A DNA stretch of 63,477 nucleotides, filler included, from Reticulomyxa filosa (taxonomy: Eukaryota; Protista; Foraminifera), in the NCBI GenBank assembly GCA_000512085.1. It is 17 parts of 17 records of this genome, joined end to end, with 100 filler letters (N's around TTAATTAATTAA, not from the genome) between each part and the next. Parts side by side here need not be neighbours in the genome. Positions count along the whole stretch, not along the records: positions 49,439 to 62,237 come from ASPP01001715.1; 16 more parts are not named here. One strand, given 5' to 3'. The notes beneath the pieces are model-generated. The model had not been told where the DNA came from. It saw only the letters and a program-made list of their open reading frames with translations, and ran no database searches. Shown here in pieces: positions 1 through 63,477 of the stretch (positions are counted from its first letter, which is position 1; each line of letters opens with the position of its first letter). The position numbers and the translations under genes are program-made.

Positions 1-33
1 CAATGCTCATTTTTTTTTGAAAAAAAAAAATAG

Positions 34-1552
34 ACTCATTCAAGTAGTCAGATGAACCGAAGTATGTCAAATGGTGGCAATATACTATTCAACTCAAATG
101 AACTTGACTTTCCTCGTGTTCTGCCTTACACCGGGAACAATGGCGAAATTAACTTTGATGCAGATGAAGAATTGGTCAAGTCAGTGATGAAAATAGGTTT
201 GCAATAATTTATTTTTTTTTTTAATTAAAAAAAAAACAGACCAAGCAGGAACAAAAAAACTTTTTTTGTATGTGCACATAGATTCGCCACCGATGCAAAA
301 GTGCTCAAGTGAACCAATAAGTTTCATTCCAAAATTTTTTTTTGTACATTTTTTTTTTTTTTTTTTTTTTAAAGAAATAAATTGAAGTGATTAAAAGTAA
401 GAAAGCAACCAAATGTATGTGTCGTCCATTTTTTAATGTGTTGTGTATATGTGTGTGTGTGTGTGTGTGACAAAAGTGACGGAATGGTCGTTAAACGGAT
501 GCAACAACTTACACAAATCGCTGACGCTACCCAAGTCAGTGTCGGCAACGACAGTGATGAATACTTCTGTACTTCCACCTGCATCGACCTCAACATTGAT
601 GAGAAACTGCAGTAGTGGTGCTGGTACTCTCACATCGTCTCATTTTTCATTGGGCGGCCATTCCTCAACCAACACGAACACGAACACGGACACAAACACA
701 AACACAAACACAAATATGAACATGAACACTCATGTGAATTTTATGTGTGGCCCCACAGCCACTTCTTCCCATCTTCGTCTTTCCTCGCCCACTGGTACTA
801 GTATGGACAGTCATGGAGTCAGTTGTCATAGCTCTACTTCCACTTCTACTTCTACTTCTACCTCTAATTCTAATTCTAATTCCAACCCAAACTCAAATGT
901 AGTCACATATTCATCGCTATCATTCACAAATCACAACGACCACTATGTGACCATACCCTACACTTCCTCCGATAATTGCTGGCTGCCCGATTCCATCCCC
1001 GTTCACGCCCCTTTTGTCAATGCAATTGACGGGTTTGTCCGTTTCCATGTCCGCCCATATCTGGATCCGCAGCTGCAGTTGCAGCTGCTTCTACTCCTTG
1101 TTTTTACAATCATGGAAACAATAACAATAGCAATAACCATGACAATTCTAACAATAATAGCAACTGCAGCAATAATAGTAATTGTAACAGTAATAGTGAT
1201 AGCAATGGCAACATCAATAGTAATGGCAATTGCATTGGTAATGGTAATGGTAATGGTAATGATGGGACTCAAGATGCAACTATGGAATTTGTAGTTGCTC
1301 CAACGACGTCAATGTCCATCCCTTTGTGCAACGAAGAGTTGTTGAAGTTCCCTTATTCACACAACTGCTCAATGGACTTGCTTGTTTCCAGTGCCAACGA
1401 TGTGTGCAACTCCACTGGCTTCGACAGCACTGCCTCGTACGTATCCTTGTCCACCACTGGCATTTCTCCATCCGCCCACATGTTCCACGACGCCAACGAT
1501 GCAGGTGTTCATGCTGAAACATCTGCAACTGTTGTGAAGGGTAATGAAACAG
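34..1552 (+). CDS. Partial intron-containing gene for a low-complexity Ser/Thr/Asn-rich protein
   Basis: Exon-like segments bounded by AG/GT (33/34, 198-239, 1553). ORFs 443-1294 and 1282-1701 carry (TN)n, (TS)n and (NS)n tracts. No recognisable domain; at least one frame discontinuity. Confidence 0.45.
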
Positions 1553-1653
1553 GTATTTTTTTTTTTTTTTTTTTTTTTGTAAAAAACCAAAATCCTTTTG
1601 TCGGTATTGTTGCTTACTTGAAAAATTTGGAGGTCTTTTTTTTTTTTTTTATT

Positions 1654-1753
1654 NNNNNNNNNNNNNNNNNNNNNNNNNNNNNNNNNNNNNNNNNNNNTTA
1701 ATTAATTAANNNNNNNNNNNNNNNNNNNNNNNNNNNNNNNNNNNNNNNNNNNN
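1654..1753. other. Artificial contig spacer N44-TTAATTAATTAA-N44 (first of 16; others at 5423, 14461, 15648, 17873, 18973, 20351, 21685, 26301, 29881, 31958, 33484, 36754, 39603, 49339, 62238; each 100 bp)
   Basis: The same palindromic 12-mer, with stops in all six frames, is flanked by 44 N on each side 16 times. Composition and gene content change abruptly across spacers. Confidence 0.98.
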
Positions 1754-4700
1754 TTAAATTTTTAAGTTTTACTTATTAAGTGATAACTCGCTCACGTGTT
1801 GCTGGAGTCAAGGTGATGTCATTCATATCTTTTTTTAAAAAAAATTTGTTATAATGTACAAATCTGCATTAATGAACATGTCATAAGTACCCATTTCATT
1901 TTTCGTGCATTACACTTTTTTTTTTGAGTTATGGAAAAATGTGAAAACAATTTTTCATCAAAAAGATTTAGAAAGGCAGCTAGAAAACGAGAGAATTGAA
2001 ATATTCAAAAATTACACTGGTAATAGATATTAACAGTTAGTTTTTCTATTTAAATGAATTATCCTTATAAAGTGACTTGACATATCAAATTTTTGTCTTT
2101 AACTGTTGTCCTTTACACTCAGTGTATACGAACTTGAAGTCGGTCCAAGCACGTTTTGTGCATTGGGAAAGCTGACAACAGTTTATTATTTAAGCAATTT
2201 AATACTCAAGAAAGAGTGCTTGTGGTTTACTCTTGAATGATACGCATATCTGAAAGTTGATAAGAAAAAGAAATATAAGAAACGCCTATATTGCTGACTT
2301 TTAGCAGAATGAGATGAAATTTGAATTACTTTTGCTTATTTACAAATCAAACTATTCCACCACGTTGTGTCAACAAAAAAAATTAGTTTGATTTGATTTC
2401 AACTTAAAACTTATTCTTATTCAAATTACAATAACTATAAAAATTGGAACTAAGTTTTTTTCTTTGTGATACAACTTACATTTCAAGCATGTGATATTCA
2501 TGGAAACTTTTCAATACAAATAATATAACAATTTTTTAGATTGCCCAAAGAGTATTCTTTTAAAAGAAAATTGAACGGTGACTGGAACTTGTCTTTAACA
2601 ACCTTCCTTTTGAAATTGATATTAAAAGTTCAAAGAGTTTGTCATCTTACAACAACTTTAGATTTGTACATTAAAGATTAAAGTAGGATGGACCAATGGT
2701 TTTGACAAAATTGTTTTCAGTTATGTTGTTATGTTTCTTTTGTTTGCTTGTTTTTCATTCAGGGATAATTATTACCGAGACCAAATATGAACTCTTGTTT
2801 TTCAAGTAAACGAAAAGTCTCAACTGAATAAAAAGTAATTCTTTTCAGCAAGAAGCACGGTCTTGATAAAGAAAGCTGTACTTTGGTACAAAATGCAACT
2901 TTTCCTTTCTCAAAGGCAAGGTAAATCACAGTATTTATTAAAAACTCTAAAAAAATTACTCAACAGTCAAGCAGGAAAAGTCAAATCGTGGACAATTAAA
3001 CATGAACAAAGAAAGTATTACCACTCATGAATTAATTAATCATTATCCTCTCTTTCTTGAAGTTGTGCATTTTTTGATAGAGCACGATATTTTCTTTAAT
3101 TCTTTTCTAAAATACCTGTTTTGACTTATCACATGATTTTCTATTGATAAAAGACAATGCTAGAAGCAAGCAAAGTAAGAGATTTCCAAATTTTTTGCAA
3201 TATTTTTAGACAATTTCTTTGTGGCATTGAAGAATTAAATTGAAAAAACCAGAGATCGAGAAGAAACTGTATTGGTAAATGAGGGTTTTTGGCTATTTTT
3301 CATTAAGCAAAGAAAACAAGTAAAAACTTCATTACACAAACAATGTTCAATACCTTGCATAGACTTTATCCAAACCCATTTCTGCAAGTTAATGTTATTT
3401 TTTGGGCGCATCAAAAATTGGCTACAAAACAATAGCTTAAAAATCCAATGTTAAAATCAAATAATAGGAATACAACACGTTACGAAAACACAGATTGGAT
3501 TATCTTTCAATTTCATTTCAAGAATCACCTCATCTCTTACATCTTCTAAGTTAGTACAGAGAGAACAGTTTACTTCGTTAACTTAAAGTAAGAACATGAA
3601 ATATAAAAAACGGAATTAACCCTTTTTTAGAAACGCTTTGTTGATATTTCAAATGAAATCATTTGTATAGCTCATTTTACAATCTTTTTTAAAAGTTATT
3701 TTTGCATACAATTCTTTTAGGATTAGCTGACTTAAAAAACATACACAACTTTAAAAATGTGTCTTGGATTTGCTTCTTTTTGAACATATGCTTAAAATAA
3801 ATATATTATTTATCTAAAGAAATTAATGAATAAATCAAATGACTAGCTGATGCCATGTTCATATTTGCATGCGGACAATTTTATTGAAGGAATGAAATAA
3901 ATTTATTCTGAATGGATTTTATATTAATTTGTGATTTGAAAAGAAGATTGCATTAAACAATATTGTATTGGCAGCACAATATAATTTTGTTATAATTGAT
4001 AAATCAATTAAGATTGTCATCTTCAATTTGGTGTTGGCATAAAATGATTTCTTACATTCGAAAATAAGTACATGAATGACACTTTTTTTACGAAAGTATA
4101 ATCCTTATACTTAATAAAAATTTTTGTACAATTTAAATAAGAAATTCAATTTGTACTTATTAAGTGTTTTAAAGAAATTGTGTAGTAGCAATTATATGAT
4201 AGAATTTGTAAGATTTTAGTTCACTGTTGACAATGGCAATTACAAAAAATGATTGGTAAATTATCATCATTCATTATTCAAAAATATAAATTACAAAAAG
4301 AGCCAACCTCGAGCACTTTCGTCTTGTTTTCTTCGTTGTAGTTATGTACTATATCTAAAAACATACATGAAGAATTTTTTTAGTAAAAAAACAATTGATC
4401 AATACGCTTTTACGAAAGATTTAAAAAGGATTTCTATTTTTTAAATTTCTAAAAAACCTTTTTCATGTACTTTGCACACCTATCGCGAATATAAACAAGA
4501 ATTTGTCTCTTTTACACGTTTTAACGATATTTTAAAGCAAGAAACAAAGAACGGGCAAAAACTTTTCCTTTACCGAATTGCATTTTGAAAGATAAAAAAG
4601 TCCTAATGTGAAAGATTTTTCAAACTATGACGCAGATGATTACGAAGAGAAAAAGTGCACTAAGTTTTTTTATTGTTCTCTCTTTTATGTTTGGAATTTA

Positions 4701-4922
4701 TTAAGTTTATATAACAAAAAAACTTAGTGAATTAAATTTAAATTTGTACTTTTTTCTGATTATAATTTTTATTTTTGTTGTTTGGCCAAATCTGTCGTTA
4801 ATTAGTTTTGTAAGAGTAGTTATTAGAAATTTAGTGCAATCAGGCAACAACTTATTTATGATTATTTTTTTTGAAAGTATGCAACAAACTTGTTTAAGAA
4901 GGTAATTTGCAAATTTTATTTA

Positions 4923-5422
4923 TTATTGTTTATTTGTCTTTTTGTCTTTTTCAACAAATGGTACGCCATTATTGACTGTATGTCCTGCTGCAAATTTAAT
5001 AGAAGTGTATCCCAGATGTTTTTTTTCTTCAAGAAAAATAGAAAGTAAATTGATATCATGATTGCAGCAACGTCTTTCTATAAACTCTTTTTTCTTTTTT
5101 TCATATTTTTTAATATTGTTTGGATGCAACTTCCATGTTTCAAAGATAGATAAATATCTAATAGCTTGATTAATTTTTTCTTGGACACTTTGTAAAATTG
5201 TAAAGATAAGATTTAAGTCAATGGAATGATTCCACATTGCACTTATTTGCATAGTTTGTTGGATATACTGATCATATGCAACCCATGTCAATAATATCAT
5301 TTGTGTATATTTATCTTCACTCTCTACTTTTGCATTCCATGCATATTGTTCTTTATGTGTTTTCTCATCCGTACTGTGATATATCATTGATCTTGCAAAC
5401 AAAATTTCACGTTCATGTTTGA
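4923..5422 (-). CDS. Lineage-specific expanded hypothetical protein (5' truncated by contig end)
   Basis: 159-aa ORF open to the spacer. The motif 'THKEQYAWNAKVESEDKYTQMILLTWVAYDQYIQQTMQISAMWNH' resembles a multi-copy Reticulomyxa hypothetical family (recalled, not searched). Confidence 0.6.
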
Positions 5423-5522
5423 NNNNNNNNNNNNNNNNNNNNNNNNNNNNNNNNNNNNNNNNNNNNTTAATTAATTAANNNNNNNNNNNNNNNNNNNNNN
5501 NNNNNNNNNNNNNNNNNNNNNN

Positions 5523-6394
5523 CATATGCATATACATATGCATATGCATATGCGTAATACATTATGCATAATACATACATACATAACTTGAGCGACTTTA
5601 AGACATTCGTCACAACACCAAGTGAGACAATAGATAACAAAGCACGGCCAACAACAAGGGAAAATGCAAAAAGTGAGCAGCAAAATGCGATGATTGGACT
5701 CCTTCAATGCTTGCAAAATAGCAAATCGACAGAACACAAACACGCCAATGGCAAAGTAGACACACGCCAAGACACTAACGACGATCAATGCAGTGCTGTG
5801 ATGCTCACTGCCGTAAGCAATGCCATACACGACGCTGATCAACATTGGTATTAACAACAGCAGATACAAGGCAAATACGCGATTGCCTATTGTAAAGTTC
5901 CACATTTCTTGTGTCACGTCGTCTTTGTCGTACATCTTATTTCTCAATTGCCGATTCAACGTCTGAAATACGTATACACTAAAACTAATGTTCACTACAC
6001 TTACCACCATATTCGAGATCAACAGTTCGTACACTGTCTTTCTGGTGGTGGCTGTGTCGTCGCTTTCATTGCTGTTTGTTACCATTTCAACTATTCCCAA
6101 CACGCCACATACGACGCCCGACAAACCTAACAACAGGCTTACAAACAAACAACTCGATAGTGGCCTTTCGCACTTCTCGTTCGTGCATTGTGTCCAATGC
6201 GAACAACAATAACTGCAATTCCCAACCGACCACTCACCACTTTGTTTTAAACACTCTCCAACTGGACTGCACCCACTCGCCACGCATTCCGAGAATCGCA
6301 CACATGCTCCGCCCACCCAGTCAACAAAGTCAGTACAACCATTCACTAGATGACATGGTCTCACACAAAGCCAGCGACAAAGGATACCAGCCAT
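5523..6394 (-). CDS. Cys-rich multi-pass membrane protein (3' truncated)
   Basis: ATG at 6394. About 5 hydrophobic segments and Cys-rich N- and C-terminal regions (CSYCCSHW, FPCCWPCF, TWCCDEC). Likely intron donor near 5580. Confidence 0.65.
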
Positions 6395-6744
6395 TATTAT
6401 TAAGTTTTAGTATTATTATTATTATTATTATTATTAGTTTTTTTTTGCAGTAACTAAGTTCTTTTTTTGTGAGTTCTCCACTTGGCAAATTTTGATAACA
6501 AGCAAATCGCCTGTCTCAAAGTACTTCTTATAATTTACTTTTTGTAAGACGGTTCAGAGTTGCAAGACGTATTTTTTCCCTCTCCAACTTTATTTTTTTT
6601 TGTAACTTCAAAAAAAAAAAAAAAAGGGAGAGCAATATCTCAAAAAAAAAAAGGTCCTGTACGTGCTTTTTCACAATTTATTGTTTTTATTATTTTGGTT
6701 TGTTCGTGTGTGGGTCCAATTGGGTCTGCGAACTTGAGTGAGCC

Positions 6745-7593
6745 ATGTCTGACAACGAAGAAACTCAACAAGAAGCAGGAGACGTGAAGTCGTTGGATGA
6801 CATCAGCAAAGAATTCAAAGATTCGGTTGGCCATTTTCCTCACGATGTCAAACAATTGTTGGCATACTGCAAACAAAAAAATTACGCATACAAATTCACC
6901 GAAATCAATAAATGGTGGCCAGGAAGGTTTGTTCAAAACAACATAGTCCTCACCAAACGATACGTGTGTATATACCCTATCTTTTTCAAAACAAAGTGAG
7001 AAAGCTGGGCTTTAAAAAAAAAAAAAAAAAATAGAGAAATCAAAGAACAAAAAAAGCTTGGAAAACCTATAAATGCCGACGAATACAAAGACGAAAAGTA
7101 AGTTGTGTTTAAATCATTACATTTTTTTTTTTTGCAAAGCTATATAGTATACGTACTTTAAGAGCACGAAAGTATGATGGGGGAAAAATAAATAAATAAC
7201 TGATATAGATTATTGTTTGTTTGTTTATTTTTTGTCTTTGCTGTTGTTTGAATATGCGGGAACATCAATCGTTGTGTTGGAAAACGTGGAACGTAAATCG
7301 ACCAATAACATAAATCAAAAAGCACGTCAGGCGCAAAAGGAAAGACTGAAAGTGGTGCTGCGACGACGACAGAAGAAAAGGCCAACACGGAGGAAACAGC
7401 CTCTGCGGAGAAGACAGAAGAGGCCACCAAATCAACGGAGGAAGAAGCCACTTCTGGGGATGCTGAAACTGCCGCCAATAACGAAAATGAAAATGAAAAT
7501 GAAAACGCAAATGAAGAGGCAAATGAAGAGGCAAATGAAGAGACAAATGAAGAGGCAAATGAAGAGACAAATGAAGAAGAAGAAGAAAATTAA
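6745..7593 (+). CDS. Spliced gene for a small protein with an acidic Glu/Asn/Ala/Thr-rich tail
   Basis: MSDNEETQQ... exon, an A18-TAG acceptor near 7034, and a final exon STSGAKGKTE...NEEANEETNEEEEEN ending at TAA 7591-7593. Confidence 0.6.
7508..7579 (+). repeat. 12-bp coding tandem repeat (CAAATGAAGAGR) x~6, encoding NEEA/NEET
   Basis: Directly visible in the sequence. Confidence 0.9.
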
Positions 7594-8371
7594 TTTGTAG
7601 CAAAGTCGCACTAACCCAAAACCGATATCTTTTACTAACAATGTGGTGAAGGAGGGAGGGCTTTTTCAAAGGTGTAATGAAGAAAATATTATTATCTTTT
7701 TTTTTTTACGTTGGGTGTATTTTTTGTGAGCCCTTTCGGAAAATAAAGGATGTTGGTTTGAGTGAAAAAAACAAAAAGTGAGCGATTGGGTCCAATTTTT
7801 GTTTACTTTTTTTTCCAAAGAAAATGCCTTCAATCCACCAATTTGATGATGATTTCAAAAAAAACCATTGTTGAAAAAGCCGGTACTTCTTGCAAACTTT
7901 TCAACAAAAATTTCTTTATTAACGCAAATTTCAGGATGTAAAACGCAAAATTTTGAACTTCTGTTGACATCATACGCAATATTTGATGTTCCAATTTTTT
8001 GAAGAAAAAACAACTTCATGAGGGTGACACAAAAAAATAAAATCTTCTATTAATTACAACAAACTGATTTTTTCTCAAATTTAAAATATAAACTATTTAT
8101 CATGTTTACATCACATGTTATAATTCTGCTTTTTAATAAATTTGCAATAAATATAGTTTGTTTTTGTTAATAAACAAGTGAGGAATGAAACACAATGAAT
8201 TGAAAGAGGAATTTTGAGTAATATCAATTTGTAAGATTTGCAAATTACTGTAATAATCAAAATCAAAATCAAAAACTCAACATTATATTTAAAACAAATC
8301 ATTGAAAATTTATCCAGAAGCTCTTATTGCAACATAAAATGGTAAATTCAAAAAACTTTCATGATATATGT

Positions 8372-9760
8372 TCAACCCCAAACACCAATAATACCACGCA
8401 TTGAGCCATAACAGATATTAATGCAATAACCAAAATCATCGTTGCTTTTACTTTTCTTTTTTAATTGTAAAAACTTAAGAGATGTTATTTCTTGACTTCT
8501 TTTGATCGAATATAATTCTATCTTACTTGATCGAATATCCCAAAATCGAATTGTATAATCAGATGACGCAGAACATATCACATTTGAATTGGCTTCAGCT
8601 GTACTATTCTTTATTACAAATTGTGAATATTCAACTGCATTCACAGCACTTGTATGTCCATTGAATAATTGAATCTGTTTACTAGATCGGATATCCCATA
8701 AACGAACACTGCGATCATTTGACCCAGATAATATTGTATTTGAACCACCAATCATTTCTAATTCACTTGATCCATATTTTACACTATTCACAAAACCTAT
8801 ATGTCCTTTGAATACATTTAATTGTTTGGTTGTTTCAATGTCCCATATTCGAATGGTTTTATCACTTGATCCAGAACAAGCTGTATATCCATTTCCACCA
8901 ATCACACCAATACTATTACTTTTATTATTATTATTATTATTGATATTACTTTGCAATGGTGAAATAGCAACACACAAAACATCATTTTTATGTCCATTGA
9001 AAACATGTAGTGAATTGGATGTTTCAACATCCCATAAACGAATTGTTTTGTCACGTGATCCAGAACACAAATATCTACCACCATTAAATGATGAAAATTC
9101 AATACCACAAACTCCAGCAGTATGTTTGTTGAATGCTTGCAATTCTTGAGTATGTTTGATATCCCAAAAACGAATGGTATTGTCAAGTGATGAAGAACAA
9201 ATAATACCACGACGATTATTATAACAATAATATTGTGAAAATTTCACACAAGTTACATAATCTAAATGCCCATTGAACAATTGGACTTGTTTATTGGTCT
9301 CTATATTCCATACACAAACGGTTCTATCACTCGATCCAGAGCAAATGAATTGACGATTATCAAATATAAAGCAATCAAGACTGTTCACTCGATCAGTGTG
9401 TTGTTTGAATGCTTTTAGTAATTTGGATGATGAATGAAACTCATCGAACGTGAAAAAATTATTTGCCTATATTAAATTATAAACATAAACAAATAAATAT
9501 TTGTTATCGAATAAACAAATAAACTTAACATATTTGACAACAAGCTTGTCAAAATTTTGGATCCATCCTAATTTAACATTTAATATTCGAATCCAATGTT
9601 GGATAATTTTTTGTATCTCTTCTTCTTCTGACTGATTCCATCACAATTACAAATCACACACAATAAAAGACCTAAAGGTAATTAGTTTACTGAAAGATTC
9701 AAAAAAGCTTACCAATGGCAGTTGCATTGACATTTTGTTTTTATTTCTTAAAGTAGGCAT
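8372..9760 (-). CDS. WD40-repeat protein, copy 1 (two short 5' exons plus a long WD exon)
   Basis: Repeated GH...SGSxDxTIRxWD motifs in ORF 8372-9388. Upstream exons MPTLRNKNKMSMQLPL|gtaag and EEEEIQKIIQHWIRILNVKLGWIQNFDKLVVKY|gttaag. Confidence 0.92.
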
Positions 9761-9959
9761 TCTTTCAGCTTTTTTTTCTCGTAAGATATTGAATAGCAAT
9801 AGTCCACACATAATGATTATGTGTGGCATAATCATAATCATTATGTATGGCATAATCATTATGTCACACAAAGCATTGAGTAGCCTTGACAACAAACGAA
9901 ATGTATCAAGCATTAAGACAGAGTTTTTTGGAACCTTTCATTGTTTTTGAGATAAAGTT

Positions 9960-10235
9960 CAGTTTTTTGTCTTTTATCATCTAAAAAGATTTGATTGTTG
10001 TAAACTCATTTGTTCTGGATTAGATGACAAAAACATCCAAATTGAGCGCATTATATAAAATTTTTACAAGTCATTATCATACTTCATCGTAATACCATTG
10101 TTTCATCAGCTGACGAAACAATTCGTTTTTTGGGATATCAAAGATAATAGACAATTGCAAGCGTTTAACAAACATACCAATTATGCTTGTAGAATTGGAT
10201 TTTCACCATTTAATGATAGATGTTTGGGGAGACAT
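9960..10235 (+). pseudogene. Inverted, heavily deleted WD40 fragment
   Basis: Reads ICSGLDDK and ETIRFWDIKDNRQLQAFNKHTN...IGFSPFN on the + strand. Nearly matches the reverse complement of about 11230-11300. Frameshifted. Confidence 0.75.
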
Positions 10236-10510
10236 TTATCATCGCTTTTTTTTTTTAAATCTTTGAACAGCAAACTTATAATTCTTGTAATATTTGGGCT
10301 ATTTATTTTCATAATAATTTTGTCATAAACAATTAATTTAAATTAACTATTTTATTTTTTTATATGCTAAATATTGTTATATTGATCAAAAGAATGTACA
10401 GTTGAATGATTACAAATAGAAATTTAATTAGAGAATATAAATGCTTGAAATATGTGCAATTAGTGGAAAAATATTTCACAAACAAATCTTTTTCTTTTAA
10501 AAAAATGAAA

Positions 10511-11852
10511 CTACCCCCAAATATGAATTGAACCATTATTTAAACCATAACACAAATTAACATCAATATCATTATTTCTTTTTTTGTTATTTTTTAATTG
10601 TAGAAATTTAAAACACAATATTCCATTTTTTTCTTTGATGACATATACTTCTTTTTTATTTGATCGAATATCCCAAAATCGAATTGTGCCATCACTTGAT
10701 CCAGAACATATTACATTCGAATTGGCACTAACTTCGATATTCTTTATTGCAAGTGGTGAATATTCAACAGACCATGTGGTATTTGTATGTCCATTGAACA
10801 CTTGAATTTGTTGACCAGATCGAATATCCCACAAACGAATACTTTTATCCGATGATCCAGATAATATTGTATTTGCATCACCATTGATCATTAATTCTTT
10901 CGATCCATATTTTACGCATCTAACCCAATTTTCATGTCCTTTAAATAAAATTAATTGTTTGGTTGTTTCAATATCCCATATTCTAATGGTTTTATCAAAT
11001 GATCCAGAACACATTGTATATCCATTTCCACCAATCACACCAATACTATTACTTTTATTGCTATTGTTATTGCTTTGCAATGGTGAAATATCCACACACC
11101 AAACACATTTTTCATGTCCATTGAAGACATGTAATGATTTATATGTTTCAACATCCCATAAACGAATTGTTTTGTCATACGATCCAGAACACAAATATCT
11201 ACCTCCATCAAATGACGAGAACTCAATTCCATAAACATGGTTAGTGTGTTGATTGCATATTTGTAATTGTCGATTATCTTTGATATCCCAAAAACGAATG
11301 GTTTTGTCTTCTGATGAAGAACAAATAACACTACGACAGTTCATGTAATGATGATATTGTGAAAATTTCACACAATTTACGTTACTTGAATGTTTATTAA
11401 ATGATTGGATTTGTTCATTATTTTTTACATTCCATAAACAAACTGTTGTATCTTCTGATCCAGAACAAATGAATTGATCATCATTGAATGTGAAACAGTC
11501 AATACTATTTACAAAATTGGTATGTCCAGTAAATGTCTTTAGTAATTTAGCTGACAAACGAAACATCTCGAGCATGAAGAAGTTAGTTGCCTATATTAAA
11601 TTGTAAAAAAATAAATATTTGTCATTCAATAAAACAAAAATAAAGCAAATAAACTTAACATATTTAATAACAATTTTGTCGAAATCATTGATCCATCCCA
11701 ATTTAATGCTTGATATTCGAGTCCAATGTTGGATAATTTTTTTGAACCTCTTCTTCGTCTGACTAGCTTAACCACAAACACAAATCAATACAATAGATAA
11801 CCAGCTTTGGAAAGATTGAAAAGATTCTTACCAATGATAGTTGCATTGACAT
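10511..11852 (-). CDS. WD40-repeat protein, copy 2
   Basis: 354-aa ORF 10511-11575 with WD repeats, the same 5' exon structure as copy 1, and the shared C-terminus LCYG..GSIHIWG. Confidence 0.93.
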
Positions 11853-12683
11853 TTCTTTTTTGTTCTTCCCTTGAGATCTTCTAAGATGAAATGAAAAACT
11901 ATTTGAACTTTTTTACCTCAAATCAACGAAAGTATGTTAAAAAATTTATAATCAAATATCATTAAATTTGTTTCAGTTGTTTAAAGGAATGAATAATTAC
12001 GTTTTATTTCACATTTTTTGGATGTTTATATTCATTAACCTTATATTTTGTGCATTAACTTTTTTTTTGAAAAACGATTATTGGAAATTTTAATTTTGGA
12101 ATGATTCAATGCAAAATTAAAAAAATCTTGTGTAGATGATTATAATCCATTGCAATTTTAATAGATAAATTATAAAGAGATCACAGCATTTGATTTTTTT
12201 TTTGAAATAAAAAAGATATTTAATGATAACGATAATGGAATAAAAATGTAGTGTCTAACATTGAAGTAATACTTTGATATATTCTTGTTTTAACTTATTG
12301 AATGAAAAGAAGTTTATTAATAGTTGTAATTTGTTTGCTCTCTTTAGTTAGAGAAAATTTTAATAATAATGTATTATTTTTTTGTATCCTGTGCAGGAAT
12401 AAAATTGTTTATTGGTAAAGAAATACAAAAATTCAAAGGTTGTTTTGAAATAATTTCAATGATTAATATTTTTTACCATATGATGAAAGAATTGTATCAT
12501 GTTCTTGATAGATAAATATTTGCATGTAATTTTGAGTAATGATAAGAATACAGCTGCTTTTTTATATGCAATGATCTGAAAAAATATTATATAATGTTTC
12601 AAAAGTTGTATCTTCACAAAAATTTACTTTTATTTATTTCACACAAAAAGAATAGTTGTTTCGTTGCTGTTTAAAAAATGACA

Positions 12684-13271
12684 CTATCCCCAAATACAAA
12701 TAGAGCCATTATATAAACCATAACACAGATTGATTGTTTAAATTGTAGAACTGTAAGAGAATATACTCCAAAATTTTCTATATCTCGATTCATCAAATAT
12801 CATTATTTGATCGAATATCCCAAAATTGAATTGTTCCATCACTTGATCCAGAGCATATAACATTTGAATTACCAGCATGTTCGGTATTGAATAATCAATA
12901 CTTAACACCCAATTGATATGTCCTTTGAATGTCTTGAGTAATTTAGATGATGAATAAAATGTATTGAGCATGAAGAATGTAGTTATCTGTGTGTTAAATA
13001 TACATATTTGAATATTTTAATTGTTATTGAATAAAAAAAAAAAAAACAATGATACGTAACATAATTGGCAACAATTTTATCAAAATCACGGATTCATCAT
13101 AATTTAATATTTAACAATTATTTTAATTTCTTCTTCTTCTGATAGATTTATCTTAAATCACATTCAATCAAATCTTACATAACAACTAGCTTTGCTAAAG
13201 GATGTATTGACGTGAACTTACCACTTGTCGTTGTGTTGAAGATACTTTTTTTTTTCGAGAGAATTGCCCAT
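12684..13271 (-). pseudogene. WD40 paralogue with large internal deletion (copy 3)
   Basis: SSSKLLKTFKGHINWVLSIDYS is joined almost directly to the last repeat (NSNVICSGSSDGTIQFWDIRSN) and the terminal CYGLYNGSICIWG. Frameshifts; most of the repeat region is missing. Confidence 0.85.
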
Positions 13272-13616
13272 TTTGCAACTTCTGTTCTTTCTCTTGAGTT
13301 TCTCATAGATGATGATATAAGATTAAAAAATTTGAACTTTTTTCTCTCCGTGAAGGCCTAAAGAATCAAGGAAATAATTCATTTTAGTCTTTTTTAATAA
13401 CATCTTCATTGATCTTGCAAGAAAAAGTGAAATTAGTGTTTTCGTTTGATATCAACTCAAAAAGGAAAAATAAAAAATGACCACTCACAGCTGATAAGTT
13501 TCGGTTCAATCTTTCAAAAACTTCTTGCAAAGATTAAATGAAAAATAATTTGAAGATTGATTCAAAAGAAAAGATTAGTCCAAAAATTTTGAATAACGCT
13601 ATTATAAAATACGATA

Positions 13617-14460
13617 CTATCCCCAAATTCGAATAGTACCTTTTTCTAAACCATAACATAAACTAATACAACAATTGGTATATTCTTTATTTTCTTTCTT
13701 TTTCAATGGCAGAAATTTAAGACAAGATACTCTATCATCACTTCCACACAATATATATAATTCCCTCTTATTTGATCGAGTATCCCAAAATCGGATTGTA
13801 TTATCCCATGACCCTGAACATATCACATTTGAACAACCACCAAATTCAATATTATTATTTACTACAAATGGCGAATATTCAACAGCAGTTACAATATTTG
13901 TGTGCCCATTAAACACTTGAATTTGTTGACCAGATCGAATATCCCACATTCGAACACTAAATTTTAATCCAGATAATATTGTATTTCCACAACCTGTATT
14001 TCCTAATTCATTTGATCCATATACTAGACTCACTACAGAATCATTGCCCTTAAATATCATACATTGTTTGGTTGTTTCAATATCCCATATTCGAATGGTT
14101 TTATCCCATGATCCAGAACAAATTGTATATCCATTTCCACCAATCACACCAATATTATTATTATTATTATCATTTTTATTATTGCTTTGTAATGGTGAAA
14201 TATCTACGCACAAAACACCATCTTCATGTCCATTGAAAACATGCAATGATTTTGATGTTTCAACATCCCATAAACGAATTGTTCTGTCAATTGATCCAGA
14301 ACACAAATATCTACCATTATTAAATGACGAAAATTCAATGCTACGAACACCCTTTGTGTGTCCGCTGAATATTTGTAATTGTCGATTATGTTTGAAATCC
14401 AAAAAACGAATAGTTCTGTCATGTGATGAAGAACAAATGACATTTTGATGATGATTATGA
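13617..14460 (-). CDS. WD40-repeat protein, copy 4 (5' truncated by contig end)
   Basis: 261+ aa ORF with WD repeats and the shared 'NIGVIGGNGYTICSGS' loop. Confidence 0.9.
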
Positions 14461-15838
14461 NNNNNNNNNNNNNNNNNNNNNNNNNNNNNNNNNNNNNNNN
14501 NNNNTTAATTAATTAANNNNNNNNNNNNNNNNNNNNNNNNNNNNNNNNNNNNNNNNNNNNACAATCCAAATCCACCACAAATTTTGAGCAAAGTTAATCG
14601 AACAAGGCAAGAAAAGATGCAATTACAATATTTGCTAATTTGTGATTTATTTAAAATATTTATACGAGAAATTGTGCAAAGACAGTTGTTATTGAAGTCA
14701 AGTTCGAAATAAAAATTAAAACAAAAAGAAAAGACTCTTTTTAAATCTAAATCAATTATAAGTCCAATATGTTGTGTCAGTTGGTTTAAAATGAATAAAA
14801 ATATTGGTATAATATTCGTCAGGCAACTTTCGTAAAACATGGCATTGTAAAGTCCCTTCGTTGTCATTACTTTGCAATGGACAATCTTTTCCCTGGTCTA
14901 ACTTGTTGTCCACGCTGATGATGATGGCGGTGGTGCTAATGACATATGTGCCAGTGAAAGGTTTTCTAAATTTTGAATCTTTTGTGAAAAAAAACTTTGC
15001 TTGAACAAAATAAAATTATATTACAATAATTCTAAATGAAAGATAGATAAACTGAACAACGGATTGTTTTGACACTTAATCCAAAAAAAAAATATTAAAT
15101 CATTTTATTTAAGAATTTTAAGATTGTCATCAAAAGAAATTAATATATTTCGAAGTTGAAATGCCAAAGAAACTAATATACCTGAACATGTTCACTTAAC
15201 AATGAAATCCAATTGTAAACACGACGGCACGAATTCTTGAGATATTGATCAATTTGTGGGACGTCTGCTGATAATATTGGTACACTAACTGTAATACGAG
15301 AGGTGTTTACTTAGAAGAGAATCGGAGTTTCGTAAAACGAAAGTAATTTAAATAATAAAACAAGATAACAAAAGAAAAGTAAAAAGTAGTTGTTGGGGAA
15401 ATTTAACCTACTGGGATTCTTCCGTTCCCTTGACGTTCAGATACTTATAATAGGGACTTGCCCTACAAATTGATTCTTCAAATTGTTTGCTCGTTGCACA
15501 TCAACTTTCAATATCTTCAATTATAAGTTTTAGTAAATACGTGGTTACTTTTATCAGATCAAGTCTCTCCACTTCCGGTGGAAGTGCTTGTTTCTGAAGC
15601 ACAGAAAGCAGCAAACCATTGAAATAGTACTTTGTGGTATAAATATTNNNNNNNNNNNNNNNNNNNNNNNNNNNNNNNNNNNNNNNNNNNNTTAATTAAT
15701 TAANNNNNNNNNNNNNNNNNNNNNNNNNNNNNNNNNNNNNNNNNNNNTTTTTTTTTTTAGTTCATATAGACATATATGTATATAATATATATGTATATAT
15801 GCATGTATATGCATATATGTATTGTATAAATTAAAAAA

Positions 15839-17581
15839 CAACTACCGATAAGCCATAAATAGATGTGGAGAGCAGCAGGGTTGAACCGACTTCCGACCAA
15901 ATGGAGATTGGTTTGCATGATGTCGACGGCTTGAATGAGACTGGGCGGGATACCAGCGTTGAGGAACATGTGTATATTTGGTTTGGCTCGCTCCAAGCAC
16001 AATTCTTCATTCAACCGCTGGAAGGGGTAGTCTTGATAGATGTGCTCCTTCCATTCCCCGTCAGCACGCGTGTTGCTACTATTGTATTGCCCACCCTCTT
16101 TTCGTGGCGGCAGCACCAACAACGGTGCCCACGCCTTATCGATTTCCTGGCACAGCGTGAACACCTCCTTGATGCGTGATTTCTTTACATACACGTTGAT
16201 CCCTTTATTCAGGGCTTGCACGTGCCGAGTGGCATAATCCAATTGCGAGCCCATTCCAGTGCCATACACTTTTTTTTTTTTTTTTGAAATGTACATATTT
16301 ACATATTTACATATATACACATATATTTATGTATACATACATATACATATATATATATGTATACATATATATATATATGTTTAAAAAAAAGGGAAAAAGA
16401 GAAACATAACACAAATGCCATCGCACATAAAATAACATTTTTTGATAGGCATTTTGTCTCGCAACAAAGGATCGGTCAGCAAGTTCAGGAAATAAACGAA
16501 CAATGGGATTTTGTCGTCGATCAAGAAATCTCGAACGAACATGCCTTTAATGGCAGCCTGCGTAGATGTAGATGTAGATGTAGATGTAGATGTAGGTAGA
16601 TGTAGATGTAGTGGTGGACATGAGACTTTTGCTAGCGCTTGCCGAGGCGGTGTAATCACTGCGCTCTTGGGCAATGACTCGGCGTTGCGACCACGCCAGA
16701 CACAACACGACGTTGAGCCACATTTGCAAGCCTCGATTGCTTTGCCAAAAGTCTGCGTCTCGACACTCGACCAGTGCCGTCTTCAGTTGCACTGGCCTCG
16801 TTGACGTCAATGCACTCTTGTGTTCTTCCTCGATTATCGTCGTCTTCGTGTCTATCATCTGTTCCGTTGCATGCTTTTGATCATTGTTTTTCTCTTCTTT
16901 TTTACTTTCAGTTTGTTTCTTTTGTTTTGTTCCTTCTCTCCCACTTCTATCTTCCTTGTTTTTGTCTTTACCATCATCATCTTCATCATCATCTTCATCA
17001 TCTTCATCATCTTCATCATTATCATCATCATCTCATCATCTCATCATCATCATTGTCATCGTCATTGTCCTCCTCTTCGCTTTGTTGCTTCCGTCTTTGG
17101 CAATCTTCCTCCGTTGGCAACTTATGGATTGCGGCAATATGACGATCCACGCACATTTTCAATACTCGCATTAACGTAGCTATCGCGTGCTACAATTTAA
17201 TGTTTTTTCAAAAAAAAAAGTTTGAAAAAGGATTGCACTCCCCTTCCCCCTTCCCCCTTTCCCCTTTCCCTTCCCCCCTTTTCTCTCTCTAAAACAATCT
17301 TGCACATAAAAACAACAACAAAACTTTGGATTGCAAGAGTTGATATATTTTGTGTCCGTTTGCTTCGATAAGTTTGGCCAGCCAATCGTCGGCCTTGGCG
17401 GCGGGCTGTGATTTTGCAGTACTTTGTGCTGCTTTTTGTTTTTTGCCGTTGCCGTCTTCACTGTCGGAGTCACTGTCACTATCATCTCCTTTCTCATTAT
17501 TCTCATTATCATCATCGTCATCGTCGTTGTTGTTGTTGTTGTCTGGCTTATTTAAACGGTGAGAGCCCTTTGAGCTTTGTC

Positions 17582-17613
<32 letters not shown>

Positions 17614-17832
17614 GGCGACTTGGCTTTATTGTCATTGCTCAAATGCTCGTTCCCCATGCAATATAGTAAAAACAAAAATCCCGTTCGATACATTTGGTCT
17701 TCCACTGTTCGTGATGCCATCTTTGGATCGCAGTGCAGTCGTGATAGTGTGCCTGAAGATGACTTTGCTGACTCATGTGATGACAGCAGACTGCTCATAT
17801 CATCGATTACATTGTCAATGTTTTGATACGCC
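15839..17832 (-). CDS. Partial multi-exon gene for a large protein with poly-Q and acidic tracts, function unknown
   Basis: Coding-like exons (ORFs 17289-17798, 16547-16858, 16381-16674, 15757-16320) separated by poly-A or (TA)n introns with GT/AG ends. Confidence 0.55.
16562..16610 (+). repeat. (GTAGAT)n hexamer microsatellite encoding (TS)n on the minus strand
   Basis: Directly visible in the sequence. Confidence 0.85.
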
Positions 17833-17833
17833 T

Positions 17834-17872
<39 letters not shown>

Positions 17873-19829
17873 NNNNNNNNNNNNNNNNNNNNNNNNNNNN
17901 NNNNNNNNNNNNNNNNTTAATTAATTAANNNNNNNNNNNNNNNNNNNNNNNNNNNNNNNNNNNNNNNNNNNNTACATTATCATGTTAACAGATTTTAGTG
18001 TTGTGTATGATCACAATAAAGAAATGTATATCACTAAAAAAATATATTATGCACAACTGACCAATATTGGTTTAATTCAATGAGCAATTCATCGACTTCA
18101 TCAAAGATCTTAAAAATTTAAAAACGACAAAAGTTAAAATCTTTTTCAATCTTTAATTTTTCTATGATTTTTTTTATTTTTCAAAATTTTAAAATATTTG
18201 AATCTTTCACGTGTTTTTGGTGATCGAGTTTGCAATTTGAAAATAAATGCTGTACAAAAGTTCAAAAATGTAACCAAAAAAACAGGTGAAACAGATATGT
18301 CAAATCATCCCTTAATCGAGGAAAATAAGGTGTAAGATCTTACACAAGATGAAGTAAATCATAAAATTGAAGATGTCTCCTATAAAATGTATGAAGTGAG
18401 CAAATTTTTGAGACTGATGGAAATGACTTTTTCCCAGGTTTTTTGTTCGAAATTTTTTTGAACAAGCAAAATAGTTACAAACTGGTCTCTACAAACAAAA
18501 ACAACTAGAACGGACGAAAACGGGAATGGTATCTAGTGTATAGTTTTACAGTAGCGGCATGTCTGTTGTACTATGAAGAGAAGAAATCTTTTTTATTTTT
18601 GAACAATTTCGGCCTGAAAGAAACAAATATTAGTAAGCTGACAAGTGATAAGAACAAGTCGGATGTAGCTATAAATGTTGTGCAGGTATTAGATGCGATC
18701 TTTTTATTTTTTTTTTTGTTCCGTTCTTTTCACACAAGGAGTTTCGAATCAGACACAATAATGCCTGAGAGTAACTTCCAACCTCAATGTTTTTTGCTGA
18801 ATAATAGGACTTATCGATAATGATACATTGGCTCCACTTGAAACGATGCATGTTCGAGTGCTTTGTATCTGTTCAAATATGTGTGGATATGTGTTTTTGT
18901 TTAGATGACGACGTGATCTGTTGTTGTGCACCCAATCAAATTTTTTAAAAAAGATAAAAGAGGAGTGTGGCTNNNNNNNNNNNNNNNNNNNNNNNNNNNN
19001 NNNNNNNNNNNNNNNNTTAATTAATTAANNNNNNNNNNNNNNNNNNNNNNNNNNNNNNNNNNNNNNNNNNNNAAAAAAAAAGGAATGACCATATTGAAGG
19101 CTACGCAGAATACATTAAAGAAAACTCCACTGTTTTTCATTTGCACATGTTCCGATTTGAAATTTGTGTTTTGATAAACTTGGCCGAAGGGACATTTATG
19201 AGCATCCAAGTCTTGACAACTTAAAAAAAATTGGTCGTTGGAAGATAATGAAATTGAACTTACCAGTTATATCCTAACCTTTCGAAAAGCAAAAAAAGAA
19301 TTTGAAAACAAATTAGTGGATAATACTGTGTGATCGAAGTGAGAAAAAAGTTGGTTTCACAGAAATAAAAAAAAACCTCCTTTTTTTGAACCTATTAAAT
19401 GATAAAACTCCCCCCCCCCTCCTTTATATCCTTTTTGTTGGATATGAAGGCCTCGGCCATAAAGAAGGTGGAAAGAAGAACCAAGTATAGAAAATCGCAA
19501 AAATGAGCCGACATTAACACATGAATTGAAAAATGATATTGGACAGCTTAGCAAAGAGGAGGAATGGCGTGGACGACAAGATCATTTAAACTGCCACGTT
19601 CCCATAGGATTTCCAAAATGTCCACCAAAATTGAAGCGTCTGACAAAAATTTGTAACAAATTTACTATTGTTTGGTATATCATGTGTGATAACGGATAAA
19701 AGGAAATTACGATCAATGGCGTGCCTTTCAATGGAAAAGAGGATTGGGCTAGTGCAATGATGAAAAGAGGTTTCAGGAAGGGGGAGCAAAGAATCTGCCA
19801 AGAACGAAGAAGAAGAGAGCCAGAACAGA

Positions 19830-20270
19830 CTATCCAAAATCACTTGATTCTATCTTCGATCGAGGGATGAGAGCATTGTGATTTTCACAATCAACGCAGA
19901 AGTATACGTACTTCTTTATGAACTGGATCAATTCAAATATTAATGAGTGTTCAGTTTTTACACTTTGCATACGCACACATCGAATGGAATCGACCCAATC
20001 TTGCACTTGAGATTGAGTTTCACAAACAAATCTCCACTTGAAACCTGTTGTCCAACTATACGACAAAAAAAAAAAAAAAAGATGAAGATATATGAAGTGG
20101 GATGGAAAGAAAAAAAAAAGATTGAAAAACGAAAAGCATACACACCCATTGGACTTTTTGGACGAAAAGCGAACAATTTTGATATCAATAACGTGAAGCA
20201 ATGCTAAGTTGACCAATAACACGATCAAGGCGTTTATGATTGAGATGATAAATAAGAGAGCAATCATCAT
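19830..20270 (-). CDS. Spliced gene fragment with a probable PH-domain C-terminus
   Basis: FKWRFVCETQSQVQDWVDSIR matches the PH strand-7/terminal helix pattern with the conserved Trp. Downstream sequence has stops, so this may be a pseudogene. Confidence 0.4.
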   Translation of the reverse strand: MMIALLFIISIINALIVLLVNLALLHVIDIKIVRFSSKKSNGCVCFSFFNLFFFFPSHFIYLHLFFFFLSYSWTTGFKWRFVCETQSQVQDWVDSIRCVRMQSVKTEHSLIFELIQFIKKYVYFCVDCENHNALIPRSKIESSDFG

Positions 20271-20694
20271 CCATTAAAATAAAAAAGTGTTTGTGTTTGC
20301 AGCATTACGACCACAACTGTTTGACTCTTCATTAAATTTTTTTTTTTTTTNNNNNNNNNNNNNNNNNNNNNNNNNNNNNNNNNNNNNNNNNNNNTTAATT
20401 AATTAANNNNNNNNNNNNNNNNNNNNNNNNNNNNNNNNNNNNNNNNNNNNTTTAATGTTTGTGCTACAAACTATATTTTCATTAAACAATGATGCTTTTC
20501 AATTCCTATCGTAAACGTCATGTTTTCATTACTTCTTGCATTTCTTCCCTGGGAACAACAATTTGCACATATCTCTTTCGTCAAGCGAAAGAAAAAAAAG
20601 CTAATACTTTCCGAAATTTGAGAGAAAGTCAACAGAATAAAAACAGGATCTAGAAAGGTGAATAAAAAATTGGTCTGAACGTCTATTTTCTTAA

Positions 20695-21684
20695 ATGGCA
20701 AGCAAAAAGAGGGAGATAAGTGGTGGCTTGCCATTTCCTTTGGCAATACGAACATGCGTGTCTGTGCTTGTAGCAGGGAAACAGTCATAAGTATTCCCTG
20801 TGAAAGCGACGATAACACAATACAAAGTTGTGTATGGTTGTGCCAAAGTGGAGAGTTATTAATTGGAAACCATGCAACAGATGAATTGGTTAGAACTACC
20901 ACTGGAAAGATTGAAGACATAATATTTTTGATCGGAAAAAAGTTTCTAATTATTTGTTTGCCATTTTATTTTTTTAAAAAAAGTCTGGCTCCAAATTTTT
21001 TTTTAAAAGACGATATGACAAGCTAAAAGTGAAGTCTGAAAGAAAAGAAGTAAGATTTGACGTAGTGAAAGACTGGGAAAATAGGCCAGCAATTGAGATA
21101 ATGAGGAAAGATTAAAAGCAAAGATACTTCGCGGAGGAGATAGTATACTGGTAGTTAAAGAAAATGAAGATGAGTGCCGAAAGGCATTTGAAAGTGCAAT
21201 CACAAATGTAATGATTGGAGTCCCCGACGACTTTAATAATACAGCAAAAATAGCTGGGTTCAAAGAAAGGTTGCAGCTCCGGCGCAATAGTATAGCTAGT
21301 GGATACCTCTACAAATTAGGATAGGGATATACGTGTATAATAAAATGGGGTGGCACTATGTTGTATGTGGCATTATTGCAAGTATCAGACCACAGTTGAA
21401 ACATCAGTTAACATTTCAGAGACAGGCATTTGTTCATATCCCTTCGTTCACAGATGGAGTAGACTTGAAATTGGCCATAACTCGAGAGAAATTTGAAGAA
21501 GTATTGGCTCCACTTTTTCTAAAGTTTTCTGAGTTTGTGAAAAGCGCAGTCCAAAGATGTCAAGTTTCTAATGTCATTTTGTCTGGATGAAGTTGTTTTA
21601 TTCCAAAAGTAAAAGACATTATTGCCGGCATTTTCCCTGCCAAAAAAATACACTATTTTGTTCTTCCTTCTCAAATGCAAGAAT
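20695..21684 (+). pseudogene. Divergent Hsp70-superfamily ATPase domain, disrupted
   Basis: AISFGNTNMRV...LLIGNHA...FLIGKKF resembles GIDLGTTYSCV...LIGDAA...RLIGRRF. ITNVMIGVPDDFN..AKIAGF resembles VTNAVVTVPAYFN..GTIAGL. DGVDLKLAITREKFEE and VILSG*SCFIPKV resemble IVLVGGSTRIPKI, with a TGA at 21588-21590. Segments are deleted. Confidence 0.8.
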
Positions 21685-21879
21685 NNNNNNNNNNNNNNNN
21701 NNNNNNNNNNNNNNNNNNNNNNNNNNNNTTAATTAATTAANNNNNNNNNNNNNNNNNNNNNNNNNNNNNNNNNNNNNNNNNNNNAAAAAAAAAAAAAAAA
21801 AAAAAAAAAAAGTGTATATAGTATATGTATAATATACTATATACTATATACAACATACAAACGGGACTCGAGCCTACGT

Positions 21880-23600
21880 ATGACAAGAATAACAATACAA
21901 AATGATAACAAAAATAAACAGAGTAAACAAGACGAACTCCGTGTTCGGGACCAATTGCAGGAATTGCAAGTGGAAATGTTGGATTTGCAAAAAGTGAGCG
22001 AGAAATATCAGATCTTGCAAAAAGTGGAACGTGAGGTCTTAATGCTACAAAATGAGTACAATCACAAATTAGGAAAGCTGCAAAGGGAAGAGGAAGTCAT
22101 TTTGGAGAGGTTGCAACATACCAAAACTAGCAAAGATAGGAACCAACGGGTTAGGTACTCGCAACGCTCGTATCGACATTGGGCTGGGGCCAAAATCGAC
22201 TTTACTTTGAATATGACACAAAAGCATTCCGATTTTTTACAAAAGAAAATTAATCAACAGTTTTGTTTCAATGAACCAATGCATATATATATATATATAT
22301 ATATGTGTGTATATATTAATTTTTTGTTATTATAACTTTTAATTGCTTTGTTTTGGTTTTTTTTTTTTCAAAGATCAGCAAACAGTGACGACAAAAAGCA
22401 ATTGGAAAACAACAGCCAATTTTCGGATGGATTGAAGACATTTTTGAGCAGCTTGAAAAGTCTGACAGATCACCAACAGCTTATTGCCCGAGAGTATGAA
22501 AACTCGATCAAAAATATGGAGTCGGATATACTTGAGATCCGTCATCAAATGGGCAAGGTGCGTCAAAACACTTTCGCAAAGATACATGAGTTGCACAAGA
22601 ACGTGGAAATTGCACATAACTTTGAATTGGGACATCGAAGGCTATCTGTGGTAATGTCTTTGTTTTTTTGTTTATGACATGTATATATGTATATATGTAT
22701 ATTTTTTTTGTTAAAAAAAAAGGGGGGGGGGAGGGGCGCATACACACATGTGCACGCAATAAAACTAGGCAAATGGGACAGAAATCGATCGAGAGCGAAG
22801 ACACCATGACTTGAAAATACAAAGACAAATCTTGACGTTGCAATCGCAGCTGGGAGAAGTGGATATGAATAGCTACGTTGGTCGGTTGGGTGAAATCGTG
22901 GACTTGGAAAAGGTCATGAGCCGTTCGAAATTGAAAGCTTTTTTTAGCGTCTTTGTTCAATCCTTCTGTCAGATATTGATTGATATCGACTTGGCCGAGT
23001 GTGAAATGGACGGAAATAGTCTTTCAAAAGATCCGCAAATTAATCAAGCATTGAACAATTGTTATGGTATTGGAGGTGTTCTCAGTACCATTGACAGCCA
23101 AGTGTCGCCAACGTTGAATGCAAAAATTAAGAAAATTGGTCGCTTCATTAAAACATTACAACATGCAATTTCATGTGATCCTCTCACAAAACAATCACAA
23201 AAAGAAAAAGCGCACACAAATGCATCTCAGTCCCAATCGCCAACTACCAACGTTGACATTGAACATGTTATCTTCATTGGGTCATTTGTTGGCAGAAAAC
23301 TGAGTTGTCACCAACAAACGCAACACGAACTTCTCTCAATGGACGTTTCGCAAGTTACTGCAATTGCTGAGGTTAAGTGTCAGGACATTTTCAGAGCCGT
23401 CATTGACGATGTCAAGATATTTGCCGACCTTCCTTATTCTGTTGCTGAGGTGGGTTATTATTTTCTTTTTTTTTTTTTTTTACTTGACAATATATACATA
23501 TACATATGTATATACCCCTTTGCTTTTTTTCAATATAGGCTGGAAATGCCATATTGTCAAGTGTTTGGAAGATCGAAGCCACAACGGAAGAACTGTTATG
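21880..23600 (+). CDS. Multi-exon coiled-coil protein, unknown function
   Basis: Q/E/K/L-rich heptad-like ORFs 21880-22335, 22348-22677 and 22811-23794, separated by (TA)n or poly-T introns. Confidence 0.55.
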
Positions 23601-25860
23601 ATTTTGTAAACGTACCATGCTCCTTTTTTATCTTCCATCATGTCTCACCCTCTCTTGTTCGGCTTGCACTCTTCATGTATGTATCATTTTTGTCCTTTTC
23701 CTTCCCAGGCTTTGTTGCGCTTCACTCTAATTCCATCCAATATCATTGCACTTTTTTTTTCTTTCTTTCCATGGTTTCTTGTTTCAATATTTAACCATGT
23801 TTTGCGCTGGTTTTTTTCTTCCAACTTTTGTTGGTTGCTTTTGTGTTTCCCAATTTCGAATTTCCACTTATTTTGGGCTTGCCTTTCATGGTGTCTGTCA
23901 TATATCTTTTTTTTTTTTTTTTTTGCACTTGACCGGTTCATGGAACTCTTTTTGGATGACATTTAAAAATTGCGTTAAGCAGTTGGAACACAAAAACAAA
24001 AAAGCAAAAAGTAAAAATGAAGACGGTGATTATCAGCATTTGCAATTTAGCACTTTGAATTGTCACATACCAACGTAATGATTCAGGCAACATCTAGTGA
24101 TCAGTTGAAAAATAAATAATTCACAAATGATATATGGCATAGTTTGCTAAAAAAATGCCACATATTATTAATATTTCTAATGATTGAATTGATCTTTCAA
24201 CGAATTTATCGTTTTTGAATTTTTTTCAAACGCACTCTGAAATTTGTTTTTTTTATCCTTTTTTTTTGCAGAAATTGAGATCTTATCATAGTTAAAAATA
24301 GCCCTCGTCACAAAAGGAAAACAGTATTCGAAAAGAAAAAAAGCAATACAAAATGAAAAAAATCGACAAAACTTGTATAAACTCATACAAATCTAAAAAA
24401 CATAATTTCAACTTTTGATTTAACTTCAAAATATCTAAGTGATTGTGAAAACAATTTTGTAATCTGAGCAATATCTTTCGAAGTATTGAAGTATAATAAA
24501 ACATTTATATTAAATACAATACTTTCAACAAATTAAAAAAATCAAAACAAATAAATTCAAACACTACAAAAAATGTTACTAAAAACTTCATTAGTTTAAA
24601 AAATTTCTTTTTTTAAGCTTATTCTTTCAGATAATGTTAATTTTTTCAAAAAATTTTTTTATAAGACGTGCAGTTAGTACATATGGCTGCAATAAGGTTA
24701 CTAGTATTTGGATACAAAAGACATTCTTCAGCAAAACGTTAACACACAAACAGCATGGACAGTTAGTCACTCAGATCACTTGAACTTAGCACAACATATG
24801 AAAAGCTACAAATGGAAAAAAGAATGTGTATTATATTGTGGTTGTAAAAGAAAAATATGTTTAAAAATGAACCACAGTCTCGTATATGTATGAAAAAAAA
24901 ACAAAGAGCTAAAGTAAAAATAATTTTGTAAATACATAGAACAAATCACATACTATCTTTCATCTATGTTGTACTATCTTATATCTTGCATTTATTTGAA
25001 AGGTTAAACGTTTAATTTTTTTAGCTAGCTTTTACAGTATGCATTTTTTTATAACAACATTTTTTTATTAAATCTATATCAAAAAATAATACATTTAACA
25101 AATCTTGAATTGTTTTGTCACTTTTCGCATAGACTTTCCATCCAAAGGCACTTCCACAGCTATTCACTTTGTAAACTAATCACATTTCTTCACCTAATGA
25201 TTTTTACTTTCTTCTGTGTTTATTGTGCGTTAAATACTTTAATATTAGTCAGTATAATTCATTTTGAACTTTTTTGTTTGGTAAGACAGTTTTTTTTAAC
25301 ATTGAATTTTTCAAACACCTTAGTAAAAAGAATGATGCAGAACTTTTCAAATAAATGCAAGAGATAATATAGTACGACATAGAGTAAAGATAATCTGTAA
25401 TTTGTTCTATGTATTTACAAAATTATTTTTCTTTAGATCTTTTTAATAAAGATATATAAGTCAAATACTAAAAAAGCACTTTTTTTTTAGTTGTACTGTT
25501 TTTTTGCAATTAATGTATAATATCAATTGTTAATATTTAAAAAATTTATAACATACAAATATGACAAGTCAGTCTAATAAAAATAATTTTTTATATTGTG
25601 ACTATGGTACCAACGTACGCAAAGTTCACTTTAAGTAATATACACTTGAAGTGTCGTAGCACGCTATATACACAGATAGAATAGTATACTAGTATTACTT
25701 TCAATGTGGTCACCAATGTGGGACTACGAACTATATCAATTTCCACAAAATATGTCATACTAGAAAAAAAACTCTGAGCGATTCTCCTTGTAGTGACCCA
25801 CCACAAACCACAACAACCAAAGTGTGTATGCATAAATATAATACAGCTGATTCATAGCCC

Positions 25861-25970
25861 TACAAAGAGAATATCATAGTGTATACACTTTCGTCACTGG
25901 TAGTCTTGCTGAGGTTAACGCATTTCAACGCTAGCACTCCAACTATCCCATCGACACTAAAAAGCCATTT
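25861..25970 (-). rRNA. Degenerate SSU (18S) rRNA fragment, central domain, foraminiferan-type
   Basis: Minus strand reads GATGGGATAGTTGGAGT-GCTAGCGTTGAAATGCGTTAACCTCAGCAAGACTACCAGTGACGAAAG...CTCTTTGT. This resembles the universal GCGGTGAAATGC motif and, as I recall it, the foraminiferal GATAGTTGGAGTC...AGCAAGACTACCA..GCGAAAG. About 15 nt appear deleted, so it is a relic. Confidence 0.5.
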
Positions 25971-26903
25971 TAGAATTTTTAAATTTTTTGTTCGTTAACA
26001 TACCCCAACTTACAATAGACCAGTTTTTCTTTAATATTATATATTATATGCGCACATAGTCACAAAAATTTTTTAAAATTTTTTTATATACATATGTAGT
26101 ATTCATGATGTCGTAATAAGTAATTCGCACTACAAGTGACTTTAGAACCCTTTATTCTAAAAACACACTACTAACTTTTACGACTTGTCTTTTCTGTTTC
26201 ACTTGTTGAATCTTGTTGTTTATTGTCTCTTTTATTTAAATCATTACTCTTTTGTTTTAAACTGCTCAAAAGAGCGAAAACCTTTCGTATTACAGTTTGC
26301 NNNNNNNNNNNNNNNNNNNNNNNNNNNNNNNNNNNNNNNNNNNNTTAATTAATTAANNNNNNNNNNNNNNNNNNNNNNNNNNNNNNNNNNNNNNNNNNNN
26401 TTCAGTAATCTCTTTTGCCCTATTTCTGATTTGAATATAAATCAGGAAAATTTATACCACTGACTGACCAAATGACTTGTTTAATACATTGGAATTGATT
26501 TTGTTGATTTGTGTTATAGTTCATGCGATTGTTCAATTCATGATTATGATTTTTTTATTTATTTCACACTTTATTCCAGAAAACTAAAAACTTGATAAAA
26601 AATATTACAATATCATTTAGACCTTTCTTTAAAGCATCAAAAGGTAGTGTGAAAATAAGACTATTTTATCTGATTCACAATCAATCAAAAAAAAGACAAT
26701 CATTATTTTGTCATTTGATTATATTATTAACCAATTTAGGTGTTGCTAATATATAGTTTGAATGTGCATACAATTTCTTTTTAGCAACAAATCACCTTGG
26801 CAATAACAAAACTAAAGTAGTTTTGAGTTTGTTGAATGTATAAACAAAAATTCAATGCAATAGATATTACGTGTTACTTATCAGTCCTTTAAAAGATAAA
26901 GAT

Positions 26904-27899
26904 TTACACAGATTTTCTTTGTTGAAAGGTAATATCATAGTCAATTGTGTCTTGACTTTCCACACAATACCATTCACCACTACCCTTTCTCTTAATATCT
27001 TCTCGAATTTCTCTTAGCATTTGACTTAAAGGATAGCCAATCTTGTATTTGGAAATAATTATATTTTTCATGCTTTCACTGAATAATGACAAATCAGCCA
27101 CTTGATACCCTTTTGTTGTTGACCATATCATTAAAAAGCCATTGTCATTATGCATGTTATTTTGTTCTTTATTATTTTTCCCTTTTATTGGAATGTTCTC
27201 TGCATTTTGAGGAACAACATTACCACGGCAGACATCAATAATGAATATTTTAGGACAGTCTTTCAAAGAATTTATTCGACTGCAATCAAAAGATGACCGA
27301 ATTTCATTAATCGGAATGGAATTTCCCTCGCTCGTTACCAATACATCTTCTTCATCTCCATGTCCGCTTATTATCATTATCAGTGCATCATACTCCTTTT
27401 TGTTTTTGTGAAGTTTATGAGTAGATATTAAATCTGCCAAAAATTCATTAACATCTTCTTTATTCATCTCAGGCTCTTCATTGCACACAAATTCGTAATT
27501 CAATTCTTGTTTAAATATGCTTTTGAAATTGTTGGTATCCCTATCTTTGACATTTTCGAGATTGGGCCATTTCTTGCTATCTTTGTATTCGCTAATAGCA
27601 ATCATCACTACTAATGCATTTTTAATTGTTTTCGTTTTTCCAATTACTATCTGTTGAGACGGGATCAAAGTAATTTTGAATGTAGGCTCCTTATTTTTAA
27701 ATTCTCCCATAACAACTTCATCTGTTTCAATAATATTATTCTTCACATCGACTATTTGCAGTTTTAAATTTTCTTTGTTTATCTTTTGAAAATCTTTTGG
27801 TTCTAAGCAATGATGGCATTGACAAAGAAGCTCTTCAAATGTCAATTGTTTCATTTTTATCAATTTTTTTCTTTCATCTACTATCGCATATGCTGTCAA
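26904..27899 (-). CDS. Caspase-like (peptidase C14, p20-type) domain; last exon of a Kelch-caspase gene
   Basis: KNALVVMIAISEY, YDALIMIISGHG (catalytic His) and CPKIFIIDVCRG (catalytic Cys), in caspase order and spacing. Confidence 0.88.
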   Translation of the reverse strand: MTAYAIVDERKKLIKMKQLTFEELLCQCHHCLEPKDFQKINKENLKLQIVDVKNNIIETDEVVMGEFKNKEPTFKITLIPSQQIVIGKTKTIKNALVVMIAISEYKDSKKWPNLENVKDRDTNNFKSIFKQELNYEFVCNEEPEMNKEDVNEFLADLISTHKLHKNKKEYDALIMIISGHGDEEDVLVTSEGNSIPINEIRSSFDCSRINSLKDCPKIFIIDVCRGNVVPQNAENIPIKGKNNKEQNNMHNDNGFLMIWSTTKGYQVADLSLFSESMKNIIISKYKIGYPLSQMLREIREDIKRKGSGEWYCVESQDTIDYDITFQQRKSV

Positions 27900-27927
27900 C
27901 TATTTTATATTTGTTATAGTCATTCGA

Positions 27928-29753
27928 TTAGAAACAAGAACAAAAGAACACACAATTAATTAACTTCATCTTCTTTGTTGTCTTGATTAATCTATTGCAA
28001 ATGGCACACATCAATATATATAGAGTATAATCAATTAAAGAACATAACGTAACAAATTCCAGGTAACCAACAATGGAAAAACGAATAGAGCTGATGTCAT
28101 TCTTTGTGATTTCATTCTTCCATTTGCATTCATTTAATAACCATTCTCGAAATTGTACATTTGACATTGTATTAAACTTTTCAATTACTTCTGCTTTATC
28201 TCTTTGTCCTCTTTGATTCCACCATTTCATCCATTTTTTATATTTTTCCTGGATTTTATTTTATTTTGAAATATATTAAATATAAACAAAACAGAACAAA
28301 AAAAAACACATTTCAACTTCTTCTTCTTCCGCTCTCAGTTGAACTGAGCCTTTCATTTCTTCTTCGCTCAGCCATTCACTCGCTATTGCATTCATGTGTG
28401 TTGACACAAATACCTTATTTTCATTTCTTCCTCCGATAATATGTACATGAGTATTGTCTTCATTCAATATTACAGCACAGTCAAATAGTGGGCTGGGTAA
28501 AGTGTTTTGAAATGTCTTCCATTTGTTTTTTCGAAGTGAATACTTGTGAACTGCTTTTGACATAATCTTCTTATCACCAAATTTGCCATTCCATCCACCA
28601 AAGAATAAGATGGTGTCATTGACAAACACATACGCATATCTAAAGAATGGTGCGATATCATCACAAACAGGTAGTTTACAAAATTGAAAAGTATTGTCAT
28701 CTTCATCATAGTCAATTGATAGTCCCGTCTTTTCACAAAACAATATCATTCTACAATTTTTGTTCTCATTTTTTCCTTGCTTTGTTTTCGTCATTTCTTG
28801 TCCATTTTCTGACGTTGATACAAAGCAGTGATACCATATCCAATTATCAGTTGGTAATCTATCATGTTTAATAAATTGAAATGTATTTAAATTAAACACA
28901 CTAATATTATTATAATAATAAGTGATGAATAACAAATGATTGTTGCTTCCACCAATCACCGCACGCATTCCAATATAATAATCTTCATCCCTTCCAATAT
29001 GAATTCGATTATTGTGATTGTCTGTAAAAGGAACCCATTTATTGTAATTGTTTAATTTCTTTGATTTATTAATTTCATTGTCATTACTCCAACACTTACA
29101 TATTTCATCACCAATGTATGTCGTATATTTGTATTACCACCAAAAGACAGCAAAGTTATTTCATTGTTGTTATCTGCCAGTTTCACTACACAATGTCCTT
29201 CTAACGTGACATCACTTGGATACTTACAGATCAGCTTACATTCGTTTCTGAGTGTATGATAAGAATAGAAAGCCCTTTTAAGAAAACTCCCACAAATGAG
29301 GATTTCGTATTTGTGTAGCACACACTAAGACTGAGAAAGTGGATTGAACCAATCCTTCAAACTTTGAAAAAGAGCTGATGTAGCAATATTTTGAATTTGC
29401 TTAGCTTTTGTTTCAAGAAGTTGTTGCATTGTATTTTGATTGGAAAATAAAAAGCTCATCTCTGATTCCCATTTGACATTTGTGTATAGCTCTAAATCGG
29501 TATATTGCAATGTACTGTCCCTAATTTTGGAAGTCAAAGTATCAAATTTGGTTTCCATATCCGAAATGTAGTGATCATCCAAGTTATTACAAAACTCATA
29601 AAATGCATTTAATTCAGTAGGAGTTGTCGATAGATATATCTGTAAAACTGTCATGAAATTACTTGTCAATTTTTTATATTTGATAAATTTTTCCATTGCG
29701 AGGTCTAACTTTGATAAGTCAATTATATTTTCACCCAATTCACGAATACGCAT
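27928..29753 (-). pseudogene. Kelch-like beta-propeller N-terminal part of the Kelch-caspase gene, with in-frame TAG and a frameshift
   Basis: PLSQS*CVLHKYEILICG (TAG at 29325-29327); LLSFGG, RAVIGGSNNHLLFITY, ILFFGGWNG and HVHIIGG Kelch-like motifs; 1-nt deletion near 29090; small exon KWMKWWNQR...WLLNECKW. Confidence 0.75.
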
Positions 29754-29980
29754 TTCATTTTAACCCTTTTTAAAAAATCACAAAGTGAAAAAATGAGCTT
29801 ATTGGCTTTAATAACACCATTTAATACTTCAAAGTATTTTGAATAAACTTCCACAAATCATCAAGAATTTTTATTTGCTGNNNNNNNNNNNNNNNNNNNN
29901 NNNNNNNNNNNNNNNNNNNNNNNNTTAATTAATTAANNNNNNNNNNNNNNNNNNNNNNNNNNNNNNNNNNNNNNNNNNNN

Positions 29981-30690
29981 CGTCAGTCATTAAGGTTGAG
30001 CTGTTGCGATCAGCATTCTTTCTAACCAATTCGCACAATTTAAAGCTATCAATTTTCTTTACAGTTTCAGCCTTAACCTTGCCACCTCTTTCAATCATTC
30101 CAACAACACACTCTTTCTTAGTAGCCCTGCCACGTGTATTTCCTTTATCATCATCATTCCCATCTTTATCTTTTTTCTTTGCTTCTTTGCGTGGTTTATC
30201 GCCAACATAAGTCTCATCCATCTCAATAATACCGCTCAACAAACCAGTATCTTGCATCATAGCTTTTCTAATTCTGTGATTAATTGACCATGCTGTTTTC
30301 ACTGGCAAATCAAGGTCTCGTGCCATTTGTCTTGAGCTAATACCTTTTTTAGCATTAAGAATTAGTGCGATGGCAAGAAACCATTTTTGAAGAGGAAGAC
30401 GAGAATCGTGAAAGATTGTGCCGATAGTTACGCTAAAAGACTTGCGGCAACCGTTGCAATGATGTCTAAATCTATTTTCTGATTTTAAAGGATTAGTATT
30501 GTCTGATTGGCAATAAGGACAGATTGGTTTGTTATTCCAGCGTTTTTGTTCAAGGTATTTAATGCAAGATTCTTGATCGGGAAATTGCTTGAAAATAGTA
30601 ATAATGTTCATAGAATATCTATATTATTGAGTGAATAACAACAATATAACTGGTTGATTTAAAATGTCAACCCATTAAGTGACCAATCCG
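29981..30690 (-). mobile_element. IS1595-family insertion sequence (left end plus 5' part of transposase; truncated by contig end)
   Basis: ORF from 30611 has a Zn ribbon (CPYC...CNGC), GTIFHDSRLPLQKWF, an HTH (GISSRQMARDL..KTAW), EMDETYVG and LMTD. The putative left end CGGATTGGTCACTTAA starts at 30690, where trpF-like coding begins. Confidence 0.9.
30643..30670 (-). promoter_or_regulatory. Sigma70-type promoter of the IS1595 transposase
   Basis: TTGACA-16 bp-TATATT on the minus strand, about 30 bp upstream of the ATG at 30611. Confidence 0.6.
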
Positions 30691-31126
30691 AAAAAATTAT
30701 TACCAAATTTAAACCAGATTTTTTACAATTCGATGGAGATGAAAAGCCAAGTTGGTTAGGAGAGATTAGAAATAAATATAAACAGAGAATTATTAAAACT
30801 ATTTATATCAGTGGTAGAGAAGATTTAACTATAATTGATGATTATAAAGATGTAACGGATATGTTTTTATTTGATTCTCCGTATGGTAATAATATGTATG
30901 TTGAAGTTCCAAGAAAGACATTTGATTGGAGTATGCTAAAGAAATTAAAGCTTAGTAAGCCATGGATCTTAGCTGGAGGTCTCTCAAAGTATAATGTCAT
31001 CAAGCTATAAGAATGTCAGGAGCTAATATAATTAACGTATCTGCTACTTTGGAAGTATCTCCTGGAATCAAAAATGCAGACACCATAGTAGATTTTGTAG
31101 ATAGTGTAAAAATAATCAATTATTAA
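30691..31126 (+). pseudogene. trpF: Phosphoribosylanthranilate isomerase-like gene, 5' cut by IS1595
   Basis: DFLQFDGDE resembles LQLHGDE; also MFLFDS, TFDW, PWILAGGL. After a frameshift near 31000: INVSATLEVSPGIKN resembles VDVSSGVE.SPGIKD. Absent from the ORF track because it has no start codon. Confidence 0.8.
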
Positions 31127-31127
31127 A

Positions 31128-31864
31128 ATGATAAAAAACATACCCGTAATCGGCATTACCTTAGATCATGAAACTTCAACGACATACTCAAATTATCCGT
31201 GGTATGCTTTGAGAGAAAATTATGTCACCAGTATTGAGTCGTTAGGTGGTATCCCACTATTGCTACCTTATACTATTGGAAAAGAGGGATTATACCTAAA
31301 TATTATCGATGGTTTATTAATTACTGGTGGTAACTTCGATATCAACCCAAGCTTTTATCAAGAAGAAGTTAACAGTGATAAAGTTGTGCTAAAAGATAAA
31401 AGGACTGAGTTTGAATTTAATATTACTAAACAGGCTATAGAAAGAAAAATTCCCATTTTAGGAGTATGCGGTGGTCAACAATTGTTGAATGTAATTCTAG
31501 GCGGTTCATTAATTCAGCATATACCTGATTACATTGACTCATCTATTCAACATGAACAAACAGAACCCAAGCATCTTCCTACTCATACAATTGAAATAGA
31601 AGAAGATACCTTTTTATTTAACATTCTGAAAAAGAAAATATGTAAAGTGAATAGCACTCATCATCAAGCTGTTAAGCAAGTGGGTAAAGGGCTTATAGCT
31701 AGTGCTAAGGCAGAGGATGGGATTATCGAAGCTATTGAATTGCAAGATTACCTTTTTGTTTAGGAGTGCAGTGGCATCCAGAATATTTATCTACAGATGA
31801 AGACAAATTGATTTTAAATACATTTATTGATTATGCAAAGCAAAGAATTACAAAGAATCGCTAA
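31128..31864 (+). CDS. Gamma-glutamyl-GABA hydrolase / peptidase C26 class I glutamine amidotransferase
   Basis: PVIGIT, DGLLITGGNFDI, PILGVCGGQQ (catalytic Cys) and VNSTHHQAV. A homopolymer frameshift near 31752 hides the C-terminal FCLGVQWHPE; the corrected frame stops at 31864. Confidence 0.88.
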
Positions 31865-31889
31865 AGTAATTGCTAGAAGTGGATATTAG
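31833..31889 (+). pseudogene. 5' stub of an RluB-like pseudouridine synthase (S4 domain start), interrupted
   Basis: MQSKELQRIAKVIARSGY* matches the (E/Q)RIAKVIARAG.CSRR start of alphaproteobacterial RluB-type enzymes. The sequence switches abruptly at 31887. Confidence 0.6.
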
Positions 31890-31957
31890 ACTTCTTTCGA
31901 AACTAAAAGAAATAGATTAAAAAGTATTTAGTAACTAATATAGGAAGTTATGAAATA
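31888..31957 (+). mobile_element. Probable left end of a second IS (IS5-like) or Rickettsiales-type repeat
   Basis: AGACTTCTTTCGAAACT begins at the point of gene disruption. It is followed by AGGAAG and ATG AAA TA at 31950, and the contig ends there, as expected at a repeat. Confidence 0.45.
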
Positions 31958-33649
31958 NNNNNNNNNNNNNNNNNNNNNNNNNNNNNNNNNNNNNNNNNNN
32001 NTTAATTAATTAANNNNNNNNNNNNNNNNNNNNNNNNNNNNNNNNNNNNNNNNNNNNCTCCCACAAATGATGCCAACATAAAATTAAAAATTGGCCGTCA
32101 ACACCAAACAAATCCTCTGACAATAGTCAAGTCCAACGGGTGCCAATGCAATACAAACAACAATCACATCTATTATCACATCGATCATCAAATTAACAAT
32201 CAAATCAAATATTGCACCAATCATCCACACACCACTACCACACATATTTGGAATATAAGGGCAGCAGACGCGCCCAATCACGAGATTTGAAAAAAAAAAG
32301 AGTCACTAGATTGTGACATTGCAATCCAGTAAGTTCATTATGTCATTCTTCAATTAAAAAAAAGATGGAGTCATAAAACTTTGACAATACAAAATTGCAT
32401 TATATTTTAATTTTTTTTTTAAAAAAAAAACAGACAATACGTCGAGACTCTCAGAGTGAATGCTTTGCTCAAGTCAAGGCCACGATGGCGACATGCGTGG
32501 CAAGACAATGCAAGCACAAACAATAGGATGATGGCAGCGTTGATGTGGAAGACAAGCTGATATTGTCAAGGGCAATAATTGTATGGTTGATCAAATAAAC
32601 TGTGCGTGGATGCTATATAATGGTATTACACAAGCCAGCGCAACAGATAGCGTGGCATCCAGGGGGAACTATGTGGGCCATAGATAGTTGGAAAATGGAA
32701 TGGCCATCATTGAGGTAGTGTGTATAATATTGGCCAGCGTGGATGTTCAATTATCATGCCCTTATATCAAATTGCACCAATTATAGACTCGTTGCTCAAT
32801 GGCCGATAGTGACGAATTATGTCGTCGCAAAAAAGTCCCGTATGTGGTAGAGCAAAAATTGTTGTCTTATAACAACGATATTGCGTCTCGCAACAACAAA
32901 AAAAGATTGCAAGTCGATCAAATGCAAGATAATTGTATCTAAACATTTTTTAACATACATACTTTTTGTTTTTTGAAATAAATGTACAAAAACAATGTAT
33001 GATTTTTTTTTAACGTATAAAATAACATAGAACAACGAAACGACAACAGCACAACGACGACCGAAAACGGAGTAGAATCCACCTCCGTCTCCGAAAGGAG
33101 CAAAAAAGGTTTGATATATCTTTTTTTTTTTAAATAAAAATATCAATATGATATATGCTTGTGTATAGGAATCTTCCGTCCACAAAACACCGTTACCTGT
33201 TTGCTCTTTCCTTCCAAACACAAAATGGGGTCGAAGACCACCCGGTTAAAAAAAAAAAAAATAGAGGTATGTTGTTTATATATTTATGTTTTTGTTTTAT
33301 CAAAATAATGTGATTGTGTATGTGTGTAATAAATAGGAATTCCCCTGCACAAAGAAAAAAAATTATATTTGTATTTTATATGTCCCCTCCCTATATACAT
33401 GAACAAAAAAAAAAGTTTGAGTGTTTAATACAGGAGAACAATTTGAAATGGGAGCGTGAACTACACATCAGGTTTTTTTTTTTNNNNNNNNNNNNNNNNN
33501 NNNNNNNNNNNNNNNNNNNNNNNNNNNTTAATTAATTAANNNNNNNNNNNNNNNNNNNNNNNNNNNNNNNNNNNNNNNNNNNNTTTTTTTTTTTTTTGTG
33601 GCAATGAAGTTGTTTTATTTGGAAAATGCATTGTGTTGTATGCTTCAGA

Positions 33650-34123
33650 CCACACATTCCACCACTTTCATTTGACAAGGATGCATCCGCGGCATTAAAA
33701 TATAACAAATCGGACAAAAAGTGGCACGCATTTGTAAATAACAATGCGACTGGCGCTGAGTACAGATGGAATGAAATTCGTGCGAGTGTGGCTTATCGTG
33801 GATGGTGCTTTAAAAATAAGGAGGAAGCAGATAAGTTTGATCCTAAGGAATTCACTAGCAAGTTAACATTGGACATGGTCATTGACCGATTGACAGAAAA
33901 TTTAATTTCAAAAGGTCTTGTCACTCGTGAGAAAGTTCGAGAGCTGAAGCAACCTAATACCAAAGACAAAAACAATGCCTATGAACTTGGATTATTGTTA
34001 TTGGATAATTACATCAAATTACCTTATCCACATGGTTCATACATCCCTTACAATTATTGTCTTTTGTTTAAGCTTTTCCCTCAATTGGACTTTGCAAGAG
34101 AGATTGAAAGTGCGATTTGTTAA
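33650..34123 (+). CDS. Last exon of an uncharacterised eukaryotic protein
   Basis: Clean ORF after a CAG acceptor, ending YIKLPYP..YIPYNYCLL...AIC*. No family assigned. Confidence 0.55.
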   Translation, partial: PHIPPLSFDKDASAALKYNKSDKKWHAFVNNNATGAEYRWNEIRASVAYRGWCFKNKEEADKFDPKEFTSKLTLDMVIDRLTENLISKGLVTREKVRELKQPNTKDKNNAYELGLLLLDNYIKLPYPHGSYIPYNYCLLFKLFPQLDFAREIESAIC

Positions 34124-35573
34124 TCTACACAAAAGAAAAAGCACAGTCAAAACTCTACAAAGAGAATACAAGTGATTTTTTTAATCTGATCTGTTCAACT
34201 TTTTTCAACCTGACTTATCAAGTAACAAAACAACTTTAAAATTCATGGACCAGATTCGGGAGTGCAAATTATCAACTTCATAATCTTTGTTTTTAAAATA
34301 TTTATATATTTTGTCAATGATTCAATATTGGCGATCGCAATTATTCAAAATCGTTGCTAAAGTATTCAATTTAAGAACAGGAATGATATATTATTTAAAA
34401 ATACTTTACTAAACCCATTATTTGATTATAATGCAATATTCAATGAATATAATCATTAGATTATGATTAATTTGAAATTCCAGAAAATTGCTATTTTTTT
34501 TAATCAATTAATTTTTTAATGATAAATGAATTTAATAATTATTATTACATAATGTAAAAAGAAAGAAATATTGAATGATTATAGTTAGATATGTCAACAA
34601 TGCTATCTTTAAGTATTCTCAAAATTTATTTATTTATTAATAAATATTTTTTTTTTAGACTAAAAAAGGATTTTATTTGTATTTTTTTTGTTAAATTTGT
34701 TTGCTTTTTAATTAAGTGGTCAAATACGAAAGTATGGCAGAAATAGGACAAGCAAAATTAGAATATAGCACATTACAAATAATGTCAACAAAGAAAGTCT
34801 TGAAACGAAAGAAAACCAGCACGTGAAGGAGAAGCAGTCGTCAAAATATGCAAAATTGAAAGATGTAAGTGCCAAATGAAAATTGTCAAATTCTTTGAGC
34901 CATTTTACACAGAAAGTTACGTTTTTTAAAAAGCAAATTAAATTCGCATTTTAAAATAAAATAAAAATGATAATGAAAAACGAATAAATAGTTGTTTTTT
35001 TATGTTAAATGATTATAGTTGAATGATTAACAAAGAATATAATGTTAAGTAACTTTTTTTGTAAAAAAGAAATTTTTATAGTTTCTATATTTTTAAAATG
35101 ATAAAAATTAATTTATGTGGATTGTGTAGGCGTTTTCCTGGTTTGAGCAAAATATCGCAAGCAGTGTTGGAAAAAAAAGTGTAGTTGATTACATGTTCGT
35201 AAGAATAAGCTGCCACACTTATATGTATTGTATTTTTATATTTGGCACCTCGATATCGAGGTCGTGTGACTTGTTTCTTTTTATAAAAATAAAAAAATTA
35301 TGTTGCAGACTCTTAATCTGGTTGATCCCAGCATTGGTCTGGTCTAACCTTTGAAGGAAACAGCTGTTTTGTTTCATCTAATAAGATTGTTTTACACCAT
35401 TGCGTGAGCACCACAAATCGATTCAATTAGAATTGAAAAAGCTGAATCATATAAATTAACATTTCATATAGTACGATCTCTCAACAAAATATTAAGTAGA
35501 CGAGAAAAAAGGTTAAGCTTGGTTTAAATTCAGTGATACAAATTATTACTTGAAAAGAAAAAAATTATTTGGA

Positions 35574-36753
35574 TTATTCCAAGTGAGCATGCATATTTTC
35601 GTCAAATTTTACTGTTTTGGTAGTTCGTTTTCCTCCATTAACACATAGACACACAAATAAAATGATTATGGCCACCAACACAGCCAACAACAAAACAAAC
35701 AAGTAAGGATTGTTTTGGAACCATTCGAAAAGTCCTCCAAAGAGAGTGTAGCTGTGGAATGAAGGAGTATGTTGATGAAGTTGCATAAACTGTTCAATGA
35801 CATGAATGTGTCCATTTACACACTCCTCAATCGAACATCCAAAAAAAGGATTGATAAGAATGTATGGACCTTTGGAGGACAATATAACACTCCCCGACCA
35901 TCCTTTTTTTGGAGTTCATTTCTTCAATGGTGATAATTTCAAACCACAGCCAAGCGTCATTTCTGTAATGAAGAAGGGGAGAGGAGTAAAGCAATACATA
36001 AATGTGTTCAAAACGTTGAGTCATATGTTATGTTGATTATGATCGTTGATTGGAATTTTTTTTTTTTTTTTGAAAGAGAATAACAATCAAAATGAATAAC
36101 TCTCGTTTGCTAGGATGCTTTGGAAAACTCATACTTTGTTTGACTTGATCACTCAAGTGCGTATTCCATATTTTTGTCTTATCTTTCATCATACCAAGCA
36201 ATTCAATACCATGATTACCAATGATTTTGATCATTTCAGACGACATCAAGTTGTACTTATTTACAAAGTCGGTGTTGGGATCGATGACATCCAACGGGTA
36301 TCTGATTGGTTGCTTCAACTCCAAAACAGATCTCGAGATGTGTGGTCGTGTTTTCATTTGATCGACTGATATCGACTCACGAGCGATCCTATTCTGACCC
36401 TTGTCCATAGACATGTCGTCATCACCACTTTCCTTTACATTCATTATACCTTCCGCTTCCGGCGTTTGCTCTTGCAACGACGCAACCAGCTGCGATTGCA
36501 ACTCGGATTGCTGAGAATATGATGACATAAATGGATACACGACAACCGACCACGGATCGACGTTGATATGGTCAAACAGTAGTATCAATCCGCAGTCGCG
36601 CAAAGGGTCAACCGCATTGTGCACATAGACTCCGACCAAGTACAAATCTTCCATTGTCAGCGACCAGGTCTCTGTGGGCTTACTTTTTGGCTTGTTTGAT
36701 TTACCACTTCCGTCACTTGTCTTCTCGTCGTTCGGAGGAGGAGGAGGAGGAGG
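35574..36753 (-). CDS. Hypothetical coding region(s); distal part encodes a C-terminal transmembrane helix
   Basis: ORFs 36037-36654, 35827-36024 and 35574-35882 (YLFVLLLAVLVAIIILFVCLCV). Exon joining is uncertain. Confidence 0.4.
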
Positions 36754-36853
36754 NNNNNNNNNNNNNNNNNNNNNNNNNNNNNNNNNNNNNNNNNNNNTTA
36801 ATTAATTAANNNNNNNNNNNNNNNNNNNNNNNNNNNNNNNNNNNNNNNNNNNN

Positions 36854-37203
36854 TTACATGGATGAGGATGTTTGGTTGACGATAAATGCATGTGGATCTC
36901 CTTCTCTTTGCTCATTTGCTCCGGCGATGCCAATCCATCCACGCACTTCTCTGATTTCAGACTCTGCTTTATTGCCACATACTCGTTGTTGCTCGTATCA
37001 TTGCACAACCATATCTTCCCCGATCGGGTGTCTGCCAACACGCGCTTTTGTACGTAACGCGACGAACCCAACAACACCTTTGACGCTTTCACACCTTCTT
37101 TTTCTTGCAATTGCTCTACTTGCGATGCTCTCTCATTATCCTTTTCTTTCCTTTTTGCTTTATCCTTCTCTTTTTCGTTTTTTTCCTCATTTTTTGGGTT
37201 CAT
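36854..37203 (-). CDS. Protein kinase N-lobe (3' truncated)
   Basis: RYVQKRVLADTRSGKIWLC...YVAIKQSLK...KEKEIHMHL covers subdomains I-III with a degenerate Gly loop. Confidence 0.7.
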
Positions 37204-37516
37204 GATCGACGAGAATTGATAATGTCACGTCACAATTATTCAAAAAAAAAAATCTCTAGTTTGTGTCAAGTAGTTGTATTTTTTTTGTCATTTGTCGACC
37301 AGAGCGCCTTAATTTACTTTTTCTTCTTCCTAAATTGTTCAAGGTCAAGAAGTTTCACTCCCAAGTCGTTCCGTCAAGTCTTTGCAATTACATTTGCCAG
37401 AAAGGAAGCATAGTAGCTTGTTCTCCCTGCTTTTTTTCCTTCCAGCCGCAGACAGTGTGTCTTTTTTGGTGGGTAATATAAAAAAAACTTTTCCCGAATA
37501 GGTGTGTTAGATAGTA

Positions 37517-37827
37517 ATGTCTACTCAAACTATAAATGATGCGCAGCCAGTGGACTCCAAGGAGAAAGATAAGACATTGGAAAGCCCTAGCGAATCCTCA
37601 GCGTCAGAGTCGCAAGTGTTGGGAGGGACAGGTCTTGACATAAGCGAATCGAAGCAAGAAGCAAGCAATGTGTCCTCAAGCAATAGTAGCAGCAGTACCA
37701 ATGGGATAATCGACGCAACCGCAGGCACATTAGGAAGTCAAACAATAGCAACAGCAACAGCAACAACAACAGCAACAGCAACAGAAGCAACATCAATAAC
37801 AACACCGCCCCCACCCCCACCTCCAGC

Positions 37828-37859
<32 letters not shown>

Positions 37860-38632
37860 CGGCATTGTTAAGTAGCAATGGGAGTGAAAGTGGATCAAAG
37901 CTGATTGGCGGAGTGGACTGTGACGAAATGATAAAACGGCTGGTGGAGGCGAGGAACAATAAGCCCGGGAAAGAGGTGGACCTGCGAGAGAGTGATATCG
38001 AAAAGCTGTGTGTGAAGGCGAAAGAGATTTTATTGGAGCAGCCAATGCTGCTGGACATCACGGCCCCGGTCAAAATCGTCGGAGACATACACGGCCAGTT
38101 TTTCGATCTTTTGCGTTTGTTCGAGTTGGGCGGTGCCCCTCCGTCCACGAGCTACATTTTCTTAGGTTCAAAAAAAACATATGTATGAACTTTTTTTTCC
38201 CTCCTCTTCTTCTCCTAAAAATCTCTCTCCCCCTTTTTTTTGATGACAACTCCATTGTATACGTACAAAAAAAAAAAAGGGGGATTATGTAGACCGTGGC
38301 AAATAGTCACTGGAAACTATATGCTTGCTACTTTGTTTCAAATTGAATTGTTTTATCTGCTGCGCGGCAATCACGAGTGTGCCAACATCAATCGCATCTA
38401 CGGGTTTTACGACGAGTGCAAGCGACGCTTTTCGGTACACTTGTGGAAGATGTTCACCGATTGCTTCAACCGCTTGCTGGTGGCGGCGATCATCGATGGC
38501 AAAATCATTTGTATGCACGGGGGTCTGTCCCCCGAACTCAAGTCCATGGACTATCTACGCAAGATCAAGCGTCCCACCGAAGTACCCGACAGCGGGTTCT
38601 TGTGCGATCTCTTGTGGAGTGATCCCGACAAA
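37517..38632 (+). pseudogene. Ser/Thr protein phosphatase PP1 catalytic subunit with S/T-rich N-extension; disrupted and 3' truncated
   Basis: GDIHGQ, intron 38166-38279, [11 protein letters not shown] (TAG at a conserved Gln), a frameshift/deletion before [15 protein letters not shown] and DLLWSDP. Homology stops after PDK with no splice donor. Confidence 0.88.
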
Positions 38633-39117
38633 CTTTACTTCATATATCACTTTCTCTCTTCCGCTATTGCAACTCTTCTCTCTTGCTATTTGTGTTGGTT
38701 AATTCCAAAAAAAAAAAAAATGTGTGCTTTGTTGAGTTTGGTTGGAATAATTTCCATATTTTATTTATTTTTTGTTTTGTTTTTCTTTTTTGACATTATT
38801 TATTAAGGATGTGCAAAGTTTTTTTGTCATTTAAAGGGCATTGACGGCATTGGATTTTCCTTTTTTTTTGTGTGTTTTTTTCCTATGTGTTAAAAAAAAA
38901 AGTGCAAGGTTCATCAATATTCAACATTGAATTTTCCTCAAACGAAACAGACTGGCTGTAAATGTGTTAAACTTGATTATGATTATAGCAATTCTGTCGT
39001 CGAAACAGATGCAAGGAGGCAATCGCTGTCCTCCAAAACAGTTTTTTGCGAATTAAAAAAAACATCGGTAAAACTTCTATCAATTGCTTTTTTATCAATG
39101 CAAAAAAAAAAAAAAAG

Positions 39118-39589
39118 GTTGAATAAAGCGTTAATGTATGGAGACCACAGTGTGGTCAAACGGGCTGCAGTGGAAAGCAAAACAGCAGCGAGAAATGCAG
39201 AGAACAACGACGATGGAAGTAAAGTGTTGAGTGTGGGATTAAATCCATTGGACCCGTATGTGCTGTTTTGGAACAACAGCAAATCAGGAGAGTCAGTTGT
39301 GAAGGTAGTTCAAGATATCATCTTAATGAGCATTTCCAAGAACGTGAGCGTCACTCACTTTGGATTTGGAGAGTTTGCCATTTTATCTCCCATCGAAGAC
39401 GAACAAGAGTTGCGAAAACTTACCAAACGAGTCTCGTCCAATGTAAGCACAGAAAAACTCGGCCCCGTCACTCTGTGCGCTGGCATCTCTCTTTATGAAG
39501 CACCGCTGTCCGTCAGTCAATGGATCAATCGCTGTCGACAAGCATGTCGTCTGGCCAAACTGAATGGAAGGGGTCGAATTGCAAACTAG
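39118..39589 (+). CDS. Degenerate GGDEF (diguanylate cyclase-fold) domain
   Basis: SGESVVKVVQDII resembles AGDEVLRQVA. HFGFGEFAIL resembles RFGGDEFAIL. VTLCAGIS resembles VTVSIGVA. INRCRQACRLAKLNGRGRI resembles L.RAD.ALY.AK..GRNRV. Preceded by an A-run/AG acceptor. Confidence 0.7.
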
Positions 39590-39769
39590 TTGAATATTCC
39601 ATNNNNNNNNNNNNNNNNNNNNNNNNNNNNNNNNNNNNNNNNNNNNTTAATTAATTAANNNNNNNNNNNNNNNNNNNNNNNNNNNNNNNNNNNNNNNNNN
39701 NNTGTGTGTGTGTGTGTGTGTAGTAGTTACCGCTCCGTTATACGTTATTGTTAAAGTCCAACAAACACA

Positions 39770-40079
39770 CTAACCTTCTGCTCTTTGCTTCTTTGTTTGG
39801 GTGGCGTACTTGAGCACGTCCCCCATGTAAGGCTCGAAGGTCTTTTTCATTTCCGAATGCGTGTGTCGCAACACTTTGCAAAGCACGTCATAGCGCGCGT
39901 TGTAAAAGTGCTTGTACGGCACACACAGATGCAATAGCAGATAATTCAACAAATCAATCGCAATGCCGTCTGGCCAGTGGCGAATCACTCCGACAATTAT
40001 GTCTTGGATGTGGAGCAACACTTGCTGTTCCTGAGTGTAAGACGATAGCCCCAACGTCTGGCGAACTAGGTCTATCAGC

Positions 40080-40122
<43 letters not shown>

Positions 40123-40811
40123 GTCATTGCTATTGTAAGTGTTTTTGGTTGTCAAAAATATCACAACTTTAAAAAATAAAGATTTGAAATGATAAAGCAA
40201 AAAATACAAACAACAATTTATCTCAAAAAAATAAAAAAAATAAAAATTGATTGGGTGAGAAAAATTTGATTGGGTGGCGGCTTTTTTTGTTTCTCTTCTT
40301 AGCTCTCTATTCACACATGAACGTCTGCTTCAAAAGTAGAAAACCTAACTAAAGGTATTCCATTTTTGCATTCAAAGAGCTGAACGAACGGTACAGATAT
40401 TGCCAGCCCTTCCAATATTCGAAAGTACAGTGGGTATTTGTCGGTGTCGTTGTGTTTCTTAAATCCAGAGAGTTGTTGAAAGATCAATGAAAACATCTTG
40501 CATTGGACATCCTCATCACCACAAGGACTCAATGGCGCAAACACACGACACAAGTCCACATAACAACATCCCAACAATAGTCGAATATCATCGTTTCGAT
40601 TATTCAACAGTGCATCTGTAAACAAAGACGGGATTAAATGAACGTTCAGTTGAGATTGGGTGTCTTCATTGGTGTCCATGCGGGCTGTTACTGCAACAAG
40701 TTTTTCCAGGCGGAGTTTTAACACGCCCGGTCTGATAGATGTACTAATGAAACCCTTAGCAGCCACTTCATCAACATCAGCTTCAATTGTACTATACTGT
40801 GACTCGCTCAT
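39770..40811 (-). CDS. PDS5: Sister chromatid cohesion protein PDS5, N-terminal part
   Basis: LLNNRNDDIRLLLGCCYVDLCRVFAPLSP resembles LL.H...DVRLLVACCLADI.RIYAPEAP; also IFQQLSG and YFRILEGLA. Second exon near 39770-40085. Confidence 0.8.
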
Positions 40812-41264
40812 TTTGTAATTTTAGTGAACTTTACCTATAGATTCCTCAAAGTTTTCACTTGTAACTTTCCATCTTATCTACTCGAAAAATTACTCATATT
40901 TTTTTATTTGAAGAAAAAAGATTTTTAAACTTTGGACACATGCCTAAAATATTGCATTAGAAATGAAGGCATTTTTATGTGATGTTAAACTAGAATTAAA
41001 AATGCTCTTCATTAATTTAATCCTTTTGAAATATTTTAATTTTTACGTTGAACGTGTTTATGTGAAAGTTTGGATTAAAGAAATAGTTTAAGGCAGGTAT
41101 TCTAATAAGGATATAAAATTAAAACCAAACAGTGCCATGGTGTAAATCAGGACAAACGAAACAAATAAAAACAAACAAAAATTCAAAAAAAATTAAAAAA
41201 TAAAAAGGAGGTGATACTTGAGCAAGACAAAATTGGTGTCTTGCTTTGAACAAACTCACAAAAA

Positions 41265-42206
41265 TCAAGCATCTTCCTCTTTGGAGTCATAACCTTCAAA
41301 CTTTTGCACTTCTGTCTTCAATTGAGTATTTTCTTCTTCCAATCCTTGCATTTTGTCGCGCAGTTGCTCATTTTCCGTTCTGACTTTTGCCAAATCGAGT
41401 TGTAATTTGTTGATTTCCCCCTCTAATTCTTGGAGACGAGTATCATTTCCTCCTGGTTTTGACAAAAAAAAAACAAGTTAATTTGGCAACTCAAATTTAA
41501 CTGATGCTTCCATTTTTTTAAAAAAAAAAAAAAAAAAAGAGAAATGTAAAAACCTTTTGCAGAGGACAGCTTTTCCTTGAATGAGTTATTTTCCTCTTGC
41601 AACTGCGAATTTTCATCACGTAAGCGATTTTTTTCGTTGATTTGTTGAGATAAGCGTTCTTTTAAATTTTGGTTCTCGTTTTGGATATTTCCACGGTCAT
41701 TCGCTTTTAATGTTATTTTTTTGGTTTTGTTTTGTTTACGCAAACAACAATAAAATTTGTGCAAAAAAAAAAAAAATTAAAAATTCTCTCCCCCTTTTTT
41801 TTTTTTTTGGTTAAAAAAAAAAAATCCAACCAAACATTGTTTTTTCAATTGAGATGTAACATCAGCCAATTGTTGTTTCGCTATTTCCAACTCTTTGAGA
41901 ATTGAGTCCTGTTCACTTTGCGTTTGATTGATTTCTTGTGTTAAAGACGCAGACAAAGCCGACAGCTGTTGATCTTCTTGCGTTTTACTACCGAGCTGAG
42001 TTTCCAAGTACTCAATATTCTTTTTGTTCGTTTCATTACTGCTTTGCAGTTCTTTCTTTTGTGCTTCAAGCTGATTCTGTTGGCTTTGCAGTTGTGTCAA
42101 CTCCTCACGCAATGATTGTCCCACCGTTTTCAATTCATTTATCTATAATTTTTTTTTTTTTTTTTTTTATATCCAACTGTGTTTCAACTTTTTTTAATAT
42201 ACGTAC

Positions 42207-42238
<32 letters not shown>

Positions 42239-42599
42239 CACATGGTATATGTATAAAATATGACGAAACAGTAGCTTGTAATTGGTCTTTTTCGCGTTGG
42301 AATTGAGATTGTTGAGTAGCTTGAGCTTGCAATTGCTCTTGAAGCTGTGCCAGATTGGCTTGTGCTTTTTGTAGACGTTGATTCAGTTGATCTTTTTCAT
42401 GCTCGAGTGCATCCGCGCCTTTGTTTAAGTCGTTCTCACTCGCCGTCATGCCGTTTATGCTTTCGTTCAATTGGTGTCTTTCCTTTTCCAACTCTGCCAC
42501 CTTGGTTCAAAACACAACATTGCATATTGCGCTTCATTCTAAAAAATTATGATAGCAGCAACAGTTGAATGTGCTGGACATATTGCACAAAACACAACA

Positions 42600-42650
<51 letters not shown>

Positions 42651-43775
42651 TAATCGCAACTTTATCTTTCGACGTCCCATTTTCCTCTTCCAATTTCGCA
42701 ATCTTTTCGTTCAATTGTTGTTCCTGGTTTAATGTATTCATTATATTGTGGATTATTTTAAATAGGACTCATACAATATAAGGGACAGAGTGTCCATAAA
42801 AAAAAAAAAGCAAAAACATTAAGTCCATCATTTGTGAAACATATGCATATGTCAGAGAAGGGGAGAGAAGGAGGGGAGAAGGGGGGGGAGGAGGGAGAGA
42901 GAACAAAAAGAAACGCAATGAACCTCAGTTTCCACTTGTTGAAACCTTGCTTTCTTTTCATTGAGTTGGTTATTCAGATCTTGAGAATCGCTATGCAATT
43001 TACCAAGGGTTTCGTTCAAGACAGCATACTGTTGCTTGAGCTCCGTCAAGCGTGTTTCCATGGCAAAGGGAAGCAATACTTCACACGTAATGGACACATC
43101 GATAGTCCCGTTGCATGGTTCGCCATCTTTGTTTTGCAATGCCAGGGTACGAGATACCTCCTTTCTTCTTTTCGATTCCTCGATCACGTCGGTTTTATTT
43201 TGTTTTTGCTGCTCTTCAATTGCACTATAAATTTCTTGAAAATTCTCGGAACATTCGAATGTACTTGTACCCAATAAGTCATCTTTTGTAAATGTATCCT
43301 TATTTATTGTGTTATTTTGTTTGTTTTTTTATTATTTTATTATTTTCTCACTTCCTTTCCCTCCTTCCCTCCTTCCCTCCTTCTCTCGCTCAAACTTGCT
43401 TTTTTGTTTGCATTGTTTCATTTCTTACCTTATCTTGGACTCTGAATTCCACTCGCTGTGGTGGATTCACAAAACAAAAGGTTTTCGATTCATTCCATTG
43501 CGGATTGATATTCCTTTCTACTACGTCTGTCTTCCATTCGTCATCAAATATTTTTGTTACAACAAAAGGATCGCTGGTGCCACCCTTTTTTTGTTTATTT
43601 GTTTGTTCATTTTTAGGTTTGTGTTTGTTCTTAGTTGGCTTTCTATCCTTTCTTCTTTTCAACGCTTTCGTACCAGATCACCAACAGGCAGATTTGCTCC
43701 TTTGATCAAATGGACTGTCAAAAGATACAATTGCACAAAATCGTCCGCTTTGTGGGTGTGCTCTTGTTGCGCCAT
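41265..43775 (-). CDS. C2-domain plus long coiled-coil protein (multi-exon)
   Basis: ATG at 43775. LTVHLIKGANLPVGDL|GGTSDPFVV...KTDVVERNINPQWNE...VEFRVQDK is a C2 domain, followed by several Q/E/L-rich coiled-coil exons to the TGA at 41265. Confidence 0.82.
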
Positions 43776-44776
43776 GAGAATTAGACTGGGTGAAAAAAAT
43801 ACTCTGTTTTCCTTGTGTACTACTTTGTTGAAAAAACTCTCTACATTAGATTGCTTCTTTTTGTGCTTTGATACTTTATTACGCTTCTTATGATCATTTT
43901 TAAATATTCAAGTAATAAATATGTCTATATGCTGCTCGCTTTTCAACTTAATCATGGAAGAAAACAAAACTAACATTAAGGCATTGTTATTGATTATTTT
44001 GTTGAGTGCAAATGTGGACATGTGTTATGTTAATTAAATTTTGTGATATGTTTTTCTTTTTTTCATAATTATAATTTTTATTTATATAATCATTGTATAA
44101 TTTTTGTATTTCTTTGACAGCTATTTATTATATGAGTGATATTTATTTTTTGCCATGTCTATTGTTATCAAATTAATATAATTTTTTATTAAAAAAAGAA
44201 ATTTATAAACGCTTGACCACTGCAAGTCAGGATTCAATTGAAAAAGCGAGTGATGGCCCATTAAAAAATTTCTCAGATAGACGACAAATGAATTTGCATA
44301 CATTCTGATACAAACTGATGTGAATTTTGGTAAAAACCGAATTACAAAAGAACGTAATAAAATTGAAGATTTACAATAAACAAACTTTGGTACACAAGTA
44401 ACATAATATAACAATGTTTGTCAAACTTATCCAAACCAAACAAAAAACAACAATGTCAAAAATTATTCGAATTACTTCAATAAACAGGATATTGCAATAA
44501 CGTCAAGTTCACAAAATAACAAACTTATAGCATCTTTAGTTATTCAAACATTAAATAATTTTTTTTATTGTTCGATAAAAATTAAGCTTTCACTTGTAGA
44601 AATTTTAATCTACAATACGAAACGCTAATTTGCAGTATCATTTCAAATTCTCAAATTGTGACACTACTTTTGTAAATCTGACAAACAGAAAACACAACAC
44701 AACGTGAAAATTGAACTCCCAAGGGCTTGTAGTTTTTTTTTTATTTTAAAAATTTTTTTAGCAATTTGAACATATT

Positions 44777-45337
44777 ATGGCTGAAAATCCTTCAAAACGT
44801 GGTGGTATAGGCAGCAGTAAACGTAAAGGCCGAAAACAGACCAAATCAGAGCGAGCTGGCTTGGCCTTGCCGGTTTCGAGGATTGCTAGATATATGAAAC
44901 AAGGCAACTACGCCAAAATCATAGGAAGTTCTGGGAGCGTGTATTTAACAGCGGTCTTAGAATATTGTTAAGTAAAAAAAAAAACTTAACTGGCTCATAA
45001 AAACGGACTTATAAAAAAAAAGGTGTTGCAGAATTGTTGGAATTGGCTGGAAATGCATGTTTAGTGAGATTTTGTTTTTCGTGCAAAAAAAAAAAAAATA
45101 AATAAATAACTGAATGATGTTCCAGGCAAAGACCAGGAACGAAAAATTATATCCCCGCGCCATATAATGTTGGCTATAAGGAATGACGACGAATTGAATT
45201 CATTATTAGGAAAAGTGCACATTGCATGTGGTGGTGTTGTCCCACATGTCCACAAAGCCTTGTTCAAAAAACAAAAAAAGAAAGAAAAAAAAGGTGAAAC
45301 ACCAAGTGGTGAGTCTAAAGAAAGTCAAGGATTTTAA
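44777..45337 (+). CDS. Histone H2A variant with C-terminal SQGF (H2A.X-like); introns 44967-45022 and 45059-45125
   Basis: [16 protein letters not shown]...[10 protein letters not shown]|[12 protein letters not shown]|[24 protein letters not shown]...[11 protein letters not shown]...ESKESQGF*. Both introns are GT-AG and preserve the frame. Confidence 0.93.
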
Positions 45338-46899
45338 AAGTATTGTTTAATTTTTTTTTGTGATCTGTGTTTCAAAAGGGTTCATCTTAATAAATCAAAA
45401 GCGTTTTGACTGAAATCATTAAAAATCGCATTTCTCATTTCGAATATTGACAACAAAGAAAACAAAATTATTAATGAAGATTTTTTTTACAATTTTTTTA
45501 TTATTCACTTTCTATCCAAAGCTCGTCAATCATGTTTTATTATTTTCAAATTAAAATGTAAAACTCTTAAAGTGATTTTTTAATTTTTGTATACGTTGAA
45601 TCTGTATATTATTCTTTTTCTGTTTGCTTACATTAGCGTCATTGGTTTTTCATCTTTCGAAATCTGGATATTTCATTTGATTTTTTAAAATTTTTGGAAA
45701 AGTTGACAGCAGTGTTCTTTTCGTATTCATAAAATTTAACTTTTTTTCAAAATTTTCAAAATAATAAATATTTTTTGTGTTATTAGTTGTAATTAGAAGC
45801 TAAAATGTTACACAAATACCCGTTCATATGCTTTTGAACAAAATTTCATTTAGTAATTGAAAAATTGATTTACATTTTCGTAATTCTTCAAATTTCAATT
45901 TATATGTAATTACACAAACGATGTTCCCCATTCATTTTCTGGCTATCTCTACAAATGTTACACTTTGTTCGTATCATTTTCATATCTATTTATTGTTCTT
46001 TTTTTTGTCTAATTTTATTGTAATGATCATGTTTTTATCTTTTCAATTACTTAAGCTTATTTTATTTACAGTCTACAGCAAAAAAAAATCACATTAAAAT
46101 AAGCAAATATCAACATTCATATGTATTCATGAAAAATAAATATTTATCAAAATCTCTTTTAAAATAATACATACCAATACTGGAGAATTCAGAAATGTAT
46201 TTGTATTTTAATAAAAGTAAAAACCATGAAAAACCTTTAATGTTTTTTTCATTCTTTGAAATTCTTTCAAAAATATTAATTCTTTTTTTGTCTTTTTTTT
46301 GGAAGTTTGTTGCGAATATCATAAAATCAGGATTATAATAATACGAAAAACAACTAATATTGAATATGTTAATGCTCAACAAAATCATGTCGATTTGATT
46401 ATGCTAATGACTAAGAAGATTATTTAAAGATAAATTATCATCAAATGATAATATACGCCTGATGATCACAAAGTAAGATTATGAAAGTATGTAAATCAAG
46501 ACATTCCGTAAATTAGCACTGCAAAAAATATTGCAATGTATAATTTAGCATAACAAATATAATGTTGAACTATTTAGAAATGTTTTATTTTCTGATTAAT
46601 AGGCTATTTTGCTTAGATTTAGTTGGAAAAAAATTGTATGTAAGTATATATGTTAAAGATATAACACAAAAAATATTACATTTATATTCAAATACAAAAA
46701 TAATGATATTAATAAAAATTTCACCTGATACAATATGTGTTCCTTAAATTTAGGTTACTTTCGATTTGCAAAAAGAATTTATTGTGTTAAAAATATTATG
46801 CGAATATTCGGCGAGTTATACGTGGTACCACTGTTGATCACTTTGGAACCCCTCTTCGAAATCGATCCAAGAGGCGCATAAGCATATCGATGTTGTTAC

Positions 46900-47115
46900 G
46901 TCTATGATTCGTTTGTATTCGTATGGCAGTAATACTATGTACGCATTTGTAAGCAATAAGGCAAATAAATTGTGATTGGAGGAAAACGTTTATTGTGGGT
47001 TTCATAGAATCACCTACTTCCAACAGAAACATATGCAAATCGCACAATTGCATTGCGGGTACAATCACACCATTGTGACTAATGATCAATCCAATATGTA
47101 TGCTTATATCAACAA
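46900..47115 (+). pseudogene. RCC1/BLIP-II repeat fragment
   Basis: LYSYGSN followed by ITYFQQKHMQIAQLHCGYNHTIVTNDQSNMYAY, matching the I.QI.CG.NHT...LY RCC1 motif. Flanked by stops. Confidence 0.5.
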
Positions 47116-48138
47116 CAGTCCATCCTTTTCTGCATTGCCCACGTTGACTTTCAATATACACACTTTTTTGACGTAACAACTAAGAGGAGCTTTGCACATC
47201 GTCTTTTTCTTCTTTCTTACTTATAAATTAGTGTAATTTTTTGAGTTTCTATCGGATACAATATGTCATGTGGAGGTTTAGATAAACTTTGAATAGTCAT
47301 TTTTTTTTTTTGACATTAATGATTTTGTCTTTGTTAAAGAATGAATTCAATGTTAGTGTATATTTGTATTTATTGTCGAATATGATACAACATGTATTCA
47401 TATATTAGTCATCATCTTTCAAAAGTAAAATTGTAAATTTTTCGTGTTATAAATAAGAAATTGTCGCAATTTGTTTGACCAAAAAAATGTAACAAGTTCC
47501 CATTCGAAAAATAATTGAAAATTAAAAAAAAAGTTTGACGCATGAAAATTCATATAAGTTAAGGGAACAATGCAATAATGATGTTTTGTACTACCTCGAC
47601 AGTAGTAAAAAAAATTAGAATAATTACAATTTTGATTCTTACCTGCACCTGGACTGGCCTAAAACGGAGGTTAGAGTGACTTGTGCTAGCTTTGGACTGA
47701 CATATGTTGATGCTATTTTTTTTTCTATTAAATCATTTTAAAGAAAATTTTTTTTTTTTTTTGATAAAAAAAGTAGTTTTTTGCTTATATTTAAAAAAAT
47801 TTCTATGAACTATGTTTTTTCATTGGAAAATCGATTATCTCCACAAAGTGACTTTAAGGTGTCAACTTTTTAAAATTTTACTGTGCTAGAGGTATTAAAT
47901 AAAAATGTTGAGTTTTCATGGAGAAAATATATTGTCTTTTTAAAGTGCTAGTTTACATTGTTAAGTCTTTTATTATTCTATTGTATGCCCACATTTGTAA
48001 ATAAGTTTATAGCCACTGTTGAGTCATAAAAGTCTCAACAGTTAGTGAAGTAAAACGAATGTATTGTATCCCTCCACCGGAAATGAAGAGGAAAGGGGGC
48101 AAAAGGAGCGAAAACGACAAAAAGTTTGAATATGTGTA

Positions 48139-49315
48139 TCAATGTGTATATGAAAAATATTTATGGCTATGACGAGGTTTCCACAATTTCAAGTCTTCAA
48201 TTTCCTGCAAAGTCCACGAGGATGTGGAATTGGTAAACTTATCCAGATGATAGTAGAAATATTGTAATTTGCGCATAACTTGATTGATCGTGGGACGTTG
48301 AAGACTGTCATATTTCAACATACTAATCAGCAAAAGTTTGAAAAAGGGATGAACGGTAGCACATTGGCCGACCATTTTTTTCATGGACGTGTTCCAGCTC
48401 AGTGTCGTCGTATTGGGATATATCTGTGGCTTGTGCACTCGAAACAAGGAGCACAAGACAGTGGCAGTGCTGTAGACGTCAATGGACTGAGTCAAAGGTC
48501 GATTATCCCATTCTTCCGGACTTCTCCAATACGACTTTGGATTTGGGTTGACAGGACAATAACTGCAAGGAATAGCAAGTTGAAAGGACGAAAGAAAAGA
48601 AGAGTTGTCACTGACAAAATGGTACTTTTGAATTTTGCCCCGATTGAAGTCGTTTATCAATACATTCATTTCAGGGTCTATCATGAACTGTCTAGGTCCA
48701 ATGTCAGTATGATGGTATGGACCCCCTTTTTTTTTTTTTTTTTTTTGTTCGTTGAAAACTTTTCAAAGAAGATAAAGTAGTGAAGAAGAAAATATACAAA
48801 AAAAAAAAAAAAAAAAAAAAGTTAACCTCGAACATTATGCAATAGCTGAACCCCACTGACAATGTCTAAAGACATCCGAACCAACTGTTTGTAAGTGGTA
48901 CGTAAGTTAAGTCGTTGATCGATGAATTGTTGCAAGTTCATAGAATAAAAAGGCGAAACGGAGATCCACAAGGGATACAAACAACGACCCCATTCAGGGA
49001 CAAATCGAAACACCCTTGGCAGACCATGAGAATAGAACAGCGGTCCAAATTCGCTCAGCATTTCATTTTCCCATTGTTGCAACTGCTGCAGCAGTATGCT
49101 TTCACGAAAATGCCGTAGCCAATGCGAATTTCCAGTGGCCGGCTTGGTGACCTTCACGACTATCGTTATATTCTTATCCGTCACACCGCCACTCTGTTGT
49201 TTTCCGTTCAATACAAATGTTGCATTGTCTCCCATTGTTTGAAGCTTTGCCCATTCTTCTTCACTCCACAGCAGCTTTTGGGATATGTTATATTTGAATA
49301 CGTTTCGCACACGTC
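48139..49315 (-). CDS. Protein kinase of the PKDCC/VLK-like type (intron 48726-48826; 5' truncated)
   Basis: VVKV...RESILLQQL. The spliced catalytic loop reads GGPYHHTDIGPRQFMI; NDFNRG replaces DFG; then CSYC...WRSPEE and IDVYS. Confidence 0.8.
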
Positions 49316-49438
49316 CTTTTTTTTTTTTTTTTTTAAAANNNNNNNNNNNNNNNNNNNNNNNNNNNNNNNNNNNNNNNNNNNNTTAATTAATTAANNNNNN
49401 NNNNNNNNNNNNNNNNNNNNNNNNNNNNNNNNNNNNNN

Positions 49439-49489
49439 GATGATGAGGATGAAAAAAAGGAAGAAAAGAATAAGAAGAGCAAGGATAAC

Positions 49490-49547
<58 letters not shown>

Positions 49548-50180
49548 TTCGATGGCAAAAAATTCAACGTCTTTGCGACAAAGAAGTACACACAGAAAAA
49601 CAGGCGTTTCAACGCAAACTACGCGAAGAGATAGAAAAAAACGAACAAGTGTTTGAAGATCTCTGCAAATGGGACTACGACGGTATCTATCACAAATATC
49701 GCAGCAAGCAAAACTGGCGACAAGACGTTCCCGAAAACGGTGTGACCGCCATGGTGAACGAACACGAGCTATTGCTGGTGCAAATGAACAGCAGCGATGT
49801 ATCGTTTCATCCCAAACATATATACGACTTTGACGTGTATCTGAGCGACCTGTGCACGCGCGCGCACAAGCTAAACGACTCGTTTCAGAGTGAGATGAAG
49901 ACGATCTTTGCGTCGTGTCGGGGCTGTCATTTCTTTAGCGGGCCCGTGAAGACGTTGGAGCGATGCAAAATGAAGGCACAGCTGAGTTACAAGCGCGAGA
50001 CATACCCTAAGTCAGCGCATGTGATCGACATGTTGCGTAGCGAGGCGGAATTCGATTCGTTTGCGACGTTGAAAGAAGGAGTATTGTACTTTGTCAAGTG
50101 CATTGAGACGACAAAGAAGGGCAAGATGTTGGAGATTATGCGTGTGAAAAACGAGTTCCGAGAACAATATAACAAGCGTG

Positions 50181-50212
<32 letters not shown>

Positions 50213-51975
50213 TCGGAAGACAACATATACTCAAAATATTTGAAATTACCCATTCCCAACAAATATGGCGATATCAAAATCAATGTCATCTTCAAACATA
50301 AAAACGAATCCATTGTCGGCGAAGTTCAATTTGCTGTAAAATTCATGCGGCAACTCGGACAGCCCTTACACGAGATTTACGAAGTGTCTCGCCAACAAGA
50401 CTTGATGTTGGGCTCACGTGCACAACTTACACGCAACAGCTTTGCGTTTCAATTGAAAATGGCAGGCTTCAATTCACACGCGCTCTCTCAACTCATGCTC
50501 TTCTATCCTTTGCAATTCCGACGCTGGAGTCACGACACCTTCGAACCCAACTCGCTCGGACAGAACTTTCTCTGTCAAATGGCCATGCGAGACAAGTTGC
50601 AGTATGCGCTAGCTCATGACCTGCTCACAGGCGATTTTATTCCATCCGACATCGTACACAAACAACTCAGCACGTGTGATAAGCATGGCACCTATCCATT
50701 CATGTACGCTTTGTGGAAGCAAGCGACTACTGATCACTTTGCTTTGTTTTGTCCGTTTGATATGAACAAGCCCAATGACATGTGGTGTTATATTGATAAA
50801 GTATATGTTTATATACATATATATATACATATATATATACATATATATATACATATATATATATGTATATATTTGTATTATGTTTTGTTTTATTGTTCGT
50901 GATACACTAAACAAGTTTAAGACCTCATGCGTCTCCTTTGCTGCGAGAAACACTGCCATGGATGTATTAGCCTTGTTGATTTGGCTCGAAGGCAAAATTG
51001 ACAAAAAATATTGGGAAGAGTTTGTGCAAACTCCAGAGGAGCATGTTAGACTATCTTTGATTGTGTCTTTTTTTTTTTTTTTTTATCACATATACTGAAC
51101 TTTGTGCTTGTCGGATCATTCCATTCCATTAGGAAGGATTCACTCCATTGATGACTGTCATTTTGTGTCAATCCAACTTGAGCGAGCAATTAATCAAGTT
51201 GTTGCTCCCTTCAAATTACAAAGAAAAGCCTCAATTTTGGAAAATCAATTGCATTGAAAAATATGTTTGGTCTTATTTATTTATTTATTTTTTTTGTTTT
51301 ATTTCTCTTTCTCTCTATTTTTCTATAGACATGTGTTGGGGATCCTTTTTGTTGCGTATAGCAAGGACGAACCATCTTGCACTTGGCTTTCACTTATTCG
51401 CTCCCCAATGTTCTTAATCGCTTACTTCTACTTCGTACATTTATTCCAGATGAGATATGGCAAAGCATGCTGCGCACTACTGATCAGGTTTCATATCTGA
51501 TCTTTTTTTAAAAAAAAAAAAAAAAATGACATTTAAATGACATAGAATGGTTTTACGCCACTTATGGAAGCAGTATATCGCTCATGTGAAATGGACGAGA
51601 AAATTCTATCCTTATTGATTCCAAACTTGTTACCTTTGGACTTTTGGCAAAAGCAAGGCAAAATAACAGTGCAAATGTCTGGATGCAATCTCTTGCACTT
51701 GTGCTTGATGAATGAAAAAGGAAATGTTGAACAGTTTTTGAAATGCTTGGCAAGCAAAATTAATTCGCAGATCTGGGCTCAATTAGTACAAATGAAAACT
51801 ATTTCTCAGGTAGCGCCAACTATCTTTTCGTTTTGATTTACATCCCATTACCACTCTCAAATAAAAACAGCCAACCGAAACTGTCCTGGATATGGCCACC
51901 CGTTTGAAAAAAGCTGAGTCTATTCTAAAATCGTCGGATAATCCATATGCAAAGACGTCAGCGACTCCTCCGTAG
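49439..51975 (+). CDS. RelA/SpoT-synthetase-like nucleotidyltransferase domain followed by ankyrin-like repeats (multi-exon, 5' truncated)
   Basis: GPVKTLERCKMK, VIDMLR, MRVKNEF, KYGDIKINV and GEVQF occur in RelA_SpoT motif order. Then GTYPFMYAL, GFTPLMTVI, NGFTPLMEAV, GCNLLHLCL and TVLDMA ankyrin-like starts. TAG at 51973-51975. Confidence 0.7.
49490..49545 (+). repeat. (AAT)n microsatellite encoding poly-Asn (similar tracts at 40081-40120 and 50182-50211)
   Basis: Directly visible in the sequence. Confidence 0.9.
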
Positions 51976-52214
51976 ATCACACAAAACTTCTTTGCTTTTG
52001 CAAAGTGAATCAATTTGTTTCAACAATTTTTTTTTTGTAATTATACGCAACTTTATGTGAAAAAAATCCAATTTGCGCTTTATTGTCGTCATTTTGTCTT
52101 GCTTGATGTATTTATCAAACGCATTTCATTCGCAGTCTGTTTGTAACTGTTCTTCTTAAAAAGTTCGTCAAGGGGATTCCCTCATTTGTTGAATCTTCTT
52201 CCTTATTGGGAATA

Positions 52215-55200
52215 ATGACACAAGCAGAGGAAGCATCGCCAAGTCCGATTTCTATTGTTCCTCTTTTTCAGAAGTTAACATAATTTTTCAGTATACACGG
52301 AATTTATGTGCATTTTTTTTTTTAAGACCAAAACAAAACAAAAACAAACAATACTGAACACAAAAGATATCTGGCTGAAACTGGAAGAATTTTATTGAGC
52401 AGCAATGAAGAGGAGCTCAGTGTATGTTTGGAGAGCGATGTGAGCAAGAAAGTGATTGACAGCTTTGTGAACGGCGAAGAAGCCACATTAGTGTTGCAAA
52501 AACGAGTGATAACGGAAGAAATCAAATCGATGGAAGTGGACAATGGGATAACAAAATGCGTGTACGAGCTGTTCTCAGAGATTCCGGAGAGCAGCATCGA
52601 CACAAGGAAGGAGTGGTTAGTATACGTAAAAATGGAAGAAGCGCCATTGAACGAGGGGTCAATCCCATCGCAAGTGATGATAAGTCAGTTGAATTCGCAA
52701 TCTCCGTTGAGGAGTATTTTGCCGTACATTCGTCACAGTTTTGCTCCGACGGTAAGTCGTGTGGCACAGATGGAAATGGAGAAGCAGCAGTATCAGCAGC
52801 AACAACAGCAACAGCAACAACAACAGCAATTACAGCAACAACAGCAAGTGAAGCAGCAAAGCACAATGGCGACAAAGACAAATCAAGTATTGGAAAAGTT
52901 GCGCGAGTTGGAAATAAAGTTGGTCGAGAGTCAAGACGAGTCGTTGCTATTGAACGGAGTATCATTGGATCCAATTCGGGGCATTCAAGAATACGTTGCA
53001 ATATGCAGCGACGAACAAAGAAACAGGATTGAAAATGATTTGAATAGCACATGGGATTGGATACATTCGTCGTCGTCGAGTAACAACATGGAAACGCAAT
53101 CAAAGTCAAAGCCACAAATGCAACGCAAAATGGAATTGCTGAGGCAATTATCGGAAGAAACATCAATCAAAGAGATTCAAACGTGTCTGAAGCAATGGAA
53201 GGAACAAATCCAATCGGTGCTTCGTCGGTCCAATCCGTCGACGCTATCCACCGTTCGCAAGCAATTGCGCTTCTGGGAAGGCAAGCGCACCGCCATTGCA
53301 GAATTGGAAAAACAGTTGCAATCCCCGGGCGTTCAGGCTTCGTTGCACGTGTTGAAATTGAACAAGTCTATCTTTTGGATCACCACATTCCAGACACTCG
53401 GCGTCGAGGATGCGCTCAAGGAAGTGGACGTGCATTACAATGTGCTCGTCGCGTTTCCATTGCAAAGCGTACTCAATGCCATCAACGTACAAGACTTGAC
53501 CAAAGCGTGCTCCGAAATATTCAAGTATTTAGACTCGCCCAAAATTCGCACCACTACTCAATTGAAAAAATTGCGCAATTAAGTCGGGATAGCGGTCGCG
53601 ATATCGCCGAAAAGTTGCTGGATATCTTTTCTAAAGACTTGATGTTTATGAACTACGCCGACTTTATTGCGCGGACAAACGGGACTGATCGCTTGTTCCG
53701 CGAGTTTCAACACAAGTTCAGCAAGCTGCAAACCGAAGTTCGACACCAGCGACTACGAGAGCGCTATCACGGTGTGTGGACCTTGCGTGATGAAGACACT
53801 GAAATGAACAATTTGGAGAAAAGGATTGAGGCAATCAAACAAATTCGAGACTCTCATTATGTACTCGAAAATGCATTGGATCCGTCATTGTCATCCCCTT
53901 CACCATCATCGTCGTCCCTTTCCGTTGCCGACAAACAATTGCTCGAGGAAATGAAAAAGACACTTGTCGACGCTTACGAAGTCTTTCGTGCCATTGACAT
54001 TTTGCGGTGCTTAGATTCACAATGGGAGCAGTGTGCTCATACGTATACTGCAAAAATCGAAGAAATCGAAGAGCAATTGCGGCTAATGATTCGAATGAAA
54101 ATGGAACAGGCGGGCGATTCCAAAGAAATGTTTCGCGTTTGCGAACGCTTTAATAAATTATTTGTTCGCGATAAAATTCGAGCTGCCGTTTGGGATTTCC
54201 AACAAGAGCTGATCACCAATGTCGAAAAAGAAATCAAAGATTTGCTCGAGCGATACCGAAAACGTTATGCATCCATTCCTGCGAGTGCGTTGACGGAGTT
54301 GCGCGATATCCCTAGCGTTTCTGGAGAAGTGATTTGGATGAACCAATTGAAGCGACAGCTCAGCATACTTGAACGACGAGTTGATGCCGTGTTGGGGAAA
54401 AAATGGCAAGAGCGTTACAATAGCGGACAAGTGTTGGCCCAATTGATTTCGCGCTTTGCCGCCAAGTTGGATCCTAGACCCTTAATTGAACAATGGGTTG
54501 CCGAAGCTAATTTATTACCCCTTTTTGATGTCGAATCCTTTATCTTTTCGATCGAACAAGGGACTATCGGAGGACACATGTCACTGGCAGTCAACTTTGA
54601 CGAGCAATACGTAACGCTGTTCAAAGAAATGAGACGCTTGTCGTCTCTCGGAATACGTATCCATAAAGGAACATTGCTCGCTCAACGGGCCTTGCAAGCA
54701 ACAAGAGTTGATGTGCAGCTGACGCTAGACTGTGTCGATGTGAAGCGCAGATATCCCATTTCCGTGAAGCTGAAAGAGGCCGTGGCCATGTTCGCGCGCA
54801 CATGCAGGCAAATTGAAGAATGCACTTTGCAGATGGACGACGTGGATGCGCTATCCATGATGCCACACTTGCCCGCCTTGGTGGATGAGCGAAAACGCAT
54901 TTGTCAGCGACAGTTTTTGAAAGGAGCAGAGCGTCGGTGGAGCACCCCGGATCGTCTGTTGAGTGAATACGTGGATGCATTGGCCAAACAGGTACTGGAG
55001 CTGCAAGACAACACCAAGCGCGCACTGGACTTGACTGAGAGAACCAATCACATTTGCTGGAGTTGCAACAGTGCAGTTTGGTGTCCACTGATTTGGAACA
55101 ACACATGGATCAGCTGCGAAACATTGTGTTGCAATTGGATGACTTCAACTTTTCTGCGGTATCGAGTTGGGTTTGTCATTTGAATGACAAAATTGAAACT

Positions 55201-58200
55201 GTTTGCTGAAACGGCTGATGAAATCATCTGTGGCTGGAGCGAAACACTTGATTCCAATTGGCCTGTGGGAGCATCGACCAACGAAATTGAAAGTTGCAAA
55301 CACGCAAACACGTTTTGGAGAAACTCGCCCATTCTTCACGTTATCACCATCAGCTCCAATCAGAAAATCGAAATTGAACCTCCAATGATGGAATCCAAAT
55401 TGAACCTTGGACAAGACTTGCAAATGTGGTTGGCCAAGATCGTCTCGTTGAAACGTCCCACTGTATACTCAAAAGAAGAAAAGGACAATGACAAAGAACA
55501 GGGAGAAGAGGAAACGTTCCGATCGATATTGAATGCCGTCAAAATTGAAAACATTATTCAGTGCTATGCGAAAATTCAAAAAGTTTGCGAAGTCGCCACA
55601 AAGTATGCGTATTCATGGCTTTCATATCAAGGTCTTTGGGATTTGAAACTTCCCGATATTTTTGCTGCACTTGACAACAACATCACTTATTGGATGCGAC
55701 TCATCAACGACATGAAACAAGGCCAAGAGGCGCTTAACACTACAGAAATTGAAAAAAGCTTTGGTCCAATTGTTATTCAATTTGGGACGCTCAAAGCCAA
55801 AGTGTCGAACAAGTTTATTGATTTTTACAAGCAGATTTTGAAAATGTTCATTGCACGATTGGATAAAATAATACGAGAACTTCACGCAAGCGCGACAAAG
55901 GGAAAGTACGAATTGGAAGAAACATCATTCACTGTTTCCGACGTCCACGATATTGTGAAGGCTGTGACTGTGTTACAAAAACTTCAAAAACAATCTTCCG
56001 GATGGCAAGCGTTGTGGGAAGAATGCAAAGAAGCCGAAAAACTGTTACAACACTATCGCTATGTATTACCCCCAACATGGATTCGATCGACGCAAATGAA
56101 AGGAGTATTGGATGATTTTTTTGCAGTACTTCACAAACGTTGGAATGCATTGCAACTGAACACTCAAGCAATTTATGCGAAATTAGATGAACAGATTGAA
56201 GTTATTGTTGCAGATGTTCAACGAACAGAACAGCGATGGCGCATTGAAAAACCTACACATGGATGGGCAAAAACATGGACAGAAGAAGAAGTTCAAGATT
56301 GGCTGCGACAGTATCACAATGGAACATTGCGATTTGCCGTGGAAGCGGTCAAACGCAATTCAATTGATGGAAGAGCGTTGCATAAAATAGCAACAGCAAA
56401 TGATATGCGCATATTCTCCATTGTACAAACCAAATTTGAAGTTCCGGATACGAAACAGCAAGAGCTGCTTGTGAGTGGCCTTCGAACGCTGTTGTTCACA
56501 CGAGCAGACATTGAAAAAAAACTGAACGAATTTGAAGTTATTTTAAATCGATTGGAAGAGACGTATAAAGATGTAAAAAGCGCCAAAGACGCAATGTGCA
56601 TGGTCATGGAAATTAATGTACACAATAACAATGACAGCATGATTGACACGATGACAAATGAAAGAGAAGTTGAAATTGAAAGAGTATTGGATTCAATTCA
56701 AAAAGAGTTGACCGGATTGAAAGAAGTGTACCAAATACTTTCAGACAAACAAGATGAACTCGACACGATTGGAAAGCAGCCCTTTTTAGGAATGGACACA
56801 AAAGCATTAGCTAAAATGTTGAGACAAATGGAAGAAGGATTGATGAAATTGCCAAACAAAATCCGACAATACCAAGCTTATGACAAATTTGTATCACTGT
56901 TAAAACATAAACAAAAAATGAATAAAAACATGTTTACTGACTTATCTTGTGGAATTCTGAGACCAAAGCATTGGAATGAGCTGGACAAACTATTGAACTG
57001 GTCCAAAAAATAGTACGACAGGGACAAATAATGTAATGGACCCCCATGGCATGAAATTGGAAGATTTCTGGAACATGGATCTGTCGCAGCATCACAAGGC
57101 CATTTCAGAAATTGTGACAATTGCACGTGGAGAAAGCAACGTGGAGCACTTTTTGAATGAGATTACAGAAAAGTGGGGTAAGACATTGTTTGAAGTGATT
57201 GACTCCAAAGGCAAAAAATGTCCATTGGTAAAAAACTGGATGGAACTGCGTGAGCAAGTGGGCGAAGCATTGACGAACGTGATGCAAATGAAGCAATCGC
57301 CTTTTTACAAATCGTTTGAACGTGATGGAGCAGTTTGGGAAGAGAAGTTGAATGCAGCACAGGCCATCTTCGATGTGATGACCGACGTTCAGCGACGGTG
57401 GGTATACTTGCAAGGAGTGTTTCAAAATAGCGTGGACGTGCAAAAGACATTGGGATACATGTTTCAAAAGTTTAAAGGCTTTGACCGAGAATTTGTGCAA
57501 TTGATGCGTGGAATTAAGCAAGATCCATTTGTGGATCATTGGATAACACCGGAAAAGAATTTGTTGCATATGTTAGAGACGAACCAAAGTACACTCAACA
57601 CAATTCAGAAAGCATTGAATGAGTATTTGGAGTCCCAACGCGCGGCATTTTCCAGATTTTACTTTATCGGAGACGAAGATCTGTTGGAGATCATTGGAAG
57701 TGCCAAAGACCCAAAGGCCATGAATCGACATTGGTCGAAGATGTTTGCAGGTATTTCACAGGTGGAGTTGCAGCCAGAGAATGACTCGATCATTGTTGGC
57801 ATGTCATCGAGAGAAGGCGAGCAAGTATTGTTCAAGCATCCCATCGACGTCACCAAGACTGAACGTATCCAAGATTGGCTGATGCAAGTGGAGCAACAAA
57901 TGCGTCTGACATTGGCGTCGCTGTTGGAAGAGGCACTATTCACACATGCATCCCCACAGCAGGTGAAGTCATATTTCGAATGGATCGCAAAGTATCCCGC
58001 GCAAGTGGTATTGTTGGCCACACAAGTGCGATGGTCGGAACGAGTTGAGAGTGTGTTGCAAAGCAAAAGTAAGAGTAGTGACAAAAATGAAGAAAATGAA
58101 GAAAAAGACAGCAATGTTAACATGTGTAAATTATTGGAAGAAATAGTATCCACTCTTGGACTATTGGCCAATTGCGTATTGCAAGGAACACTGGAATCGA

Positions 58201-61200
58201 AAATGCGAAAGTTGTATGAGCAACTGATCACAGAATTGGTGTATCAAAGAGACGTGACAAGAACACTGATAAAAGATCATGTGTGCAGCACAAGTGATTT
58301 TCAATGGCTATCTCGAATGAGGTTTTATTGGAACCGTTTTGAAAAAGACGTGTTAAAGAAATTGGAAATTCGAATTAGTCGAGCCAAGTTTTTTTACGGA
58401 TTTGAGTACTTTGGAGCCAATGAGCGCTTGGTGCAAACACCTCTGACCGACAAAGCGTATTTCACCTTATGTGAAGCATTGCATTCGAAGCTGGGAGGCA
58501 ACCCTTTCGGCCCCGCAGGCACGGGGAAAACAGAGTCAGTGAAAGCATTAGGCACCCAATTGGGTAGATTCGTGTTGGTATTTTGCTGTGATGAAACATT
58601 TGACTACAACGCTATGTCGCGCATTTTCGTGGGTCTCTGTCAATGTGGAGCATGGGGATGCTTTGACGAATTCAACAGATTGGAAGAGCAAATCCTATCA
58701 GCAGTGTCGCAACAAATTTTGACTATTCAAACAGGGTTGCGCGAAAATGCGGGAGAGATCGAGCTGAACACGAGTCGCGGTCTGGAGAAAGTGCGTCTCA
58801 ATCACGACATGGGCATCTTTGTGACAATGAATCCGGGCTACGCAGGCCGTTCGGAACTGCCAGATAATTTGAAGCAGCTGTTCCGAGGTATTGCAATGAT
58901 GCAACCAAATCGTGTGTTGATTGCACAAGTGATGTTATTTTCGCAAGGCTTTGGTACGGCCGAGCAGTTGTCGTCAAAGATTGTATCTCTATTTGAACTG
59001 TGTAGTGATCAATTGTCCAAGCAAAGTCATTACGATTTTGGATTGCGTGCATTGAAGGCCGTATTGCGCAGTGCAGGGAATCTGAAGCGACGAGAGCAGA
59101 TGGAATTGACCATCGTTGGAAATGGACACGAGTTAACTCGCATGTCACCCGAAATGGAACAAGGCATTTTGATTCGATCGTTAATGAGCACGGTTGTGCC
59201 CAAACTTGTTTTGCAAGACAAACTGCTATTCGATAGTTTACTTGCGTCTGCATTCCCGGGAGCGAATATCGAAGGAATCAAAGAGGAGGAACTGAAGACC
59301 AAGATCAAAGACGTGGCCGAGGAAAGACATTATCGCATTGACGATCAGTGGATTACAAAGCTGTTGCAGCTTCACACTATTCAACACATTAACTGGGGGG
59401 TCATGCTCGTGGGACCCTCTGGCACGGGCAAGACCTCCTCGCGGGACGTGCTCATGGAAGCCATGCGTCGTATGGATAAGATCAAGATTGAAAAGTTGAA
59501 ATCGATCCCAAATCCATCACCAAAGAGCAGCTATTCGGAGTGTTGGACCCAACCACATTGGAATGGACTGATGGAGTGTTTACGGCAACGCTGCGCATGA
59601 TCATCGACAACGCCCATGGCGAAGCGAATAAACGTCATTGGATTGTGTTCGACGGCGATGTGGATCCGGAATGGGCCGAGAACCTAAACTCGGTGTTGGA
59701 CGATAACAAAATGCTGACATTGCCAAATGGAGAGCGTCTGGCATTAACAGATAATGTACGTATACTGTTTGAGACAGCCAATCTGAATGCAGCAACGCCG
59801 GCGACGGTATCACGTTGTGGCATGGTTTGGTTCAGTGAAGAGTGTGTGACTCTGCCAATGCTGTTTCACAATCAATTGGAATCGCTGCGCGCAAAACCGA
59901 CGTTGACTACGAGCGGAGGAGACATGGCACGTACACTGCTTGACTGGCAAAGGGTACATCACATTGTCGTGGATTATTTGACGCCATTGTTCAAAAACGA
60001 GGTTAGCTTCGTATACGAGGCCATGCGATGGGTGCAACGCAAACCACATGTGATGGAGTTCACCGAACTGCGAGCCGTGTGGTCGCTATTTTCGCAATTG
60101 CGAGGTGGCATTCGAAATGTGCTGGAATACAATGAGACCAATGAAGTGTCGCCATTATCCGATTTGCAAATACGCAGCTACATGGGCAAATACCTGCTGC
60201 ATTCGATCCTTTGGGCATTTGGAGGGTCGATGACATTGGACCTGCGAATGGAATTTGGCAATGTGCTGTGTCACATGGTCCGCAACAGTGACAACAACGA
60301 CCACGACTACGACGGCGTCAACAATGGCATTGACATTGGTCTCCCCGACACGAACTCGGATCTGTCCTTGATCGACTACGAAGTGAATGTAGAGAGACAG
60401 GAATGGACGGCATGGAAGGACCAAGTAGTGAATGAAGAGCTGGCCCCGCAACGCATCAAAGATGCCAATGTGGTGATCAACACCACCGATACACTTCGAC
60501 ACTCACGTGTAATCGGATCGTGGCTGCAAGAGCGAAGGCCAGTCATTTTGTGTGGCCCTCCTGGCAGTGGCAAGTCAATGACACTCACTGCTGTATTGAG
60601 CAGCAATCCGCAATACGAAATGGTCACACTCAACTTTTCGTCGACAGCCGATCCCAGTCTATTGTTCAAGTGCTTCGAGCAGCATTGCAAAGTACTTCGG
60701 ACATCGCAAGGGTATACGTTGCGTCCCATTATACCGAACAAGACATTGGTCGTGTTCTGCGACGAGTGCAATCTGCCCGCAGAGGACAAGTACGGCACGC
60801 AGACGATCATCACGTTCCTTCGTCAACTAATCGAAAAGGGAGGATACTGGAACCACGCGAATAGGAATTGGGTGCAATTGGAAAACATTCAAATTGTAGG
60901 CGCATGCAACCCGCCCACAGATGCAGGACGTATAGTATTGTCCCCTCGTTTTTTGAACCATTGTCCATTGGTATTGATCGACTTCCCAGGGAGAGAATCA
61001 TTATTGGAAATCTATGGCACGTTCGTTCGAGCGCTGTTGAAGCTGACACCGTCGCTGAAAGGCCTCGATGAAAACATCACGCACGCAATGGTGGACGTAT
61101 ACCAAAAGTCGCAGCAACACTTCAACGTGGACATCCAACCGCACTACGTATACAGTCCGCGAGAGTTGAGTCGATGGGTGCGCGGCATGTATCGAGCGTT

Positions 61201-62237
61201 GATCGACCTGGAGAACGTAGGAGGCACGACGGCGGAAGAGATGGTGCGTCTGTGGGCGCACGAAGCATTGCGTCTGTTCAGTGACCGTCTGGTGACAACA
61301 GAGGAAAAGGATTGGACATGGAAACTGATACGCGAAGTAGCAGATACACACTTGCACGCCGTCGACGATTTGGATCAGGCACTTGTGCAGCCGATTCTGT
61401 TTTCGGATTATCTGTCATGTCAAAGGAACTATCTGTCCGTGGGCAAAGCCGAGTTATATGAGTACGTTGTGCAACGTGTGAAAGCTTTCAACGAGGAAGA
61501 ACTCGACGTAGCGCTGGTCATCTATGACGAACTGCTCGATCACATTCTTCGCATTGATCGTGTGCTGCGACAACCCTTGGGACATTTGTTATTGGTTGGC
61601 GCTTCCGGCGCTGGCAAAAGCGTGTTTTCGCGCTTCGTGTCGTGGCTCAATGGCATGTCCACTTTCCAAATCAAGGTACACAAAGACTATACTCAGGAAC
61701 ACTTTGACCAGGATTTACGCAGCGTTCTCATTCGCGCCGGCGTCGACGGCGAACGCATCACCTTCTTGTTCGACGAATCCAATATCTTGCACAGTGCGTT
61801 CCTGGAACGCATGAATGCGCTGCTGGCGTCCGGTGAAGTCCCTGGACTTTTCGAAGAGGCCGAGCTGCAACAGCTGCTCGCCAAACTGCGCGAGGCCGCC
61901 AGGAAGGAGGAAGAACTCAAGGAGACCGAGGAGGAGCTGTATCAATGGTTCACCAGGCGCGTCCAACACAACCTGCACATTGTATTCACTATGAACCCCG
62001 CCGAGGGCGACTTTGCCAATCGCGCAACCACCTCGCCGGCTCTCTTCAATCGCTGCGTCATCGATTGGTGGGGCAATTGGTCCAAGGACGCGCTCCTGCA
62101 AGTGGCCAAGGAGTTTACGTCGCGTTGCGACTTGCAGCTCGCCAAGGCAAAGGGAGACGACTGGTCAAACAGTGACAATGGAGGAGAGAGCAGTGGTAAT
62201 AATGATAATGGCAACGGTGGTAATGACCAAGATAAAA
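52215..62237 (+). CDS. Cytoplasmic dynein-1 heavy chain (tail to AAA4; 3' truncated; several frameshifts)
   Basis: ELRDIPSVSGEVIW, WLSYQGLWDL, QRRWVYLQGVF and RFYFIGDEDLLEIIG. P-loops GPAGTGKT, GPSGTGKT, GPPGSGKS and GASGAGKS; FDGDVDPEWAENLNSVLDDNK; RATTSPALFNRC. Frameshifts near 53565, 55040-55230, 57005 and 59495, several in homopolymers. Confidence 0.96.
52785..52860 (+). repeat. CAG/CAA poly-Gln tract in the dynein N-terminus
   Basis: Encodes [24 protein letters not shown]. Confidence 0.9.
56264..56495 (+). other. SAM-like domain inserted in the dynein tail
   Basis: KTWTEEEVQDWLRQ...FAVEAVKRNSIDGRALHKI...QQELLVSGLRTL fits the SAM pattern W..EDV..WL......F..N.IDG..L. Confidence 0.7.
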
Positions 62238-62337
62238 NNNNNNNNNNNNNNNNNNNNNNNNNNNNNNNNNNNNNNNNNNNNTTAATTAATTAANNNNNNN
62301 NNNNNNNNNNNNNNNNNNNNNNNNNNNNNNNNNNNNN

Positions 62338-63477
62338 CTGGGCCAGGAAGTGATGGGCAGCCTTACCCCTAGCCAGGCCCTGATCGGCGTCGTCAACGAA
62401 GAGCTGGTCAAACTGATGGGCGAGAAGAACGACGCCCTCAACCTGGCTGCGGTGCCGCCCGCCATCATCCTGATGGCCGGCCTGCAAGGTGCCGGTAAAA
62501 CCCGACGGTCGGCAAGCTGTCCAAGCTGCTGAAAGACACGCAGAAGAAAAAAAATTCTGGTGGTCTCTGCCGACGTATACCGCCCTGCCGCCATCGAGCA
62601 ACTGAAAATGCTGGCCGAACAGGTCGGCGTGGAGTGGTTCCCGTCGCAAGGCAACCAGAAACCGGCTCGAGATTGCCCAAGCTGCGCTGGATTACGCCAA
62701 GCGTCATTTCTTTGACGTGCTGATGGTGGATACCGCCGGCCGCCTGGCCATCGACGAAGCGATGATGGCCGAAATCAAGGCACTGCACGCCTTCCTGAAA
62801 CCGGTAGAAACCCTGTTTGTGGTGGATGCGATGCAGGGCCAGGACGCGGTCAACACCGCCCAGGCCTTCAACGAGGCGCTGCCGCTGACCGGCGTGGTAC
62901 TGACCAAGATGGATGGCGACTCGCGCGGCGGTGCGGCACTGTCGGTACGCCACATCACCGGCAAGCCGATCAAGTTCATCGGTGTCGGCGAAAAGATCAA
63001 CGGCCTGGAGCCGTTCCATCCCGACCGTCTGGCCAGCCGTATCCTGGGCATGGGTGACGTGCTGTCGCTGATCGAGGATGTGCAGAAGGGCATTGATCAG
63101 GAAGAAGCGGCCAAGATGGCCAAGTAAGCTGAAGTCCGGCAAAGGTTTCGACCTGGAAGACTTCAAGGCCCAGATGCAGCAAATGAAGAAAATGGGCGGC
63201 ATGACCAGCCTGCTGGAAAAAATGCCGGGCGACATCGGCCAGCTGGCCAAAGGCGTACAGGGTGCCGAGGCCGAAAAGTCGATGCGCCGCATCGAAGGCA
63301 TCATCAACTCGATGACCATGGAAGAGCGTCGCAAGCCCGAGCTGATCAAGGCCAGCCGCAAGCGTCGCATTGCCGCCGGTTCCGGCGTCTCGGTGCAGGA
63401 AGTGAACCGCCTGCTGGCCCAGTTTGAACAGACGCAGAAAATGATGAAGGCGTTCTCCTCCAAGGGCGGCATCATGA
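62338..63477 (+). CDS. ffh: Bacterial signal recognition particle GTPase Ffh (partial, frameshifted), high-GC betaproteobacterial-like
   Basis: [58 protein letters not shown] and the M-domain IINSMT.EER..P. GC content is far higher than in the other contigs. Confidence 0.95.

Follow-up and report, generated by a model that had tools for sequence, protein, structure and literature searches.

A predicted SAM domain inserted in the neck of the cytoplasmic dynein-1 heavy chain of Reticulomyxa filosa and its relatives

Comparison with other dynein heavy chains indicates that the cytoplasmic dynein-1 of the foraminiferan Reticulomyxa filosa carries a predicted SAM domain within its neck, and that this SAM-bearing neck, as far as sequences can tell, is a real, conserved and new form of dynein-1. 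The domain is encoded by a 76-codon in-frame insert at positions 56264-56491 (+) of the window (the whole 63,477-nucleotide stretch of DNA that was analysed) and follows the equivalent of residue G1269 of human DYNC1H1. The heavy chain of dynein-1 is very uniform across eukaryotes. The insert represents a clade-wide difference at the activation site of this Reticulomyxa motor, and puts a long-standing question within reach of experiment.

The heavy chain runs from about position 52326 to the end of its contig, is intron-free and is colinear with residues 16 to 3170 of a full-length relative, in several frames. Its assignment to cytoplasmic dynein-1, proposed in the initial annotation, is confirmed by a class-1 tail and motor and by a score of 3,528 bits to human dynein-1 versus 1,428 bits to dynein-2. 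In brief, five pieces are encoded on the plus strand: (i) the N-terminal tail (52326..53551), with a frameshift near 53551, (ii) a second tail piece with DHC_N1 (53543..55220), whose frame is shifted between 55054 and about 55220, (iii) the distal tail, the SAM insert and the start of DHC_N2 (55184..57013), (iv) the linker, AAA1 and the start of AAA2 (56997..59510), with Walker A and B of AAA1 intact, and (v) AAA2-AAA4 (59492..62237), ended within AAA4 by the end of the contig. A glutamine run is present near 52770-52835, and 16 extra tail residues relative to the environmental protein P0012 are found at 54660-54710. P0012 itself is an unbroken dynein-1 of 4,802 residues with the order DHC_N1, DHC_N2, AAA1-6, stalk and C-terminal domain.

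The frame of the window copy is broken near 53551 and 55054, at about 55200-55220, at about 57010-57040 and near 59496. These breaks are probably assembly errors. Indeed, the contigs of a relative have one extra base at 53551, 55054 and 59496/59497, that is, at exactly three of the breaks, and the breaks lie in or beside short single-base runs, as would be left by pyrosequencing under-calls; for these two reasons an assembly error is considered likelier than a pseudogene. Besides, the parts read in the correct frame are free of in-frame stops across 3,150 aligned residues, and 27 of the 34 changed codons between the window copy and the relative are synonymous among the differences listed (11 of 14 within the insert), the tally being built on 35 of the 40 listed differences, with 22 further differences outside the list. 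A window copy decayed to a pseudogene, with the sister RFI_36140 as the working R. filosa gene, is unlikely, although the breaks number at least five, the window copy sits on a longer branch than its sister (0.44 vs 0.03), the R. filosa copies have another residue in place of the conserved SAM phenylalanine of helix 2, and decayed-looking R. filosa fragments holding parts of the insert exist (P0009, RFI_34071; P0010, RFI_38270). A pseudogene would be compatible with any of the mechanisms discussed below, and P0012 and the other relatives carry the conclusion on the architecture, whether the window copy is a gene or a pseudogene. At least three further R. filosa records contain the dynein region (P0002, P0009 and P0010), so dynein-1 is duplicated in this genome.

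Other coding sequences were identified in the window: two similar tandem WD40-repeat ORFs (8372-9466 and 10511-11590, both -), a caspase-family (Peptidase_C14) ORF (26904-27899, -), a Kelch ORF (28276-29133, -), an N-terminal piece of a Ser/Thr phosphatase (37511-38188, +) and a 500-codon ORF that precedes the dynein on its contig (49391-50902, +), for which no Pfam family scored above noise. The last contig (62338-63477) is GC-richer, encodes an SRP54-type GTPase (E 5e-47) and may be bacterial DNA in the assembly.

The whole insert stretch lies in frame and free of stops within the ORF 55184-57013 (+). When this ORF is aligned with DYNC1H1, the alignment breaks at query residue 360 (human 1269) and restarts at query residue 500 (human 1318), leaving 140 residues between the aligned blocks in the query versus 49 in human. 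Likewise, the spacer from anchor to anchor comprises 132 residues in insert bearers and 144 in the window copy, versus 47 in five of the ten insert-less dynein-1 representatives (P0013-P0022) and 32 in one, the other four giving no measurable spacer. About 76 of the extra residues constitute the domain (W at 56264 to L at 56491, +), with five predicted helices and a short N-terminal arm, and the remainder falls in the loop past the AKDAM helix. The domain is preceded by the upstream anchor W-x-x-E-K-P-x-x-G (56237..56263, +), which aligns with the human W1261-G1269 region, and is followed by the resuming dynein tail helices (FE ... AKDAM; 56492..56599, +) and by the lengthened loop (56600..56680, +), which by alignment is about 10 residues longer in insert bearers and 12 more in the window copy. 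The exact 5' edge leaves slight room for doubt, since human helix 1272-1286 is similar to the first SAM helix as well; the placement at 56264-56491 is favoured because the helices after the insert match insert-less dyneins without a gap. The initial annotation had described about 80 extra in-frame residues and limits of 56264-56495; both hold, the limits within one or two codons, by the human alignment and the spacer measurement.

A reading of the insert as an intron or an artefact was rejected, in agreement with the earlier statement that the segment lacks intron hallmarks. No GT is present at the 5' junction, the only GTs being at 56201, 56207, 56216 and 56291, and no joint skipping the insert was detected in four sequencing runs. 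GC3 is equal in the insert and its flanks (0.37). Furthermore, relatives keep the insert, which in P0012 lies within the unbroken 4,802-residue protein; the P0012 contig exceeds its ORF by only about 150 bases, which suggests that it is a transcript assembly. Contigs of run X3, from a relative about 90% identical, bridge the 5' junction (55651-56331) without a skip, and no X3 or X4 contig spanning the 3' junction by 31 bases was found; that X3 and X4 are RNA is only a guess. Runs X1 and X2 match the insert letter for letter and were left out of the counts, as they belong to a synthetic metagenome and may stem from the R. filosa assembly.

The insert is present in all nine relatives that span both junctions (P0001, P0002, P0003, P0005, P0011, P0012, P0024, P0025 and P0038), with one single-residue gap (in P0011) as the only indel across its 76 residues. 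It matches part of the R. filosa dynein heavy chain ETO35334.1 identically and is shared, with 66% identity, by the second R. filosa copy (RFI_36140, P0002). It is also borne by the environmental proteins P0003, P0005, P0011 and P0038 and by the full-length P0012, P0024 and P0025, and is partly covered by the shorter pieces P0004, P0006, P0007, P0008, P0010 and P0041. A tree built from the upstream flank alone (19 rows) places the nine insert bearers in one clade (100/99) on a long branch, and shows a single apparent origin of the insert. Mean identity is 0.42 for the insert, 0.50 for the upstream flank and 0.37 for the downstream flank (27 pairs, excluding P0012-P0025). Over AAA2-4, P0012 shares 69% identity with the window copy, versus 43-52% for ten outgroups. 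We infer that the environmental insert bearers belong to the foraminifera or to their close kin. Searches that were seeded with insert bearers and word-limited gave no clade member lacking the insert, and surfaced no dynein-1 from a named foraminiferan besides R. filosa, from a radiolarian or from a cercozoan. Nor was a donor of the SAM domain found: a search with 88 residues gave two matches, both dyneins, and one with 220 residues gave nine, all dynein fragments. A scan of the six frames of the window with the insert profile detected no second copy. In a pattern scan of metagenome contigs, two of 95 loci were dyneins (L004 and L086) and 93 were chance matches.

The identification of the inserted domain as a SAM fold, already put forward in the initial annotation, stands as a prediction. 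None of the three outcomes that the initial annotation named as contrary to its reading (a gap-free alignment to other dyneins, splicing out of the segment, no predicted five-helix SAM) was observed. The window insert itself scores under the Pfam cut-offs (SAM_PNT 18.1 bits vs 24; SAM_2 14.3 vs 20.5), and the orthologous inserts of L004 and L086 pass SAM_1 across the whole model (30.1 and 29.5 bits, cut-off 23). A profile from ten sequences matches the SAM domains of C. elegans and human STIM across the full insert (E 0.0013 and 0.006), with weaker matches to SARM1, CNK2 and SAMD12. The alignment-based structure model contains five helices (residues 16-28, 32-41, 45-52, 56-66 and 72-86), with a pLDDT of 85-90 over the domain; it derives from a 10-row alignment and is the best of five models, at 79 overall versus 60-69 for the others. 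The single-sequence model is weak (pLDDT 66, without a clear structural match). Among the Foldseek matches listed, the chains contain SAM domains, with probabilities of 0.97-1.00 and E-values of 0.016-0.5 (none below 0.001). Moreover, 50 of 50 VIA-align rows are SAM/PNT domains (Z 10.8 to 6.2), including a fit of 1.5 A over 70 residues with Scm/Sfmbt, and the top ESM Atlas matches, which serve as a lead only, are SAM clusters at 0.89. STIM SAM is ranked first by sequence and by Foldseek, but 39th by VIA-align (Z 6.4), and descent from STIM is therefore not established.

Conservation within the domain was compared over seven sequences, P0025 being dropped as near-identical to P0012. Mean identity is 0.65 in the N-terminal arm, 0.52 in helix 1 and loop a1-a2, which hold six invariant residues, 0.51 in helix 3, and only 0.23 in loop a3-a4 and helix 4, the mid-loop half, which holds none and varies in charge from -1 to +5. 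A conserved patch (56306..56344, +) runs from the end of helix 1 through loop a1-a2 into the start of helix 2, with Y, G, L, R and E invariant in 7/7, and the conserved region includes one invariant and one near-invariant Arg. Net charge over the domain ranges from +1 to -4, neutral to acidic. In 7/7 sequences loop a4-a5 is acidic, and helix 5, whose start is acidic or polar and D/Q-rich, ranges from -2 to +2 and is not consistently basic. Conservation thus measured on aligned sequences is one-sided and in part reflects the SAM core.

The insert is located in the stretch homologous to that on which human dynein docks dynactin p150 and the light-chain tower. Indeed, residues 1160-1400 of human dynein are described as binding the p150 ICD, and the IC-LC tower as docking on bundles 8/9 (10.1101/2022.08.17.504273), and bundles 7-8 form a heavy-chain contact, the third of the phi contacts, which has been proposed to stabilise phi (PMC5473941). 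The same source gives as phi contacts, through which charges on the linker lock phi, E1518-K1526 between the linkers and R1567, R1603 and K1610 against D3045 and E3049 between linker and AAA4; it names E1518K and R1603T as disease mutations of the phi interface and reports that K1610E together with R1567E opens phi (PMC5473941). By alignment to this numbering, the window copy encodes Arg at the E1518 position (57321..57323, +), Thr at the R1603 position (57579..57581, +) and Thr at the K1610 position (57600..57602, +). Position 1518 is R in all three full motors (window, P0012, P0025) versus E in eight of ten insert-less dyneins, position 1603 is T, Q and Q, respectively, versus basic in nine of ten, and position 1610 is T, A and A versus basic in ten of ten. 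The R1603T of the window equals the named human disease mutation, and E1518R resembles E1518K. R1567 (as K), K1526, D3045 (as E/D/D) and E3049 are retained, and P0012 also retains Y3451, E3624, R3628, R3659 and D3670 of the AAA5 and stalk contacts. As three of the five linker phi residues are altered and the others kept, the phi interface looks partly eroded, not gone. The alteration of these residues in insert bearers is, at the level of aligned residues, a new observation; since the tails of P0012 and P0025 are 94% alike, the three motors amount to two independent points. The ten insert-less controls for the linker are fungi and unnamed sequences, with no other rhizarian; as no cercozoan or radiolarian dynein-1 is among them, the linker changes could predate the insert or be unrelated to it.

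In the reading that we favour, with a probability of about 0.4, the insert would be a built-in docking site with a single face at the neck, replacing part of the phi-particle/dynactin switch. The termini of the SAM are adjacent, and the domain could therefore hang off the loop between two tail helices and leave the bundle unbroken. Its conserved face, formed by a1-a2 and a5, would point away from the bundle and bind either the sister heavy chain or a partner specific to the lineage, thereby altering who holds the neck and keeping the two motors open, and the shut state would lose stability through the weakened linker contacts. A single docking face is favoured by the one-sided conservation, the acidic or polar start of helix 5 and the neutral to acidic net charge, and is ranked above the appendage, polymer and RNA or lipid readings, in that order. 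The altered neck likely rewires the activation of dynein in cells with very fast transport.

Alternatively, the domain may pack against the tail bundle and form a structural appendage that selection maintains for folding, with no role in a switch, which is doubtful. Its most conserved element is indeed the N-terminal arm adjoining the junction, its overall rate is similar to that of the flanking tail, and STIM SAM, the closest match by sequence, works through its last helix, which docks on an adjacent domain in the same chain (PMC11506743). An appendage, however, does not account well for the invariant charged or polar R, E, Q and G in loop a1-a2, helix 2 and helix 5, which would lie far from the junction, or for the co-occurrence of the insert with the linker changes.

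It is improbable that the SAM polymerises head to tail, through its mid-loop and end-helix sides, and strings dynein dimers into teams with more speed and force, as the initial annotation had suggested in terms of motor clustering. Head-to-tail association is described as the commonest SAM-SAM mode (PMC9499636), SAMs that polymerise or form rings are among the best fold matches (SARM1, Scm, DGK delta and PHC3), and organelle speeds reach 25 um/s in Reticulomyxa, the classic case of such transport (PMC2113484). Such polymers, however, need two conserved complementary faces, typically acidic against basic, and the end-helix is basic in SARM1 and EphA2 (PMC9499636), whereas in the insert the mid-loop half is the least conserved part, without an invariant residue, and helix 5 varies in charge. 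Structural likeness among SAMs does not carry function. Prediction of a homodimer of the domain, with the alignment unused, scored 0.00, which speaks neither for nor against self-association. The clustering claim finds no support in the present analysis.

A bolder version of the docking reading, and quite an improbable one, would make the foraminiferan dynein-1 self-activating: the neck SAM would clamp heavy chains or neighbouring dimers, the loss of linker charges would disable the auto-inhibition by phi, and this motor, together with a second insert in AAA6, would be the fast motor of Reticulomyxa. The second insert, of about 80 residues, was observed in the AAA6 small domain of P0012 (about 4355-4440), in P0025 and P0026, and near 13150-13420 of L004, and is missing from all ten insert-less dyneins; its position falls past the end of the window's contig, no Pfam family was detected on it, and ESM Atlas gives dynein AAA-lid fragments. 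Tail-less motor constructs in the PDB begin about 50 residues past the position of the SAM insert. Artificial dimerisation turns such tail-less constructs into processive motors, and a SAM clamp beside the motor would, if this version is true, act like a laboratory dimerisation tag. It would also explain the long-unexplained fast dynein-like motor reported to drive both directions of transport in Reticulomyxa, for which the same dynein-like nucleotide fingerprint has been reported (PMC2288898) and which a 2026 preprint cites, in the text available, without giving a mechanism (PMC13371060). Of the link to fast transport drawn in the initial annotation, what stands is a correlation with one lineage.

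A direct tie of the motor to cargo, as also suggested earlier, is very improbable and unsupported if made through RNA, in the manner of Smaug/Vts1, or through a membrane lipid: the RNA-binding residues of Vts1p, which are basic or small and hydrophobic (R464, L465, K467, Y468, A495, L496, A498 and R500, at the end of helix 1, in loop a1-a2 and at the start of helix 5; PMC9499636, section 2.2.1) coincide in region with the conserved region here and its two Arg, but the domain is neutral to acidic, loop a4-a5 is acidic, the start of helix 5, compared by inspection and not by alignment, is D/Q-rich where Vts1p has A495, L496, A498 and R500, and no basic cluster such as that of lipid-binding SAMs is present.

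The initial annotation had called the architecture unfamiliar, and no description of a SAM domain in a dynein heavy chain was found in the literature searched; this literature did not extend to subscription journals or to the genome paper of R. filosa, so that absence from print is not proven. Section 9 of a survey of 3,272 heavy chains (Kollmar 2016, PMC5100056) describes no class-1 tail domain of such kind, and neither its main text nor two of its supplement files mention Reticulomyxa or foraminifera. The survey does report comparable lineage-specific additions, namely a WD40 tail in class 10 and loops or extensions in classes 12-16; in contrast to the present case, these classes are new and probably axonemal and, in the sections cited, include no SAM and no class-1 tail insertion.

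In comparison with DYNC1H1 and the Dictyostelium heavy chain, the motor is conventional in the full domain order of P0012, in its best PDB class by a wide margin and in the intact P-loops of the window copy, and differs from DYNC1H1 by the SAM after G1269, the longer loop before DHC_N2 and the altered E1518, R1603 and K1610; the intact P0012 offers an expressible full-length dynein-1 with a SAM. In comparison with SAM domains (SAM_1, SAM_2, SAM_PNT), the insert shares the five-helix bundle, the W...EV..WL start, the DG..L motif and the long last helix, but, with 74 residues over 63 positions, exceeds the Pfam model by about 10 residues and has a longer helix 4. It is nearest to the SAM of STIM EF-SAM by sequence and to SARM1, Scm/Sfmbt, Hyphen and CNK2 by fold. 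Unlike in STIM, the sequence upstream is dynein tail and not an EF-hand pair, no EF-hand family being detected in the Pfam scans, and unlike other SAM domains, the insert has a family-specific Y..G.LR...E patch and sits within the helical bundle of a motor.
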